Source: an uncultured Poribacteria bacterium (GTDB lineage: Bacteria; Poribacteria; WGA-4E; WGA-3G). From it: a stretch of DNA of 64,000 bases. Position 1 is the stretch's first letter; each line of letters opens with the position of its first letter. The position numbers were made by a program, and so were the translations under genes. The notes beneath the pieces were generated by a model. That model searched no databases. It worked only from the letters and a program-made list of their open reading frames with translations, and was not told the origin of the DNA. The stretch spans positions 5,248,001 through 5,312,000 of the forward strand of contig OX638351.1 of assembly GCA_951813565.1 (NCBI GenBank), in the 5' to 3' direction. Shown in pieces: positions 1 through 64,000 of the stretch.

Positions 1-2146
1 TCGCGCGGCGGTTTTTGATCCCAAGATCTCCGATAAATTCTGGTATCATAGGTTCAACGATTTCACCCGAATCGTCTAACCAATTGCCTCTCGGCAAAAT
101 GCGCGTTGTTCGCGGTTGAACCGACAAGGTTGTTAAGGAATATGGACTCTTGGAATTGATCTCATTTTTGCGTTTTTCGAGGTCGGCAATCTGGTTGCGG
201 ATACCGTCAAGGGCAGGGGCAATTTGTCTATAATAGTCAGCAATCTGTTTTCGTTGGTTTGTCGTTCTAACAAAAGAATCAACTTGGATTGCTTTGAGGG
301 CAGCAGCATCGTGGGTATTCTTCGTCGCTGCGGCAAGAGTTGTCGCAATGCCTGCTACATCCCAATATGCTTTACCACCAAACTGTGCAAACGCCATACC
401 GTTCAGGACACTCCCCGCTTTCAATCCAACGACTGCGGGGTCAACTTCAAGACGCACCCATTCACCAAGATTTGGAAGATCTCCCATCGGTTTGTGAGCG
501 GGTATATCATTCCCTATTCCACCATAAGTAATTTTGTCTTCACCCCAGAATGCCCGGTGGTCCCAGTTTCCATCGTTCCACTGAAGCATGATTGTTTTCG
601 GAGGATTTTCGGGGTCTAACCAGACATAAGCAAAAAGTTTGTCGCCCTCAGCCAGCGTGATTTTCCGATTTGCGCCTCGGAAGGCATGCTGCACAAGTTG
701 TTCTGGTGCTGCGGTCTGTATCCGTGAACGTTCTTTGCTGAAAACTGGACCCTCATTTTGGGCAACAAATTTCCACGTGCCTTCAGTTCTACCACCGTTT
801 GACTGTGCATCGTCTACCCATGCGAAATCAGCTACTTCTGTTGAAGAGAGAAGTGAACGGATTTCTTGCTCCCACTTTGTTTGTTCAGCTTGCAATCCAG
901 GTGATGGCAACTCATATACTTTGCGTAATCTCACTAATTCATCGTCAATTTTCTGCAATTCATCTTGTTGTTCCGGTGATGGTAGCATTACAACCGGATC
1001 CCATTTACTTCCTCCACCATATACACCGGGGCCCTGAATATCAGCGAAGAAAGCAGCAAAGCTGTAAAAATCCTTTGCAGTGTAAGGGTCAAATTTATGG
1101 TCGTGGCATTGTGCGCAGCCGAGTGTAGCCCCTAACCAGACAGACGCTGTGGTTCGCACCCTATCAGCAGCATAGATTGCGAGGTATTCTTTTGCTTGTG
1201 CGCCACCTTCGGCAGTGGTTTGATTTAATCTGTTATACCCTGATGCGACTTTCTGTTCTGGTGATGCATTCGGAAGCAGATCGCCTGCAAGGTTTTCTAA
1301 TGTAAATTGATCAAACGGCATATTATCATTAAATGCTTTAATCACATAGTCTCTGTAGGGCCATACGCTAACATTCTCGTCCGAATGGTAACCGCTTGTA
1401 TCAGCATAGCGGACCAGATCAAGCCAGTAAATCGCAAGCCTCTCGCCGTACTGCGGTGTTGACAGCAGGCGATTGACCAGGCCCTCATAAGTCCCTGGAC
1501 GTTCATCTCTTACGAATTGATCTACCTCAGCTGGTGTTGGTAATAACCCCGTTAAATCAAAGTATAGACGGCGAATGAGTGTTCGTTTATCCGCCTCTGA
1601 AGAAGGTTCAAGCCCTTCTGTATCTAACTTTCCGAGAATAAATTGATCAATCGGATTTCGCACCCAATCAAGATTTTTAACTTCTGGTGCTTCAATCCGT
1701 TTCGGTGGACTATAAGCCCAATGTTCCTCCCACTCAGCACCTTCAGCAATCCATTGAATTAACGTATCAATCTGTTCTTGGGTAGGTTGACGATTAGAGG
1801 TTTGCGGTGGCATCCGTCTATCAATGTCTTCGTGTGTGATACGCTGGACCAATTCACTGTTTTCTGGGTCACCGGGGACGATAATTGGAAAACCGCGTGG
1901 TGCAGAGAATGCACCTTCCTTAATATCAAGTCGTAGTTCGGCTTGCCGTACCGCCGGATCGGGCCCGTGGCACGCATAGCACTTATCGGACAAAATCGGA
2001 CGAATATCTCGATCAAATTGGATTTTCTTAGCAGCGGCGAGCTGTGCTGTCGTTGTCAGGAACAACGCGATTGCTAAAAAACATATAAACCCTTTGCATA
2101 ATGGCAGCAACGAAAATAACTTTGTTTGTTGGTACGTCCTAAACAT
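1..2146 (-). CDS. Planctomycete-type cytochrome c / DUF1549 / DUF1553 (PSCyt/PSD1) protein, 3' end outside window
   Basis: Absent from the ORF track because it runs off the edge. Manual translation from ATG 2146 (GAGGAG upstream) gives a signal peptide, then IQFDRDIRPILSDKCYACHGPD (CxxCH), and later EEHWAY, WLDLVRYADTSGYHSD and a second CxxCH (CAQCHDHKFDP). Confidence 0.9.
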   Translation of the reverse strand, partial: MFRTYQQTKLFSLLPLCKGFICFLAIALFLTTTAQLAAAKKIQFDRDIRPILSDKCYACHGPDPAVRQAELRLDIKEGAFSAPRGFPIIVPGDPENSELVQRITHEDIDRRMPPQTSNRQPTQEQIDTLIQWIAEGAEWEEHWAYSPPKRIEAPEVKNLDWVRNPIDQFILGKLDTEGLEPSSEADKRTLIRRLYFDLTGLLPTPAEVDQFVRDERPGTYEGLVNRLLSTPQYGERLAIYWLDLVRYADTSGYHSDENVSVWPYRDYVIKAFNDNMPFDQFTLENLAGDLLPNASPEQKVASGYNRLNQTTAEGGAQAKEYLAIYAADRVRTTASVWLGATLGCAQCHDHKFDPYTAKDFYSFAAFFADIQGPGVYGGGSKWDPVVMLPSPEQQDELQKIDDELVRLRKVYELPSPGLQAEQTKWEQEIRSLLSSTEVADFAWVDDAQSNGGRTEGTWKFVAQNEGPVFSKERSRIQTAAPEQLVQHAFRGANRKITLAEGDKLFAYVWLDPENPPKTIMLQWNDGNWDHRAFWGEDKITYGGIGNDIPAHKPMGDLPNLGEWVRLEVDPAVVGLKAGSVLNGMAFAQFGGKAYWDVAGIATTLAAATKNTHDAAALKAIQVDSFVRTTNQRKQIADYYRQIAPALDGIRNQIADLEKRKNEINSKSPYSLTTLSVQPRTTRILPRGNWLDDSGEIVEPMIPEFIGDLGIKNRRA

Positions 2147-2409
2147 TGTAGAACATCTCCTCCTCGCAAGTAGACGAAAATATTGGTGCTATAAACCTTA
2201 AGATTTTGTATGGCAAGTAATTTATCATAAAAATGAAATATGTGCAAATCAAATCTTTCAGGGCAAGATTATTTAGTTTTAAGAATTACCAGTTGATGCG
2301 TGTTACTGAAAGTTTATATTGTCCGTTGGGTAGAGTTTTTGGAAACCGAACTCGTATGCGCAAATGTCGGGTTTTGCACGCTCTACCCAACGAACAATAC
2401 TATAATATA

Positions 2410-2776
2410 CTATACTTTGGACAATTTTAGCTGTTTTCGTGAGGTTGGGTTAGAGAAAAACATATAGTTTTCATATTGGACACCTGTCGCCCCGCTGGGG
2501 CTGAAGCGGGTTGTTTACCGCGTTTCTATACACCTGTCGCCCCGCTGGGGCTGCCCAAAAGGTATTTTGGACGAGTTCTTTCAGCAAGCAAAATCGCAGA
2601 AAATATAAATAATATAAGATGACACCTTAGCCCCAGCGGGGCGACAGGTATATAGAAGAAGGTAATTGCCGCTGTCTAAAGCCCCAGCGGGGCGACAGGT
2701 GTCCAATATTTTGCTTTGGACACCTAACAGTTTCTCAGCAAGTCCTCGAACAATATGTAAATTGTCCAAACTATAG
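2410..2776. mobile_element. MITE containing 2+2 inverted REP-like palindromes
   Basis: TIRs CTATACTTTGGACAATTT / AAATTGTCCAAACTATAG (17/18) and a 9-bp flanking direct repeat TATAATATA. Internal CACCTGTCGCCCCGCTGGGGCT at 2481 and 2531, with inverted copies at 2629 and 2680. Confidence 0.8.
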
Positions 2777-2783
2777 TATAATA

Positions 2784-3348
2784 TAACGTGAGTTTGATAA
2801 TTAACTGGACAGGCAAAAATTGAACAGAGAACGGGCATATTTGCTGAAAAAATCGTTATTTTGGTGTTTTTAACCCCTAATACCACATTAACTTGATTCA
2901 TATTTATGGAGCAGTTAGGAAAACGTACCTTATGCATCAATTTAAGGATATACCCTCTTGTGGGAGTGAATCAACGCAGCATGCGCGTCCGGCATGCTGC
3001 CAAATCAACGCCAAATGCGCTTTTTGGCATTTGGCGGGTTTTCAACCCCGATTTTCTTCTGTAGGAGCGACCTCCCGGTCGCGAGCTGGAGCTCGCTCCT
3101 ACAGAATGTCCGAGGCGACAAGTCATGGCGAATACCACGCGTATTCGCCCAAGTGCGCTTGGCGTTGATTTGGCAATGAATTGCGCGACTACGCTTTTTT
3201 TCTTAAATTGACAGTTATGGTGCGGTTAGGAAACCGCACCTACCGTCCGGAAAATGCGATAAATCCCGTTAATTTGGTATAAATCCCCCTTATCAGAGGA
3301 CTTTAAGAGGAAATGTAGAAATCCTAACTATTTATCAAACTCACGTTA
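2784..3348. mobile_element. Nested MITE stack (at least 4 layers)
   Basis: Outer TIR TAACGTGAGTTTGATAA/TTATCAAACTCACGTTA; then TAATACCACATTAAC (2878)/GTTAATTTGGTATA (3281); then TCAATTTAAG (~2937)/CTTAAATTGACAGTTATG (~3218). Innermost are REP hairpins and AATCAACGC modules. Confidence 0.75.
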
Positions 3349-3353
3349 ATAAG

Positions 3354-3980
3354 TTATTTGCAGCCACATAACGCGCTGAGGTATTCCTCAGCGCGTTTTC
3401 CTGCACCTGTCGGCGACATAATACCTGACATAACTGCAACACCTGCTGCCCTCGTTTCCAAGCACTCACCAGCACGCGCTGGCGTAATCCCCCCAAGTGC
3501 AAACACAGGTAACTTGATTTGTTTCACTAACTTTTCAAGGTTTGCCACACCAACAGCCGGTCCATATCCAAGTTTGCTTGCTGTTGGATATATTGGACTA
3601 TAAGTGATGAAATCTGCGCCTTGAGTCTCTCGTTTTTTGGCAGCATCAACACCGTGTATTGAACATCCGATCAGAAAATCGGAGTTTGACTGTGCTTTCA
3701 CTTTGTCTACAGACACATCAATATCGGGTAGATGAACACCTACAGCACCCACATCAATAGCGACTTGTACATTGGTATTAATGAATAGACTCGCGTTATT
3801 CGTTTGACACAAATCGGATATAGGTTTTGCCAACTCGTACAAAGCAACTTCGTCTAAATCTTTTTCGCGCAGTTGGATTGCACTGACCCCAACATCCAAA
3901 ATTTCTGAAATGACAGTGAGTAAAGACTTGGGTGCGCACAAGTGCCTATTTGTAATGACATACAGATTAAAATCAATCAT
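3354..3980 (-). CDS. thiE: Thiamine-phosphate synthase (ThiE/TenI family)
   Basis: LYVIT, IQLREK, GVHL, GCSIH, SPIYPTASK and PVFALGGI motifs. Confidence 0.85.
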   Translation of the reverse strand: MIDFNLYVITNRHLCAPKSLLTVISEILDVGVSAIQLREKDLDEVALYELAKPISDLCQTNNASLFINTNVQVAIDVGAVGVHLPDIDVSVDKVKAQSNSDFLIGCSIHGVDAAKKRETQGADFITYSPIYPTASKLGYGPAVGVANLEKLVKQIKLPVFALGGITPARAGECLETRAAGVAVMSGIMSPTGAGKRAEEYLSALCGCK

Positions 3981-3989
3981 TTGTTATGG

Positions 3990-5366
3990 TTAGATACGAC
4001 GAAGTCTTGCAGCGAAAGCACCATCGACTCCATGCTCATGGGGAAAAGTTTGCAGAAAGCCTTGAGGTGTTATTGCACTCTGTGGAATATCGGGTAAGAA
4101 TTCACTCGCATGTTCCAATGTAAACATCGGAAAATTCTTCAAAAACCGATTGATGATTTCTTCATTTTCTGTCGGTTCAATTGTACAAGTGCTGTAAACT
4201 AAAATACCGCCGGGTTTGATATGTGGTGCCGCATTTTTTAAAAGACGGTACTGTAGGTTGCTAAGAGAACGCAGTTGATCAGATGTTTTGTTCCAACGTA
4301 TGTCGGGGTGTCGCCGAAGTGTGCCGAACCCTGAACATGGCACGTCTATAAGCACAGCATCTGCAGCGCTGATAAAACTGAGATCCGCTTTTGTGGCGTC
4401 TATTGTTCGGGTTTCCACGTTCTGAACTCCGATGCGCTTGCAATTCTCTCGCAATATATTAAGCTTCTTCTCAGAAATATCAACGGCAATTATCTTACCT
4501 GAATTACCCAGCATACACGCGATGTGTGTTGTTTTACCTCCTGGCGCTGCGCATAGGTCAACAACCAACTTTGGAGATTCCGACATGAGCAAGTACGGAA
4601 CTAACATTGCACTCTCGTCTTGTACATAGACGTCATCACGATTAAGCACATCTTTTAACGTTTTTTCGCTGGTAGCACTTGAAACAGCATCGTAAGCAGT
4701 GATCGTTCCATTATCTATCACGATACCATCAGGCGCTATTTCCGAAACTTTGGTAGATAACCCGTTTGATTTTAGAGATTCGCTGAGTTCATCACGATTT
4801 GTTAGAAGGGAATTCGCGCGAAACGTTAGCGGAGCAACTTTATTGCTTGCTTGGCAAAATGCCAAAGTCCAGGGAAGTCCGCGCGTATGAATCCACTTAT
4901 TCACTAACCATTTCGGATATGACAGTGAGAAAGATATATGTTCTATTGGGTGAGTGTCAAGCGGAGGATAGGATAATTCTGATTCCTTGCGTTGAAGGGA
5001 ACGTAAAACAGCATTAATAAAACCAGCTGTCTTTCTATTCTTTTTGAAAAGTTGGACAGTTTCAAAAATTGCGGCGTGCGGAGGAATGCCATCAAGGTGT
5101 AACAATTGAAACGCGCCGAGCCGAAGGATAGCACGACGCTTTGTATCTAACCGAAATTGAGGGTTGATGAAATGTTCCAGCACCCAATCCAATTGTTGTC
5201 GCCAACGAACAACGCCATAGACCAATGCGTTTGCCAACCGGCGTTCACGACCGTTGAGAGTGGACCGCTTAAATGCGTTATCAACAACAACCGCAATTGA
5301 CAAATCAGTTTCAGAGAGGTCCAAGAGACATGTTAATGCGACTTCGCGTGCATTCATTATTACCAT
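3990..5366 (-). CDS. rsmB: 16S rRNA m5C967 methyltransferase
   Basis: NusB-like N-terminus; VQDESA, DLCAAPGGKT, DVPCSGFG and LVYSTCT motifs. Confidence 0.95.
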   Translation of the reverse strand: MVIMNAREVALTCLLDLSETDLSIAVVVDNAFKRSTLNGRERRLANALVYGVVRWRQQLDWVLEHFINPQFRLDTKRRAILRLGAFQLLHLDGIPPHAAIFETVQLFKKNRKTAGFINAVLRSLQRKESELSYPPLDTHPIEHISFSLSYPKWLVNKWIHTRGLPWTLAFCQASNKVAPLTFRANSLLTNRDELSESLKSNGLSTKVSEIAPDGIVIDNGTITAYDAVSSATSEKTLKDVLNRDDVYVQDESAMLVPYLLMSESPKLVVDLCAAPGGKTTHIACMLGNSGKIIAVDISEKKLNILRENCKRIGVQNVETRTIDATKADLSFISAADAVLIDVPCSGFGTLRRHPDIRWNKTSDQLRSLSNLQYRLLKNAAPHIKPGGILVYSTCTIEPTENEEIINRFLKNFPMFTLEHASEFLPDIPQSAITPQGFLQTFPHEHGVDGAFAARLRRI

Positions 5367-5468
5367 CTTACCTACACGCTGTACGATGCTCTTGTGCGGA
5401 TTAAAACAACACCACCAACTTGCTGGATCTGAGTAGATTTAGAAATTGATGCGGATGTAATTAGCAGA

Positions 5469-5732
5469 TTAGGCAGTAAGCGCGTTTAACTTGCGAACAA
5501 TTCGTGATTTTTGGCGATTCGCAGTGCCTTTTTTGATAACACCTTTACTTGCGGCTCTATCAAGCAAACTTACAGTGGTTTTGCACAATTGTTGTGCTTT
5601 TTCTACGTCACCTTCCTGAAGTGCTAATTCGGCAGCTTTCAGCGAAGTTCTGAGCGTCAATTTCCGGTGTCTGTTACGCGTACGTTTTTTCGCATCCGCG
5701 CGTGCATGTTTCTTTGCAGATTGTCTATGCAA
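5469..5732 (-). CDS. rpsT: 30S ribosomal protein S20
   Basis: SAKKHAR...RNR...LDRAASKGVIKKGTANRQKSR; AAGGAG RBS with TTG start. Confidence 0.95.
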   Translation of the reverse strand: MHRQSAKKHARADAKKRTRNRHRKLTLRTSLKAAELALQEGDVEKAQQLCKTTVSLLDRAASKGVIKKGTANRQKSRIVRKLNALTA

Positions 5733-5820
5733 AACGTAACTCCTTATTTTATTAATGTTTTATATACTTCCATTAATGATACCACAAAAATCGGTGTTTG
5801 TCCAAAATTTCTGAACATTT

Positions 5821-5960
5821 GTAATTTACTTGTAGATTTTTTGACATACTCCCCAAGCTAAAGCATGGGGATTCTTCTATCATCAGAGACAACCTGCCGA
5901 AGCGGGTATTACGTCTCCTCCTGAAAAGGTTGACGCCCCAACCTTATGAATGTTTATAGC
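5821..5960 (-). ncRNA. Predicted TnpB omegaRNA (reRNA) plus flanking guide; boundaries approximate
   Basis: Established position for TnpB elements (overlapping the tnpB 3' end and right-end hairpin). Predicted guide is the sequence after TCAA: AAAAUCUACAAGUAAA... Confidence 0.65.
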
Positions 5961-7230
5961 AGCGTTTATATCGCGGTCATGAGAGATTTTACAATTATGG
6001 CAATACCAATCGCGCAGATTCAAATCAAAGAACTTATGGATTTGTCCGCAGGAATGGCAAACTTTACTTGTGGGTGTCCATCTGTCAATCTGCTTGACAT
6101 GCTTGCATCGTTTTTGTGCTTGCCATTTGATTTTCAGCATGAAATCTGCAAAGGCGTAGTCAGAGACTTTTCGTCCCCAGAGTCGTTTCATGCCGTCAAG
6201 GTTCAAGTCTTCAAAGTAGCAGACATCAAACTTTCGGACAAGTTCAAGTGCGAGTTTCCAGTGATGGTCTTCACGTTGCCGATTGATTTTCCTGTGTACC
6301 CGTGCAAGGTCTTTCCTCGCACGCTCGCGATTGTTGCTGCCTTTTTGCTTCCGAGACAACGCACGGCTCGCACGTTTTATCAGTTTAGCAGCAGATTTAT
6401 AGCATTCAGGAGATTGATATTTCGTGCCATCGGAACAGGTGAGGAAGTGCTTGAGTCCAAAGTCAAACCCTGCTGTCCTACCAGTCTTAGGTGCAGGCTC
6501 AAGTCCCTCAGTGTCTGTTGTGATAGTGATATACCAATCCCCTACAAAGTCTTTCTTAACGGTAACTCGTTTGATGTTGCCTTCAATAGGTCGGCTATAC
6601 CAGAATCGGTACCAGCGTCTATTGATACGGATTTTCGCAACGGGGCAGCCATCTATTTTGTTTATAGTTTCTATCTTAACTTGGCTACCATCAAAAGTCA
6701 TAGATTTATATTTATACCGACTTCTAAATTTAGGCGGACGCTTGGCTCTACCTTCAAAGAAGTTTTGCCAACCTCTGTCAACACGTTGGATACATTCCTG
6801 CAAACACCAAGAATACGGAACAGTCCAGTGTTGATATTTAGCAAGTCGTTTCAGTTTCGTCAGATGTTTAATCATTCTGTAGCAGCTTGGACGCTTATAG
6901 TCTTCGCAATGTCCGTAGATGCGATAGTGACGCTGCCACAACGCAACAAAATGGTTGTGGACATGCGCAATGATACGCAGGTCTTTTTGCAGATGACGAT
7001 TGCGTTTATGTTTTTGTCCCTTGTATTTGTAGGTTCGCATTACATATCCTTCGCATTACAATACCACTTTCAAATGGTGCGGTGGCACTCTCAAGCGAGA
7101 GGTGAAATCCACCGCTGTAATACTGAAGATAGTATAACACAAACGCAAGGAAAAATCAACAAAAAAATGGAGACGTTAGCGGTGTCTACATCCCCGAGCT
7201 AAAGCAACGGGGTTTTGACACCGAAGATTG
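5841..7230 (-). mobile_element. IS200/IS605-family element with tnpB only (IS1341-like)
   Basis: Subterminal hairpins at both ends (CCCCAAGCTAAAGCATGGGG ~5851; CCCCGAGCTAAAGCAACGGGG ~7192). On the minus strand the right end finishes in TCAA and the left end starts CAATCTTCGG after TTAT. No tnpA. Confidence 0.85.
5883..7040 (-). CDS. tnpB: RNA-guided endonuclease TnpB
   Basis: MRTYKY N-terminus, RuvC-I GFDFGLK, RuvC-II FEDLNL, zinc finger CHSC/CHNC, RuvC-III HDRDINAAINI. Confidence 0.95.
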   Translation of the reverse strand: MRTYKYKGQKHKRNRHLQKDLRIIAHVHNHFVALWQRHYRIYGHCEDYKRPSCYRMIKHLTKLKRLAKYQHWTVPYSWCLQECIQRVDRGWQNFFEGRAKRPPKFRSRYKYKSMTFDGSQVKIETINKIDGCPVAKIRINRRWYRFWYSRPIEGNIKRVTVKKDFVGDWYITITTDTEGLEPAPKTGRTAGFDFGLKHFLTCSDGTKYQSPECYKSAAKLIKRASRALSRKQKGSNNRERARKDLARVHRKINRQREDHHWKLALELVRKFDVCYFEDLNLDGMKRLWGRKVSDYAFADFMLKIKWQAQKRCKHVKQIDRWTPTSKVCHSCGQIHKFFDLNLRDWYCHNCKISHDRDINAAINIHKVGASTFSGGDVIPASAGCL

Positions 7231-7267
7231 ATAATACAATGCAGACAGTGCACTTACAAACCGTGCC

Positions 7268-7322
7268 TAAAGCCTGCTAATCCTGCAAATCTCGTAATCT
7301 TGTAAATCTTGGTTCAGACAAT
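7268..7322. repeat. Degenerate AATCCTG/AATCTTG short tandem repeat ending GGTTCAGACAA
   Basis: aatcctgca aatctcgt aatcttgta aatcttggttcagacaa, just downstream of the M28 gene. Confidence 0.45.
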
Positions 7323-9064
7323 TAACGCATAATAGCCAACTTTTTTATAATGGTGTATGTTTCACCTTTTGCGACAACAGAAATGTGGCAGATATAAATT
7401 CCGCCCGATACCGCTAACCCATAAGATGTCTGCTGATTCCACCACGTCCGCCATATCCGCTTGTCAAGTCTATCTTCTACACCCTCAATTCTCTTAATTA
7501 GGTTACCGTGGACGTCATATATGTTCACCTTCATCTCAGTAATTTCAAGATTTCCCTCAACACGGAATTCTGTCCGATTGTGAAAACGCACAGGATTTGG
7601 CGATACAATTACATCCTTCCAGACGAATCCCTCTTCTAAAACAACAGATTGCTTGACTGAAGCTGCACCGAGTGGATAACGTGCGACTACCATGAGAGTA
7701 TTTTCCCCTGGAGACAGTGGAATCGCTGCTGTGTAGGTTTGCTTTTCTCTATCTAATTTCGCTTCTACGCCACTCGGATGCACAATTATGTCAATGGGAA
7801 AGTCTGAAGTGAATGTTCCAGTGATTTGCAGCGGATTCTGTTTGACGATATGCTGTAGTTCAAGCGTAATCTGTGGCATCTGCCGCTTCGGCTGGAACAT
7901 ATCTGTGAGGAGACTATCCATCGTGACCAACACTAATTGGGTAATCTTCGTCACTAAACGGAAGTTAATCTTATCAATTGTATCACGGAACGTATGGTAG
8001 AACGTATTAGCATCATAGTTTTGCGAATCCCGCCAAGGTGTTGAACTCTCAATTAATGTGACTGCAGGATAACCTGAATCCCAAAAAGATTTGTGTGATG
8101 AGATGTCAATAAATTCGTCATGCGTTCGCCGTATTTTCAAGCCAATGTCGTACCATGTGTTTGAAATCGTGAGTGCACGGCTTATCCAGGTTGAGTCTCT
8201 ATTAGAAATCACCTCTACTAAATCACTTTTCCAGTTAAAACCAAGCATATCTAAATTAAAAACAGCGGTGATTTTTTTGGAGTCTGGTGTGCGTTTTGGT
8301 TTTAAAGAATCGCTGTCGGAATTTCCATTTGTAACTGCTTCACGAATATAGTTACGACTCCCCAGAAAACCAAGTTCCTCGCCACCTAATGCAATAAATC
8401 TTAATTCGTGGTCATATTCTTGCTGACTCAAGATATTGGCGATTTCCAACATTGCTGCCACACCAGTACCGTTTTTGTTTGCCCCCGGCGCACTTGATGC
8501 CAAAGGATTCCAGCTCGGTTCTCGTATTGCTTGTGTGTCATAGTGTGCACAGATAATAAAGACGTTCTTACTTGATGAAGTCGGTTTACGTGGCAGAACT
8601 GCAATTACGTTTCTGATACCCCCAATATCCTGTTCACTCACTCTCAGTCGTGAAGATCGGCTAAACTGCGCCATAATATAGTTTATTGCATTATCTGTTG
8701 CCTCGCGATGATGCGCGTTGCGTGTACGGTAGACAAGATGGTGAGGAAAAAACGTTACATTGTCTTGTAGCGCAGTAACATGTGAAATAAGCACATCAGA
8801 CTGCACTTTTTTGATGAGTTCATCACTATGCTCAGCATATACCGAATCAAAAAGGAAAAGTATAAATAAAAAAATTAGGCAGATTTGAACTATAGGAAGT
8901 TTATAGAATAGACCCGCAGAGTCATTCAATTCTTTAATAATTTCTTCCTTCTCCCTAAAACCTCTTCTTGTAGGAGCGAACTCCAGCTCGCGACCCTGTC
9001 CAAAATGCTGAGAAAAACACGAAAACTGAATGGCTCTGGATAGACCCGTAAATTGACTTGACAT
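7322..9064 (-). CDS. Secreted M28-family peptidase-like protein with C-terminal FlgD-Ig/T9SS-like domain
   Basis: CAHYD, GEELG, NLDMLG and YHT motifs; C-terminal SPNP...IYDVHGNLIK...WN...VSGGIY. Confidence 0.85.
   Translation of the reverse strand: MSSQFTGLSRAIQFSCFSQHFGQGRELEFAPTRRGFREKEEIIKELNDSAGLFYKLPIVQICLIFLFILFLFDSVYAEHSDELIKKVQSDVLISHVTALQDNVTFFPHHLVYRTRNAHHREATDNAINYIMAQFSRSSRLRVSEQDIGGIRNVIAVLPRKPTSSSKNVFIICAHYDTQAIREPSWNPLASSAPGANKNGTGVAAMLEIANILSQQEYDHELRFIALGGEELGFLGSRNYIREAVTNGNSDSDSLKPKRTPDSKKITAVFNLDMLGFNWKSDLVEVISNRDSTWISRALTISNTWYDIGLKIRRTHDEFIDISSHKSFWDSGYPAVTLIESSTPWRDSQNYDANTFYHTFRDTIDKINFRLVTKITQLVLVTMDSLLTDMFQPKRQMPQITLELQHIVKQNPLQITGTFTSDFPIDIIVHPSGVEAKLDREKQTYTAAIPLSPGENTLMVVARYPLGAASVKQSVVLEEGFVWKDVIVSPNPVRFHNRTEFRVEGNLEITEMKVNIYDVHGNLIKRIEGVEDRLDKRIWRTWWNQQTSYGLAVSGGIYICHISVVAKGETYTIIKKLAIMR
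8917..9039. mobile_element. 123-bp MITE inserted in frame in the M28 gene 5' end
   Basis: 9-bp direct repeat ATAGACCCG at 8908-8916 and 9040-9048; TIR CAGAGTCATTCAATT / AACTGAATGGCTCTG; central GTAGGAGCGA REP; related copy at ~56003-56296. Confidence 0.8.
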
Positions 9065-9154
9065 AGGTATTAATTTTTGATATTATGTAAGATAAAGTAA
9101 GCAATTATTTACAATAAATTCATAGACTAATTCAACACGGCAACGTTTTATTTT

Positions 9155-9288
9155 TATAGTGAATTCTACAATTAACTTACATCTGAGCTGTCCGAGGGAA
9201 CTCCGATTCCCCACTATTAGTGGTTTCGTCGCGATTCGGAGATCGCTCCTACAGAATATATGTGAACTTATTTACATAATTTACTATA
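9155..9288. mobile_element. MITE, TATAGT(G/A)AA...TTTACTATA family
   Basis: Terminal inverted repeats with REP core GTCGCGATTCGGAGATCGCTCCTACA; similar ends at 10338, ~56126 and ~58999. Confidence 0.65.
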
Positions 9289-9391
9289 ATACCTGTAAAG
9301 ATTAGCGTAAACAACGCCGCATTTCAGAAGATAACCTCTTGATTTTATCAGTTTCTTAGAGAGATTGCAAATAAAGATTTGGAGGACCATT

Positions 9392-10342
9392 ATGCCAGCC
9401 AACCTACCTCCAACATACTATAAACTCAAACATCAGCATGAAACAGCCAAAACAGATGAGGAACGCCTCAGTCTGTTAGAGGAAATGTTGCGCATTGTTC
9501 CGAAACACAAAGGAACAGAGAAAGTTGTATCTGATCTCCGCAAACGTATTGCTGTCCTGAAAAAAAGTTCGTCTGCAAAAGGAGGTAAGGGGGCGGGTAA
9601 AAAGGGTTATAGCGAACATATACCAAAGCAGGGTGCTGGACAGATTGTAATGTTAGGTCCACCAAATAGCGGTAAATCGCTTCTCCTCTCCAATTTTACG
9701 AAAGCGAAATCTGAAGTATCACCCACTCCCTACACGACTACGATGCCTGTTGTAGGAATGCTCCAATATGAAAACATACAATTTCAACTCATTGATACGC
9801 CTTCTATCATGCAAGATTTTATTTCTCCAGCGGTGTTGACGTTAATCAGAAATGCTGACTTGTGCTTAGGAGTTGTAAGTCTTGCAAGTGATGGTCTGTT
9901 AGATGAATTAGATGTCGTGTTAACGGTGTTTAACGATCAAAGGGGTGATGCTGAGGTTGGATACCTTGTTGTCGCAAATCAATTGGATGCATCGGGCGCA
10001 TCGGATAGGTTAGAGATTCTTACAGAGTTTTACGGGGAAGATTTACATATCTATCCAATCTCTGCTGAGACAGGGGAAGGTAAAGATGCCTTATCGCAAG
10101 CATTTTATGACACCTTGGATATCGTTCGTGTGTATCCGAAAGCACCCGGAAAACCGATAGAACGTGATGACCCGATTGTGCTACCCAACGGTTCAACCGT
10201 ACTTGATGCAGCTCTCGGTTTACACAAAGATTTTGCCGAATTCAAATTTGCACGAATATGGGGACCTGAATGGCACGATGGACAACCTGTCAGTCGAAAT
10301 GATGTGATTTATGATGGAGATGTTGTTGAATTTCATTTATAG
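9392..10342 (+). CDS. DRG/OBG-family GTPase with C-terminal TGS domain
   Basis: PKHKGTEK, GAGQIV, GPPNSGKS, PYTT, QLIDTP; TGS domain ending DGDVVEFH; GGAGG RBS. Confidence 0.9.
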   Translation: MPANLPPTYYKLKHQHETAKTDEERLSLLEEMLRIVPKHKGTEKVVSDLRKRIAVLKKSSSAKGGKGAGKKGYSEHIPKQGAGQIVMLGPPNSGKSLLLSNFTKAKSEVSPTPYTTTMPVVGMLQYENIQFQLIDTPSIMQDFISPAVLTLIRNADLCLGVVSLASDGLLDELDVVLTVFNDQRGDAEVGYLVVANQLDASGASDRLEILTEFYGEDLHIYPISAETGEGKDALSQAFYDTLDIVRVYPKAPGKPIERDDPIVLPNGSTVLDAALGLHKDFAEFKFARIWGPEWHDGQPVSRNDVIYDGDVVEFHL

Positions 10343-10468
10343 TGAAACCCGTAATTATTCTTATATGAATTTCAAACATAGCATGAATGTCCGAGGCGCA
10401 ATGAATTGCGCGACTACAAACGCTGCTAACCTCAAGAAAATGTCCAGGTATTTTTAGATTTTACTATA
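10338..10468. mobile_element. MITE, TATAGTGAAA...TTTTACTATA family
   Basis: TIRs with core GAGGCGCAATGAATTGCGCGACTAC. An inverted homolog is at ~56126-56270. The left end overlaps the GTPase TAG stop. Confidence 0.75.
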
Positions 10469-10536
10469 TAAGAGTTGATATTTGTGATTAGAAGGACGCT
10501 AAGATTTATGTGATCTTTTAAATATGGAGGAAAGTT

Positions 10537-10785
10537 GTGACAATTAAGATCCAAAAATCAGAAAAAAGTGATGGCATCTACTTTTCAAAAGAAATGTTGG
10601 AGGCGGCGCAAATAAACGTCGGGGACGAAGTCCAGGTTACGATTCAGAACGGTAGAATCATTGTTGAAACAGCTACTCAAGCGCGTAGGCGAACTGATTT
10701 GCAGACATTGCTTACCAAAATGCCGAAGGATTACGCACCTGAAGAAATAGATTGGGGCAAACCTGTTGGTAAAGAGGTATGGTAG
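10537..10785 (+). CDS. mazE: AbrB/MazE-type antitoxin
   Basis: GDEVQVTIQNGRIIVE...EIDWGKPVGKEVW; directly upstream of mazF. Confidence 0.9.
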   Translation: MTIKIQKSEKSDGIYFSKEMLEAAQINVGDEVQVTIQNGRIIVETATQARRRTDLQTLLTKMPKDYAPEEIDWGKPVGKEVW

Positions 10786-11131
10786 ATGCCTAAATATGTT
10801 CCAGAGAAAGGAGATTTTGTTCGCCTATCTTTCGATCCACAGTCAGGATATGAACAAAAAGGTAGACGCCCTGCTTTGGTCGTCAGCAACACCTCATTCA
10901 ACCTCCAAACTCAACTTGCTATGGTGTGTCCTATAACTAACACATTCAGAAATGTACCATTTCATGTAAAAATACCTTTGATTCATCGCTTACAGGATAC
11001 ATCATGATAGAGCAAATTAAATCTGTTGATTATGTAAGTCGTGATGTAGAGTTCATTGAAAATCTCCTACTTGGCTTCTTGATGAAGCCCTAAGTGTATT
11101 GGATGTCTGTATATCAGCAGTCATAATTTAG
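10786..11131 (+). pseudogene. mazF: PemK/MazF toxin, interrupted by two single-base frameshifts
   Basis: FDPQSGYEQKGRRPALVVS...CPIT. The continuations DSSLTGYIMIEQIKSVD and SPTWLLDEALSVLD lie in other frames, with shifts at the T run ~10978 and A run ~11060. Confidence 0.8.
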
Positions 11132-11147
11132 TAGACGGACTAAGATA

Positions 11148-11300
11148 ACCTAAGTTGCTACGGACAAGATTTCAAGTTCGCAAATACTGCTTTTTACTGA
11201 AAAAACAAGGCTTTTTCGCTGATTCTTATGTTTTTTGTTCTAAATCGGGGTTAGAAACCCCTCCTACAAGAGCATTTGCGAAATAGGTGGCAACTTGGGT
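11148..11300. mobile_element. 153-bp MITE (ACCTAAGTTGC TIR)
   Basis: TIR ACCTAAGTTGC/GCAACTTGGGT; 7-bp TSD TAAGATA; core GGGGTTAGAAACCCCTCCTAC; homolog at 22861. Confidence 0.85.
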
Positions 11301-11341
11301 TAAGATAGACATTTTTATCAAGGTATTCAAAGGTTGAGATC

Positions 11342-12934
11342 ATGAAACATAGAAAAACTCAACACCCATATCTAATATATTCACTTCTCATCCACATTGT
11401 CTTGTTGCTCTGTGTGTGGTGGTTTTCTCCGAAAGATACATCCCTACCGCCTTCCGGGCCTGGATTTATCGGCGACATCTTCTTAATGCCTCGACCTGCT
11501 GTTGTAAAACCACCAGAACCGGTTGAAGACATTCCCGCTCCTGAACCCCAGAATCCTGCTAAGGAAGAAGTTGAAAAACCACCAGCACTGCCAAAACCGA
11601 CAGTGGATTTGAACAATGCGTGGCTAACAGTTGAAAATGAAAAAGAGTATATCCTGACTGATCAAAAGCTTAGGCAAGAAAACTCTGATAGTCACAAAAA
11701 ACCAGAAGGCACTGTAACAAATGGCACTTCTGCTGGTCCGCACACTAAGATATCACAGAGGCCAAACTCTCGCACCACAACTAAAAAACTTAATCGTGAT
11801 CTACTTGCTTTGTCAACTACTTTGGAAACAACACATACCAGCATCCAAGCGGATACGAGTTCGATTGTGTTAGGGGCCGATGATTCTTTAGATGCAGCAT
11901 CGCCAGCAGTGAGCACTCCGAAGATTAATTATGGTAGTCGGCGTGGTGATGTTTTCCGAGTAACAGGAATGGGTAATGCATGGGGTGGCGGTGGTTATTC
12001 AGGTGAAGGTAAAATAGATGGAACCTATATTAAAATGATGCGGGATATCGCGCAAGAACTTACAGCAGCAACGGTAAGGAAAAAGGTTGATGTCGTAATT
12101 GTGCTTGATGAGACCGCGAGCATGGTGGACAATATCCGTGGTATTCGCGCATATTTTGAATTCGTTTTTGATGCCTTCAAAAGAGAAGGTCACGATGCTA
12201 CTTTTGGATTGGTAACGTTTACGGATAAAACCAAAACGCACGGACGAACAGATGACTTCGGCACTTTCAAAAACTGGCTTTTCAAGATAGAAGTTGATCA
12301 CGGTGGAGACATCTCGGAAGCAGGATTAGATGCGCTGATGACTGCTGTCCAAAAGATCAAGTTCCGGCGTGATGCACAACGTTTTTTCATTCTCGCAAGT
12401 GATGCTGCATTCCATGACGCTGATTTTGATGGAAAGTCTTCCTATAGTTTGGATGAGGTTATTGCTACGTTGCAAAAGGAACAGATTCGTGTTGAAGTGA
12501 TTGGACTTGATTATCTTCCTATCAAACAGATTGCGATGGCGACAGGTGGGACATGGCGGGCAATTCCTGGTAAAGGTTATCTTGAATATGTGCCGCCGTT
12601 AACATTAACGGTAAAGATGTTATCGAAATTGGGGACACTTAGTGTTGATGGTGGGACTGTCGGCGATAAAATCACTGTGTACGTAAACAATCCACCGCGT
12701 CCAAAGCAGGTGACACTGACGTGGAAAGTGCTCAACCCGCTGGGTGAGAGATGTTATGGCCCATTCATAGAAAAAAGAGAAATTCCAGATGACACTTCAA
12801 ACGAGATAGAATTAACACCTTTGCTTGATAGTACTGCGTTTCAGACTATCCCTGGCATCTACACTGTCATCTACCGCCTTGAAAACGATCAAGGACACAA
12901 AAGTATTTTACGCAGAACTTTAACATATCAATAA
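11342..12934 (+). CDS. Membrane-anchored vWA-domain protein with Pro-rich linker
   Basis: N-terminal TM (SLLIHIVLLL), Pro-rich stalk, MIDAS-like VLDETASM, ILASDA. Confidence 0.8.
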   Translation: MKHRKTQHPYLIYSLLIHIVLLLCVWWFSPKDTSLPPSGPGFIGDIFLMPRPAVVKPPEPVEDIPAPEPQNPAKEEVEKPPALPKPTVDLNNAWLTVENEKEYILTDQKLRQENSDSHKKPEGTVTNGTSAGPHTKISQRPNSRTTTKKLNRDLLALSTTLETTHTSIQADTSSIVLGADDSLDAASPAVSTPKINYGSRRGDVFRVTGMGNAWGGGGYSGEGKIDGTYIKMMRDIAQELTAATVRKKVDVVIVLDETASMVDNIRGIRAYFEFVFDAFKREGHDATFGLVTFTDKTKTHGRTDDFGTFKNWLFKIEVDHGGDISEAGLDALMTAVQKIKFRRDAQRFFILASDAAFHDADFDGKSSYSLDEVIATLQKEQIRVEVIGLDYLPIKQIAMATGGTWRAIPGKGYLEYVPPLTLTVKMLSKLGTLSVDGGTVGDKITVYVNNPPRPKQVTLTWKVLNPLGERCYGPFIEKREIPDDTSNEIELTPLLDSTAFQTIPGIYTVIYRLENDQGHKSILRRTLTYQ

Positions 12935-12939
12935 TCGTA

Positions 12940-14109
12940 ATGAAAGATTTAATTTTTGAACAGTGCCATCACCATTTCAACGACATCGTTGCTATTCGCC
13001 GCGATATTCATCAACACCCTGAAATTCGATTTGATGTAGAACGTACTGCCGGTATCGCCGCTGACGCGCTTGATGCGCTCGGTATGTCAGTTAAAACTGG
13101 CATCGGAAAAACAGGGGTTGTTGGGGATCTTGAAATTTCTGGTGCAACAAAACGGATTGCTTTACGGGCAGATATGGATGCACTTCCAATTCAGGAACAA
13201 ACCGATGTTCCTTATAAATCAAAAATTGATGGCAAGGCACACTTGTGCGGACACGATGCCCATACGGCTATGCTTATTGGCACAGCAAGAATCCTAACGC
13301 ATCTTAAAAGCAGTCTCAAAGCAAATATAAGGTTTATCTTCCAACCGTGCGAAGAAGCTTACCCCGGTGGTGCGCCAGCAATGATAGAAGATGGTGCCCT
13401 TGATGATGTAGACGAAATCTATGGGATACATGTTTTTCCGCTTTATCCAGTGGGACAATATGCGACATGCACAGGTCCCATGCTTGCACAATCAGATACA
13501 TTTGAGGTTACAATCACAGGAAGGGGCGGACACGCTGCTTTTCCACATCTCACTGTTGACCCAATTGTGATAGGCGCACAGTTTGTAAATGCCGCACAAT
13601 CTATTGTTGCAAGAAATATAGACCCCTTAGACTCTGCGGTTGTCAGTATTACACAGTTTCACGGTGGAGATGCCAAGAACGTTATTCCACCTTCTGTGGC
13701 ACTTGGCGGCACGGTTCGCACACTGGACAAGGCAGTCCAGAAGCATGTCAGGACACAGTTGGAAAACCTTCTTGCTGGAATCGCAAGTGTGCACGATGCA
13801 ACTTATGATTTTGTCTATCAGGAGGGTTGCCCTGTCACCTACAATCATGAACCGTGTGTTGATGCGGCTGTCTCCGCTGCACAAGCGTTAGTTGGCGAGC
13901 AGAATGTTATTTATCCCATATCTCCAATACTCGGCGGTGAAGATTTCGCTTGCTATTCGCAAAAGATTCCAGCGTGCTTTGTTATGGTCGGCGCGGGAAA
14001 TGAACAGAAAGGTATCGTTAATATGTGCCACCATCCACAGTTTGACATAGACGAAACCAGTATGATTTACGGTATGGCACTCACAGTAAGTATCGGTCTA
14101 ATGAGATAA
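12940..14109 (+). CDS. M20D amidohydrolase
   Basis: HQHPE, LRADMDALP, HLCGHDAH, FQPCEE, GRGGHAAFPH, GEDF, HHPQF. Confidence 0.92.
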   Translation: MKDLIFEQCHHHFNDIVAIRRDIHQHPEIRFDVERTAGIAADALDALGMSVKTGIGKTGVVGDLEISGATKRIALRADMDALPIQEQTDVPYKSKIDGKAHLCGHDAHTAMLIGTARILTHLKSSLKANIRFIFQPCEEAYPGGAPAMIEDGALDDVDEIYGIHVFPLYPVGQYATCTGPMLAQSDTFEVTITGRGGHAAFPHLTVDPIVIGAQFVNAAQSIVARNIDPLDSAVVSITQFHGGDAKNVIPPSVALGGTVRTLDKAVQKHVRTQLENLLAGIASVHDATYDFVYQEGCPVTYNHEPCVDAAVSAAQALVGEQNVIYPISPILGGEDFACYSQKIPACFVMVGAGNEQKGIVNMCHHPQFDIDETSMIYGMALTVSIGLMR

Positions 14110-14136
14110 TAGATAGAAAAGGAAACAGACACTAAA

Positions 14137-16437
14137 ATGCTACAAACAATCACTTACTTAAAGCGAATTTCAATATTAGTACCAATTATAACGCTACTCT
14201 TCTTTGTCGGTACTTGCCCTAATGTCTTTGCACAGGGGCAACCTAATAATGACCAAGCGGCAAGAACCCAAACATTAAATGCTATTCAGGATGCAAACGA
14301 TCATTATTATGAACGTAATTATGCCGAGGCGATTAAAGCGTATAAGGTACTGCTAAAAACCGAACTTACGCAGACACAGAAAGATTCTATGCGGCTTATG
14401 TTAGGTCAAAGCTACGCGAAACTTGGTGAAGATGCAGAGGCACGCCGCATCTTTAAAGAGATTATTGATGAAAATCCTGACGGGTCTTACGCAACGCAAG
14501 CTGTGCATCAACTCTCAAATCTTTATCGGCAACGCTATCAATTTAAAGAGGCTATTGTACTATGCAAGCAGATTGTGAAACAACATCCTAATAGTTCCGC
14601 TGCTGCTGTTGCTGCCTACCTTACTGCGTACTACGAATACATAGAAGGAAAACATGAGGATGCGATGGCAAGTTACAAGTCCTTCCTTGATAATTTTCCG
14701 AATTCCATCTATCGCTCAAGTGCAGTAAGTAGCCTTGTTCGCTTATATACGCAAAATGAGCGGCATGCAGATGCTGAGAAACTTATTACGGAACGAATGA
14801 AATTAAATCCGTCCGATACTACACTTTTAGAGGAGCTTGCAAATCTATATCAACAACAAGGGAAAAGTCAGAAAGCACTGGAACTCTATAAAGAGGTGCT
14901 TGAAAAAAATCCGTCAAATATATCTATTCGACGAAAACTTGGCTCTCTCTACATTGAACTCGGCAATAAGGAACAAGCAATAGCCGAATGGAAAAAACTG
15001 GTAACAGGTGAATTTGATCAATACCAGCAGCTTGGTGCGATTTATCTTTCGCATAAGATGTATCCTGAAGCGATAGAAGCGTTTCAGCAAGCAATAAAGC
15101 AGAATACACAATACGGGTACTTGTATATTCAGCTTGCAGCAGCATATAAAATTCAAGGGAATATTGAGAAGGCTGCCACTACCTATCTTGATGGCTTACA
15201 AAACGTTGGTCCCAGCGGTAGCCAACGTGAATCGATATGGGAAGCCATGCTTGATATTTATCAAGGTGACAGACAAAAACCGCTTCGTGAAAAACTGATA
15301 GCGCAGTTTCAAAACGCACACAGGGCTGCACCGCGAAATCTCAACAATGCTTTGACTTTAGGAGAACTTTTTTTCTATGCAGGGCAACTTGACGAAGCAC
15401 TTAAAACCTTCACACAACTTCACCGAAACTATCCCACTTCAATTGATGCAACTTTGGGAAGATTCGCGGATATCTTAGAACGCAATCAAAATCCATCGGC
15501 AATTGAATTCTACAAAACACTCTTGCAATTTTCAAGGGACATAAGGATACGCACAAATTCACAATATAAACTTGCAAAATTATATCAAAATGCTGAGCAG
15601 TGGGATGAGGCAGTTAACACCTTGAAAGAATTGGACAGAAACAGTGCTGCTTCTATTGACAGTCAGCTTCTGCTCGCGCAGATACAATTACACGGACTTC
15701 ACGATCCCAAAGCAGCACAAATGACCATCCAACCCGTGCTTACACACCAGTTAATATCCAATCAATTTATGGAAGCACAATTGATTTTAGGGGAATGCCA
15801 TATTTTTCTGAAGAGATATACTCTTGCAAGACAGGTGTTGACACCGATAGCGGACAGTGCCAGTCGTTCAAGTGCTGCTGCACGAAAACTAATTGGAGAC
15901 TCCTACTTCTTCGCGACAGAATTCGACAACGCTGCTGCTGAGTATAGAAAAGTGGTTAGTCTCTCAAAATCGGATAAACTCACAAACGATGCCCTTGAAC
16001 GAATTGTGTTACTCCAAGACAATACTGACTATCTCACACTACCGCTAACCGATTATGCCAACGCCCTTCAACTCTACCTGAACGGTGATATTGAAGCATC
16101 GATAACACAGTGTGAGGATACGATTTCACTTTACCCAAAATCTCTAATCGTTGATGATGTGTGGATGCTTCTCGGTTCAATATATCGCTCCCAAAACGCT
16201 TATGGCGATGCTATTCATTCATATCGGCAAATCGTTTCGCAAGAAAGCCAATTAGCGGCGGAAGCCCTCACGCAAATCGCTGAAATCTATCAGAAAAAGA
16301 AGGATTTTAAGAGTGCTATGGATACCTACACGACACTGCTTACAACACATCCGAACAATAGTATTGTTCCGCATGCACGCCAACAGTTAGATAAAATTAC
16401 GAAGTTAATGAAAGACACAGAGTCCAAATCTCCTTAA
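14137..16437 (+). CDS. Secreted tetratricopeptide-repeat protein
   Basis: Signal peptide followed by many TPR-like helical repeats. Confidence 0.88.
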   Translation: MLQTITYLKRISILVPIITLLFFVGTCPNVFAQGQPNNDQAARTQTLNAIQDANDHYYERNYAEAIKAYKVLLKTELTQTQKDSMRLMLGQSYAKLGEDAEARRIFKEIIDENPDGSYATQAVHQLSNLYRQRYQFKEAIVLCKQIVKQHPNSSAAAVAAYLTAYYEYIEGKHEDAMASYKSFLDNFPNSIYRSSAVSSLVRLYTQNERHADAEKLITERMKLNPSDTTLLEELANLYQQQGKSQKALELYKEVLEKNPSNISIRRKLGSLYIELGNKEQAIAEWKKLVTGEFDQYQQLGAIYLSHKMYPEAIEAFQQAIKQNTQYGYLYIQLAAAYKIQGNIEKAATTYLDGLQNVGPSGSQRESIWEAMLDIYQGDRQKPLREKLIAQFQNAHRAAPRNLNNALTLGELFFYAGQLDEALKTFTQLHRNYPTSIDATLGRFADILERNQNPSAIEFYKTLLQFSRDIRIRTNSQYKLAKLYQNAEQWDEAVNTLKELDRNSAASIDSQLLLAQIQLHGLHDPKAAQMTIQPVLTHQLISNQFMEAQLILGECHIFLKRYTLARQVLTPIADSASRSSAAARKLIGDSYFFATEFDNAAAEYRKVVSLSKSDKLTNDALERIVLLQDNTDYLTLPLTDYANALQLYLNGDIEASITQCEDTISLYPKSLIVDDVWMLLGSIYRSQNAYGDAIHSYRQIVSQESQLAAEALTQIAEIYQKKKDFKSAMDTYTTLLTTHPNNSIVPHARQQLDKITKLMKDTESKSP

Positions 16438-16463
16438 TAGATAAACACGTCATAATTAATCTT

Positions 16464-18134
16464 ATGCGATGGCATATTTCACCATCTTTTTTACTTACCG
16501 GCATCCTTTTGTTTCTAAATATCCAGTCCTTGAATGCCGATGAAACATCTATCCATTTTTCCGAACAAACCGAAGCGGCTGGAATTCGTTTCAAACACAT
16601 CAACGGTGCATCTGAAGAAAAATATCTACCCGAAACGATGGGGGCTGGTTGCCTATTTTTTGATTATAACAACGATGGTTTCCTTGATATCTATCTTGTC
16701 AACAGTGGCAAATCTTGTGAGAACGCCTCTCAACCTCGCACCCAACCTGATGAGATGAATGTCCTTTATCGTAACAACGGCGATGGCACGTTTACGGATG
16801 TCTCCGCTAAAGCTGGATTTCAGAAAAATAACGGTTACGGAATGGGATGTCTGTCTGCTGATTATGACAACGATGGTGATGCAGACCTATATCTGACAAA
16901 TTTTGGGAGGAATCAACTCTACCGCAATAATGGTAATGGCACTTTCACCGATGTTACGTCAGATGCGGGTGTTGGCGATTCTCACTGGAGCGTGAGTGCG
17001 TCATTCGGCGACTACAACCTTGATGGATACCTTGATTTGTATGTTGTGAACTATCTTGATTATCAGATTGAAACGGCTCACGCGTGTTTGCTAGAAGGGG
17101 TTCATATATATTGCGGGCCACATGAATATCCAGGTGCATCAGACACACTTTACCGTAACAACGGCGATGGTACCTTCACGGATGTCACTGGGCGGTCAGG
17201 CGTGCGCAATGCTGGGAAAGGGTTAGGTGTCCTCTTTACAGATTACAACAGTGATGGTTATCCAGATATTTTTGTAGCAAACGATGCAGTCCAAGATTTT
17301 CTCTATCGTAACAATGGTGATGGTACGTTTACTGATGTTGCAATCACAGCAGGAATTGCGTATAACTCAGAGGGGCGCGCTACAGCAAGCATGGGAATTG
17401 CCAATGGCGATTACGATAATGATGGGTTGTTAGACCTTTTTGTCACAAATTTCTCGTTGGAAGTCAATAGTCTTTTTCACAACGATGGTGATGGCTTTTA
17501 CACAATGACTACCTTTGAAACTGGACTTGCCGAACCCAGTTTTTCACAACTCGGATTTGGCACACAATTTCTTGATGCAGACAATAACGGCGTATTAGAC
17601 CTCTTTGTTGCAAATGGACATGTGTGGGACAATGTCGCACACATCACACCTTCCCTCGCCTACAAACAGAAATGCCAACTTTTTGAAAACACCGGAACTG
17701 GAAATTTCAAAGAAATAACTAAAGCAGCAGGGATGTTTTTCACACGTCCTGTTGTTGCGCGCGGCACTGCTATCGGTGATTATGATAACGATGGTGATGC
17801 AGATATTCTGGTCTCCTGTTGCAGCGAGAGTCCTGTGCTTTTACGAAACGATTCCCGAGTGGCAAACAATTGGTTAAAAGTCCAATTAGTCGGTACAAAG
17901 AGCAACCGGGACGGAATCGGTGCTAAAGTGCAGGTACAGGCAGGTGAAAAAACGCAAGTCAAAGAAGTTACTTGCGGCGGCAGCTACGCCTCTGGGAGCG
18001 AGCGCACACTTCTTTTCGGACTTGGCACGCATTCAAAAGTGCAATCAATTGAAGTAAGATGGCAAGGAGGACATATCCAGAGACTTGAAAATATTTCAGC
18101 GAATCAAGTTACCCGTATAAAAGAAAACCGCTAA
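16464..18134 (+). CDS. CRTAC1-family FG-GAP repeat protein with ASPIC/UnbV domain
   Basis: Repeated DYDNDGxxD and LYRNNGDGTFTDV; C-terminal SNRDGIGAKV...FGLG. Confidence 0.92.
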   Translation: MRWHISPSFLLTGILLFLNIQSLNADETSIHFSEQTEAAGIRFKHINGASEEKYLPETMGAGCLFFDYNNDGFLDIYLVNSGKSCENASQPRTQPDEMNVLYRNNGDGTFTDVSAKAGFQKNNGYGMGCLSADYDNDGDADLYLTNFGRNQLYRNNGNGTFTDVTSDAGVGDSHWSVSASFGDYNLDGYLDLYVVNYLDYQIETAHACLLEGVHIYCGPHEYPGASDTLYRNNGDGTFTDVTGRSGVRNAGKGLGVLFTDYNSDGYPDIFVANDAVQDFLYRNNGDGTFTDVAITAGIAYNSEGRATASMGIANGDYDNDGLLDLFVTNFSLEVNSLFHNDGDGFYTMTTFETGLAEPSFSQLGFGTQFLDADNNGVLDLFVANGHVWDNVAHITPSLAYKQKCQLFENTGTGNFKEITKAAGMFFTRPVVARGTAIGDYDNDGDADILVSCCSESPVLLRNDSRVANNWLKVQLVGTKSNRDGIGAKVQVQAGEKTQVKEVTCGGSYASGSERTLLFGLGTHSKVQSIEVRWQGGHIQRLENISANQVTRIKENR

Positions 18135-18139
18135 TTCAC

Positions 18140-18168
18140 TTGACAATTCCGTCAATCAACCTTAAAAT
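18140..18168 (+). promoter_or_regulatory. sigma70-type promoter
   Basis: TTGACA-17 bp-TAAAAT upstream of AGGAGG and ATG 18190. Confidence 0.65.
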
Positions 18169-18189
18169 TAAAGATAGGAGGATATTTTT

Positions 18190-18951
18190 ATGAAAAACGG
18201 AAATTTTTGGAAAATTGTTTGTTATAGTGCAATCGTCTGTTTACTCACATCAATGTCTGCATGGATAATTACTGCGGATGCAGCAGATTCATTCGGTGAC
18301 TCGTTTGATGGTGGCGAATTGCAGAATCCAAATTGGAAATGGCAAAACGAACCGCCGACTTGGGATCTCGGCACAACCCGCGAAGGTTTCCTATACATTG
18401 ACAGTGAACCTAACCGCAATGTCTGGGCATCGGACGCTTCCCATTTTCTGTATCAGGAAACTGAGGCTGACATGTTTGATGTAGAAACGCATTTTTTTGC
18501 TAAATGGGATACCGATTCTGGAGTCAACGGGCTTCTTGTGAAAAGCCCAGCTGACAATAACTGGGTAACTATCAAATTTTGGTCGAGAGATGCCGCTAAC
18601 AGAGGCCATATTCAGTATCAAACCAGACAAGCTGGTTTAAGACCAGGTGGTGATATTGGATGGAAACCGGAATTTGGTGACACTGAGTTGTTCTTTAGAC
18701 TCAAGAAAGATGGAAATCAGTATTCTGCATGGTATAAAACCGAAGCGGACGGAGATTGGTTGGTAATCCACGAAAATGCAAGCTTTAACCTGACTCCGCC
18801 ACTTTGGCTCGGCATCTATGCGGGTGTTGCCGCAGGTTCAGGAAGTCTTGAGGTTGAATACGAATATTTCCAAGACAATATAAACCTCACTGATGTTGAA
18901 CCTGAAGGAAAGATAGCAACAACATGGGGTAAAGTAAAGTCCCGTTATTAG
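18190..18951 (+). CDS. Secreted ConA-like/DUF1349-type beta-sandwich protein with VEPxGKxATTWG tail
   Basis: Signal peptide; FFRLKKDGNQYSAWY, LWLGIYAG; ends VEPEGKIATTWGKVKSRY. Confidence 0.7.
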   Translation: MKNGNFWKIVCYSAIVCLLTSMSAWIITADAADSFGDSFDGGELQNPNWKWQNEPPTWDLGTTREGFLYIDSEPNRNVWASDASHFLYQETEADMFDVETHFFAKWDTDSGVNGLLVKSPADNNWVTIKFWSRDAANRGHIQYQTRQAGLRPGGDIGWKPEFGDTELFFRLKKDGNQYSAWYKTEADGDWLVIHENASFNLTPPLWLGIYAGVAAGSGSLEVEYEYFQDNINLTDVEPEGKIATTWGKVKSRY

Positions 18952-18955
18952 TTCT

Positions 18956-18986
18956 AAGGTGGGTAGACCAGGGTTTGCCCACCTTT
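18956..18986 (+). terminator. Rho-independent terminator-like hairpin
   Basis: AAGGTGGGTAGACC-AG-GGTTTGCCCACCTT followed by T's, just after the stop codon. Confidence 0.55.
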
Positions 18987-19098
18987 TCCGCATACAAAAA
19001 GTGTTCAATAACTGTAGATAATATTTTTGTTTACGTAGAAATGGTATGGTTAAAGTTTGTAGCAAGGAAATTTCTTTAATCTTACGTTAGGAGATAAA

Positions 19099-19893
19099 AT
19101 GAAAAATCGAAATTTAAACGCTTATTTACAAAATTCCCATCTTGTGCGTGGGAAAATTCTTTTTTATTGTATTATCGCTTGTATGTTTGCTACGCTAACG
19201 ATTTGGGTAGGTGGCGTAGACGCAGCAGACTCATTCGGTGACCCATTTGAAGGGGGTAAATTAAAAAATCCTGATTGGAAATGGCAAAACGAACCGCCTA
19301 AATGGGATGTCGGGGAAACCCGTGAGGATTTTCTATACATTGATAGTGAACCCAACCGGAATATATGGCAAGGGGATGCAAGTCATTTTCTTTATCAAGA
19401 AACTGAGGCTGACATGTTTGATGTAGAAACGCATTTTTTCGCTAAATGGGATACCAGTTCTGGTGTAAACGGACTTCTTGTAAAAAGTCCTGCTGATAAT
19501 AACTGGGTGACCATTAAATTTTGGTCGAGAGATGCCGCTAACAGAGGGCATATCCAGTACCAAACCAAAGGAGCCGGTTTAAGACCAGGTGGTGATATTG
19601 GATGGAAACCGGAATTTGGTGACACTGAGTTGTTTCTTAGGCTCAAGAAAAATGGTGATCAGTATTCTGCATGGTATAAAACCGAAGCAGATGGGGATTG
19701 GTTAGTAATCCACGAAAATGCGAACTTTGCCCTGACTCCACCGCTTTGGCTCGGAATCTATGCTGGTGTTGCGGATCCGACTGGTAATCTTGAGGTAGAA
19801 TACGAATACTTCAGAGATAATATGAATCCTTTCCCTGTTGAACCGGGCGGCAAAGCGACAACAACTTGGGGTGCAGTTAAAACCCGATATTGA
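19099..19893 (+). CDS. Tandem paralog of 18190 gene
   Basis: Long identical stretches with the 18190 protein; ends VEPGGKATTTWGAVKTRY. Confidence 0.75.
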   Translation: MKNRNLNAYLQNSHLVRGKILFYCIIACMFATLTIWVGGVDAADSFGDPFEGGKLKNPDWKWQNEPPKWDVGETREDFLYIDSEPNRNIWQGDASHFLYQETEADMFDVETHFFAKWDTSSGVNGLLVKSPADNNWVTIKFWSRDAANRGHIQYQTKGAGLRPGGDIGWKPEFGDTELFLRLKKNGDQYSAWYKTEADGDWLVIHENANFALTPPLWLGIYAGVADPTGNLEVEYEYFRDNMNPFPVEPGGKATTTWGAVKTRY

Positions 19894-19913
19894 TACGAAG
19901 GATGGTAGATGTA

Positions 19914-21797
19914 ATGCGATACAGTTTAATCATTTTTTTTTGTTTCTGTGTCGTTTCTCCCCTACTGGCTGAGACTTTCACAGATGTTAGTCAAGCGGCA
20001 GGGGTTCATCAACGAGAGATTCCGGTTGATGAAAATTCCGGGGCTTGGATGGGCCCCGGTGCTGCCGCTGTAGACTATGATAACGATGGCTGCTGGCTCG
20101 ACATCTTCGTCGTTGGAGATGGTGGTTTGCCTAACGCGCTTTACCACAACAATGCCGATGGGACATTCACGGATATTGCTGCCAAAGCAGGGGTTGCAGA
20201 CACGCCAAATGGGCGTGGATGTGTTTGGTTTGACTATAACAATGACGGTTGGCGCGATCTTTATGTAACCTGTGCAGGACCAAATTATCTCTTCATGAAT
20301 AATGGTGATTGTACCTTCACAGATGTAAGCGAAGAGGCAGGTGTCACAGATGCACAGCACGGCACAAGTGCCTCAATTGCCGATTATGACCACGACGGTT
20401 GGTTGGATATCTATGTTTCGAACTGGGGTCGTCCTGCTTCCCTTTTAGTTTTTGAACCTGCTCCAAGAATTAATGTGCTGTATCGGAACAAAGGGGATGG
20501 CACCTTTGAAGAGATAACGCAGGCAGCTGGGGTTGCTGATGATGGAATTGCATGGGGCGCTATCTTCTTTGATTACAATGGCGATACTTGGGCTGATTTG
20601 TTCGTAGCAAATGACCACGGTCCCGATAAACTTTATCGCAACAATAGAGATGGCACTTTCGAAGATGTTTCTGAACAATCTGGCATTGTTACGCTCATCA
20701 GAGGAAAACCGACTGGTGCGATGGGGCTTTGTGTTGGGGACTATGATAACGATGCCGATCTTGATCTTTTCGTTACAAACTACGATGAGGATCTGCTCTG
20801 GCGAAATAACGGTAATGGTACTTTTACAAATGTCGCTGAAAATGTTGGCGTTGCGAACGTAGGTGTAGGGTGGTACGCCACCTTCGTTGACTTTGACAAC
20901 GATGGATATCGTGACCTTTACGTTGTCAACGGTGATGTAGATAATTCACAAAAGACCAACCGTAACCGCCTCTATCATAATACCAAAGATGGAAAGTTTG
21001 TTGATCGCTCCGATGAACTCAACGCCACTGTTGATGCTGTCGCACGCGGTGCAACTTCTGGAGATTTTGATAACGATGGCGATGTTGATTTCTTTGTCGT
21101 CAATAACACTGGCAATACACTTCTTCTAAACGACCTTGATCCTCCATGGCGGAGCAATGAACATGCTACTCGGCGCAACTTAGCTAAGCATCAACGCCTC
21201 CAAATTCGTTTGCGTGGAACAAAGAGTAACCGCGATGGCATCGGCACACGGGTTGCTGTGAGAGTAAAGGACTTCGTTCAAACGCAAGAATTAATCTGCG
21301 GCACCGGTTTTCTCGGTAGCGACAGTTTAGATCTTGAATTTGGACTTGCAGGTGCTTCTCAAATCGATTCTATTACCCTTACGTGGCCATCAGGGATTAT
21401 TGATACCTATGAAGATATCTATGCATCAGACATGTTTATTTTTACTGAAGGAGAAATACAAAAGTTTGTTGTAGCGGTTGAACCAACAGGAAAACAGGCG
21501 ACAACATGGGGAAGGATAAAAACTGCTGAAGTTTTTCAAAACTATCCTAATCCGTTTAACCCTGAAACGTGGATTCCGTATAAACTTTTTGAATCCAGTG
21601 ATGTAAAATTTTCAATTTACTCTCAAAGTGGAGATTTAGTGCGAGAATTTAAACTTGAACAACAGTCGCGTGGGGAAAAGAAATTATACTGGGATGGGAA
21701 AAACGCTAATGGCGAAACTGTTGCCAGTGGAATCTATTTTTATCAGTTCAAGGCAGGCAATACCCAAAGTGTGCGCAAAATGTGGTTAATGAAGTAA
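19914..21797 (+). CDS. CRTAC1/FG-GAP protein + ASPIC/UnbV + TTWG motif + FlgD-Ig/T9SS-like C-terminus
   Basis: DYDNDG repeats, SNRDGIG, VEPTGKQATTWGRIK, QNYPNPFNPETWIPY...WDGKN...VASGIYFY. Confidence 0.88.
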   Translation: MRYSLIIFFCFCVVSPLLAETFTDVSQAAGVHQREIPVDENSGAWMGPGAAAVDYDNDGCWLDIFVVGDGGLPNALYHNNADGTFTDIAAKAGVADTPNGRGCVWFDYNNDGWRDLYVTCAGPNYLFMNNGDCTFTDVSEEAGVTDAQHGTSASIADYDHDGWLDIYVSNWGRPASLLVFEPAPRINVLYRNKGDGTFEEITQAAGVADDGIAWGAIFFDYNGDTWADLFVANDHGPDKLYRNNRDGTFEDVSEQSGIVTLIRGKPTGAMGLCVGDYDNDADLDLFVTNYDEDLLWRNNGNGTFTNVAENVGVANVGVGWYATFVDFDNDGYRDLYVVNGDVDNSQKTNRNRLYHNTKDGKFVDRSDELNATVDAVARGATSGDFDNDGDVDFFVVNNTGNTLLLNDLDPPWRSNEHATRRNLAKHQRLQIRLRGTKSNRDGIGTRVAVRVKDFVQTQELICGTGFLGSDSLDLEFGLAGASQIDSITLTWPSGIIDTYEDIYASDMFIFTEGEIQKFVVAVEPTGKQATTWGRIKTAEVFQNYPNPFNPETWIPYKLFESSDVKFSIYSQSGDLVREFKLEQQSRGEKKLYWDGKNANGETVASGIYFYQFKAGNTQSVRKMWLMK

Positions 21798-21911
21798 ATT
21801 TGATTTGGTCCGATAAAATATGAGGAGAGATAAAAATGGCTTTAATAATTGAACAGGGCGAGGTAAACAATGGTGGTCATGTTTTATCGAAGCCTTTGTT
21901 TTTGCATGGAG

Positions 21912-22839
21912 GGTATTGGTTAAATAATGATATTCATGTTTTCTATTCCGCTGAGTTTTAAAATGTCAAACACGTTGCCATTGACACGAAATCGTGCGAA
22001 CAAAGCAATCGTCAAATCCACCATTTCTATGCTTTTGGAAACAATAATGGACTTGCGCTTGAAGCGTCCGACCCAGTGGCGCATCCGACCATTGTTGCGT
22101 TCAATGCGATGCGTCTCCGCTTTGTCCTGAACATGTTGTGAGGCAGGTAGGACCGACTCATAGACCTGCCATTTGTCTGTGTAATATATCTTAGCATTGA
22201 GGGTTGAGAGTCTTGCCGTGAGTTTTTGGAGGGTTTGTTTATCACGCCCACCACATTCCCAGTCAATGAGGTATCTTGTGTTTCTGTCAAGTGCCTTCCA
22301 TATCCAAAGTTTGTTTTTCTTGTTCCCAATATAGTGCCACATCTCATCAAGTTCCAAGCAGACGGTGGTGCCAGGTGTGAGTGTTTGTTTCGGTGCCTGT
22401 TTTTTAGCAAAGGTGCGTATCCATTGAAGAACAGTTGTTACGTGGCATCCGACAAGTTTTGAGATAGCATTCATTGAGATGCCGTGGCAATATAAGAGAA
22501 CGGCGGGGGTTTTCTGTGCTTGTGGTTTCCCCCGGGGTGTTGTGCGCGTCCATTGATAACCGCAGTTTTTGCATTTATAGCGTTGTTTAGTTTTGACGAA
22601 CCCGTTTTTGACGAAGTGAGTGTGTTGACATCTTGGGCAATGCTTCATGGTATCCTCTATAGAGCAGCGAGTTTCTTTTCAATAAGGATACAGGTTTTAG
22701 GGACATCTGTCAATCAAAATCAGTTTGATTTTGATTGACAATTTTTGTCATAAGTGTTATCATTAACTCTAATTGAAATGTGATGCAGAGCGGTTCAGAG
22801 GGTACCCACTAATTACCGCATCATTATTTAACCAATACC
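21912..22839 (-). mobile_element. IS1-family insertion sequence
   Basis: Perfect TIRs GGTATTGGTTAAATAATGAT / ATCATTATTTAACCAATACC; no obvious TSD. Confidence 0.88.
21920..22648 (-). CDS. IS1-family transposase (single ORF)
   Basis: CPRC...KNG...QRYKCKNC zinc ribbon, HTH, ELDEMW, YTDKW, IERNN. Confidence 0.92.
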   Translation of the reverse strand: MKHCPRCQHTHFVKNGFVKTKQRYKCKNCGYQWTRTTPRGKPQAQKTPAVLLYCHGISMNAISKLVGCHVTTVLQWIRTFAKKQAPKQTLTPGTTVCLELDEMWHYIGNKKNKLWIWKALDRNTRYLIDWECGGRDKQTLQKLTARLSTLNAKIYYTDKWQVYESVLPASQHVQDKAETHRIERNNGRMRHWVGRFKRKSIIVSKSIEMVDLTIALFARFRVNGNVFDILKLSGIENMNIII

Positions 22840-22860
22840 CTCGTATTTTTGATTATATTA

Positions 22861-23012
22861 ACCTAAGTTGCTACGAACAAGATTTCAAGCTTGTAGACAT
22901 TGCTTTTTACTGAAAAACAAGGATTTCCAGCTAATTCTTATGCTTTCTTTTTTAAATCGGGGTTAGAAACCCCTCCTACAAGAGCATTCGCGATATAGGT
23001 AGCAACTTAGGT
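22861..23012. mobile_element. 152-bp MITE (ACCTAAGTTGC TIR)
   Basis: TIRs with 7-bp TSD TATATTA; colinear homolog of 11148-11300. Confidence 0.85.
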
Positions 23013-23056
23013 TATATTACTTGTGAATCCACACAATTAAAGGAGAAATTACTATT

Positions 23057-24937
23057 ATGAAATTGACACGATTTTTAATTTTAATGTTCTTTATTCTTTC
23101 AAGCCTATTTCTCACGCCTGCCTTTGCTGAGGAACCTTCTCAATGGCATTTACCTGACGGTGTCAAGGCACGCCTTGGGAAAGGAAATATAGAGAAAGTA
23201 AAGTTTTCTAAAGATGGCAAGCAATTAGCAATAGGTACTGGTATTGGAATTTGGATATATGATGCACATACATACCAAGAACTCGTTCTGCTAAACGCAA
23301 ATAAGGAACCTGTTGGTGCAGTAGCATATTCACCTGATGGTCAGGTACTTGCCACTGATGGTCCAGATGATACTATTCAGCTGTGGGATGCGAGTACTTT
23401 GCAGCGCAAAATGACGATCGTTGGACAACCTGGAGGTCCTACTTCCATTGCATTCAATTCGGATGGTCTCTTGCTCGCGAGTTCGAGTTGGAATGGACCT
23501 ATTCACTTGTGGGATGTCAAAACCGGTCAATCCAAAGCAACATTTGAGGGCGATACAAAAATGATTACGCATGTAGCTTTCAGTCCCGATGATAAGACTG
23601 TTGCCGCCTGTGGAATCGGTGGCGGAATTTTGCTATGGGATACCCAAACTACACAACTTTTGGCAACACTTGAGCTTCGACACGGTGTTGGCAGTCTTGC
23701 GTTCAGTCCTGACGGAAAAACACTTGCAGGTTTAAACGGTTATGAAATCTGGTTGTGGAATGTTTCTTCTGGACAGCACTTAGAAACTTTTGAAGGACAT
23801 AGGGGATTAGTAGAGTCTATAGCGTATAGTCCTGATGGAAAAACATTGGCGAGTGGGAGTTCTGACAGTACCATTCGTTTGTGGAATACTGAAAGCGGTC
23901 AGCTCAATACGATTCTTGAAGGGCATACCGATACTATAGTGACCTTAGATTTTAGTCCAGATGGTCGCACGCTTGCGAGTGGAAGTAAAGACGGAACAAT
24001 CCGCTTATGGGATTCACTATCTGGTAAACAAAAAGGTATTATTAAAGGGCATATCAGTTTTGTGCGAGATGTTGCTTTTAGTCCAGATGGTCGCACACTT
24101 GCCAGCTTTTCTAATTCAAGTGGTCCAGAGATTTGGCTTTGGGACGCTGTTTCCAAAAAACGTATCGCTGTTTTTCGTGAATCGGATGGTGATGTTAATG
24201 CAATTGCGTTCAGTCCTGACGGTAAGACGCTTGTGAATGTTAACAATAACGGAAAAATACGTTTATGGGATACAATCACTGGACAAGAACAACGCTATTT
24301 TGAATATCCTTCAAGGTTTGGGACTGGTAGAATTTATAAGTCCATTGCATATAGTCCTGATGGTAAGACGCTTGTGAGTGGAAGTATCGATGGTACAATT
24401 CGCTTATGGAATGTATCGGATGGGAAACTTCAGTCTACTTTTGAAGGGCATACAGATAGCGTCAATTTCATTAAATTTAGTCCAGACGGAAGTAAATTTG
24501 CGAGTGTAGGATCTGCTGAAACCATTGTGTTATGGACATCAGAAACCCGTTTTGGAAAAAACCTACGTCTTGCCACCCTCAAAGGACATACAAAGAGAAT
24601 TCGTGCGATTGCGTTCAGTCCTGATGGTCGCACACTTGCAAGTGGAAGTGACGATAGCACAATTATCTTGTGGAATGTGGAAACTGGACAACCTCAAGCT
24701 ACGCTCGAGGGGCATACTGAACCTGTTGCTTCTGTTGCATATTCTCCCAACAAAAGTATCATGGCGAGTGGAAGTAGAGATAGAACGATTCGTCTGTGGG
24801 ATGCGAAAACAGGAAAACATCAAGGGACACTCATAGGTCATACGAGAGAAGTTACTTCACTATCATTCAGTTCTGATGGTAACGTACTTGCAAGTGGAAG
24901 TTTGGAAGGTGCATTGCTTCTATGGGAAGTTAAATAA
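23057..24937 (+). CDS. Secreted WD40-repeat protein
   Basis: About 13-14 GH...FSPDGxTLASGS...IRLWD repeats; signal peptide then LPDGVKARLGKG. Confidence 0.95.
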   Translation: MKLTRFLILMFFILSSLFLTPAFAEEPSQWHLPDGVKARLGKGNIEKVKFSKDGKQLAIGTGIGIWIYDAHTYQELVLLNANKEPVGAVAYSPDGQVLATDGPDDTIQLWDASTLQRKMTIVGQPGGPTSIAFNSDGLLLASSSWNGPIHLWDVKTGQSKATFEGDTKMITHVAFSPDDKTVAACGIGGGILLWDTQTTQLLATLELRHGVGSLAFSPDGKTLAGLNGYEIWLWNVSSGQHLETFEGHRGLVESIAYSPDGKTLASGSSDSTIRLWNTESGQLNTILEGHTDTIVTLDFSPDGRTLASGSKDGTIRLWDSLSGKQKGIIKGHISFVRDVAFSPDGRTLASFSNSSGPEIWLWDAVSKKRIAVFRESDGDVNAIAFSPDGKTLVNVNNNGKIRLWDTITGQEQRYFEYPSRFGTGRIYKSIAYSPDGKTLVSGSIDGTIRLWNVSDGKLQSTFEGHTDSVNFIKFSPDGSKFASVGSAETIVLWTSETRFGKNLRLATLKGHTKRIRAIAFSPDGRTLASGSDDSTIILWNVETGQPQATLEGHTEPVASVAYSPNKSIMASGSRDRTIRLWDAKTGKHQGTLIGHTREVTSLSFSSDGNVLASGSLEGALLLWEVK

Positions 24938-25088
24938 AACCTCATTTTCATAGAAATTAAGTGGTTAGTGAATAATGGAAATTTTATTTGTATAGGATAG
25001 TTCTCTCTCGGAAATGACCAAGAAGATTCTTTGAGAAAAAGTGGTTTTGTTATAGGTTGGGTTTCTCGACAACCCAAATAGATAAAGT

Positions 25089-26028
25089 TAACGTGAGTTT
25101 GATAAATCCCGTAGGGAATCAACACCGAATGCGCCTATGGCATTCGGTGGGGTAGAACGGAAATGGACAATAAAAACAGACCGTAAAGAGAGGTTGTTGA
25201 CCCATTTGAGGACGATATTTCCGAAAAAATAAGTAAAATCCAACTCTTAGGACTGTCAAGACGGTTGAATTGTTGGGTTTCGCTTCGCTCTGCCCATAAA
25301 TCAACGCTATGAATGCCTTTATGGCATTCAGCGGGTGTCAATTTTAGGATATATCCTATTGTGGGAGCGAATCAACGCAGCATGCGAGTTTGGCATGCTG
25401 CCAAATCAACGCAGCATGCGAGTTTGGCATGCTGCCAAATCAACGCAGCATGCGAGTTTGGCATGCTGCCAAATCAACGCAGCATGCGAGTTTGGCATGC
25501 TGCCAAATCAACGCCAAATGCGCTTTTTGGCATTTGTCGGGTTTTCAACCCCGATATAACGGTTTGAGTCTCACAATATCGGGCTTAGAAAGCCCTCCCA
25601 CAAAAAAATCAGGCACTAAATTGACGCCTATGGGTTTCGCTTCGCTCTACCCAACGGACTATATTCAATTTAATTATCAAACTCACGTTACCCATAGGTG
25701 TCAATTTAAGACAACATCTATGTTTTTATGAACCTTTCTCAATACACATTATGATTGAGATTGTCCTACATTTAGCCCCAGCGGGGCGATATGTTTATAG
25801 CAACCGGTATTGACACTTCTTGAGCGCCGTAGGAGCGACATATAAGTTATATACATACCGCCTCTACGAGGCTCAAGAACCCAGCACAACGCCTTTTCTA
25901 TAAACATACCGCCTCTACGAGGCTATAACAAACGTTAAAAACGGATTCAATACCTTAAATTGACAGTTATGAGTTTCGCTTTGCTCTACCCTACATCTCT
26001 AGGCAATCTAATTATCAAACTCCCGTTA
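25089..26028. mobile_element. Composite nested MITE/REP cluster
   Basis: TAACGTGAGTTTGATAA / TTATCAAACTCACGTTA and (C)ATAGGTGTCAATTTAAG / CTTAAATTGACAGTTATG ends as at 2784-3348; 2+2 inverted REPs at ~25773-25925; several AATCAACGC modules. Confidence 0.7.
25370..25505 (+). repeat. 4 x 34-bp perfect tandem hairpin repeat
   Basis: AATCAACGCAGCATGCGAGTTTGGCATGCTGCCA starting at 25370, 25404, 25438 and 25472; a variant unit follows at 25506. Confidence 0.95.
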
Positions 26029-26068
26029 AAGTTATAGCCAATTCATTAACTGAAATTGTTGGGATATT

Positions 26069-27091
26069 ATGTTAACAACCTCAAACGTTCGCGTCGCTTT
26101 CTACGGATGCGGAAATTTTGCTAAAAATACCCGAATTCCGAACCTTTTACAGAACGACTCCGTTAATATAGTTGCAGTATGCGATAGTAATGTGAAAACG
26201 GCGCAGGAAACTGCCCAACATTTTAACATTCCACACGTCTACCATAGTGAGAATGGTGGCGCACACCAAATGCTTGGGACGCAAGAATTTGAAGTGTTAT
26301 ATTCCATCGTGCCAGCGTATGTGCGGACTGATGTTGAAGTAATCGCTGCAGAAAAAGGCGTCCACATTTTCAGTGAAAAACCGCAGGCAATTACAATGCA
26401 GGTGGCAAATCGCATTGATAAAGCGATTCGGAAAGCAGGCGTTATCAGTACTGTTGGATTCCGTGAACGGTATCGCCCTATTTTTCAGAAAGCACGTGAA
26501 TTTTTGGCTGACAAAAAGGTTGTGCATGTCCGTTTCCAAAGTTATGGTGGACTACCTGCTGCAGCGGACAGCAAAGCAAAAACGTGGTGGGCAGATATGG
26601 AGAAATCCGGTGGTCGTGCTCTTGACTGGGGTGTTCATGCAACAGATTATAGTCGTTTTATGACAGGATTGAACGTTGTTCGTGCGCAAGCGTTCTATTG
26701 TGAACGAGCAGAATATGCCACGCCTTTGTCGTGTAGTTTCAATTACTGCTTCAACAACGGTGCCACGATGATACTCAACTTTGTTTCTGCTGGAGCGAGT
26801 CCGAAAGATGAACCGTGGTTTACCGTTTTTTATGAAGGAGGTCACCTCACAATTTACCGATACGACAGGATTGAGGTGAACGGTGAGAAGATTTATCAGG
26901 CAGAAGAATTTAATCCGTGGTTAGAACAGGATAAAACTTTTATCCGTGCTGTTCAGACGGGAGATGCAAGCATATTGCAAAGTGATTATCACGATGGTCT
27001 TTTCTCTTTAGCACCTGTTCTGGCAGGTTGGGAATCTGCGCGACGCCAAGGTGAATGTTTTGAGATGGATTCGTTCATGGATGTTTCATAA
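26069..27091 (+). CDS. Gfo/Idh/MocA oxidoreductase
   Basis: GCGNFA Rossmann motif, HIFSEKP, GFRERY, GGRALDWGVH. Confidence 0.92.
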   Translation: MLTTSNVRVAFYGCGNFAKNTRIPNLLQNDSVNIVAVCDSNVKTAQETAQHFNIPHVYHSENGGAHQMLGTQEFEVLYSIVPAYVRTDVEVIAAEKGVHIFSEKPQAITMQVANRIDKAIRKAGVISTVGFRERYRPIFQKAREFLADKKVVHVRFQSYGGLPAAADSKAKTWWADMEKSGGRALDWGVHATDYSRFMTGLNVVRAQAFYCERAEYATPLSCSFNYCFNNGATMILNFVSAGASPKDEPWFTVFYEGGHLTIYRYDRIEVNGEKIYQAEEFNPWLEQDKTFIRAVQTGDASILQSDYHDGLFSLAPVLAGWESARRQGECFEMDSFMDVS

Positions 27092-27150
27092 AGCAATTAT
27101 ATTCATAAAACCACTCATTTCAGTAAAAATTTAATTTGGAGGATTAAAAT

Positions 27151-27366
27151 ATGGATGCAAAACTAAAAAAGATACAAATTACACCGATGAAGTTTGATAA
27201 AGACGGTGACGTCCAAAAAGAGGAATTCGCAACCATCACAATCGAAGTGCCGATGGATAGTGCTGGACAACGTGAAGCTATTGTTTCAGTGCTACAACTC
27301 CTGAGCAGGGAGTGGGTTGTTCTAAGCGTTGAAGGGAAAACACCTGGAGCAGTAGGTACAGCTTAG
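27151..27366 (+). CDS. Small hypothetical protein
   Basis: 71-aa ORF with GGGA RBS filling the gap between two co-oriented genes. Confidence 0.65.
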   Translation: MDAKLKKIQITPMKFDKDGDVQKEEFATITIEVPMDSAGQREAIVSVLQLLSREWVVLSVEGKTPGAVGTA

Positions 27367-27373
27367 GTTAATC

Positions 27374-28507
27374 ATGCAAAAAAAGTATCTCTTTACACCA
27401 GGTCCAACACCAATACCGCCAGAAGCATTGTTGGCAATGGCGCAACCGATTGACTATCATCGCAGTGAAGATGCTGTTGCGTTAATTAAAGACGTTTTAG
27501 AAAAACTCAAGCACGTTTTCCAAACAGAGAACGATGTGCTTTTCTTAACATCGTCTGGGACGGGTGCAATGGACGGCGCAGTGGCAAATCTGTTGTGCCG
27601 TAATGATAAAGTTTTAGTCATTCGGAGCGGCAAATTTGGTGAACGGTGGGCAGAAATCTGTGAGGCTTATGGTGTTGAGGTCATCCGTATTGATGTTACA
27701 TGGGGCGATTCAGTCGCACCAGAAGTAGTGGAAGCACAGTTAACTACTCACCCTGACATAAAAGCAGTTTTCGCTACACTGTGCGAAACATCAACCGGTG
27801 CTTTGCACGACATTGAAGTACTCGCGAGTTTGACGCAATCTACTCCAACACTACTTGTTGTTGATGCTGTCAGCGCACTTGGAGCAGATGATCTACAGAT
27901 GGACAATTGGGGAGTTGATGTTGTCGTTTCCTGTTCACAGAAAGGATTGATGACGCCTCCCGGTCTCGCTTTCGCTGCTCTTAATCATCGTGCGTGGGAA
28001 GCGACTGAACAGTCTGATCTACCGAAGTATTATCTCGATTTCCGAAAAGCACATCAACGCGGACTTGAAGGTTCAGTGCCTTACACCCCAGCAATTACGC
28101 TTCTTACGGCACTGCAATATGCCTTAAATCACATCTGCGCAGAGGGTATCCGCAATACTATCGCTCGCCATAACCGTATGGCTATTGCAACACGAAGTGC
28201 TCTTAAAGCGATTGGTCTCCCGCTATTCGCAACATCGCCAGCAAATACGTTAACATCAATTCGGTTGCCAAAAGAAATTGACGGCAAAGCGTTTGTTAAG
28301 ATGATGCGCGAAAAACATGGCATCACGTATGCTGGTGGACAAGGTAATTTGCGTGGAAAAATTGTTCGTATTGCACACCTCGGATGGATGAACGAAAACG
28401 ATGTTATCGTTGCTGTCTCTGCTTTTGAGAGGGGTTTAGCAGAGATCGGTTATGATATTTCACTTGGTGCAGGTGTTGCCGCCGCGCAAGAAGTTTTTTC
28501 ATTTTAA
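27374..28507 (+). CDS. Class V PLP aminotransferase (alanine-glyoxylate/serine-pyruvate family)
   Basis: LFTPGPT, SSGTGAM, ETSTG, VDAVS, SCSQKGLMTPPG, RIAHLG. Confidence 0.93.
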   Translation: MQKKYLFTPGPTPIPPEALLAMAQPIDYHRSEDAVALIKDVLEKLKHVFQTENDVLFLTSSGTGAMDGAVANLLCRNDKVLVIRSGKFGERWAEICEAYGVEVIRIDVTWGDSVAPEVVEAQLTTHPDIKAVFATLCETSTGALHDIEVLASLTQSTPTLLVVDAVSALGADDLQMDNWGVDVVVSCSQKGLMTPPGLAFAALNHRAWEATEQSDLPKYYLDFRKAHQRGLEGSVPYTPAITLLTALQYALNHICAEGIRNTIARHNRMAIATRSALKAIGLPLFATSPANTLTSIRLPKEIDGKAFVKMMREKHGITYAGGQGNLRGKIVRIAHLGWMNENDVIVAVSAFERGLAEIGYDISLGAGVAAAQEVFSF

Positions 28508-28510
28508 ACA

Positions 28511-28539
28511 TTGACAAAAAAGTGATTTCGGGTTAAAAT
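28511..28539 (+). promoter_or_regulatory. sigma70-type promoter
   Basis: TTGACA-17 bp-TAAAAT upstream of the methyltransferase/STT3 genes. Confidence 0.6.
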
Positions 28540-28578
28540 TTAAAAGTTTTTACAAGTATTTTAACTTTGTATTTCTTT

Positions 28579-29145
28579 ATGTTACACAGTGAGTTGGTTC
28601 CCAAGAAACCGGTGGATCGTTTACTTGAGTCCCTGCGTTTTGCAAAGGCGCGTCCACATATTCCCAAAGGTTCTCACCTCTTAGATGTTGGTGCTGGAGA
28701 TGGTGCCTTTTTGCGTACCCTCAATGGGCATGTTGCCTCTGCAATTGGTATTGATCCAACTCTGACTAAACCTATTGAATTCGACAGGTGCCACCTCATT
28801 CCCGGATATTTCCCACAAGACTTTGCTTATAGTGGTACGTTTGATGTCATTACTGTGCTGGCTACCGTTGAGCATATACCGACAGACAAACTCACAGCGG
28901 TAGCGGATGCTTGCTGGAAATACTTAAACCAGGGCGGCCGTGTCATTATCACTGCCCCCCATCCGCGCGTGGATAAAATATTGGAAGCCCTCAAGTTTTT
29001 TAAGATAATCAATGGACTTTCCTTAGAGGAACATCATGGATTCCATCCAAATGACCTTCCTAATATTTTCTCCCGCTGGACACTAATAAAAAAGGAGCGT
29101 TGGCAACTCGGATGCAATTACTTCTTCGTCTTTGGAAAACCTTAA
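28579..29145 (+). CDS. Class I SAM-dependent methyltransferase
   Basis: LLDVGAGDG, FDVITVLATVEH, LNQGGRVIITAP. Confidence 0.88.
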   Translation: MLHSELVPKKPVDRLLESLRFAKARPHIPKGSHLLDVGAGDGAFLRTLNGHVASAIGIDPTLTKPIEFDRCHLIPGYFPQDFAYSGTFDVITVLATVEHIPTDKLTAVADACWKYLNQGGRVIITAPHPRVDKILEALKFFKIINGLSLEEHHGFHPNDLPNIFSRWTLIKKERWQLGCNYFFVFGKP

Positions 29146-31511
29146 AAGTAAATTTTAAACATATCTTGACTGGCGCGCTCCTTTTGGGAATCTTGTTCCT
29201 TGCCTTTTGGATACGCGTCCAGGGCAGGGATGCGATCCCTGATAGACAATTTACAGAAACTGACGCATATCTTTACTATTCGCAAGCAGATACCATTGTT
29301 AAACAAGGATATCTACCTGCAAAGGATATGGACCGATGGTTACCACTTGGTAGAGATAACAGACAATTGCTACCGCTTTACTCCTACGCAATTGCATATA
29401 TACACAAAACCCTCGGTTGGATATTTCCAAAACTCACGTTGTATCAAATACAACTCTACGTTCCTGTCGTCTGTTTTACCCTTGGGATTGGTGTGTTATT
29501 TCTCTTTCTCGTTCGTATTTATGGGGTACTTTTCGCTACCATTGTCGGTGTTCTATTGGCAACTTTGCCTGGAAGTATTGATCGGAGTTCCACTGGCTTT
29601 GGGGACAGGGATGCCTGGTGTTGGTTGTTAGGTGTTTTGGCTATCACTAGTTACTTATGGAAAGAACAGTTGCCTTTAAGCAAGCGTAGACTTATTGCAA
29701 CTGTTTTCTCAGGCCTTATTGTTTTTTTAGGTGGATTCTCTTGGGAAGGTTTTGGGTTTTTCCTTGCTATTATCCTTACCATAGAACTCTGGAAATGTTG
29801 TACAACGGATGAAGAGAAGCATCTAAAAGAATATTTCCTCTGGGTACTGCTGTTTGTGCCCGGTCTGTTTATGCTTAGTCCTGCCTATCGAAGCGGATAT
29901 GGGTTCTCTACACATCTGTTTGCTCTCATGTTGCTGCCTCCACTCGTTATTTTTGTGATACGAGGGACTCGATACTTGCTCCTGAAATACGTTAAAGTGT
30001 GCTGCAATTACCCCCGAAAAATCGCTTGGGGACTCGTATTCCTTGCTACCGCCGCAGGTGCTGCCTATATCTTTGTTCAATACAACACGTTTGAGACAAC
30101 TGCCTTTGCCTTTCGTGAAAGTCCTTTAATGAAGAACGTCAGTGAATTAGTTGATCCTAATTTAATCTACTGGATACACCGATACGGTGCTGTTTTTGTC
30201 CTCGGTAGTATCGGATTAATACTCGCAAGCAGCCACTTCGGTACATACAGAGGTACATTTTTAGGTGCTGCTCTTTTTCTTTTTGTCGGAACGGTTTTTT
30301 TCCAGGATCTCGTGAGTCGTTGGGTTGGGAGAAACACAGGAGACATCCTTTTCTTTATTTCATTAGGACTTACAACCGCCGCACTTGCCATTGCATCAAT
30401 GCGAAAATCAACTGCTCAAAATGAACACGTGATCCTCGCTATGTTCGCATGGTTCATCTTTTGGGGAGCCCTCGCCCGCGGAGGAAAACGATACGATTTT
30501 TTTATTGGGGTACCCCTCGTTTTTGGAACAGCATCCCTCCTCTGGCTTGCGCCCGCATTTCTCGCGCAAAACACCACGGAGACACTTACGCAAAAATCGC
30601 ATCGGAAGGAAAAACTCATAACCACCGCCTCTGCTTGTGTCGTGCTAACTGCCATCCTCTTTTTAACACCTCTTGGTGGAAACGTTACCCACTTGGCACG
30701 CACCAATTTCAAAGTTCGATCACCAATACCGGGAAAAGGACACATCGCAAAAACACTCACGTGGATAAAAAACACGCTCCCCAATAGTACAGTGATGGCA
30801 GCAGACTGGACCTATGGTATACAGCTCAACGTCCTTGCAGGTGTCAAATCCATTATAGATTCGGACCATTTTCTTCCACACTGGATACATCTCTATTACC
30901 GACACGTCCACTGTGCTCAAAACGAAAAGGAAGCACTTGAATTCTTAAAAACCCATAAGGTCACACACCTCATGCTAACCGAATGGGGTGTAACATCTCG
31001 CTCACAGGCTTATTCTAAAATCGGAAGCGATAAAAACAACGACAGACTGTTTGGTTTCTATCCACTGATGCGTGTTGAGACACCTATCGGAACACAATAC
31101 CGAATGATACCCACACATCCAGAAACACCCTTGGTCTTCATCGACTTTAACAAAATAGCATCCGATACCTTGACGCTTACGACACAATTTAAAGATGGCA
31201 ACACACAAAAAACAACTATCAACAAGCCAACAACCCTAAAATTGGTAGAACTTGAAAACGGCGGACTTGCACTCCATTTTGATGAACACGCACGACTCCA
31301 ATACGCCTATTACATTCCATCCATCGGATGGAATAGTCTCGCCGTCAAACTGTTCTTACGCGGTGAACATAGTCAATTTTTTATACCTATTTACCCTATT
31401 GGTGAAAACGAGGCGACAAAAATCAAAATCTGGGAAATTCACTACCCTTCTGATATACAAACATCAGAAAAATACCTTATAACAGAACCCGAAAAAAAAA
31501 TAAAATTTTGA
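29100..31511 (+). CDS. STT3/PglB/AglB-like oligosaccharyltransferase (GT-C fold); start uncertain
   Basis: About 13+ TM segments; ETDAYLYY, R..GFGDRD, NVSE, KRY, then a soluble domain with MAADWTYG (WWDYG position) and IIDSD. Confidence 0.8.
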   Translation: MATRMQLLLRLWKTLKVNFKHILTGALLLGILFLAFWIRVQGRDAIPDRQFTETDAYLYYSQADTIVKQGYLPAKDMDRWLPLGRDNRQLLPLYSYAIAYIHKTLGWIFPKLTLYQIQLYVPVVCFTLGIGVLFLFLVRIYGVLFATIVGVLLATLPGSIDRSSTGFGDRDAWCWLLGVLAITSYLWKEQLPLSKRRLIATVFSGLIVFLGGFSWEGFGFFLAIILTIELWKCCTTDEEKHLKEYFLWVLLFVPGLFMLSPAYRSGYGFSTHLFALMLLPPLVIFVIRGTRYLLLKYVKVCCNYPRKIAWGLVFLATAAGAAYIFVQYNTFETTAFAFRESPLMKNVSELVDPNLIYWIHRYGAVFVLGSIGLILASSHFGTYRGTFLGAALFLFVGTVFFQDLVSRWVGRNTGDILFFISLGLTTAALAIASMRKSTAQNEHVILAMFAWFIFWGALARGGKRYDFFIGVPLVFGTASLLWLAPAFLAQNTTETLTQKSHRKEKLITTASACVVLTAILFLTPLGGNVTHLARTNFKVRSPIPGKGHIAKTLTWIKNTLPNSTVMAADWTYGIQLNVLAGVKSIIDSDHFLPHWIHLYYRHVHCAQNEKEALEFLKTHKVTHLMLTEWGVTSRSQAYSKIGSDKNNDRLFGFYPLMRVETPIGTQYRMIPTHPETPLVFIDFNKIASDTLTLTTQFKDGNTQKTTINKPTTLKLVELENGGLALHFDEHARLQYAYYIPSIGWNSLAVKLFLRGEHSQFFIPIYPIGENEATKIKIWEIHYPSDIQTSEKYLITEPEKKIKF

Positions 31512-31584
31512 CAGACATCCGTGCCTCGTATAAACTCTTAAAAACGTCAAAAAATATGCTTTTTACGTGTGTAGAATTTTCTAA

Positions 31585-33041
31585 GGGTGTGTAAAGTTTT
31601 TGGCATGAATATCACGCTGCTTTTGTGTTTGTATACCAATAATTATTCCATGCTTCATTTTTCAACAAACACCTCCACTTCAGCACAGCATTGATACCCG
31701 GTTTCTCCCATCTCATAGCAGCTTGTTTGCATCTTTGTCCGACAACATGTTTACACGCACTTTCAATCACACCACTGCCAATCTGATACCCTTTTTCTCT
31801 AAACGCTTTATACCGCATTCGCTTCGCGTGTTTTTCGAAATACCGCGCTTCTCTTTCTAAAATATCCGATACTTCCGGGGTCTGTGTGTCTAAGCCACGA
31901 ATGCGTGCGGCTACTTCTGTAATGTTGCCATCATAAAGGATAGGTTCTGTCCTTTTTACCCAGTCTTGTATCGCCTCTGTTTCAGTCTCTCCGAAGGCAA
32001 CTTTAGCAACATCATATAGATGAGACTTCGCATGCATATAATCCACAATCTCTACAGCATTGGGGAAGTATTCATCCGCTAAGTTCCATATCCACGCTGC
32101 ACCATCACCAAGAAACACAATCTCTTGCGTATCTATCGCTTCTTGGTAGATGCCACTATTGGTTGCTAACGCATATAACTCCTTACCAAAATGTGCCGCA
32201 TCATTACGCGTTGCGACATAACGGATACTTGTCTCTCTCGCACTTGACACCGCATCAGAACCACATTGTGGATAATCTCTGTAAACACTACCAACTTTTG
32301 TCTCTTTCCACCCATCAGGGGAGTTGGTATGACACCCATCACAACTCACATGCCATCGCTCATTTTCTGCGAGTTTTTGAGGTGCCACTTGTTCACAGAC
32401 GCTCAAATCTTCTGACCATTCACTCACTTTGTGTTGGAGCGTCGTGTGGCTGACTTCTATACCTTGATGCGACAACTCTGATGCCGCTTCTCTATAGTCA
32501 AGAAGGGCAGACAGACGACACATCGCTTCAGCAACACGACGCGTGTATTGACCCAATAACTTCTGTTTGACCTCCCACGGCGCGTGACGATGTCCTTGTT
32601 CACAACAATACACCCAACGATTTACGCTTGTTTTTCCACAAAGTGTTGTGAAATAACGCGCACGCATACGCAATGGACGACAAAGTTCTTGACACGCTGG
32701 ACATTCAACTGGTTCACGCTCTTTCTTATTTGACTTTTTAGAAACACACATTTCTAAAAACTTTTGTTTAAAAGAACAAAATGCTTCGGAAACACGGACT
32801 TCAACATCACCTAAAGATAAACCCTCGTCAGAATTGATGTCTACATAAAGATCGTTGATCTCTTTTACAAACTCGTTAAAATCTGCTTTGTAATCGTTGC
32901 CTTCACAAGGACTTAATGATATACTTGGCATTGGTATCCTCTCCTATAATAGTGATAATTATTAGGGTAGGATACCATTTATATACATTTTCTACAAGAA
33001 CTCCATTCATTTCAATTTCATGCCAAAAACTTTACACACCC
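31585..33041 (-). mobile_element. ISKra4/ISLre2-like IS, copy 1 (1457 bp)
   Basis: 25-bp TIR GGGTGTGTAAAGTTTTTGGCATGAA; 9-bp TSD ATTTTCTAA. Confidence 0.92.
31612..32931 (-). CDS. ISKra4-like DDE transposase
   Basis: CDG, GDGAAWIW, VDYMHA, IGSGVIESACKHVVGQRCK...MRW. Confidence 0.9.
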   Translation of the reverse strand: MPSISLSPCEGNDYKADFNEFVKEINDLYVDINSDEGLSLGDVEVRVSEAFCSFKQKFLEMCVSKKSNKKEREPVECPACQELCRPLRMRARYFTTLCGKTSVNRWVYCCEQGHRHAPWEVKQKLLGQYTRRVAEAMCRLSALLDYREAASELSHQGIEVSHTTLQHKVSEWSEDLSVCEQVAPQKLAENERWHVSCDGCHTNSPDGWKETKVGSVYRDYPQCGSDAVSSARETSIRYVATRNDAAHFGKELYALATNSGIYQEAIDTQEIVFLGDGAAWIWNLADEYFPNAVEIVDYMHAKSHLYDVAKVAFGETETEAIQDWVKRTEPILYDGNITEVAARIRGLDTQTPEVSDILEREARYFEKHAKRMRYKAFREKGYQIGSGVIESACKHVVGQRCKQAAMRWEKPGINAVLKWRCLLKNEAWNNYWYTNTKAA

Positions 33042-33183
33042 ATTTTCTAAAAAAAACTTGCTTAATTTTGCAAAATGTTGTATCATTATAAATAGGTTAT
33101 GGTAAAATCATATTATGGAGCATTTAAAATGAATATTACAGACCGATGTTTCAAATTCTTTTTTAACTTTTTGATGCAAAACA

Positions 33184-34149
33184 ATGGAGAAAGGGATGTT
33201 AAAGAATAATCGCTTACTATTTATTTTTGGGAGCATTATCGCTTGTGTCCTTTTCGTTATCGGTGTCTGGTTATGGACATTGCATATAGACAGCACCCGT
33301 GAACAAAACGCTGTTGCTCTTCCCAAAGTAGAGAATGCTGATATGGAAATCGCGCAAACGCCAAAACAAGTTGAAACGGAAATCAATTCTCCACAAAACA
33401 CCGCAAGGATTCAGGGGACAGTCCAAGATGGAACGGTAAACACATCCCCAAAAAGCAGTGCTGACCAAGATTTTAGCAAATTATCCTTGAAAGAACTTCT
33501 TGCCATCGTTGATGAACTTGAACCTGAAGTTTATTTTCCGCTCATGAATGCAAGAGTAAATCCAAAGGTTAATCAAGAATACCAAACACTTTCTGATGAA
33601 GAAAGAGTAAAGTTTCAAATTGCGATCCGAAGAGCCTTTCCTGAATTAATTGAAAAGGCCTGGGAGTCAGAAAGGTTACCTGTTCCGCCACCCGGACACA
33701 CCTACTTTAATGTTCCAGGGGAACCTCCGTTACTCGTCAAGTATAACGCAGTGGTCTATCGCGTCCTTCCGAATGCAAGGGAAGGATATGGACGGTGGGA
33801 CAAACTCAGTAAGGCAGAGCGTAAACGGTATAACACTTTACAACGCATCACCTCTAATATCCCAATTAGTAACCGTCAAATTTCCAGAGAGGTACTAGAG
33901 CTCGCCGAAGAGTGGAAACAACAACTCTATGAAAAAACATGGGGTTCTCACTCTACAATTCGTTCTTATAGTGCTTACAAGCGCCCAAAAACAGAGACAG
34001 AAAAAGAACGGGATGAAAATCTCTATAAAGAGGCGCAGGCTGAGTTAAAACGTAGCATGAACATACCACAGCGATCTGTAACTATTATTGATCCCAAATA
34101 TGTTGAGACAGTTATCAGTGAGCTTGAAGCATCACTGAATAGAAGGTAA
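33184..34149 (+). CDS. Hypothetical N-terminally membrane-anchored protein
   Basis: One TM helix, low-complexity linker, helical C-terminal domain. Confidence 0.7.
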   Translation: MEKGMLKNNRLLFIFGSIIACVLFVIGVWLWTLHIDSTREQNAVALPKVENADMEIAQTPKQVETEINSPQNTARIQGTVQDGTVNTSPKSSADQDFSKLSLKELLAIVDELEPEVYFPLMNARVNPKVNQEYQTLSDEERVKFQIAIRRAFPELIEKAWESERLPVPPPGHTYFNVPGEPPLLVKYNAVVYRVLPNAREGYGRWDKLSKAERKRYNTLQRITSNIPISNRQISREVLELAEEWKQQLYEKTWGSHSTIRSYSAYKRPKTETEKERDENLYKEAQAELKRSMNIPQRSVTIIDPKYVETVISELEASLNRR

Positions 34150-34208
34150 TCTCGGGTAACTACCCACAGATGCCACAATCTGAATTTTACATTACGAAGG
34201 AGACTTTT

Positions 34209-34856
34209 ATGAAACGTCAAGTTTATGTTGCTATTTTCCTCGTTATATTCTTCGTTACTGCTGTTATAGCGGGACAAACAGACTACGGAGCCGTAGGGGT
34301 TGGCTCCGCAAGTGCAGAAGCCCAATCTGGATATGATGATTTAGGTAGTGGGGGGATCCTATATAGATCTTATGCTAACACTCTGCACATTATTTGGACT
34401 AGCGGTTTTGAAGGTTGGTTGCCAGCGGAGTATAAAATAAAAATTAGTGCAAGTCAAAACAGTTCCGGAACTGATTGGCGAAAGATTACACTCAAGGCAC
34501 GTGGGACTGTTAGTGGGGGCAGTTCAACAACGTTAAATACACAATTTTCAACCAAAGATGTTAGTAACGCAGCAGCAGAAGTTGCTGGAATAAGTATAGA
34601 TGAAACAGTATCAGCGGAATTTTCCTGGGATTGGTCAACCAATTCTGATGGAGAATATACGGTAACCGGATACGGCGGTGGTTCTTGGAATGAACCTGCA
34701 TTTAATATAGATGCACAGGGCCAAGTTTTAGGTTTCGGTATAGGTGGAGGCATACCGTTCTCCTCAGAAGCAAGTGGTTGTTTTGATGAAACTGATGGAA
34801 GTACTACAACATTTACTGTTGGCACAGATGAATTAGTAGTTTCTGGCCAATTTTAG
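34209..34856 (+). CDS. Hypothetical secreted Gly/Ser/Thr-rich beta protein
   Basis: AAGGAG RBS; signal peptide MKRQVYVAIFLVIFFVTAVIA. Confidence 0.75.
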   Translation: MKRQVYVAIFLVIFFVTAVIAGQTDYGAVGVGSASAEAQSGYDDLGSGGILYRSYANTLHIIWTSGFEGWLPAEYKIKISASQNSSGTDWRKITLKARGTVSGGSSTTLNTQFSTKDVSNAAAEVAGISIDETVSAEFSWDWSTNSDGEYTVTGYGGGSWNEPAFNIDAQGQVLGFGIGGGIPFSSEASGCFDETDGSTTTFTVGTDELVVSGQF

Positions 34857-34857
34857 T

Positions 34858-34971
34858 ATGGGTGGCGTGCTGATGTCTACAGCAGCAAGTGGTTGTTTTG
34901 TTGAAACTGAAGGGTCAACTACAACATTTACTGTTGGCACAGATACAATAGTCGTTCTACTGACTTCATAG
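34858..34971 (+). repeat. Diverged duplicate of the last ~35 codons of the 34209 gene (37-aa mini-ORF)
   Basis: MGGVLMSTAASGCFVETEGSTTTFTVGTDTIVV vs GGIPFSSEASGCFDETDGSTTTFTVGTDELVV. Confidence 0.8.
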
Positions 34972-35032
34972 ACAGAAATTTAAAGAGGCACTGCCCCTTC
35001 TATATGCAGTGCCTCTTACTTTATTCATATGT

Positions 35033-35632
35033 ATGTCACTCCTCAAAACTCTTACCTCATTCGTATTCTTATTTATCCTATTGGATAGTATGCAACTATC
35101 TCATGTACAAGCAAATACAGTTACTGATAACGATCCAGACAACTTTTTTTATCACGTCATTATTGAGAATAACCTCTTTAGACCCCTCGGATGGCGGCCC
35201 AAAAAAGCCCTCTTCCCTTATCAACTTATCGGTACTATTGTCTACACCGGTGGAAAACAGAAAGCAACCGCCATCATACAAGAAACCACTGCACAGAAGA
35301 AGATCCACTTTGTCCACATCGGAGACATCCTTGGAGATACAACTGTCCTTGAAATACAAAGCAAGAAGGTAACTCTTGACAAATCAGGGGAAAAGTTAAA
35401 TCTAAACATCACCCCACAGTACTTGAATCTACCGCACATTGTCCGAAAACCTGCGGCAACCCATGCAAATATAGACGAAAAACTTTCAAAGACAGTCAAA
35501 AAACCTTTAAACCAGGTAATAAAACTCACGGATTTGCCAAAGATACATTGGAAAGGTAGAACAGTATATTGGAATCCGTCAGATTTTTCCCGTGAAGAGA
35601 TAGAACAAAAACTACGTGATCAAGATTTCTGA
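35033..35632 (+). CDS. GspC/PilP-like (type II secretion protein C N-terminal domain) protein
   Basis: NNLFRPL, YQLIGTI...ATAII...VHIGD.LG...VLEIQSKKVTL pattern. Confidence 0.65.
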   Translation: MSLLKTLTSFVFLFILLDSMQLSHVQANTVTDNDPDNFFYHVIIENNLFRPLGWRPKKALFPYQLIGTIVYTGGKQKATAIIQETTAQKKIHFVHIGDILGDTTVLEIQSKKVTLDKSGEKLNLNITPQYLNLPHIVRKPAATHANIDEKLSKTVKKPLNQVIKLTDLPKIHWKGRTVYWNPSDFSREEIEQKLRDQDF

Positions 35633-35662
35633 GGAAATATCAATAAATGGGTAGTACCGAAC

Positions 35663-36361
35663 ATGAATCCCGAAAATCCCCTAGTTTCCATCGTCATGCC
35701 CTGTCTAAACGAAGAAGAAACCCTCGGCATCTGCATTGAAAAGGCACAGCGGACCTTAGAAGTTCTTGGAGTCCAAGGTGAAGTTATTGTTGCTGATAAC
35801 GGTTCCACTGATACTTCTGTTTCGCTCGCTGAAAATCTCGGTGCTCGTGTTGTTTACCAGCCTCTCCGTGGTTACGGTGCCACCTATCTTGCGGGTTTTG
35901 CCACCACGCGCGGGAAATATATTATTATGGGAGACTCAGACGATACTTACGATTGGACAGACTTAGAGCGTTTTATCATCCCCCTTCAAAACGGATATGA
36001 CCTTGTGATAGGAAATCGGTTTAAAGGAGAAATCCTTCCTGGTGCAATGCCGTGGACGCGCCGCTACATCGGCAACCCTATTTTGTCCGGCATCCTGCGC
36101 GTTCTTTTTGGTACACATATTTCAGATTCACACTGTGGGATGCGCTCATTCACTTCTAATGCTTATGAACAAATGGAGTTGCAAACTACAGGAATGGAGT
36201 TTGCATCCGAAATGGTGATTAAAGCCGTGCAAGCAAATTTGAAAATACTCGAAATTCCTATCACATATCATCCTCGCGATGGTGAGTCAAAACTCAATCC
36301 CATTAAGGATGCGTGGCGACATCTGCGTTTCATGGTAACATATAAGTTATTCCGCAGATAA
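35663..36361 (+). CDS. GT2 glycosyltransferase (DPM1-like polyprenol-phosphate glycosyltransferase)
   Basis: SIVMPCLNEE, ADNGSTD, GYG, MGDSDDTY, GNRF, SDSHCGMR, YHPRDGESKL. Confidence 0.9.
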   Translation: MNPENPLVSIVMPCLNEEETLGICIEKAQRTLEVLGVQGEVIVADNGSTDTSVSLAENLGARVVYQPLRGYGATYLAGFATTRGKYIIMGDSDDTYDWTDLERFIIPLQNGYDLVIGNRFKGEILPGAMPWTRRYIGNPILSGILRVLFGTHISDSHCGMRSFTSNAYEQMELQTTGMEFASEMVIKAVQANLKILEIPITYHPRDGESKLNPIKDAWRHLRFMVTYKLFRR

Positions 36362-36442
36362 AATCTGCAGTACCTTTCTCACTTTCCACTCGGAATATAC
36401 AATCCTCCTTAACACACTGACTCACAGAAATATATGAAACCT

Positions 36443-36560
36443 TATACCAAATTAACAGGGTTTATCTTGTTTTATTGGAGTCAGGCAGAATACGCGTATG
36501 GTATTCTGCATTGGTTAGGAAACCGCACCTACCGAGACGAATCGCGTTAATTTGGTATTA
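36443..36560. mobile_element. MITE, TATACCAAATTAAC family
   Basis: TIR TACCAAATTAAC/GTTAATTTGGTA; core GGTTAGGAAACCGCACCTAC plus hairpin GCAGAATAC...GTATTCTGC. Confidence 0.7.
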
Positions 36561-36611
36561 GTTGTTTGCAGGAAAGGTATACATTTTCAATTTTCTCTGT
36601 AAAAAATTCTA

Positions 36612-38019
36612 CGCAATAAGTAGTTTTGGACTTGCAAAAAGCCCTTAAGCGTTATGGAAATTTATACTTAATAGGGTATGAGAATTCGGAAAAGCACTAA
36701 ACGGCGAAGACTAATTTCTAACTCTAATCTGTGAGAACTTCTGCCCCTCCAACTCACATCGGTATAAAAGTTGAGCGCGCTTGATAGATACTTTGCAACG
36801 GCAGACAATTCTTCTAATCGTTTTGCCGTTGTGATATTAGTGTGGTCCAGCTTGTCAAGACCTTATTCTTTAAGTTCTTCTGCCATCGTTGAGTGAGTCT
36901 TCATCTCATACTCTCATTGACAAACTTATCAAAAATGCTCTCAATGCTCCTATAGTTGTATTTATAGCACGCCTCTGCGACATATAGGGGCGTGTATTCA
37001 GTCCAATAGTGGTGATGACTTCCATACCAAGCACGTTTGAGAAGTGACCAGAAGCCTTCAATCGTATTGGTATGGACATCACCGTCAACAAATTGTTCTT
37101 GATGATCAATGATATGGTGCTTCATCTCTTTACCGAGTGTGAGATAAGCTTTATACTCATCAGTCATCAACTGCGATTTATCTACTTTAACAACTTCGCG
37201 AATAAAATTTAAGATAGTCCGTCCCGTCAAATCTTTTGCGAGTCTTGCCACAACTTTCCCACCGCGTTCAATCGCTCCGATGATAGCATCTTTATCAGTG
37301 CCACGCCCACGCTTAGCAGGATCCCTGTCCTCTTTTTTGTTCGCTTTGCGAGGTTTACCCCCGACATAAGTTTCGTCAGCCTCTATGATACCTTGTAAGA
37401 GGATATTATCTTTAGCCATTTCAGCACGGATACATGTTCCCATACGCCACGCAGTCTTTTGATCCAAGTCCAAATCTCTTGCCAACTGATGACTTGAAAG
37501 GCTCTTTTTAGCATTCATCATCAACGAGATAGCCAAAAACCACTTCTGAAGTGCTATCTTTGTCCCGTGAAACACCGTGCCACAAGTAACCTTGAAAGTA
37601 GCAGTGCAATCGTGGCATTGCAAGCGTCCGATGCGTCCCAATTCCGTTTCTGTTCGTCTTGCAACGTTTGGGCAATCACAATGTGGACACTTCGGTTTAC
37701 CCTTCCACCGAATACTCTCTAAATGTTCAATACAACTCTCTTGATCAGGGAATCGTTCCATCACTTTCAACAAATCCATCAGAAAACTCCTTTTTAGGAG
37801 TTGCTTTTTCTGACAGGTTTCTGATACAATAACTAGATAAGACAGAATGCCAGAAAAGCAACTCGCTTTTTTGTGTTCAATTAGGGGGTTAGCAGCCCTC
37901 TAATTTCTTATCTAAATTGTATCATATTTTCACAATTAAAACAAGCGAAAAATGTAGTCTACACAAGGATTTAGAGCGATTTTTAAAATTTTGTTGCAAG
38001 TCCAAAACTACTTATTGCG
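36612..38019 (-). mobile_element. IS1595-family IS, copy 1 (intact)
   Basis: 26-bp TIR CGCAATAAGTAGTTTTGGACTTGCAA; 8-bp TSD AAATTCTA. Confidence 0.93.
36901..37779 (-). CDS. IS1595-family transposase
   Basis: CPHC/CHDC zinc ribbon, EADETYVGG, MTDEY, HTNTIEGFW. Confidence 0.93.
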   Translation of the reverse strand: MDLLKVMERFPDQESCIEHLESIRWKGKPKCPHCDCPNVARRTETELGRIGRLQCHDCTATFKVTCGTVFHGTKIALQKWFLAISLMMNAKKSLSSHQLARDLDLDQKTAWRMGTCIRAEMAKDNILLQGIIEADETYVGGKPRKANKKEDRDPAKRGRGTDKDAIIGAIERGGKVVARLAKDLTGRTILNFIREVVKVDKSQLMTDEYKAYLTLGKEMKHHIIDHQEQFVDGDVHTNTIEGFWSLLKRAWYGSHHHYWTEYTPLYVAEACYKYNYRSIESIFDKFVNESMR

Positions 38020-38136
38020 AAATTCTATTGCTTTTCAATACCATCAAGTAGTATAATTTAAAAATGCTAAAACTTTAAACTACTGATATGGTAGTAGGTT
38101 TGGATAGAGATTACCGAACCTTATATATGATATAAT

Positions 38137-39411
38137 ATGTCTGAAACCACACTATTTGATGTCTCTTACGAACAACGAAAAAAACCCTTGCTGACTCAAA
38201 CTTTAGAACGGTTACGCCCTATCTACAGTCAGTCAGAGCTTAATGCTTTACGGATAGACAGCACGAGCCGAGAGGGGTTATCGCAACGTTCAGGACGGGG
38301 ATTTGTTAATCGTGATATTCTTGAAACCGTTCTGGGAAATCTATTGGAATGCGTTGCCCCGGGCTCTCATAACGCGCCACATCTTTTTAACCAAAAACGT
38401 GAACTTTCGGAAGCGATTGAAGAGTTAGCGGATCAGTTGTATGCGATGGTAGCCCAATCGTTTTTAGCAGTTACGGACGAAACACATCTGGGTGCTGCCC
38501 TTGAAACTGCCTTCTCACTCCTCTGGGAACTACCTCGATTAAAAAGCCGGGCACTTTGGAATCGCTTCGCATCCCTCAAAGACCCAGCTGTTTGGGATGC
38601 ATATCTCCTACACAACGGTATCTCTCGCGAAAAACTTGCAGCCCTTGATTTTCGTTCCCAAATTGACAATGCAATTAAGGAGCGAAGTTTTGACCCATAC
38701 CAAGATTTTCTCGGCACTTTGAACCTCGCCTCCGTTTTTGAATATCAACTTCAACTGGTAGTTAGCACTTATCCTGGGTGGCGTGTGCTGTTCTACCATG
38801 ATGTGGCTTATGCCTTAACACGAAGCGAACCACCAGAAGATAACTCACACCTCCACAGAGTTCCTGTTCCGTTGCTGCCGCGCGCCATTGCGGAATTAGG
38901 CGGACGTTATTATCAAGCCGACTTACATCCAGAAACCCAAATAGGGGACGCAAATTTCTTAGAGCACCCTCACCGTGGCGTGACGACAGGGCAAACAGGT
39001 ATTATCGGTTCTGGGTGTGTTCTCTACCCTTGCACACTTGGTGGTTTGAGTGTCAAGGTGAAGCAACGCCATCCTGTTATCGGTGATTTTGTGGAGATAG
39101 GAACAGACACAAGTCTCCTCGGTCCTGTCCAAATTGCTGACCGGACGACTATCGGGACAAATACCGAAATTTACGGGTTTGTAGAAATTGATCAAGGGTG
39201 TCGTATCGGTTCATCAGTCGTCATAGGAACTATCCGTGGCGCTGCAGAACATCCCGGTAAAATCATGATTGGAAATGAGGTGCGAATCGGTGATGGCACT
39301 GTGATTGAAAATACTTCTGAAATGGATTTGATTATACCGACCCGTGCACAGATTCCTGCACGAAGCCACGTTGCCAATGATGGTTTCGGTTTTCCCAGAT
39401 ATGTAACATAA
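38137..39411 (+). CDS. Divergent serine O-acetyltransferase-like hexapeptide-repeat protein with long N-terminal domain
   Basis: ADLHP..QIG...LEHP.RGV..GQT..IG...LYP.TLGG....RHPVIGD, followed by extra LbH turns. Confidence 0.65.
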   Translation: MSETTLFDVSYEQRKKPLLTQTLERLRPIYSQSELNALRIDSTSREGLSQRSGRGFVNRDILETVLGNLLECVAPGSHNAPHLFNQKRELSEAIEELADQLYAMVAQSFLAVTDETHLGAALETAFSLLWELPRLKSRALWNRFASLKDPAVWDAYLLHNGISREKLAALDFRSQIDNAIKERSFDPYQDFLGTLNLASVFEYQLQLVVSTYPGWRVLFYHDVAYALTRSEPPEDNSHLHRVPVPLLPRAIAELGGRYYQADLHPETQIGDANFLEHPHRGVTTGQTGIIGSGCVLYPCTLGGLSVKVKQRHPVIGDFVEIGTDTSLLGPVQIADRTTIGTNTEIYGFVEIDQGCRIGSSVVIGTIRGAAEHPGKIMIGNEVRIGDGTVIENTSEMDLIIPTRAQIPARSHVANDGFGFPRYVT

Positions 39412-39523
39412 ATTGCATTAGAGTTTTCAGTATCGGGGTTACAAACCCCTCCCCCAAGATACATCTATATGTAGGGATAAAATAATCGCCAGAAAATAGA
39501 ATAGAGATTGAGACAGACGAAAT

Positions 39524-41086
39524 ATGAAGAAAATTGAACGCGCACTTATCAGCACTTACGACAAAGCAGGTCTTTTAGAAATTGCGAATACATTCGTGCA
39601 ACATAGGGTAGAAATTCTTTCCACTGGCGGCACTGCTCAACACCTTCGAGAGTCAGGAATAGAGATCACGGATGTCTCTGACTATACCGGTTTCCCAGAG
39701 ATGTTAGATGGTAGGGTTAAGACACTCCACCCAAAAGTCCACGGCGGGCTACTTGCGCAGTGGGATAATGCAGAACACGCAGCACAAGCCAACGATAATG
39801 AAATAAAACCTATTGACATGGTGATATGCAACTTGTATCCGTTTGAAGCGACCATTGCCAAACCTAATGTTACACTTGAAGAAGCGATTGAGAATATAGA
39901 CATCGGTGGACCGACAATGATTCGCGCTGCAGCAAAGAATTATAAACATGTTGCTGTCCTCACAAACCCTGATCAATATCCACAAATTATCGCTGACTTA
40001 GATGCCAACGATGGGTGTCTATCCGAAGATGTCCGATTTGAATTGGCAAAAACGGCATTTCTCCACACCGCACACTATGACAGTGTGGTTTCTACCTATC
40101 TCGCCAATTTAGAAACTGATGACGAATTTGGTGATGTTTTAACGCTCCACTTCCAGAAAGTAGATTCGTTAAGATACGGTGAAAATCCGCATCAAAGTGC
40201 TGCTTTCTATAGAACTGAGGATGCACCAACAACATGCGCTGCATGGGCAAAACAACTGAATGGACCACCATTATCGTTCAACAACATCCTTGATTTAGAT
40301 GCTGCCTTAGAGATTGTGAAAGACTTTAAAACGCCTACCTGTGCGATCATCAAGCATAATAACCCATGCGGACTTGCGACTGCTGGTAACCTAAAAGATG
40401 CCTTCACAAATGCCCTTGAATGCGATAGAACTTCTGCCTTCGGTTCAATTGTGGGTTTAAATCGTAAAGTGACGATTCAGACAGCGAACACTATTCGAGA
40501 CGCTGCAAAATCGGGTGTGAAAATAGAGGCGATAATCGCGCCGAGTTACACCGAGAAAGCACTTAGTGCATTGTCTCGTGTTACAAATCGCCAGATTTTT
40601 GAAACAGGGGAACTTTCAACATCAGAACCAATTCTACAAATCCGTAATGTGACTGGTGGCGTGCTTGTTCAAGAACAGGATGTACATAACATTGAAAAAA
40701 GTGACTTACAATTTGTCACTAAACGTAAACCCACGGACGAAGAGATAGAATCTTTGCTTTTTGCCTGGAAGGCATGTAAACATGTCAAATCCAACTGTAT
40801 CCTGCTTGCGCAAGGCACACAGACTGTCGGTATCGGTGCGGGACAAATGAGCCGTGTAGATGCTGCCATAATTGCTGTCCGCAAGGCAGGTGAAAAGACA
40901 AAAGACGCAGTTTTAGCCTCTGATGCATTTTTCCCATTTCCCGATGGTGTAGAGATTGCGGGTGAAGCAGGTATCCGCGCGATTATCCAACCCGGTGGGT
41001 CAGTCAATGACGAGTCTGTGATTGAAACAGCTGATAAATTTGGTATGGCGATGGTATTTACAGGTGTCCGACACTTTCGGCATTAG
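39524..41086 (+). CDS. purH: Bifunctional AICAR formyltransferase/IMP cyclohydrolase
   Basis: STGGT, GRVKTLHP, IDIGGP, LRYGENPHQ, KHNNPCG, ASDAFFPF, RHFRH. Confidence 0.97.
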   Translation: MKKIERALISTYDKAGLLEIANTFVQHRVEILSTGGTAQHLRESGIEITDVSDYTGFPEMLDGRVKTLHPKVHGGLLAQWDNAEHAAQANDNEIKPIDMVICNLYPFEATIAKPNVTLEEAIENIDIGGPTMIRAAAKNYKHVAVLTNPDQYPQIIADLDANDGCLSEDVRFELAKTAFLHTAHYDSVVSTYLANLETDDEFGDVLTLHFQKVDSLRYGENPHQSAAFYRTEDAPTTCAAWAKQLNGPPLSFNNILDLDAALEIVKDFKTPTCAIIKHNNPCGLATAGNLKDAFTNALECDRTSAFGSIVGLNRKVTIQTANTIRDAAKSGVKIEAIIAPSYTEKALSALSRVTNRQIFETGELSTSEPILQIRNVTGGVLVQEQDVHNIEKSDLQFVTKRKPTDEEIESLLFAWKACKHVKSNCILLAQGTQTVGIGAGQMSRVDAAIIAVRKAGEKTKDAVLASDAFFPFPDGVEIAGEAGIRAIIQPGGSVNDESVIETADKFGMAMVFTGVRHFRH

Positions 41087-41234
41087 TTTCTGAAATTATA
41101 AAATCTTGATTTGATTAGGGCAATATGTTATAATCAAACAAAGGTCTATACTTGGAAATTAATAACGAAGCGTCCTTTACCCTCACTTTTGTAGCGCAAG
41201 TAGTTCGCTACTTTCCATCCAAAGGATAACGAAC

Positions 41235-41984
41235 ATGAAAAAACTGATTTTCTTTATTCCCTTTGTTGTTATTTTCGTTGCAATTTACTGGTACACAAAC
41301 TTTCACACACGCGATGCTACAAACAAACTTACGGAGCATCCCCTTGTTGAAGAACAAACGGATACTAACACAGTACTATCAGATCAAAATGCAAAAAAAC
41401 CAAGTGTTCCCAAACTTACTGATGAATCTGATCCATCAGTCCATGATAAAGTTCCAAATCATTTGCAGGAAAAGGCTGATGTAACAAATGAAGAATTGGC
41501 AGATCATGACTCGCCAAACGAAGACCTCGTGAATGAACAATCTCTTCAAAGAGATCCATGGAAGGAGATTATTGACGCGGAAATGGAAGCAATAGCGCGT
41601 GGGACGTGGATAGGCGATCCAGAAACGATGGATCCAGATGAACTTCATAGTGCAGTATATAACCAACTCCTTGAAAGGTTTGGAGATATTCCACAAGTAC
41701 ATACCTACATGGAGTATAGCCGAAAGACTACGAATAATGCTCCCATGACATTAGATGAAAGAATTGCCGGATTGGAAGCAATGAATCATTTGTTTCCATC
41801 CGGATCAACCCGCCGCACACTTGTGTATTATAAGTGGACGCAAGCAAATGGTGGTTATTATGATAATCCCTTTGCTCAAGGGATAATTTCAGATGCGGAT
41901 ATTAAAGAACTTCAAAATTCAGGTATCACGGTTAAGATAGACGAGACAGATCAGAGGGTTAGAATTCGTATTTCAACGAAATAA
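41235..41984 (+). CDS. Hypothetical membrane-anchored protein (paralog of 57674)
   Basis: TM, acidic linker, FGDIPQV...GLEAMNHLFP. Confidence 0.7.
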   Translation: MKKLIFFIPFVVIFVAIYWYTNFHTRDATNKLTEHPLVEEQTDTNTVLSDQNAKKPSVPKLTDESDPSVHDKVPNHLQEKADVTNEELADHDSPNEDLVNEQSLQRDPWKEIIDAEMEAIARGTWIGDPETMDPDELHSAVYNQLLERFGDIPQVHTYMEYSRKTTNNAPMTLDERIAGLEAMNHLFPSGSTRRTLVYYKWTQANGGYYDNPFAQGIISDADIKELQNSGITVKIDETDQRVRIRISTK

Positions 41985-42108
41985 TTTTATAAAGCAGGAC
42001 TTCACATAAACGTTAGCGCGCTTCGTAAGCGCGCTAACTTCTTAGAATCCTGCTGAAAATCACACTTTCAATTGTTGTAAATGTATAATTCGCTCAGGAA
42101 AATGAAAA

Positions 42109-43281
42109 TTGCCTACCACATTCTCACTCCCATCCATGATAATCACCGGTGCTGGTGCATCCGAAAAAGTCGGTGAACAAGCCAAACGACTTGGTGCTAC
42201 GAATGCGCTTATCGTGACAGATCCGGGCATTGCCAAAATCGGATACGCAGACCAGATTGCCAAGAACTTACACAATGCTGGAATAGCCACCTCTACTTTC
42301 TCTGATGTTACACCCGATCCAACATTACAAAACGTCACTGATGGACTAAAGCAATACCGTGCGGAAAACTGTGATGTGATAATAAGCATCGGTGGTGGCA
42401 GTGCGATTGATTGCGGTAAAGGCATCGCCATGAAACTCACAAACGATGGCGAATTTGCTAACTATATGGGTGTGGATAAAATTCCGAATCCGGGTGCGCC
42501 GCTGATTGCGATCCCTACTACTGCTGGAACAGGAAGCGAAGTTACAAAAGTCACCGTTATCACCGACACGGATCGTAATGTCAAAATGATGCTGAGCAGT
42601 GCTTGTTTGTTGCCATCAGTTGCATTGGTCGATCCGTTGCTGTCCCTCACAACTCCTCCACACCTGACAGCAGCTGTTGGCGTTGATGCACTAACGCACG
42701 CAATAGAGGCATATATCTCAAAACGTGCACAACCGCTTACGGACGTGCTTGCATTGAAAGCAATCAGGTTGATTTCAGGTTCACTTCGTCAAGCATGGTC
42801 AGATGGCGAAAACATCTTTGCACGCTCAGATATGATGCTTGGCGCGTCAATAGCAGGTATGGCGTTCAGCAATTCGTCTGTGGCGTTAGTCCACGGCATG
42901 TCCCGACCAATTGGAGCATATTTTCATATCCATCACGGATTATCAAACGCTGTGTTACTGCTTGATGTGATGGAATTTAGCATTGTCGGCGCGCCTAAAC
43001 GATTTGCCGATATAGCAGAAGCGATGGGCGAACCTATTGATGGGCTTTCTCCAATGAAACAGGCAGATGCAGCGATTTTTGCAGTTGAACGTCTCGTCAA
43101 CGATATTCAGATGCCTCACCTTGGTGAAATCGGTATTGATAAGGAGAAGTTTGAGCAGGTTATCGATCAGATGGCAGTTGATGCTATCGCAAGTGGCAGT
43201 CCTGCGAACAATCCGCGCCAAGCATCTGCAGAAGATATAGCCGCGTTGTATCGGAAATGTTTCTCCCCACGCAATACATAA
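42109..43281 (+). CDS. Iron-containing alcohol dehydrogenase
   Basis: GGGSAIDCGK, IPTTAGTGSE, DALTHAIE, LVHGM, HGLSNA. Confidence 0.95.
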   Translation: MPTTFSLPSMIITGAGASEKVGEQAKRLGATNALIVTDPGIAKIGYADQIAKNLHNAGIATSTFSDVTPDPTLQNVTDGLKQYRAENCDVIISIGGGSAIDCGKGIAMKLTNDGEFANYMGVDKIPNPGAPLIAIPTTAGTGSEVTKVTVITDTDRNVKMMLSSACLLPSVALVDPLLSLTTPPHLTAAVGVDALTHAIEAYISKRAQPLTDVLALKAIRLISGSLRQAWSDGENIFARSDMMLGASIAGMAFSNSSVALVHGMSRPIGAYFHIHHGLSNAVLLLDVMEFSIVGAPKRFADIAEAMGEPIDGLSPMKQADAAIFAVERLVNDIQMPHLGEIGIDKEKFEQVIDQMAVDAIASGSPANNPRQASAEDIAALYRKCFSPRNT

Positions 43282-43343
43282 TTATTTTCAAAGTTAGCAC
43301 ATATCAACAAAGTTTAAAACCAAAAGCGTGTAGAGACAGAATA

Positions 43344-44909
43344 ATGGCACAAACACCAATTATTGAAATGTGTGGTATCAGCAAAAGGTTTGGGCAGGTA
43401 CAAGCAAACGATGTTGTGGATTTTTCGTTACAGCGAGGCGAAATTCACGCTATAGTTGGCGAAAATGGTGCAGGCAAATCTACCTTGATGAAAATCCTTT
43501 ACGGTTTATATCAACCGGACAAAGGGGAAATCTATGTTGATGGTCAACCTGTGACCATCTCCTCACCGAAGCGTGCCATGCGTCTTGGTTTAGGCATGAT
43601 TCAGCAACACTTTACATTAATCCCTGCTTTCACTGCCCTTCAAAACATTATCCTCGCAAAAGAGACGCGTAAATTCGGAACCCTTCTTGATTACCAAAAG
43701 GCTGAAGATAAGATAACAAGACTCGCTGAACAAGTTGGGTTTGATGTGCCTTTGAACACCCCCATAGAATCACTACCAATCGGTGCACAGCAACACACAG
43801 AAATATTGAAAGTCCTCTATCACGGTGCAGAAATACTAATTATGGATGAACCGACTGCTGTGCTTGTCCCACAAGAAATTGAGGGATTGTTTGAATGCAT
43901 GCGCGGTCTCAAAAGAGAAGGTAGAAGTATCATCATTATTACCCATAAACTTGATGAAGTGATGACGATAGCCGATACTGTTACGGTGATGCGCCATGGA
44001 AAAACCGTCATTACATGCCCTATTTCTGAAACTAATCCGCATCAACTGGCAGAACAGATTCTTGGTGAGCCAGTTCTTCAGCACGCGATAGAACGGAAAG
44101 AAACCAACCAAGAAAATCCTATGCTGCAGTTAGAAGATGTATCAGTGAAAACGGGGACTGGTAAAAACCTTCTTGATGGAATCAATCTTGATGTGTTCTC
44201 TGGTGAAATTGTCGGAATAGCAGGTGTAGAAGGAAACGGTCAGACGGAATTAGTTGAAATCCTGACAGGATTACGACAAATCCATAGCGGTAAAATTATT
44301 TTAAATGGGGAATCCGTGGTCAACAGTTCAACAGCAGAATTTCGTGAAAAACAGGTCGCGCATCTGCCCGCAGATAGACACCGCCACGGTGTTAGTCTGA
44401 ATAATCGAATTGATGAGAATTTTATCATTGGTAGACATAAACAGAAACTGTTTTCTCGCAACGCTATGTTGCATCAAAAAAACATCCAAAGATTTGCTTT
44501 TAATGCACTTGATAAATATCAAATTCTAGTTGGAGATATAACGCACCAGATCAAAACACTTTCCGGTGGAAATCAGCAGAAAGTGGTTGTTGCCCGTGAA
44601 TTGTCTGGCAATCCTACCCTTATTATTGCTGCACATCCGACACGCGGATTGGACGTTCATGCTGCGAAGTTTGTTCACACACGACTTATTCAGGCGCGGA
44701 ACCGTGGAAAAGCAGTTTTACTTGTGTCTTCGGAACTGGATGAACTCTTACTACTTAGCGATAGAATTGCAGTCATGTATAATGGCAGGATCGCAGGAAT
44801 TGTCAAACCAGATGACATAGGTCAGCAGGAATTGGGTGCGTTGATGCTTGGCTTGAAAAAGAGCGGAATGATGAACAGGAAAGGAAGAGCAGCAGAAAAC
44901 AATGAATAG
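43344..44909 (+). CDS. ABC transporter ATP-binding protein (CUT2 sugar/nucleoside type, two domains)
   Basis: GENGAGKST, MDEPT, GVEGNGQ, LSGGNQQK, PTRGLD. Confidence 0.92.
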   Translation: MAQTPIIEMCGISKRFGQVQANDVVDFSLQRGEIHAIVGENGAGKSTLMKILYGLYQPDKGEIYVDGQPVTISSPKRAMRLGLGMIQQHFTLIPAFTALQNIILAKETRKFGTLLDYQKAEDKITRLAEQVGFDVPLNTPIESLPIGAQQHTEILKVLYHGAEILIMDEPTAVLVPQEIEGLFECMRGLKREGRSIIIITHKLDEVMTIADTVTVMRHGKTVITCPISETNPHQLAEQILGEPVLQHAIERKETNQENPMLQLEDVSVKTGTGKNLLDGINLDVFSGEIVGIAGVEGNGQTELVEILTGLRQIHSGKIILNGESVVNSSTAEFREKQVAHLPADRHRHGVSLNNRIDENFIIGRHKQKLFSRNAMLHQKNIQRFAFNALDKYQILVGDITHQIKTLSGGNQQKVVVARELSGNPTLIIAAHPTRGLDVHAAKFVHTRLIQARNRGKAVLLVSSELDELLLLSDRIAVMYNGRIAGIVKPDDIGQQELGALMLGLKKSGMMNRKGRAAENNE

Positions 44910-44999
44910 GCAAAACACCCCTTCTAACTTTATTAACTTCAAAGTCAATTTAGATTGACAAAATCCTATAACATACGATATTATGCAGAAGGGGTGGTT

Positions 45000-45410
45000 A
45001 TGATGAAATCTATTTTATTTTTCTGCGTCACGTTTTTTGTGATAGTGTCTCCGGTTATTGGTGAGTTGTCTTCTCCGGATCTTGACAAAATTCGCTTGAT
45101 TGTAAAAGAAGAAATCACTAAAGTTGAGACAGAACTCAAAAAAGAAATCGATAAATCCGAGAAGCGGATGAAAGATCACATTGACACTAAATTTGAGACC
45201 GTTGATGTCAAATTTGAGGGCGTTGACGGACGGCTAATGTTAGTCGTAGGATTCGTATCCGCTCTAATCGTCCTAATTGTTGTAACTGTAGGTATTCCGC
45301 AGATTATCATCGCATGGCGTGGAAAAAGCGAACGGGCACAAGATAAGAGGATAGAAGAACTGTCTCAGGAAATAGAAGCACTTAAGAAACAACGTATTGT
45401 AAACCCATAG
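45000..45410 (+). CDS. Hypothetical coiled-coil membrane protein
   Basis: Signal-like N-terminus, heptad coiled coil, one TM, C-terminal coiled coil. Confidence 0.7.
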   Translation: MMKSILFFCVTFFVIVSPVIGELSSPDLDKIRLIVKEEITKVETELKKEIDKSEKRMKDHIDTKFETVDVKFEGVDGRLMLVVGFVSALIVLIVVTVGIPQIIIAWRGKSERAQDKRIEELSQEIEALKKQRIVNP

Positions 45411-45419
45411 AACTCTCAA

Positions 45420-46376
45420 ATGATTATTGATTCACATACACACGCTTGGCCACGCTGGCCCTATCAACCTCCTGTTCCTGATGATGAGAGTCGTGGACAA
45501 GTTGAACAGCTTCTCCACGAAATGGATCGACACAACGTTGACAAAGCTGTGCTTATATGTGCGCGTATTGATAGAAATCCCGATAACAACGACTATGCTG
45601 CAGAATGCGTTAAACGCTATCCAGACCGACTTATTCAGTTCGCAGATGTAGATTGTTCATGGACGGATACATACCACACCGACGGTGCAGCAGATCGTCT
45701 CAAAACCGCAGCAGAAACATACAACCTTAAAGGCTATACGCACTATCTCAGAGGGGATGACGATGGGAGTTGGTTCTTTTCGGAGGAGGGACAACGTTTC
45801 TTCCAAACGACTGCTGAGCTGGGATTAATTGCCAGCATTGCCATGGGAAGTCATCAACACGTGCCACTTCGTAAATTGACAGCACAGTTTCCTACGGTAC
45901 CGTTTCTGTGCCATCACATGGCAGGTGCGCGAGCAGGCGAAGAACATCCTTACCCACAACTCAAAGAAGTCCTTGCTTCTGCAAATGTTCCGAATATCCA
46001 CGTGAAGATGTCAGGGTTTGCTTATGTCTCACAAGTCTCATGGGATTACCCATACTCGGATACACACTGGATTGTGCGTGCGCTTTATGAACACTTTGGT
46101 CCTGGGCGCCTCTGCTGGGGTTCGGACTATCCGGTAGTGCGTAACTTTATGACGTATCAGCACGCGCTTGAAGCGTTCCGCACCCACTGCACTTTTATCC
46201 CCGATGCTGACAAAGCAGAGATTTTAGGAGGCACTCTTCAGCGATTGCTGTCTGAAGCGGGTCAATGGGTGTGTAAAGTTTTTGGCATGAATATCACGCT
46301 GCTTTTGTGTTTGTATACCAATAATTATTCCATGCTTCATTTTTCAACAAACACCTCCACTTCAGCACAGCATTGA
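45420..46376 (+). CDS. Amidohydrolase_2-family metal-dependent hydrolase (C-terminus extended by IS)
   Basis: IIDSHTH, LCHHMA, VKMSG, WGSDYP; the original stop is displaced by the IS at 46267. Confidence 0.9.
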   Translation: MIIDSHTHAWPRWPYQPPVPDDESRGQVEQLLHEMDRHNVDKAVLICARIDRNPDNNDYAAECVKRYPDRLIQFADVDCSWTDTYHTDGAADRLKTAAETYNLKGYTHYLRGDDDGSWFFSEEGQRFFQTTAELGLIASIAMGSHQHVPLRKLTAQFPTVPFLCHHMAGARAGEEHPYPQLKEVLASANVPNIHVKMSGFAYVSQVSWDYPYSDTHWIVRALYEHFGPGRLCWGSDYPVVRNFMTYQHALEAFRTHCTFIPDADKAEILGGTLQRLLSEAGQWVCKVFGMNITLLLCLYTNNYSMLHFSTNTSTSAQH

Positions 46377-47723
46377 TACCCGGTTTCTCCCATCTCATAG
46401 CAGCTTGTTTGCATCTTTGTCCGACAACATGTTTACACGCACTTTCAATCACACCACTGCCAATCTGATACCCTTTTTCTCTAAACGCTTTATACTGCAT
46501 TCGCTTCGCGTGTTTTTCGAAATACCGCGCTTCTCTTTCTAAAATATCCGATACTTCCGGGGTCTGTGTGTCTAAGCCACGAATGCGTGCGGCTACTTCT
46601 GTAATGTTGCCATCATAAAGGATAGGTTCTGTCGTTTTTACCCAGTCTTGTATCGCCTCTGTTTCAGTCTCTCCGAACGCAACTTTAGCAACATCATATA
46701 GATGAGACTTCGCATGCATATAATCCACAATCTCTACAGCATTGGGGAAGTATTCATCCGCTAAGTTCCATATCCACGCTGCACCATCACCAAGAAACAC
46801 AATCTCTTGCGTATCTATCGCTTCTTGGTAGATGCCACTATTGGTTGCTAACGCATATAACTCCTTACCAAAATGTGCCGCATCATTACGCGTTGCGACA
46901 TAACGGATACTTGTCTCTCTCGCACTTGACACCGCATCAGAACCACATTGTGGATAATCTCTGTAAACACAACCGACTTTTGTCTCTTTCCACCCATCAG
47001 GGGAGTTGGTATGACACCCATCACAACTCACATGCCATCGCTCATTTTCTGCGAGTTTTTGAGGTGCCACTTGTTCACAGACGCTCAAATCTTCTGACCA
47101 TTCACTCACTTTGTGTTGGAGCGTCGTGTGGCTGACTTCTATACCTTGATGCGACAACTCCGATGCCGCTTCTCTATAGTCAAGAAGGGCAGACAGACGA
47201 CACATCGCTTCAGCAACACGACGCGTGTATTGACCCAATAACTTCTGTTTGACCTCCCACGGCGCGTGACGATGTCCTTGTTCACAACAATACACCCAAC
47301 GATTTACGCTTGTTTTTCCACAAAGTGTTGTGAAATAACGCGCACGCATACGCAATGGACGACAAAGTTCTTGACACGCTGGACATTCAACTGGTTCACG
47401 CTCTTTCTTATTTGACTTTTTAGAAACACACATTTCTAAAAACTTTTGTTTAAAAGAACAAAATGCTTCGGAAACACGGACTTCAACATCACCTAAAGAT
47501 AAACCCTCGTCAGAATTGATGTCTACATAAAGATCGTTGATCTCTTTTACAAACTCGTTAAAATCTGCTTTGTAATCGTTGCCTTCACAAGGACTTAATG
47601 ATATACTTGGCATTGGTATCCTCTCCTATAATAGTGATAATTATTAGGGTAGGATACCATTTATATACATTTTCTACAAGAACTCCATTCATTTCAATTT
47701 CATGCCAAAAACTTTACACACCC
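46267..47723 (-). mobile_element. ISKra4/ISLre2-like IS, copy 2 (1457 bp)
   Basis: Same TIRs as copy 1; 9-bp TSD CGGGTCAAT. Confidence 0.92.
46294..47613 (-). CDS. ISKra4-like DDE transposase
   Basis: Differs from the 31612 copy at 3 of 439 aa in the ORF track. Confidence 0.9.
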   Translation of the reverse strand: MPSISLSPCEGNDYKADFNEFVKEINDLYVDINSDEGLSLGDVEVRVSEAFCSFKQKFLEMCVSKKSNKKEREPVECPACQELCRPLRMRARYFTTLCGKTSVNRWVYCCEQGHRHAPWEVKQKLLGQYTRRVAEAMCRLSALLDYREAASELSHQGIEVSHTTLQHKVSEWSEDLSVCEQVAPQKLAENERWHVSCDGCHTNSPDGWKETKVGCVYRDYPQCGSDAVSSARETSIRYVATRNDAAHFGKELYALATNSGIYQEAIDTQEIVFLGDGAAWIWNLADEYFPNAVEIVDYMHAKSHLYDVAKVAFGETETEAIQDWVKTTEPILYDGNITEVAARIRGLDTQTPEVSDILEREARYFEKHAKRMQYKAFREKGYQIGSGVIESACKHVVGQRCKQAAMRWEKPGINAVLKWRCLLKNEAWNNYWYTNTKAA

Positions 47724-47739
47724 CGGGTCAATAGTTTCC

Positions 47740-47768
47740 TTGATTTTTTCATAGCGTTCTGGTATAAT
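47740..47768 (+). promoter_or_regulatory. sigma70-type promoter of the 48229 gene
   Basis: TTGATT-17 bp-TATAAT with extended -10 TG. Confidence 0.6.
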
Positions 47769-47839
47769 AAAACTAAAGAGGTGTAATTCCGGCACTTAGG
47801 TCCGGTAAGGTAAATCTGAAATCATAAGGGAGAATTAGT

Positions 47840-48228
47840 GTCATAGCACCCACTACCTGAAGGTAGGGGCTTGTGCTTCGTAGCAGTTTGCCTTATTGCT
47901 AAGGTCTTACGTCTGCTCCACAGTGGGGTCTAAGCAACCCACTTGCTCAAAAGAACAACTATTTTAATAGAGAGTGTGTTTGTCGGATCAATGTTTTTAA
48001 ACTATTGTATCCCTACCACTCATGTTAGAAGCTGAGAAGGCTTAAGCAGTATTGAAGTGCAGGGCTTTTACGTGATTGTTTCACTGCTAAGTTGTCTAAC
48101 GCAACATCAATCACAACCAATGCCGATTGCTATGGATACTATAACAAACTTGACATTATTTGTTAAGCAAAAAAAGGAGCGGGCATTCCTCCCAAGCCTA
48201 AAGACTTGGGTCTCCTGCCCGAAGATTG
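47840..48228 (-). mobile_element. Non-autonomous IS200/IS605 derivative carrying a TnpB-type omegaRNA but no protein (389 bp)
   Basis: Left end CAATCTTCGG identical to the tnpB element, plus a hairpin. Right end CTGTGGAGCAGACGTAAGACC...GAAGCACAAGCCCCTACCTTCAGGTAGTGGG...TGAC resembles TnpB reRNA ends. Removal joins GGAGAATTAGT to ATGAAA. Confidence 0.78.
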
Positions 48229-48882
48229 ATGAAAAGAATATTTGTTTTTACAACGCTTGCACTTATGCTCGTGGTAGGCTTTGTTTTTGCTACAGATACC
48301 CTGATCGTGCAAGGTGAGTATATTGAAGCTCGGTCCGCGAGTGTGTATGTCGGCGCATGCCATTTCGGTGCTGAATTTGTGGAAGGTGGAAAAGAGGCAA
48401 CACTTGTTTGGAATATCCATCGTGGAAGTTGGAACGGTGTTTCGTTGGATGGCTTAACCGTTGTTGCTGTTGTCAGTGCTAAAAACAACTTGGCGATTGA
48501 TACAGAAACACGCAAGAGTGTGTTGTATATGGACACAAAAGCTACGCCAGAACAGCGTGCAGCAATTAGCAACATGCTCGCGACAAAACGTTCTGACGTT
48601 CTCGGTAAAGTCGTTGCAACGCAAATCGCACCTATTACATTCGCTAAAAAGGGCACGAAATATGATGTGACGGTTGGAAAAGTACTCACACTATCTGCAA
48701 ATCGCTACCCGTGCGCGAAATGCACACAACCCCATCAAATTTGGTATGAACCATTGACAAAAGTTCAGAACGCTATTGTCGGCAAATCGGAAGTTTATCG
48801 TTATAAAGATACCCACCTCTCGGTGAATTGGCAGCAAGGCGACGCAGCCAACAACGTCTTTGTCGGTAATTTTTCGATGTAA
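48229..48882 (+). CDS. Secreted DUF1326-like protein
   Basis: Signal peptide; GEYIEAR..VYVGACH...WNIHRGSWNGVSLDGL...ATPEQRAA. Confidence 0.7.
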   Translation: MKRIFVFTTLALMLVVGFVFATDTLIVQGEYIEARSASVYVGACHFGAEFVEGGKEATLVWNIHRGSWNGVSLDGLTVVAVVSAKNNLAIDTETRKSVLYMDTKATPEQRAAISNMLATKRSDVLGKVVATQIAPITFAKKGTKYDVTVGKVLTLSANRYPCAKCTQPHQIWYEPLTKVQNAIVGKSEVYRYKDTHLSVNWQQGDAANNVFVGNFSM

Positions 48883-48889
48883 CATTCTG

Positions 48890-48934
48890 ATGTCTGTAGT
48901 CGTCAGAAAATTGATGGCAGCTACAGACATTTTT
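48890..48934 (+). terminator. Terminator-like hairpin
   Basis: ATGTCTGTAG...CTACAGACAT followed by TTTT. Confidence 0.5.
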
Positions 48935-48945
48935 AGTTACCTGTA

Positions 48946-49068
48946 CAGGACTTACGCACTTTTTCTTAAAGTCCCTCTGATAAGGGGGATTTAGGGGGTT
49001 AAAATACCGAAATTACGGCTTTTTAAGTCCAACTATTTCCTTTTTTTGCTCATTTTGCGTAAGTCCTG
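48946..49068. mobile_element. 123-bp MITE (CAGGACTTACGCA TIR)
   Basis: Perfect 13-bp TIR; 7-bp TSD ACCTGTA; core AAAGTCCCTCTGATAAGGGGGATTTAGGGGG, also seen inverted at ~2871/3282. Confidence 0.85.
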
Positions 49069-49086
49069 ACCTGTATGGTAAAATTA

Positions 49087-49937
49087 GTGAATACAGATAC
49101 ACCATCCAAGGAACGGAAGTTTAGCCTGACCCCGAAGAAGAATTATCTTGGGAAGAAAATGGATACTTTGTCCGCCACAACGTTTTCACCGAAGAAGAAA
49201 ATGACCTTTTAAGTCAAGTCGCTGATAGCATTGCTCTCAGAAAAACCCCCTTCCCAGACCATCGTATCTTTCAAAACGCATTAGTGAGAGATGGGAAAGT
49301 TGAAGCATCGGGTATCTACGCGATGCACAGTATCCATCAAATGAATCTCTATTCCCCTGAATTTCTTGAACGCACACGTGATCCGCGTCTAACCGATCCT
49401 GTTGTTGACATCCTCGGCCCAGATATCCTCGGTCTTAATAGCCTCTATATTTGGAAACCGCCAAAGATCGGTTTGGGTTTCCCGTGGCATCAAGATAGAT
49501 GGTATACTCGACCTCAGTTTAAAACCAAAACAACAGTCGGAACGTGGACTGCGATTGATGCAGCAGATAAAGAAAACGGGTGTCTATACGTTATCCCAGG
49601 TAGCCATAAAAAAGGAATCCTTGAGCATGTTGAACTTGAAGGTTCACAACAACAGGAGTTTAGACAGGCAGTCGGTGCAAAAGACGAGGATGGAGTCGCT
49701 GTTGAAATTCCACCGGGAAGTGTTATCTTTTTTGACAATAGAATACTCCATAGCAGCACGGATAACAACACTGAACGCTTTCGACGAAGTAACATCGCAC
49801 ATTACATCAGTGCAAAAGCGGAACGAGTTCCACATAAGAATTACATGCGTCCGCTTATGTGGGTTAGGGGAAAAATATACGAAACACTGTCTGAGGGCGT
49901 CTACTGTGACACTTTACCCGTTACAGAATCCGAATAG
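49087..49937 (+). pseudogene. Phytanoyl-CoA dioxygenase (PhyH) family, frameshift at C run 49130-49133
   Basis: The 5' part matches the paralog N-terminus (ERKFSLT|EEELSWEENGYFVR) across a 1-nt shift; WHQD, GSHK and LHSS motifs present. Could be a sequencing error. Confidence 0.75.
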
Positions 49938-49990
49938 AACAAGTAAGGTGAATGAATCATACAATATAGATTTTATCAATAGGAGAATAA

Positions 49991-50839
49991 GTGGACACAA
50001 ATACAACATCTGCGGAACGGAAGTTTAGATTGACTCCTGAAGAACGATCCGCTTGGGAGGAAAACGGATACTTTGTCCGTTACGACGTTTTCACCAAAGA
50101 AAAAAATGACATCTTAGCGCAAATCGCTGATGACATTGCCCTCGGAAAACGATCTTTCCCAGACTATCATATTTTTCAAAACGCTTTAGTCAGAGATGGT
50201 AAAATCGAAGCACATGGCATCCACGCAATGCATAATATCCAATATGTGAGTTGTAATTGTCCAGAATTCCTTGCGCGTACCCGAGATCCACGTCTAACCG
50301 ACCCCGCTGTTGACATACTCGGTCCAGATCTCCTCGGTCTCAATAATCTCTATATTTGGAAACCGCCAAAAATTGGTTTAGGTTTCCCGTGGCATCAAGA
50401 TAAATGGTACTTTAACCATCAGTATAAAACCGGAACGACTGTCGCAACATGGACAGCAATTGATGATGCAGATAAAGAAAACGGGTGTCTATACGTTATC
50501 CCCGGAAGCCATAAGCATGGCGTTCGTGAACATAAGGCGCTTGAAGGTTCACAACAAGGAGAGTTTAAACAGGCAGAAGGAGCTCGCGATGAAGATGGTG
50601 TCGCGGTAGAAATCCCTGCTGGCGCGGTCATCTGGTTCAATAGTCAAGTCCTTCATAAAAGCACGGATAACCACAGTAATCGTTTCCGACGTGCTAACAT
50701 AGCACATTATATCAGTGCCAAAGCAGAATGGACGCGTCCTGAGGCTATAAATAAAAAACGACCTCCCATGTGGATTCGTGGTGAAACCTATGCTGGTATG
50801 GCAGATGAAGTTCAACATGACGTTATACCAATTCTATAA
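49991..50839 (+). CDS. Phytanoyl-CoA dioxygenase (PhyH) family
   Basis: PWHQD, NGCLYVIPGSHK, LHKS, RR; AGGAG RBS. Confidence 0.92.
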   Translation: MDTNTTSAERKFRLTPEERSAWEENGYFVRYDVFTKEKNDILAQIADDIALGKRSFPDYHIFQNALVRDGKIEAHGIHAMHNIQYVSCNCPEFLARTRDPRLTDPAVDILGPDLLGLNNLYIWKPPKIGLGFPWHQDKWYFNHQYKTGTTVATWTAIDDADKENGCLYVIPGSHKHGVREHKALEGSQQGEFKQAEGARDEDGVAVEIPAGAVIWFNSQVLHKSTDNHSNRFRRANIAHYISAKAEWTRPEAINKKRPPMWIRGETYAGMADEVQHDVIPIL

Positions 50840-50870
50840 TCCGATTGACTACTAACGAAAGGACACTATC

Positions 50871-51917
50871 ATGAAACTACGACTTACTATCATCTATATC
50901 TTGCTTCTTTTCCTGCTGCCATCTTCAGAAGCAAACGTTCCTTCCCGATATGCGAAGCAATCCGTTGAATGGTTCCAGAGTGAGGAAGGTCGCCGTATTG
51001 CCGACAACGTCCTCACTTGGCAGACCCTGGTCGGGGGTTGGCCCAAGATTAGAGATACGGCATCTGAGCCGTTTGATGGTAAAATTGAGGATCTGCACGC
51101 AACGTTTGACAACGGTGCGACCATTGACGAACTACGGTTTCTTGCTCGTGCGTTTCGTGCGACAAACGAGCCGCGCTACCAACAAGCATTTCTCAAAGGT
51201 CTTTCTCATATCCTTGAAGCGCAATACCCGAATGGCGGGTGGCCACAGTTTTATCCGCTAAGCAAAGGCTACCGTCGTCACATCACGTTCAATGACAATG
51301 TTATGTCCCGCATTCTCGAACTCCTCCGAGATGTCTCTGAATCTTCCGACTATCGGTTCCTGAAAACGGAAGACCGCACGAAGGTTGAAGCTGCCTTAAC
51401 CAAGGGCATTGACTGCATCCTGCGCACGCAAATCAAGCAGAATGGCAAACTCACAGCCTGGTGTGCGCAGCATGACGAGAAAACGCTTGAGCCTACGTGG
51501 GCCCGTTCTTATGAGCCACCGTCGCTCTCTGGTGCCGAAAGTGCCCGTGTCGTGCGATTTCTGATGTCACTCGAAGAACCCACCCCAGAGATTATCGCCG
51601 CTGTCGAAGGATCCGTTGAGTGGTTCAGGAACGTCACTATCCACGGCATGCGTTTTGACGAGTTCACCGATGCAGAGGGGCAGGAGGATACACGGATCGT
51701 AACGGACCCCGACGCGGGACCGCTCTGGGCGCGTTTCTACGAACTCGGCAGCAACCGTCCAATCTTTCTCGACCGCGACTCGGTGGTCCGCTACTCGTTA
51801 TCCGAAATCGGACAGGAACGCCGCGGTGGATACGACTACTACGGGAGCTGGGCCGCCAGGCTCCTTGCAGATGAGTACCCACGGTGGAGAGAGAAGCATA
51901 AGTTTCCAAAGGAATGA
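50871..51917 (+). CDS. Pectate lyase, PL10 (PelA/Pel-15E)
   Basis: GGWPK, TFDNGAT, AQYPNGGWPQFYP, ITFND, WCAQHD, ARSYE, WARFYE, ERRGGY. Confidence 0.92.
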   Translation: MKLRLTIIYILLLFLLPSSEANVPSRYAKQSVEWFQSEEGRRIADNVLTWQTLVGGWPKIRDTASEPFDGKIEDLHATFDNGATIDELRFLARAFRATNEPRYQQAFLKGLSHILEAQYPNGGWPQFYPLSKGYRRHITFNDNVMSRILELLRDVSESSDYRFLKTEDRTKVEAALTKGIDCILRTQIKQNGKLTAWCAQHDEKTLEPTWARSYEPPSLSGAESARVVRFLMSLEEPTPEIIAAVEGSVEWFRNVTIHGMRFDEFTDAEGQEDTRIVTDPDAGPLWARFYELGSNRPIFLDRDSVVRYSLSEIGQERRGGYDYYGSWAARLLADEYPRWREKHKFPKE

Positions 51918-52160
51918 CCGATTGTCATGCCTTTTGGGTTCGTCGTGCGGTGTATGGTGTCCGTGGTGTTAATGACACCTTTTCTGAGAAACATGAAAAA
52001 CAGATGGTTGTCAGTTTCTGATAAGTTGCTTCTCAAGAAATAGTCCATTATTGAAGCATCAATGATTAGTTGAAAATATCTCTCAGATCGAACATACTCG
52101 ACCCCGAAGTGTCTGGGACTCAGAATAGTATGTCCTAATGAACAGGACCATATAAATTTA

Positions 52161-54549
52161 CGCAATAAGTAGTTTTGGACTTGCAACAAAATTTTAAAAA
52201 TCGCTCTAAATCCTTGTGTAGACTACATTTTTCGCTTGTTTTAATTGTGAAAATATGATACAATTTAGATAAGAAATTAGAGGGCTGTTAACCCCCTAAT
52301 TGAACACAAAAAAGCGAGTTGCTTTTCTGGCATTCTGTCTTATCTAGTTATTGTATCAGAAACCTGTCAGAAAAAGCAACTCCTAAAAAGGAGTTTTCTG
52401 ATGGATTTGTTGAAAGTGATGGAACGATTCCCTGATCAAGAGAGTTGTATTGAACATTTAGAGAGTGAACTCATAGCGAGTACGCGCTAAGAATCGTTGA
52501 AAGTCACTCGAAAGTTTATCATTGAATATGCTAAATAGCGAAAACCTAAACGGGTTTCTTTAAGTTTATCGTAGCTAAGGGCGAGTTTCCGATAAGTCCC
52601 TTGCCAACCGAACGTGCGTTCTACTTTAAATCTCTCTTTGTAGATATCTTTCTTAAACCAACGGAACTTGCGAGCAATAACGATAGGTTCTTTAGTATTC
52701 CGTTTGTTCGGATAGATCACTGGGATCAGACCTTGTTCTTTGATAATCTTGTGATTCACCTTGGAATCAAAACCAGAATCCAGCGTTAGAGCGGAACTCT
52801 CAAGTTCCAGTCCAATGCGATTGCTGAAGGAGATGAATTCAGCCAATGCCTCGGGCAAAATCGTTGTCTCATGTTGGTTAACCGGTTTGGTGGTTATCGG
52901 ACTAACGATGAACCCGTGATTGTCGGTGATGGTCAACTCTTTTTCACCTTTCTGATGTTTGTGTCCCGAATAACCGATGCCATCGCCCCTTTTTTTACGA
53001 CGGTATTTGACCCATCTCCATGAAGTTGAGAGGTGTCAAGTTGATCGGTATCAAGCAGATGTATCACTGATGCTTCAAAAAGTTTTTGATAAGAACCATC
53101 TTTTGACCATCTATTATGCCATTTATAGACATTAGACCAATGGAGTTCATTCCGCCGGGTGCGGAGCCGCTCCCATTGAATGCCAGTATGCAAAACATAA
53201 AGGATATAATTAAATATCTTATACGAAGATATTTTAGGTTTCGGTCCTTTATGCCTTTTAGACAAAAAGGGTTTAATATACCGGTTAAAATCCCTAAGCG
53301 AAACCTGTTTCGGAAGACAATTGGAATTCAGTTGTTTTTCAGTTGTGTCAGCCATAAGAGAACCTCTCAAAAAAATAGGACTTACATTATTAACTTATAT
53401 ACCTTTATTTTACTATATTTATAGGTTTTACTCAATATGACTTCAGTATTCGGTGGAAGGGTAAACCGAAGTGTCCACATTGTGATTGCCCAAACGCTGC
53501 AAGACGAACAGAAACGGAATTGGGACGCATCGGACGCTTGCAATGCCACGATTGCACTGCTACTTTCAAGGTTACTTGTGGCACGGTGTTTCACGGGACA
53601 AAGATAGCACTTCAGAAGTGGTTTTTGGCTATCTCGTTGATGATGAATGCTAAAAAGAGCCTTTCAAGTCATCAGTTGGCAAGAGATTTGGACTTGGATC
53701 AAAAGACTGCGTGGCGTATGGGAACATGTATCCGTGCTGAAATGGCTAAAGATAATATCCTCTTACAAGGTATCATAGAGGCTGACGAAACTTATGTCGG
53801 GGGTAAACCTCGCAAAGCGAACAAAAAAGAGGACAGGGATCCTGCTAAGCGTGGGCGTGGCACTGATAAAGATGCTATCATCGGAGCGATTGAACGCGGT
53901 GGGAAAGTTGTGGCAAGACTCGCAAAAGATTTGACGGGACGGACTATCTTAAATTTTATTCGCGAAGTTGTTAAAGTAGATAAATCGCAGTTGATGACTG
54001 ATGAGTATAAGGCTTATCTCACACTCGGTAAAGAGATGAAGCACCATATCATTGATCATCAAGAACAATTTGTTGACGGTGATGTCCATACCAATATTAT
54101 TGAAGGCTTCTGGTCACTTCTCAAACGTGCTTGGTATGGAAGTCATCACCACTATTGGACTGAATACACACCCCTATATGTCGCAGAGGCGTGCTATAAA
54201 TACAACTATAGGAGCATTGAGAGCATTTTTGATAAGTTTGTCAATGAGAGTATGAGATGAAGACTCACTCAACGATGGCAGAAGAACTTAAAGAATAAGG
54301 TCTTGACAAGCTGGACCACACTAATATCACAACGGCAAAACGATTAGAAGAATTGTCTGCCGTTGCAAAGTATCTATCAAGCGCGCTTAACTTTTATACC
54401 GATGTGAGTTGGAGGGGCAGAAGTTCTCACAGATTAGAGTTAGAAATTAGTCTTCGCCGTTTAGTGCTTTTCCGAATTCTCATACCCTATTAAGTATAAA
54501 TTTCCATAACGCTTAAGGGCTTTTTGCAAGTCCAAAACTACTTATTGCG
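52161..54549 (+). mobile_element. IS1595-family IS, copy 2, transposase interrupted by IS5
   Basis: Same TIRs as 36612 in opposite orientation. The transposase is split at ...GAGAGT|ATTCGG (pieces 52400-52466 and 53445-54260). Flanks do not match. Confidence 0.92.
52467..53444 (-). mobile_element. IS5-family IS (978 bp) with two overlapping ORFs (52933-53370, 52487-~52990)
   Basis: Imperfect 16-bp TIR GAACTCATAGCGAGTA / TACTCAATATGACTTC; 3-bp TSD AGT; LYVLHTGIQW, WSKDG, LDSGFDS, RFKVERTFGW; A7G4 slippery site at ~52987-52997. Confidence 0.88.
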
Positions 54550-54580
54550 AAAACTTTACACACCAGATAAATGTTTCCAT

Positions 54581-54609
54581 TTGACAATTCCACCATTATA
54601 TATTAAAAT
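54581..54609 (+). promoter_or_regulatory. sigma70-type promoter of argJ
   Basis: TTGACA-17 bp-TAAAAT. Confidence 0.6.
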
Positions 54610-54639
54610 TCCTGCTACACAATTCGTAAGGAGAGATTC

Positions 54640-55845
54640 ATGAAACAGATAGATGGTGGGATTACTGCTGTCCCAGGTATTCAAGCTGCAGGTGTTCACG
54701 CTGGCATAAAAAAAACAGAATTCAAAGATTTGGCTCTTATCGTCACCGATGTACCTGCAACTGCTGCAGGTGTTTTCACAAAAAACAGCGTTACCGCTGC
54801 CCCTGTCTTGGTATGTCGTCAAAATCTCAGCAATCCAACAGCACAAGCAATTATAATCAATAGTGGAAATGCCAATGCATGTACTGGTGAACTTGGGATG
54901 ACGAACGCGCAACGCATGGTGAACACAACGGCGGAACAACTCGGCATAGATCAAAATCTCGTGCTTGTCTCTTCTACAGGTGTTATTGGACAGCAGTTAC
55001 CGATGGATAAAATTGAGGACGGAATTCAGATCGCTGTTAATGCACTTAGTGATGGTGGCGGAGGCGATGCCGCTGAAGCCATTATGACCACTGATACACA
55101 CCCGAAATCTGCTGCTCTTGAAATAGAAATTAATGGAAAACCTGTAAGAATTGGTGGGATTGCCAAAGGCTCAGGGATGATTGCCCCGAATATGGCGACT
55201 ATGCTTTCTTACCTGACTACAGATGTTAACATCAACAGCGATACACTCCAGTCTGCTTTAACCGATGTTGTAGATAACACTTATAATCTTTTAACCGTTG
55301 ACACTGACCGAAGCACGAACGACACTGTGATAATTCTCGCAACAGGTGGTGCAAAAAATACCGAGATAGTTGATGCCAAAGGTAAAGATTTTGAAGTCTT
55401 TTGTGATGGATTGCAATTTGTCTGCACTGAATTAATAAAAATGCTGGCACGCGATGGTGAAGGGGCAACTAAACTTGTTGAAGTTGTTGTAAAAAGCGCT
55501 AAAAACCGGAGTGATGCGGAAAAAGCCGCCCGTGCTGTTGCGGAATCTCCACTCGTCAAAACTGCCGTTTTTGCTAACGATGCCAACTGGGGACGAATTA
55601 TGATGGCGATCGGTAAATCAGGCGCGGAATTTGATCCCTATCAGGTAGACGTGCTGCTTGGAGACTATCTCCTTGTCAAAAACGGAATGGATGCTGGCTA
55701 CGACGAGGAAAAAGCCACTCAATTGTTTGACAATGATCCCGTTCGAATTACCATTGACCTACGCGCTGGCAATACTGAGATAACGATGTGGACATGCGAT
55801 TATTCTTATGATTATATCCGAATTAATGCCGATTATCGGACGTAA
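54640..55845 (+). CDS. argJ: Glutamate N-acetyltransferase/ornithine acetyltransferase
   Basis: [51 protein letters not shown]. Confidence 0.97.
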
Positions 55846-56002
55846 GCAAATTTCAGCTGCGTGTAATCTGAAAAATTAATCATCTCTTATAGGTTCAGTT
55901 TGAAACCGCGCCTACCGCACTGACTTAATAATTATTGGCTTGCAATAAATGTCAAAATTCCTTGAAATTTAAACTAATTCAATACACTCAAAAGGAACTG
56001 AT

Positions 56003-56296
56003 CAGCAACATTCAATTCTCCAATAATTTCTGCCTTCCATCCAAAGTTTCTTCTTGTAGGAGCGACCCGACAAATACCAAACGCTTATTTAGCGTTGATT
56101 CGGTGATCGCGACCGTCGCAAAATGTTATAGTTAAAATCAAAAATATATTTACATTTTCTGAAGGTTAGCGGTATTTGTAGTCGCGCAATTCATTGCGCC
56201 TCTTAAATTTATCGTGTGTTTGAAATCCACATAAGAATAAAACGTAAAAATAATTATGGGTTTTACTATAAGAAACTCGAAAACTGAATGGCTTGG
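56003..56296. mobile_element. MITE of the 8917 family with a nested TATAGT-family MITE (~56126-56270) and an AATCAACGC module (56069-56101)
   Basis: Colinear with 8917-9039 once the two inserts are removed. Confidence 0.75.
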
Positions 56297-56469
56297 AAAC
56301 AGCAATGTAAAAATTTTTACAATTAGTTGATACGGTAATAAATGGCACGAAATTTGCTTAACATAGTTAAAGTGTAAAAGGGAATAGAATAGAGTTGTGT
56401 TGATACAATAGGCATTATAGGGTTTTACAGAAGGATTTAGAGATAAAATAGTAAAAAGGTGTATAGAAA

Positions 56470-57369
56470 ATGAACACAGTTGTCCAAATTGTGAACAAAT
56501 TCTTATATTTCGCAAAAAGAAGTCAACAGCCGAGTTCGCATAAAGGTTTTGGTATTGGAAAACTTTTTTCCAGTAGTTTCTTACCGAATACGTCTTTTAT
56601 GTTGTCAGTCTGTTTGCATCTAATAGGTATATCAATTATCGGTCTATCTTCCGTTAGAACGACAGATAGTAACAGCAACGCTATGCAAATTGATGTTTTT
56701 TCTATGTCTACTCCGAAACCTATTGCTATACTCCCTACCACTAAAAAACATATACCGAAATTAGTTGTCCCACAACCTATTCGTTTACATCGTCAACAAC
56801 TTCAGACGGTACGTCCGATTACGCCTGTGATAACGACAGAAACCTCTGAGGTCACGACATTGGCCCAAACCCCGACACTAACAGCAAATTTCACCCTGAA
56901 TGCGCCACAAAACTCTTTATCTGATGTTGAACCCCCTGTCACAGTGTCAGTTGGAACGAAGCCAGTTTTTACTTCATCTGTTAACGTTGCCCCGCAACGG
57001 GTTGAACGGAACTCGGATTTGTCAGTAGTAGGTTCAGACAGCTTACAGATAGATGCTCTTCCATTAAACATGCCGACTATCAATGAACCAACCCAAAACG
57101 CTACCTTCCTCAAAAAAGTTGATCCTGTATATCCTGAATCTGCCCGATCTACTCACCAAGAGGGATTAGTCGTTCTTGAAGCCACTATAGGCATAGATGG
57201 AAAAGCACAGAACATACGGATTATTGAAGTTACAAGAATTAGTGGTCTTGGTTGTGAAGAAGCAGCGATTCAGGCACTCAAATCCTCGTTATTCACACCT
57301 GCGATGCAAGGCAAAGTAGCCGTTACGCAACGTCTTCGCATTCCATATCGCTTTAGTTTGAAAAGTTAA
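56470..57369 (+). CDS. TonB-family protein
   Basis: SVCLH TM segment, Pro/Thr-rich linker, PVYPESAR...EGLVVL...FTPA...PYRF C-terminal domain. Confidence 0.85.
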   Translation: MNTVVQIVNKFLYFAKRSQQPSSHKGFGIGKLFSSSFLPNTSFMLSVCLHLIGISIIGLSSVRTTDSNSNAMQIDVFSMSTPKPIAILPTTKKHIPKLVVPQPIRLHRQQLQTVRPITPVITTETSEVTTLAQTPTLTANFTLNAPQNSLSDVEPPVTVSVGTKPVFTSSVNVAPQRVERNSDLSVVGSDSLQIDALPLNMPTINEPTQNATFLKKVDPVYPESARSTHQEGLVVLEATIGIDGKAQNIRIIEVTRISGLGCEEAAIQALKSSLFTPAMQGKVAVTQRLRIPYRFSLKS

Positions 57370-57454
57370 ACTCTTAGCTCGTACTCGCTATGAGTTTAAT
57401 GATAAACTATCGAGTTACTTTCAACGATTCTTAGATGTTACTCGCTATGAGTTC
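57370..57454. mobile_element. Two tandem remnants of the IS5 element end
   Basis: CTTAG...TACTCGCTATGAGTT(T/C) occurs twice; the second copy, with its upstream sequence, aligns to the reverse complement of ~52467-52523. Confidence 0.7.
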
Positions 57455-57673
57455 ATCATATAATGAATCAACCAAACCACCCTCAACACGGGGCACCGGC
57501 CATTCAACACCCAACTATCGTTGTGCCTATGCCTCCAGTTACAGTGCAAAGTTGCAGTGGACAGACTTCAAGTTAGCAACTTTGAGAATTCTATTCGTCC
57601 CAATACATATTGCTTCAAGTTGCATTAAAGTGCGACATGTATGTATTGGGACCTTACAATAAGGAGATTCCTA

Positions 57674-58315
57674 ATGAAAAAGCTCATTCTCACCGTCATT
57701 CTTTTGATCGTTTTGGGCACCAGTTGGGTTTTGTTCCGAGAAAACAGAAATGAGCCGGTTGGAAACATTTCCCCAAAAGTTCCTGCATCTGTACCATTAG
57801 ATACTAACAACACCAACTCGACTTCAGAAGTTCACATTGAGGTACCGCCAGAGGCTCAAACGGTTGATGCAAATAAAACTGTAAATGTTTCAGGTGTAGA
57901 TGACATTGTTCCGGAAAAAAATATCGACACGGAGGATGTTCTCACGGATAAGAATTACGATTGGAGAGACGACGCGGCTAATACACCTGCGTCTGTTAAG
58001 AAGCAGGATCCGTGGAGCCTGAAAAAAGGACCCATAGGGTCTACATATAACGCTGATCTTAATGCGCTCATCAAACAGTTCGGAGATACGCTAGAAGTTA
58101 GGGCCGCGTATGCGTACTTGAAAAAGATTGTGAGAGGGAAAGAAAGGACAATTGAGGAAGAGATCTCCGGGCTAGAAGCTTTGAAAGCTCTCTATCCTGA
58201 ATTACACACTCAGGAACAGGAATCGTTTTTACAACTTCTAAAGAAAACACATGCAGTTGAGGGAACGCTAACCCCCATATCAGAGGCGGAATATAAAGAA
58301 CTACTAAATAGATGA
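57674..58315 (+). CDS. Hypothetical membrane-anchored protein (paralog of 41235)
   Basis: AAGGAG RBS; TM, linker, DPW, FGDTLEV...GLEALKALYP. Confidence 0.7.
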   Translation: MKKLILTVILLIVLGTSWVLFRENRNEPVGNISPKVPASVPLDTNNTNSTSEVHIEVPPEAQTVDANKTVNVSGVDDIVPEKNIDTEDVLTDKNYDWRDDAANTPASVKKQDPWSLKKGPIGSTYNADLNALIKQFGDTLEVRAAYAYLKKIVRGKERTIEEEISGLEALKALYPELHTQEQESFLQLLKKTHAVEGTLTPISEAEYKELLNR

Positions 58316-58435
58316 GATGAAAGTTTGTATATTGACACATGGGTATCCACGTTTTTCTGATGACATAACTGCCCCTTTTGATTGAATCCATTGCCGAAAC
58401 CCTTCAGCAACATGAGGGTGCTGATGTAACGGTAC

Positions 58436-58690
58436 TAATACCATTTCTATAAAATAACATACCTTTTAAGAAATAGCTGGTTCGTAGTCGCGCAATTTAT
58501 TGCCAAATCAACGCAGCATGCGCTTGTGGCATGCTGCGCCTCGGACATTCTAATTCGAAAGGGAAATTCATTTATAGAATTGGTATAATACCAAATTCAT
58601 TTGATTCATTGTCTTCACATACCGCTCCGCTGGAGCGGAAGACGGAAAAAGCACTAAAAAAACAAGAAGAATCACGTTAATTTGGTATTA
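58436..58690. mobile_element. Two adjacent MITEs with TACCA-type ends; the first carries a REP with a 34-bp insert (58504-58537)
   Basis: TACCATTTCTATAAA/TTTATAGAATTGGTA and TACCAAATT/AATTTGGTA ends; CCGCTCCGCTGGAGCGG hairpin in the second. Confidence 0.65.
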
Positions 58691-58998
58691 GACGCACTTG
58701 ATAACGGAAACTATGATGTCGTTTCTGGGTGGAAGTTCCCCCGTAAGGACCCATTCGAAAAGCGCGCTTTCTCTTTCATTTTCAACAGCGTTACCGCTTG
58801 GCTCACCGGTGTGAAACTCCATGACATGAATTGCGGGTTCAAGGTATATCGGGCTGAAGTCGCAAAAGAACTTCACCTCTACGGAGACCTGCATCGGTAT
58901 ATCCCTATATTGGCATACCAAATAGGCTACCGTGTTGGGGAGATCAAAGTGAAACATCATCCACGCCGTTTTGGTGTTTCTAAGTACGGATTGCATTT
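58690..58998 (+). pseudogene. Internal fragment of an ArnC/DPM1-like GT2 glycosyltransferase
   Basis: YDVVSGWK..RKDP, LHDMNCGFKVYR, LYGDLHRYIP, HHPRRFGVSKYG; both termini are missing and replaced by MITEs. Confidence 0.8.
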
Positions 58999-59111
58999 TA
59001 TAGTAAAATCCGAAAATACGTTCACATTTCAATAAACAACAATCCCTACACACTTGCGCTGGAGAGGTTTCCTAACCTTGCCAATGTCCAGGTAATTGTG
59101 GATTTTACTAT
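58999..59111. mobile_element. MITE, TATAGTAAAATCC family
   Basis: TIR TATAGTAAAATCC/GGATTTTACTATA. Confidence 0.75.
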
Positions 59112-59249
59112 AACACATACTCCCTTAAACTTTGCCATCAATGTAATGTGGCAGCCTCCTCTTATTCTTCGTTCATTCAAATATCACTTGCCTTCTAAAC
59201 GGATTCATCCTATACTCTTTTATATCTTCATTCATTAGGAGAATAATCT

Positions 59250-60002
59250 GTGAATATTCAACTTTCAGGTAAGGTAGCGGTTATCACTGGTGCCTCCACA
59301 GGTATTGGTGCTGCAACTGCGATTGCTTATGCAGAAGCTGGTGCGAAAGTCGTTATTGGAGATATTAATGAGGTTGATGGACAAAAAACCTTACAAACAA
59401 TTGTAAAAAACGGGGGGATAGCGAAATTCTGTCAAACCGATGTCACTTCTGAATCTGAAGTTGCTCAACTCATAAAAACTGCTGATGAATCGTATGGAAG
59501 AATTGATACGGTAGTAACTTCCGCAGGAGTTTTACGAGGTCCAAGTGTCCGAATTGAAGATTTTGAGGAAGCTACCTTTGATTCAGTAATTGATGTCAAT
59601 CTTAAAGGCACTTTTTTCACCCTCAAACATGCTGTTCCCGTAATGTGCAGAAGTGGCGGCGGTGTTATTCTTTGTATTGCTTCAGGAGCAGGGGTTCGTG
59701 GGGGAAGTTCCTCAGTCGCGTATGCCTCAAGTAAAGGAGGCGTTAATGGTCTTGTGATGACTGTAGAAGGTCAAGTTGGTTCTCTCAACATCCGCATGCA
59801 CACAATATGTCCCGGTGGACTTGCTACACCGCTAAAACTCGGACAAATTGCAGAGTCTGCCAAGCGAGATGGAAATGATCCTGATGCAGCTGTTGCCAAT
59901 GCACAGAAATCGCTTGGTGATCCAGCAGGTGTTGCCCGAATACTAACGTTTCTTGCCTCTGATGAAGGTTCTTACATGCGTGGGCAGATCTTCACAAGGT
60001 AG
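59250..60002 (+). CDS. SDR-family oxidoreductase
   Basis: TGASTGIG, VNLKG, YASSK, ICPG. Confidence 0.92.
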   Translation: MNIQLSGKVAVITGASTGIGAATAIAYAEAGAKVVIGDINEVDGQKTLQTIVKNGGIAKFCQTDVTSESEVAQLIKTADESYGRIDTVVTSAGVLRGPSVRIEDFEEATFDSVIDVNLKGTFFTLKHAVPVMCRSGGGVILCIASGAGVRGGSSSVAYASSKGGVNGLVMTVEGQVGSLNIRMHTICPGGLATPLKLGQIAESAKRDGNDPDAAVANAQKSLGDPAGVARILTFLASDEGSYMRGQIFTR

Positions 60003-60029
60003 GTGGGTGTAAATAGATTTTTGGAATTA

Positions 60030-60392
60030 TTAATTACTTGGGTTAAGTGTGTAGTCAAAGTTCAACCACAAACTTTTTGAATAGCGATAGAAAAAGATAG
60101 GGAATACAGCGGAAACTAAACCCCAAATGCCAAAATTTACTACGAAAGGGATAGGTGTGAAAACACCAAAGATAAAGTAGCCCGGAAAGGCAAGGAGCAC
60201 CGTTGCACCATAATTGAGATACATTGCACCGATGAAATAACCTTGTTCGCGTTCAAACTTCAAATTACACACAGGGCAGTGTGTAAACATCTTGAACCTT
60301 TTTTGAAAGAGTGAACCTTCCTCACATCGTGGACACTTGAGTCCAAAACTGCACTGCAAAATCTTTTTGAAATTCCTAAGAGTTAGTTTCAT
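60030..60392 (-). CDS. DUF983-family membrane protein
   Basis: CPRCEEGSLF...CPVCNLKFEREQGYFIGAMY plus two TMs. Confidence 0.82.
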   Translation of the reverse strand: MKLTLRNFKKILQCSFGLKCPRCEEGSLFQKRFKMFTHCPVCNLKFEREQGYFIGAMYLNYGATVLLAFPGYFIFGVFTPIPFVVNFGIWGLVSAVFPIFFYRYSKSLWLNFDYTLNPSN

Positions 60393-60432
60393 ATATGCGT
60401 TCTAATGGAAGTTAGGATCAATCCTCTATGAG

Positions 60433-61098
60433 TTAATAGGTGTTGTCATCCCAAAAAACTTTGAAAGTACGGAGCAGTATCTTGAAATCGTTCCATAGGG
60501 ACAAATTCTCAATGTATTCCAAATCAACAGGAATTCCTTCACGGATTGACCCGCGTCGACATGGACTTAACTGCCAAAGTCCTGTCATTCCTGGACGCAC
60601 GAGATGGCGTTGATTTTCCCATTCCTCGTAATTTTCAGCAAGAAACGGCATTTCTGGTCGGGGACCGACAAGACTCATTTCACCTTTAATCACGTTAAAT
60701 AACTGGGGTAATTCATCTAAACTCGTTTTCCGAATCCATTTACCAACCGATGTAATACGAATATCTTCAGTTGAATCGGGCTTTTCTGAATAGGAGGGCG
60801 TATCAATATGAAGGCTTCTGAACTTGTGAATGACAAAGAGTTTATTATTTATACCGACCCGTTTATGTGAGAAAAAAATTGGTCCACGCGAGGTGAGTTT
60901 AATGAGTATTGCTATGACTATCATGAAAGGGGAAAAGAGTAGAATTAAGAAAAATGCCGCTACAAAATCAAGCAAATATTTTCCTCGCTTTGCGTAGAAG
61001 GAGGAAAGTCTTTTAACTGAAGTCTGTGCTGCTGTGTCGTTCATATATGCAAAGTCAGTTTTGGAAACGCAAAATTTTGTTGGCAAATGTGCCATCAT
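60433..61098 (-). CDS. Bacterial sugar transferase (initiating phosphoglycosyl transferase)
   Basis: KFRSL, RKTSLDELPQLFNVIKGEMSLVGPRPE, RPGMTGLWQ. Confidence 0.93.
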   Translation of the reverse strand: MMAHLPTKFCVSKTDFAYMNDTAAQTSVKRLSSFYAKRGKYLLDFVAAFFLILLFSPFMIVIAILIKLTSRGPIFFSHKRVGINNKLFVIHKFRSLHIDTPSYSEKPDSTEDIRITSVGKWIRKTSLDELPQLFNVIKGEMSLVGPRPEMPFLAENYEEWENQRHLVRPGMTGLWQLSPCRRGSIREGIPVDLEYIENLSLWNDFKILLRTFKVFWDDNTY

Positions 61099-61125
61099 CC
61101 TTTACCTACACGAAATTAGTAGATT

Positions 61126-62247
61126 TCACTTTTTCTTCTGTAGTTTTTCAAAAACATCAAGATATTGTTCCGCAATATGATCCCAGTTGAATCGTTTTCG
61201 GATTTGTTCAGGGGCACGTTGGCGGAAGTCGTCAACCTTCTCTGGATTCTGTTCTAACGTCTCAATTTCGGCTTTGAGAGCCTCCGAAGTTTTGTCAAAG
61301 AGTACACCGTAAGTCCCGCCTTCCAAGACTTCATGGTTGAACGGTGTATTTAGTGCCAAAATGCAGTTAGAAAATCCTAACGCCTTCAAAATGGAAGGAT
61401 TGATGCCACCAAACTGATGTCCATGAATGTAAGCAAAGCAGTTATGGTGCAATTCCTTTATATGTTCAGAACTATCTATGTGTCCCAAAAAGATTACGTT
61501 TTCATTAGCGATGCTTTTCAATTTATCTAAAAATTCATTTTCAAGTTTGTTGCCCTTATAGTCAGCACCACCTGCTATTGCGAGTTTTTTCTGGCTATTT
61601 GAGTTGACAAATGCCTCCAAAATCAGGTCCGCATTATTATCAGGAACAAGACGGCTTGCAATCAAATAGTAATTTCGTGATTCAAGTCCATAAGTTTCAA
61701 GTATTTCAGGGTGTTCAGACGGTTCAATGTTTGCTCCGTAAGCGATATATGTTGTCTCAGCACCTAATTCTTCAAGGTAAAGTCTTTTCATTTCTTCGGC
61801 ATCGGTAATCACAATAGGAAACGCGGAAGTCGCCATCTTTGCTGCCCATTTGAAATAGACTGCACCTATACCTTTCCACTTTGGACGAAGCCATTCCATT
61901 CCATCAACATTGATAACAGCACTTTTGCCAGCAATACGGAAAAACCAACCAAAGGGACCATTGCCAGCATTCCATACCAAAATAGCATCAGAAGGTGAAA
62001 ACGAAGCGTGTAAAGTTGCTAAAAAACTGTGGCTGAGGGTACTAAATACTTTATGTTCTATGCTCGGTAAATAGACTAACTTAATGCCTTTCCATTCGCG
62101 TGGTCTCTCTTTAAAAACTGCTTTTCTACAATAGACAGTGACTTCATGTCCCGCTTCTACCCAGCGCGGTGCAAGTTCTCCCATGATGGTTTCCAGCCCA
62201 CTATAAGTTGCTGGAAGTCCTCGAATACCCAACACGCGAATTTTCAT
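61126..62247 (-). CDS. GT4 glycosyltransferase (DUF1972 type)
   Basis: GIRGLPATYSGLET, NVDGMEW.RPKW, SRLVPDNN, HGHQFGGINPS. Confidence 0.88.
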   Translation of the reverse strand: MKIRVLGIRGLPATYSGLETIMGELAPRWVEAGHEVTVYCRKAVFKERPREWKGIKLVYLPSIEHKVFSTLSHSFLATLHASFSPSDAILVWNAGNGPFGWFFRIAGKSAVINVDGMEWLRPKWKGIGAVYFKWAAKMATSAFPIVITDAEEMKRLYLEELGAETTYIAYGANIEPSEHPEILETYGLESRNYYLIASRLVPDNNADLILEAFVNSNSQKKLAIAGGADYKGNKLENEFLDKLKSIANENVIFLGHIDSSEHIKELHHNCFAYIHGHQFGGINPSILKALGFSNCILALNTPFNHEVLEGGTYGVLFDKTSEALKAEIETLEQNPEKVDDFRQRAPEQIRKRFNWDHIAEQYLDVFEKLQKKK

Positions 62248-62402
62248 CTTAAGTCCTTCCGAATGATACCAAGATACACTTACAAAACAATTTCTTTGAT
62301 GCGTTAACCAACATGAATCTTCATTTAAAATGTTATTCCAATTGTGGTTTGTAATTCCACTCCATCAGTGAAGGGAAACAGCAGTGAACTTCAGGTTAAA
62401 CC

Positions 62403-64000
62403 TTAAAATCGATAAAGTGCTTTCGCTTGGATTTCATTTCCAGTTTCATGTGCATCTTGACGATTTTCAAAGTTTCGTCTCCAAATCCTTGCCCATTCGC
62501 CATAAAATGAATAATGACCAAGAGTAACCCAATTAAAACCGATCTTTAAGCGATGCTCACTTTCTGTAACCCCAGATAGTGGTGTCCACACGTCATCTTT
62601 TGGGGCGTCAGATGGATGATTTTTGTCTATGTTTCCTTCACCGTGGCGTTCAAGCTCGTACCCGAAAACAGTTTCAAGCTTATCTGTAAAACGTCTCCGC
62701 AGTTCGATCCATAGATTATCCGCATCAGAACCGATATGATGTCCAATCGGTGTCGTAAAGTGTTTGTAAACGTTTACAGGATTGACGTGTGTATATGCAT
62801 ATTGATTAATAAAAGCGTATTCTACATGAAAATCAGTATCTGACAGTCCAAATGGATCAGTAAGATAAATGCCGCCGAGGATTCCGAATTTTGTATCCCA
62901 ATGCTTAAAAACAGATACTGGATTTCCATCATCAATCATTACCTCGCCATATATTTCAAAATTGTCTATAGGACACAGGCGTATATCCGCACTTATCAGG
63001 ATATTATCGCCACTACCAGGAACCCGACTATCTGCACGTGAAATTGTCTGTTCGTTAATCAAGTAGATATTGACCGGATTGAGATACCCCAGCTCAAAAC
63101 GGTTTCCGAAAATGATTACCTCAGATATACCTAAACCCAATCTATCCCAGAAATATCCTTCCAACCTATGTCCCGAAATATATTTTTCATTAATTTCGTC
63201 TAATCTATCTTCTAAAATACCCGTGAATGCTGTGAAAGTGGTAGTTTTGTATGTAGTTTGCAACTTTAACATGTCTATTGCAATTGGGTTTGGAGAAATC
63301 AATAGATTGCCGTGATAGCCGGGCCCCCACTGGAGATTGTCTTGTCCAAATTGCAATTCAAACCAAGGGAAGTTAAACTTTAGGTAAGCATTAATCGCTG
63401 TTCGGTACTTCTGTCCAATTTGCAGTTCGCCCTCCAGCTGCCTATATTTAGATTCATCTGGATAAAAATCGTCAAAAATATCTCCATATAGCCATCTGTA
63501 TGCCATATTTGTTGTGAACGCAAAACCCTCTTTGACTTGTCCATAGAGATGCGGAAACCATGTTGTGACGAACATAGTGCCTTCAACCGGTTCTTTTTCA
63601 GACATGTTGTCCACTAACCTGGTAATTGTTCGCTGTCTCCCCCTTAAATCAAATGAAAAACGGTAGGTGGTGTCGTCACTGAGAGTAAACAAATGTGCCC
63701 GCCGATTGGGAGGAGTTTGTGTTCCAACCTCCGAGTAAAAGGCTAACAATTCCTTTAGACGTTTCTGATCGTTGACGCTCAACGTCAGTTCGCCGCTATC
63801 AAGTTTTTGAGACACCTCCACCAGAAAAGATGCAACCTGTTTTCGCGTAAACGGTAAAGAACCTCGCGCTACACCGGACACCACACGTTTGTTAAGTAAA
63901 CGATGAATAAAGCGGTAGGTTTCAGTATTAAAATCGCTTATATCTGGATTAAGTGGGACGTTTATAAGCGATGCGGCATTGGCGCAAGGTAAACACCAGA
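62403..64000 (-). CDS. Capsule assembly Wzi-family outer-membrane protein, 5' end outside window
   Basis: WGPGYHGNLLIS, GHRLE, SEVII, YGEVMIDD, IGHHIGSDAD, C-terminal YRF; the frame stays open to the window edge. Confidence 0.8.
   Translation of the reverse strand, partial: WCLPCANAASLINVPLNPDISDFNTETYRFIHRLLNKRVVSGVARGSLPFTRKQVASFLVEVSQKLDSGELTLSVNDQKRLKELLAFYSEVGTQTPPNRRAHLFTLSDDTTYRFSFDLRGRQRTITRLVDNMSEKEPVEGTMFVTTWFPHLYGQVKEGFAFTTNMAYRWLYGDIFDDFYPDESKYRQLEGELQIGQKYRTAINAYLKFNFPWFELQFGQDNLQWGPGYHGNLLISPNPIAIDMLKLQTTYKTTTFTAFTGILEDRLDEINEKYISGHRLEGYFWDRLGLGISEVIIFGNRFELGYLNPVNIYLINEQTISRADSRVPGSGDNILISADIRLCPIDNFEIYGEVMIDDGNPVSVFKHWDTKFGILGGIYLTDPFGLSDTDFHVEYAFINQYAYTHVNPVNVYKHFTTPIGHHIGSDADNLWIELRRRFTDKLETVFGYELERHGEGNIDKNHPSDAPKDDVWTPLSGVTESEHRLKIGFNWVTLGHYSFYGEWARIWRRNFENRQDAHETGNEIQAKALYRF

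Follow-up and report, generated by a model that had tools for sequence, protein, structure and literature searches.

A very small mobile repeat in a sponge-symbiont Poribacteria genome, and a candidate only for the enzyme that moves it

The window, a 64,000-nt stretch of DNA from an uncultured Poribacteria bacterium, belongs to a source genome (G000) that consists of one 5.43-Mb contig. At 58437-58588 of the window lies a MITE-like element with TA-rich ends and a GTAG REP inside, which has about ten related copies in the genome, both filled and empty. The REP in this element is interrupted by a 34-nt unit, with GTAGTCGCGCAATTTATTGC (58484-58503) on its left and GCCTC on its right, as an earlier sequence-only reading of this DNA had claimed. 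The uninterrupted REP copies which that reading placed at 10385-10417 and near 56180 were also confirmed, and all twelve of the roughly 12 unit copies it counted are present in the window (Table 1). It had described the 56-bp insert at the same REP bond as a different one; the position holds, on the reverse strand, and the insert is a CA-headed unit into which a second hairpin, lacking a head and followed by ATG, is nested. Thirty composites of this kind matched a single pattern. This head-less sister hairpin, an insert of 23-25 nt followed by ATG with a net gain of 24 nt, is likewise nested in a unit at G000:C1:697964. A thirteenth copy of AATCAACGC, at about 60607-60615 on the reverse strand, lies inside an ORF and lacks a hairpin.

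Table 1. Units and host repeats within the 64,000-nt window
Feature	Position	Strand	Remarks
Two head-to-tail units (34 nt TG-headed, 35 nt CA-headed) in a GTGG-tagged repeat	2967..3035	+	units start at 2967 and 3001
56-nt composite at the same REP bond as the 58504 unit	3117..3172	-	one of about 26 related filled alleles
Empty host REP	10385..10417	-	
GG-headed unit, closing pairs AC..GT	25115..25148	+	
TA-headed 36-nt unit, bulged stem, host CCCATA|GGTG	25297..25332	+	
Five-unit tandem array (CG-headed, then four CA-headed) in a GTGG-tagged repeat	25368..25538	+	units start at 25368, 25402, 25436, 25470 and 25504
Decayed CG-headed unit in a GTAGGAGCGA-type repeat	56069..56102	-	
Empty host REP	56178..56202	+	
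152-bp MITE-like element with TIRs, holding REP and unit	58437..58588	.	arms 58438-58466 and 58558-58586
GTAG-tagged host REP, 3' stem arm split by the unit	58484..58551	+	311 genome matches: 180 empty, 88 filled
34-nt unit, CAAATCAAC head plus hairpin	58504..58537	+	inserted at TGC|GCC; fold; exact empty twin of host

The surroundings hold several other features. In a syntenic comparison, no host MITE was found at 6/6 loci near the neighbouring dehydrogenase gene. A segment at 58688-58993, part of a 121-aa ORF without a Pfam family, is 84-87% identical in otherwise distant members of the genus (G007, G022, G047 and G015), where the neighbouring core gene is only 72-74% identical; judging by these identities, the segment was probably transferred. 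It is followed at 58994-59113 by a repeat of roughly 116 bp whose ends form inverted arms and which is multi-copy in many genomes of the genus. The window also encodes the TnpB of an IS605-type element at 5883-7040 (-). Elsewhere in G000:C1, near 4877500 and 185500, we observed a 92-bp TIR element with a GTAG REP that is absent from the aligned G006 copies (L041, L042).

The unit follows the formula NN-AATCAAC-[G/A]...hairpin...C over a length of 33-36 nt. The foot of its hairpin is AAC[G/A], preceded by a constant AATC. The copy at 58504 is predicted to fold with its 9-nt head unpaired and a stem of 9 bp with a 7-nt loop (-10.5 kcal/mol, z -2.97, DNA fold). Approximately 600 simple units are spread over 347 intergenic regions of G000 and make up roughly 0.4% of its DNA. 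Counting both strands, AATCAACGC occurs 742 times against 110 expected from an order-4 Markov model, tied for fifth and sixth place among all 9-mers, whose median count is 34. A looser unit pattern gave 560 matches and its reversed control 0. The abundance of the unit is not due to chance. Searching the 64-kb window against Rfam produced 0 matches at gathering score.

The sequence-only reading had proposed that the stems change in compensating pairs and had allowed that such covariation might prove insignificant. Both a shuffle test and mutual information support the compensating changes. The alignment used comprised 71 units drawn from many genomes (the window copy and 70 of 80 listed loci), gathered with a pattern that already fixed 7/10 stem pairs. 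In it, 97.7% of 300 cells were paired, compared with 88.3% after shuffling; there were 33 double-sided changes, and 0/500 shuffles scored as high. When 96 distinct arm pairs were extracted by a pairing-free procedure, predicted stem pairs made up 5/10 of the top corrected mutual-information pairs, including the top two. The covariation is real, but it is carried by about four or five stem types and reflects few independent compensatory events.

Units are present in 37/37 genomes of the bacterium's own genus (g1) and in 53/57 of the sister genus (g9), reaching about 560 copies, while other genera and families have 0-2 matches each, nearly all of them chance-like. Abundant copies are limited to these two genera, which belong to one Poribacteria family. 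When all species genomes were scanned, 80 of at least 108 loci were listed, 78 of them titled Ca. Poribacteria and 2 ‘uncultured bacterium’. Viral contigs, searched with one unit variant, gave 0 matches. Counts include 351 in G017 (one contig), 506 in G049, 178 in G023 (one contig, 92% complete) and 78 in G001 (4 contigs, 97%); a narrow unit pattern misses the units of G001 and G016, which the looser pattern finds.

Aligning filled with empty sites, a check that the sequence-only reading had suggested, gave the junction rule C|G, where the bar marks the insertion point, and an exact empty twin: a 118-bp copy of the 152-bp host element near G000:C1:2824521 (-) that is otherwise identical. Counted without bias, 366/377 CA-headed units have a C before them, 356/377 end in C, and 363/377 have G or another head next to their end. 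Peeling 366 units from their hosts yielded 36 target clusters, with C at -2 in 1 and G at +2 in 28, in an analysis that had C|G imposed and in which some of the clusters are chimeras produced by peeling. Units target a C|G step, with D-C|G-G preferred, across many repeat families and some genes. What had been called ‘site-specific’ insertion is instead dinucleotide specificity across many repeat families. The absence of TIRs and the small junction ambiguity were correctly anticipated; the overlap at clean CA-headed events is only 1-3 nt, and there is therefore no target-site duplication (TSD). The hairpin-side end (hairpin-C|G) is nearly invariant. Each insertion creates a new C|G at the 3' end and in the loop of the unit, which accounts for head-to-tail arrays such as the one in the window and for nests; peeling needed nine rounds. 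Unique DNA offers 10,524 intergenic D-CGG sites and repeat DNA 5,469, and only 18/285 CA units are bordered on either side by low-copy DNA, mostly decayed repeats. This near-absence from unique intergenic DNA argues for a true preference for hairpin repeats, with host amplification inflating the contrast.

A second class of units, headed by TG, CG, GG, TA or GA (class II), combines the exact hairpin-C|G end with a loose head side. Several GTAG hosts read GT-GAATCAAC-hairpin-G-GG when filled and GTAGG when empty; the A of the GTAG tag is replaced in several hosts. For the AGGGAAC host, 44 empties carry GTA and the filled copies carry GTG in 10/10, a pattern repeated in G006, and insertion into GTGG variants is unlikely here, GTG being absent among the empty contexts listed. 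At the AGCGA host (268 GTA, 26 GTG), insertion into the GTG minority is a possible and simpler reading, and at GGCAC hosts a rare G variant accounts for the apparent base loss. Class II events occur at CC|TAC of the opposite strand with loss of the T, and they show GT/GG microhomology and the loss of 1-3 target bases.

The filled and empty pairs show that whole units insert between C and G without target duplication. The 88 filled REP bonds hold three unit types (44, 26 and 15 cases) plus 3 others, and at least 15 unrelated bonds are filled. The earlier statement that all copies lie inside other repeats is true within the window but not genome-wide, where two genes carry in-frame insertions. 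In a single-copy lipoate-ligase-like gene (L103:1529-2347, -; L106, L107), a 36-nt unit at GTC|GGA (G000:C1:4511630-4511665) adds 12 residues to the protein. It is filled in 3/14 orthologues and empty in 11/14, the 14 aligned having been chosen as the best from 37 full gene matches across 40 genomes, and two of the 11 empty orthologues have precisely the C|GG target. Three G000 copies of a DDE transposase gene (weak Pfam hit), which we take to be of the ISAs1 family, also carry a 36-nt unit, and the one G006 copy seen is empty.

Identical block copies are also common (3 of the 67-nt 58504 allele, 11 of the 56-nt allele and 14 of the 69-nt allele), and many copies, including the 58504 allele, have been multiplied as cargo inside host repeats. 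Such copies would be expected if the unit were not, or had never been, mobile alone and a few old events had been amplified within REPs and MITEs. One shared intergenic copy is decayed, which agrees with that account, and no strain polymorphism was seen in contigs from 4/9 listed runs over G000:C1:1439000-1458900 (about 8 unit loci), where long contigs end before the units; the only 34-base skip among them (X5, side 24) probably comes from a paralogous repeat. We regard amplification of a few old events as most improbable given the number of unrelated bonds filled, the insertions in a single-copy gene and in a transposase gene, and the different unit types at one bond. The unit itself is very probably mobile. 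Descent of all filled alleles from one ancestral variant, which the sequence-only reading had named as grounds for doubt, thus describes the many block-multiplied alleles but not the independent insertions. That reading's picture of a parasite of REPs and MITEs survives as a minimal, non-autonomous unit that has independently entered hairpin repeats many times; it is not confined to REPs. Comparison with relatives contributes few events: synteny with G006 gave one clean filled/empty pair from 780 kb, intergenic DNA being mostly unalignable at 82-87% identity, and 256 units of relatives gave 9 spanning alignments with 1 clean empty.

The lipoate-ligase insert bears on how units arrive. It is identical at 36/36 bases in G000, G006 and G052, while adjacent 50-nt windows are 74-88% identical. 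In the best tree the filled genes do not form one clade (3 changes; p-AU 0.054), monophyly being neither shown nor rejected, and this unit variant is single-copy in G000 and multi-copy in several relatives. Repeated hot-spot insertion, conversion or selection may explain this pattern. The identity of the insert across three species is one of the observations that would fit an origin through host machinery only, wherein replication stalled at hairpins is followed by template switching or by topoisomerase cut-and-join via microhomology, and gene conversion homogenises the products. Units are kept in all 40 genomes of the genus with or without Y1 or RT genes, the class II events use microhomology and lose target bases, and chimeric flanks exist together with perfect two-headed palindromes (head, hairpin, inverted head; e.g. 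G000:C1:1460149-1460187), which are likely products of template switching. We nevertheless consider host machinery alone unlikely. Clean gene insertions have only a single C in common with the unit and lack a host hairpin; the fixed length, fixed head and 97% C preference suit an enzyme; and host machinery is universal, yet abundant units are restricted to two genera.

We found no cognate enzyme among the candidates searched. G000 encodes ten Y1 genes, five IS605 tnpA and five others, some of them broken, along with 51 tnpB matches with several end families and two reverse transcriptase (RT) genes. Its intact RAYT genes lie at C1:242023-242496 and about 5070803-5071249, and a second-group Y1 gene at 3097995-3098471. 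The suggestion that the unit is the end of a known insertion sequence is rejected for the resident IS605/TnpB elements: the left ends of 5 tnpA and the right ends of 31/51 tnpB were read and are unrelated hairpins. Integron attC sites do not fit, since the junctions are not at AAC, and integron integrase had no match in 40 genomes (0/40, no positive control). Capture by Cas1, considered because the unit has spacer length, is rejected for lack of a target duplication, and four CRISPR arrays together contain just one AATCAAC[GA] motif. GIY-YIG nucleases gave three matches in frames of 265-627 aa, none among the 22 ORFs that have units on both sides.

A dedicated enzyme peculiar to this Poribacteria family and so far unrecognised, with a remote HUH fold or a new recombinase, would explain why the conserved unit outlasts every candidate tested. 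There was no match to IS110 (PF02371) in G000, with the control matched in 6/14, to relaxase PF03432 in five genomes (0/5) or to Y2 in five genomes (0/5, no positive control), and the integron integrase result above points the same way. Against such an enzyme, no ORF-bearing long version of the unit turned up among the orphan heads listed, of 128 found, and 0/22 doubly flanked ORFs resembles a nuclease by eye. We consider a dedicated enzyme rather unlikely.

Copying from an RNA intermediate by a reverse transcriptase has reportedly been proposed for the spread of cyanobacterial SDRs. One precise and one loose junction do recall target-primed copying, and two RT genes are available in G000. RVT_1, however, is unmatched in 4/5 relatives, including G017 and G049 with their 351 and 506 units, and gene orientation shows no clear sense bias (77 sense versus 104 antisense regions, p 0.053). 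RT copying is very unlikely. As to the RT genes themselves, the one at G000:C1:3990853-3996500 directly adjoins a CRISPR array of about 54 repeats, two further arrays lying at 1198127 and 2830673, and a stand-alone reverse transcriptase of 511 aa at L101:1750-3285 has motifs reminiscent of Abi/defence-type RTs.

The reading that we tentatively favour, at a little less than an even chance, is that a Y1/RAYT-type HUH enzyme, borrowed by the unit, moves it through single-strand cutting and joining. The link is circumstantial. The unit would be a non-autonomous micro-element that travels as single-stranded DNA. Taken over from the GTAG REP system, a RAYT-like HUH (Y1) tyrosine nuclease would bind the hairpin and cut and rejoin one strand at C|G, with the foot bases AACG reading C|G as GTAG reads C|T. 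The outcome may be a circle of 34 nt, or else the strand may be transferred directly. Insertion beside REP hairpins would occur because the enzyme is located there and single strands are exposed there; host repeats then multiply filled alleles blockwise. The active strand may run either tag-then-hairpin, as in a REP, or hairpin-then-9-nt tail, as in a rolling-circle element. Rolling-circle ends have a precise start and a loose stop, and the opposite strand of the unit would resemble them.

Published work on RAYTs offers some support for this model. According to the available part of PMC8266576, the third and fourth foot bases select the cut dinucleotide (GTAG C|T, GTGG C|C, GTAC G|T); by this guide rule, insofar as that part gives it, AACG would therefore read C|G. 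The available text of PMC3333891 reports cleavage at a distance from the bound REP and strains that have lost the RAYT yet keep REPs, and it models circle excision with integration near REPs. Distant cleavage and RAYT loss, as far as that text goes, would fit the targeting of the unit and its persistence in RAYT-less genomes. Two such genomes, G023 and G001, nevertheless count against the model: neither gave a PF01797 match or a significant match to RAYT proteins, and under the RAYT model the gene must have been lost there. G023, with 178 units, is also without a match for Y1, RT or relaxase.

The genomic data on RAYTs are mixed. The flanks of RAYT genes across the family carry GTAG REPs, and 79/101 family genomes match the L010 RAYT at E<=1e-8. 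Genus genomes with a strong RAYT hit have a median of 111.5 units and those without 54.5 (20 vs 20, p 0.003), with the E<1e-40 cut chosen after the hits were seen and kinship uncorrected; in 20 genomes of <=30 contigs the p value is 0.053. Two other Y1 groups show no correlation with unit count (p 0.38, 0.85). A RAYT could also raise unit counts merely through host REP amplification. Against the RAYT model there is no cognate REPtron: units, which the sequence-only reading had suggested looking for beside a RAYT, occur within 330 nt of 3/31 RAYT loci, below the background of 624/3,836 G000 ORFs (16%), and units lie near 1/12 second-group Y1 loci and 0/15 IS605 tnpA loci. The pairing of AACG with C|G is indistinguishable from plain stem extension, CA units with an A foot end in C in 11 cases and in T in 3, which does not follow the guide rule, and the 5' junction of the unit is C|C, not C|G. 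The strand distribution by replichore (256:216, on a weak skew) shows little bias, and neither a circle nor an excision was seen in the strain contigs examined.

In our literature searches, with subscription journals outside their coverage, we found no description of this unit family. The closest kinds are cyanobacterial SDRs and REP/RAYT systems, and the unit belongs to neither. In behaviour it resembles a cyanobacterial SDR and in appearance a tagged REP, while the defining features of REP/RAYT, PATE and MITE and the SDR size do not apply to it. SDR1-8 of Nostocaceae (Elhai et al. 2008) are reportedly 21-27 nt long, with nested self-insertion and compensatory hairpin changes. Compared by description only, the unit shares with them a very small size, a covarying hairpin, self-nesting, residence within other repeats and the lack of a known enzyme; it differs in its 33-36 nt, its phylum, its fixed 7-nt head and its C|G target. 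The available text of PMC5861425 places SDR5 inside HIP1 and describes SDRs as restricted to Nostocaceae.

The likeness to GTAG REPs lies in a short, covarying hairpin that is mostly intergenic and lacks a TSD. The tag of the unit, though, is not GT[AG]G or CGTC, its junction is C|G (CA-headed) where that of REPs is C|T, and it has no cognate RAYT locus and goes into REPs. In the parts available of the literature on REPs, REPINs, BIMEs and RAYTs (PMC8266576, PMC3333891, PMC6006769, PMC3733652, PMC3116915), doublets are the mobile unit; whereas the mobile form of a REPIN is an inverted doublet, our units are inserted singly and their arrays run head-to-tail. Like PATEs, the unit has no coding capacity, contains a hairpin, leaves no TSD and would be moved in trans. 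PATEs retain both ends of the parent IS, at least in the available text of bioRxiv 10.1101/2023.03.14.532601, while the unit has one hairpin, matches no resident IS605 end among those read, and has no 4-5-nt target motif, with a preference only for C at -1 and G at +1 and +2. Unlike a MITE, it is an asymmetric head plus hairpin without TIRs or target duplication; TIRs belong to its host at 58437-58588. Rickettsia palindromic elements, of about 105-146 bp and in frame within working genes in the available portions of PMC3733652 and PMC3184786, resemble it as palindromic repeats in frame in genes, but the unit has 36 nt and genes are a rare target.

The unit is real, a very small mobile repeat in a sponge-symbiont genome, with only a candidate for the enzyme that moves it. 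The spread of REP-sized repeats has long been an open question, since REP movement has seldom been observed with both the filled and the empty site known exactly. In the present family, hundreds of junctions are defined to the base, the target follows a two-base rule, and one in-frame insertion, compared across orthologues, adds 12 residues to an enzyme. If a RAYT cuts the unit, one hairpin with a swapped foot can redirect a HUH nuclease, which would bear on the origins of REPs and on tools for scarless insertion of short DNA; if RAYT is inactive on the unit, a different enzyme, as yet unknown, or a host pathway would be indicated. At its most ambitious, the model has a 34-nt single-hairpin parasite with a guide at its foot that reprogrammes a borrowed HUH nuclease, or an unknown enzyme of the family, for scarless insertion at C|G, while a second mode captures GTAG tags and the same hot spot is re-entered across species. 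We consider this full version doubtful. If it is true, the unit is a hyperparasite that exploits REP/RAYT systems and is close to the smallest size that mobile DNA can have, and its movement is a minimal DNA-guided insertion reaction.
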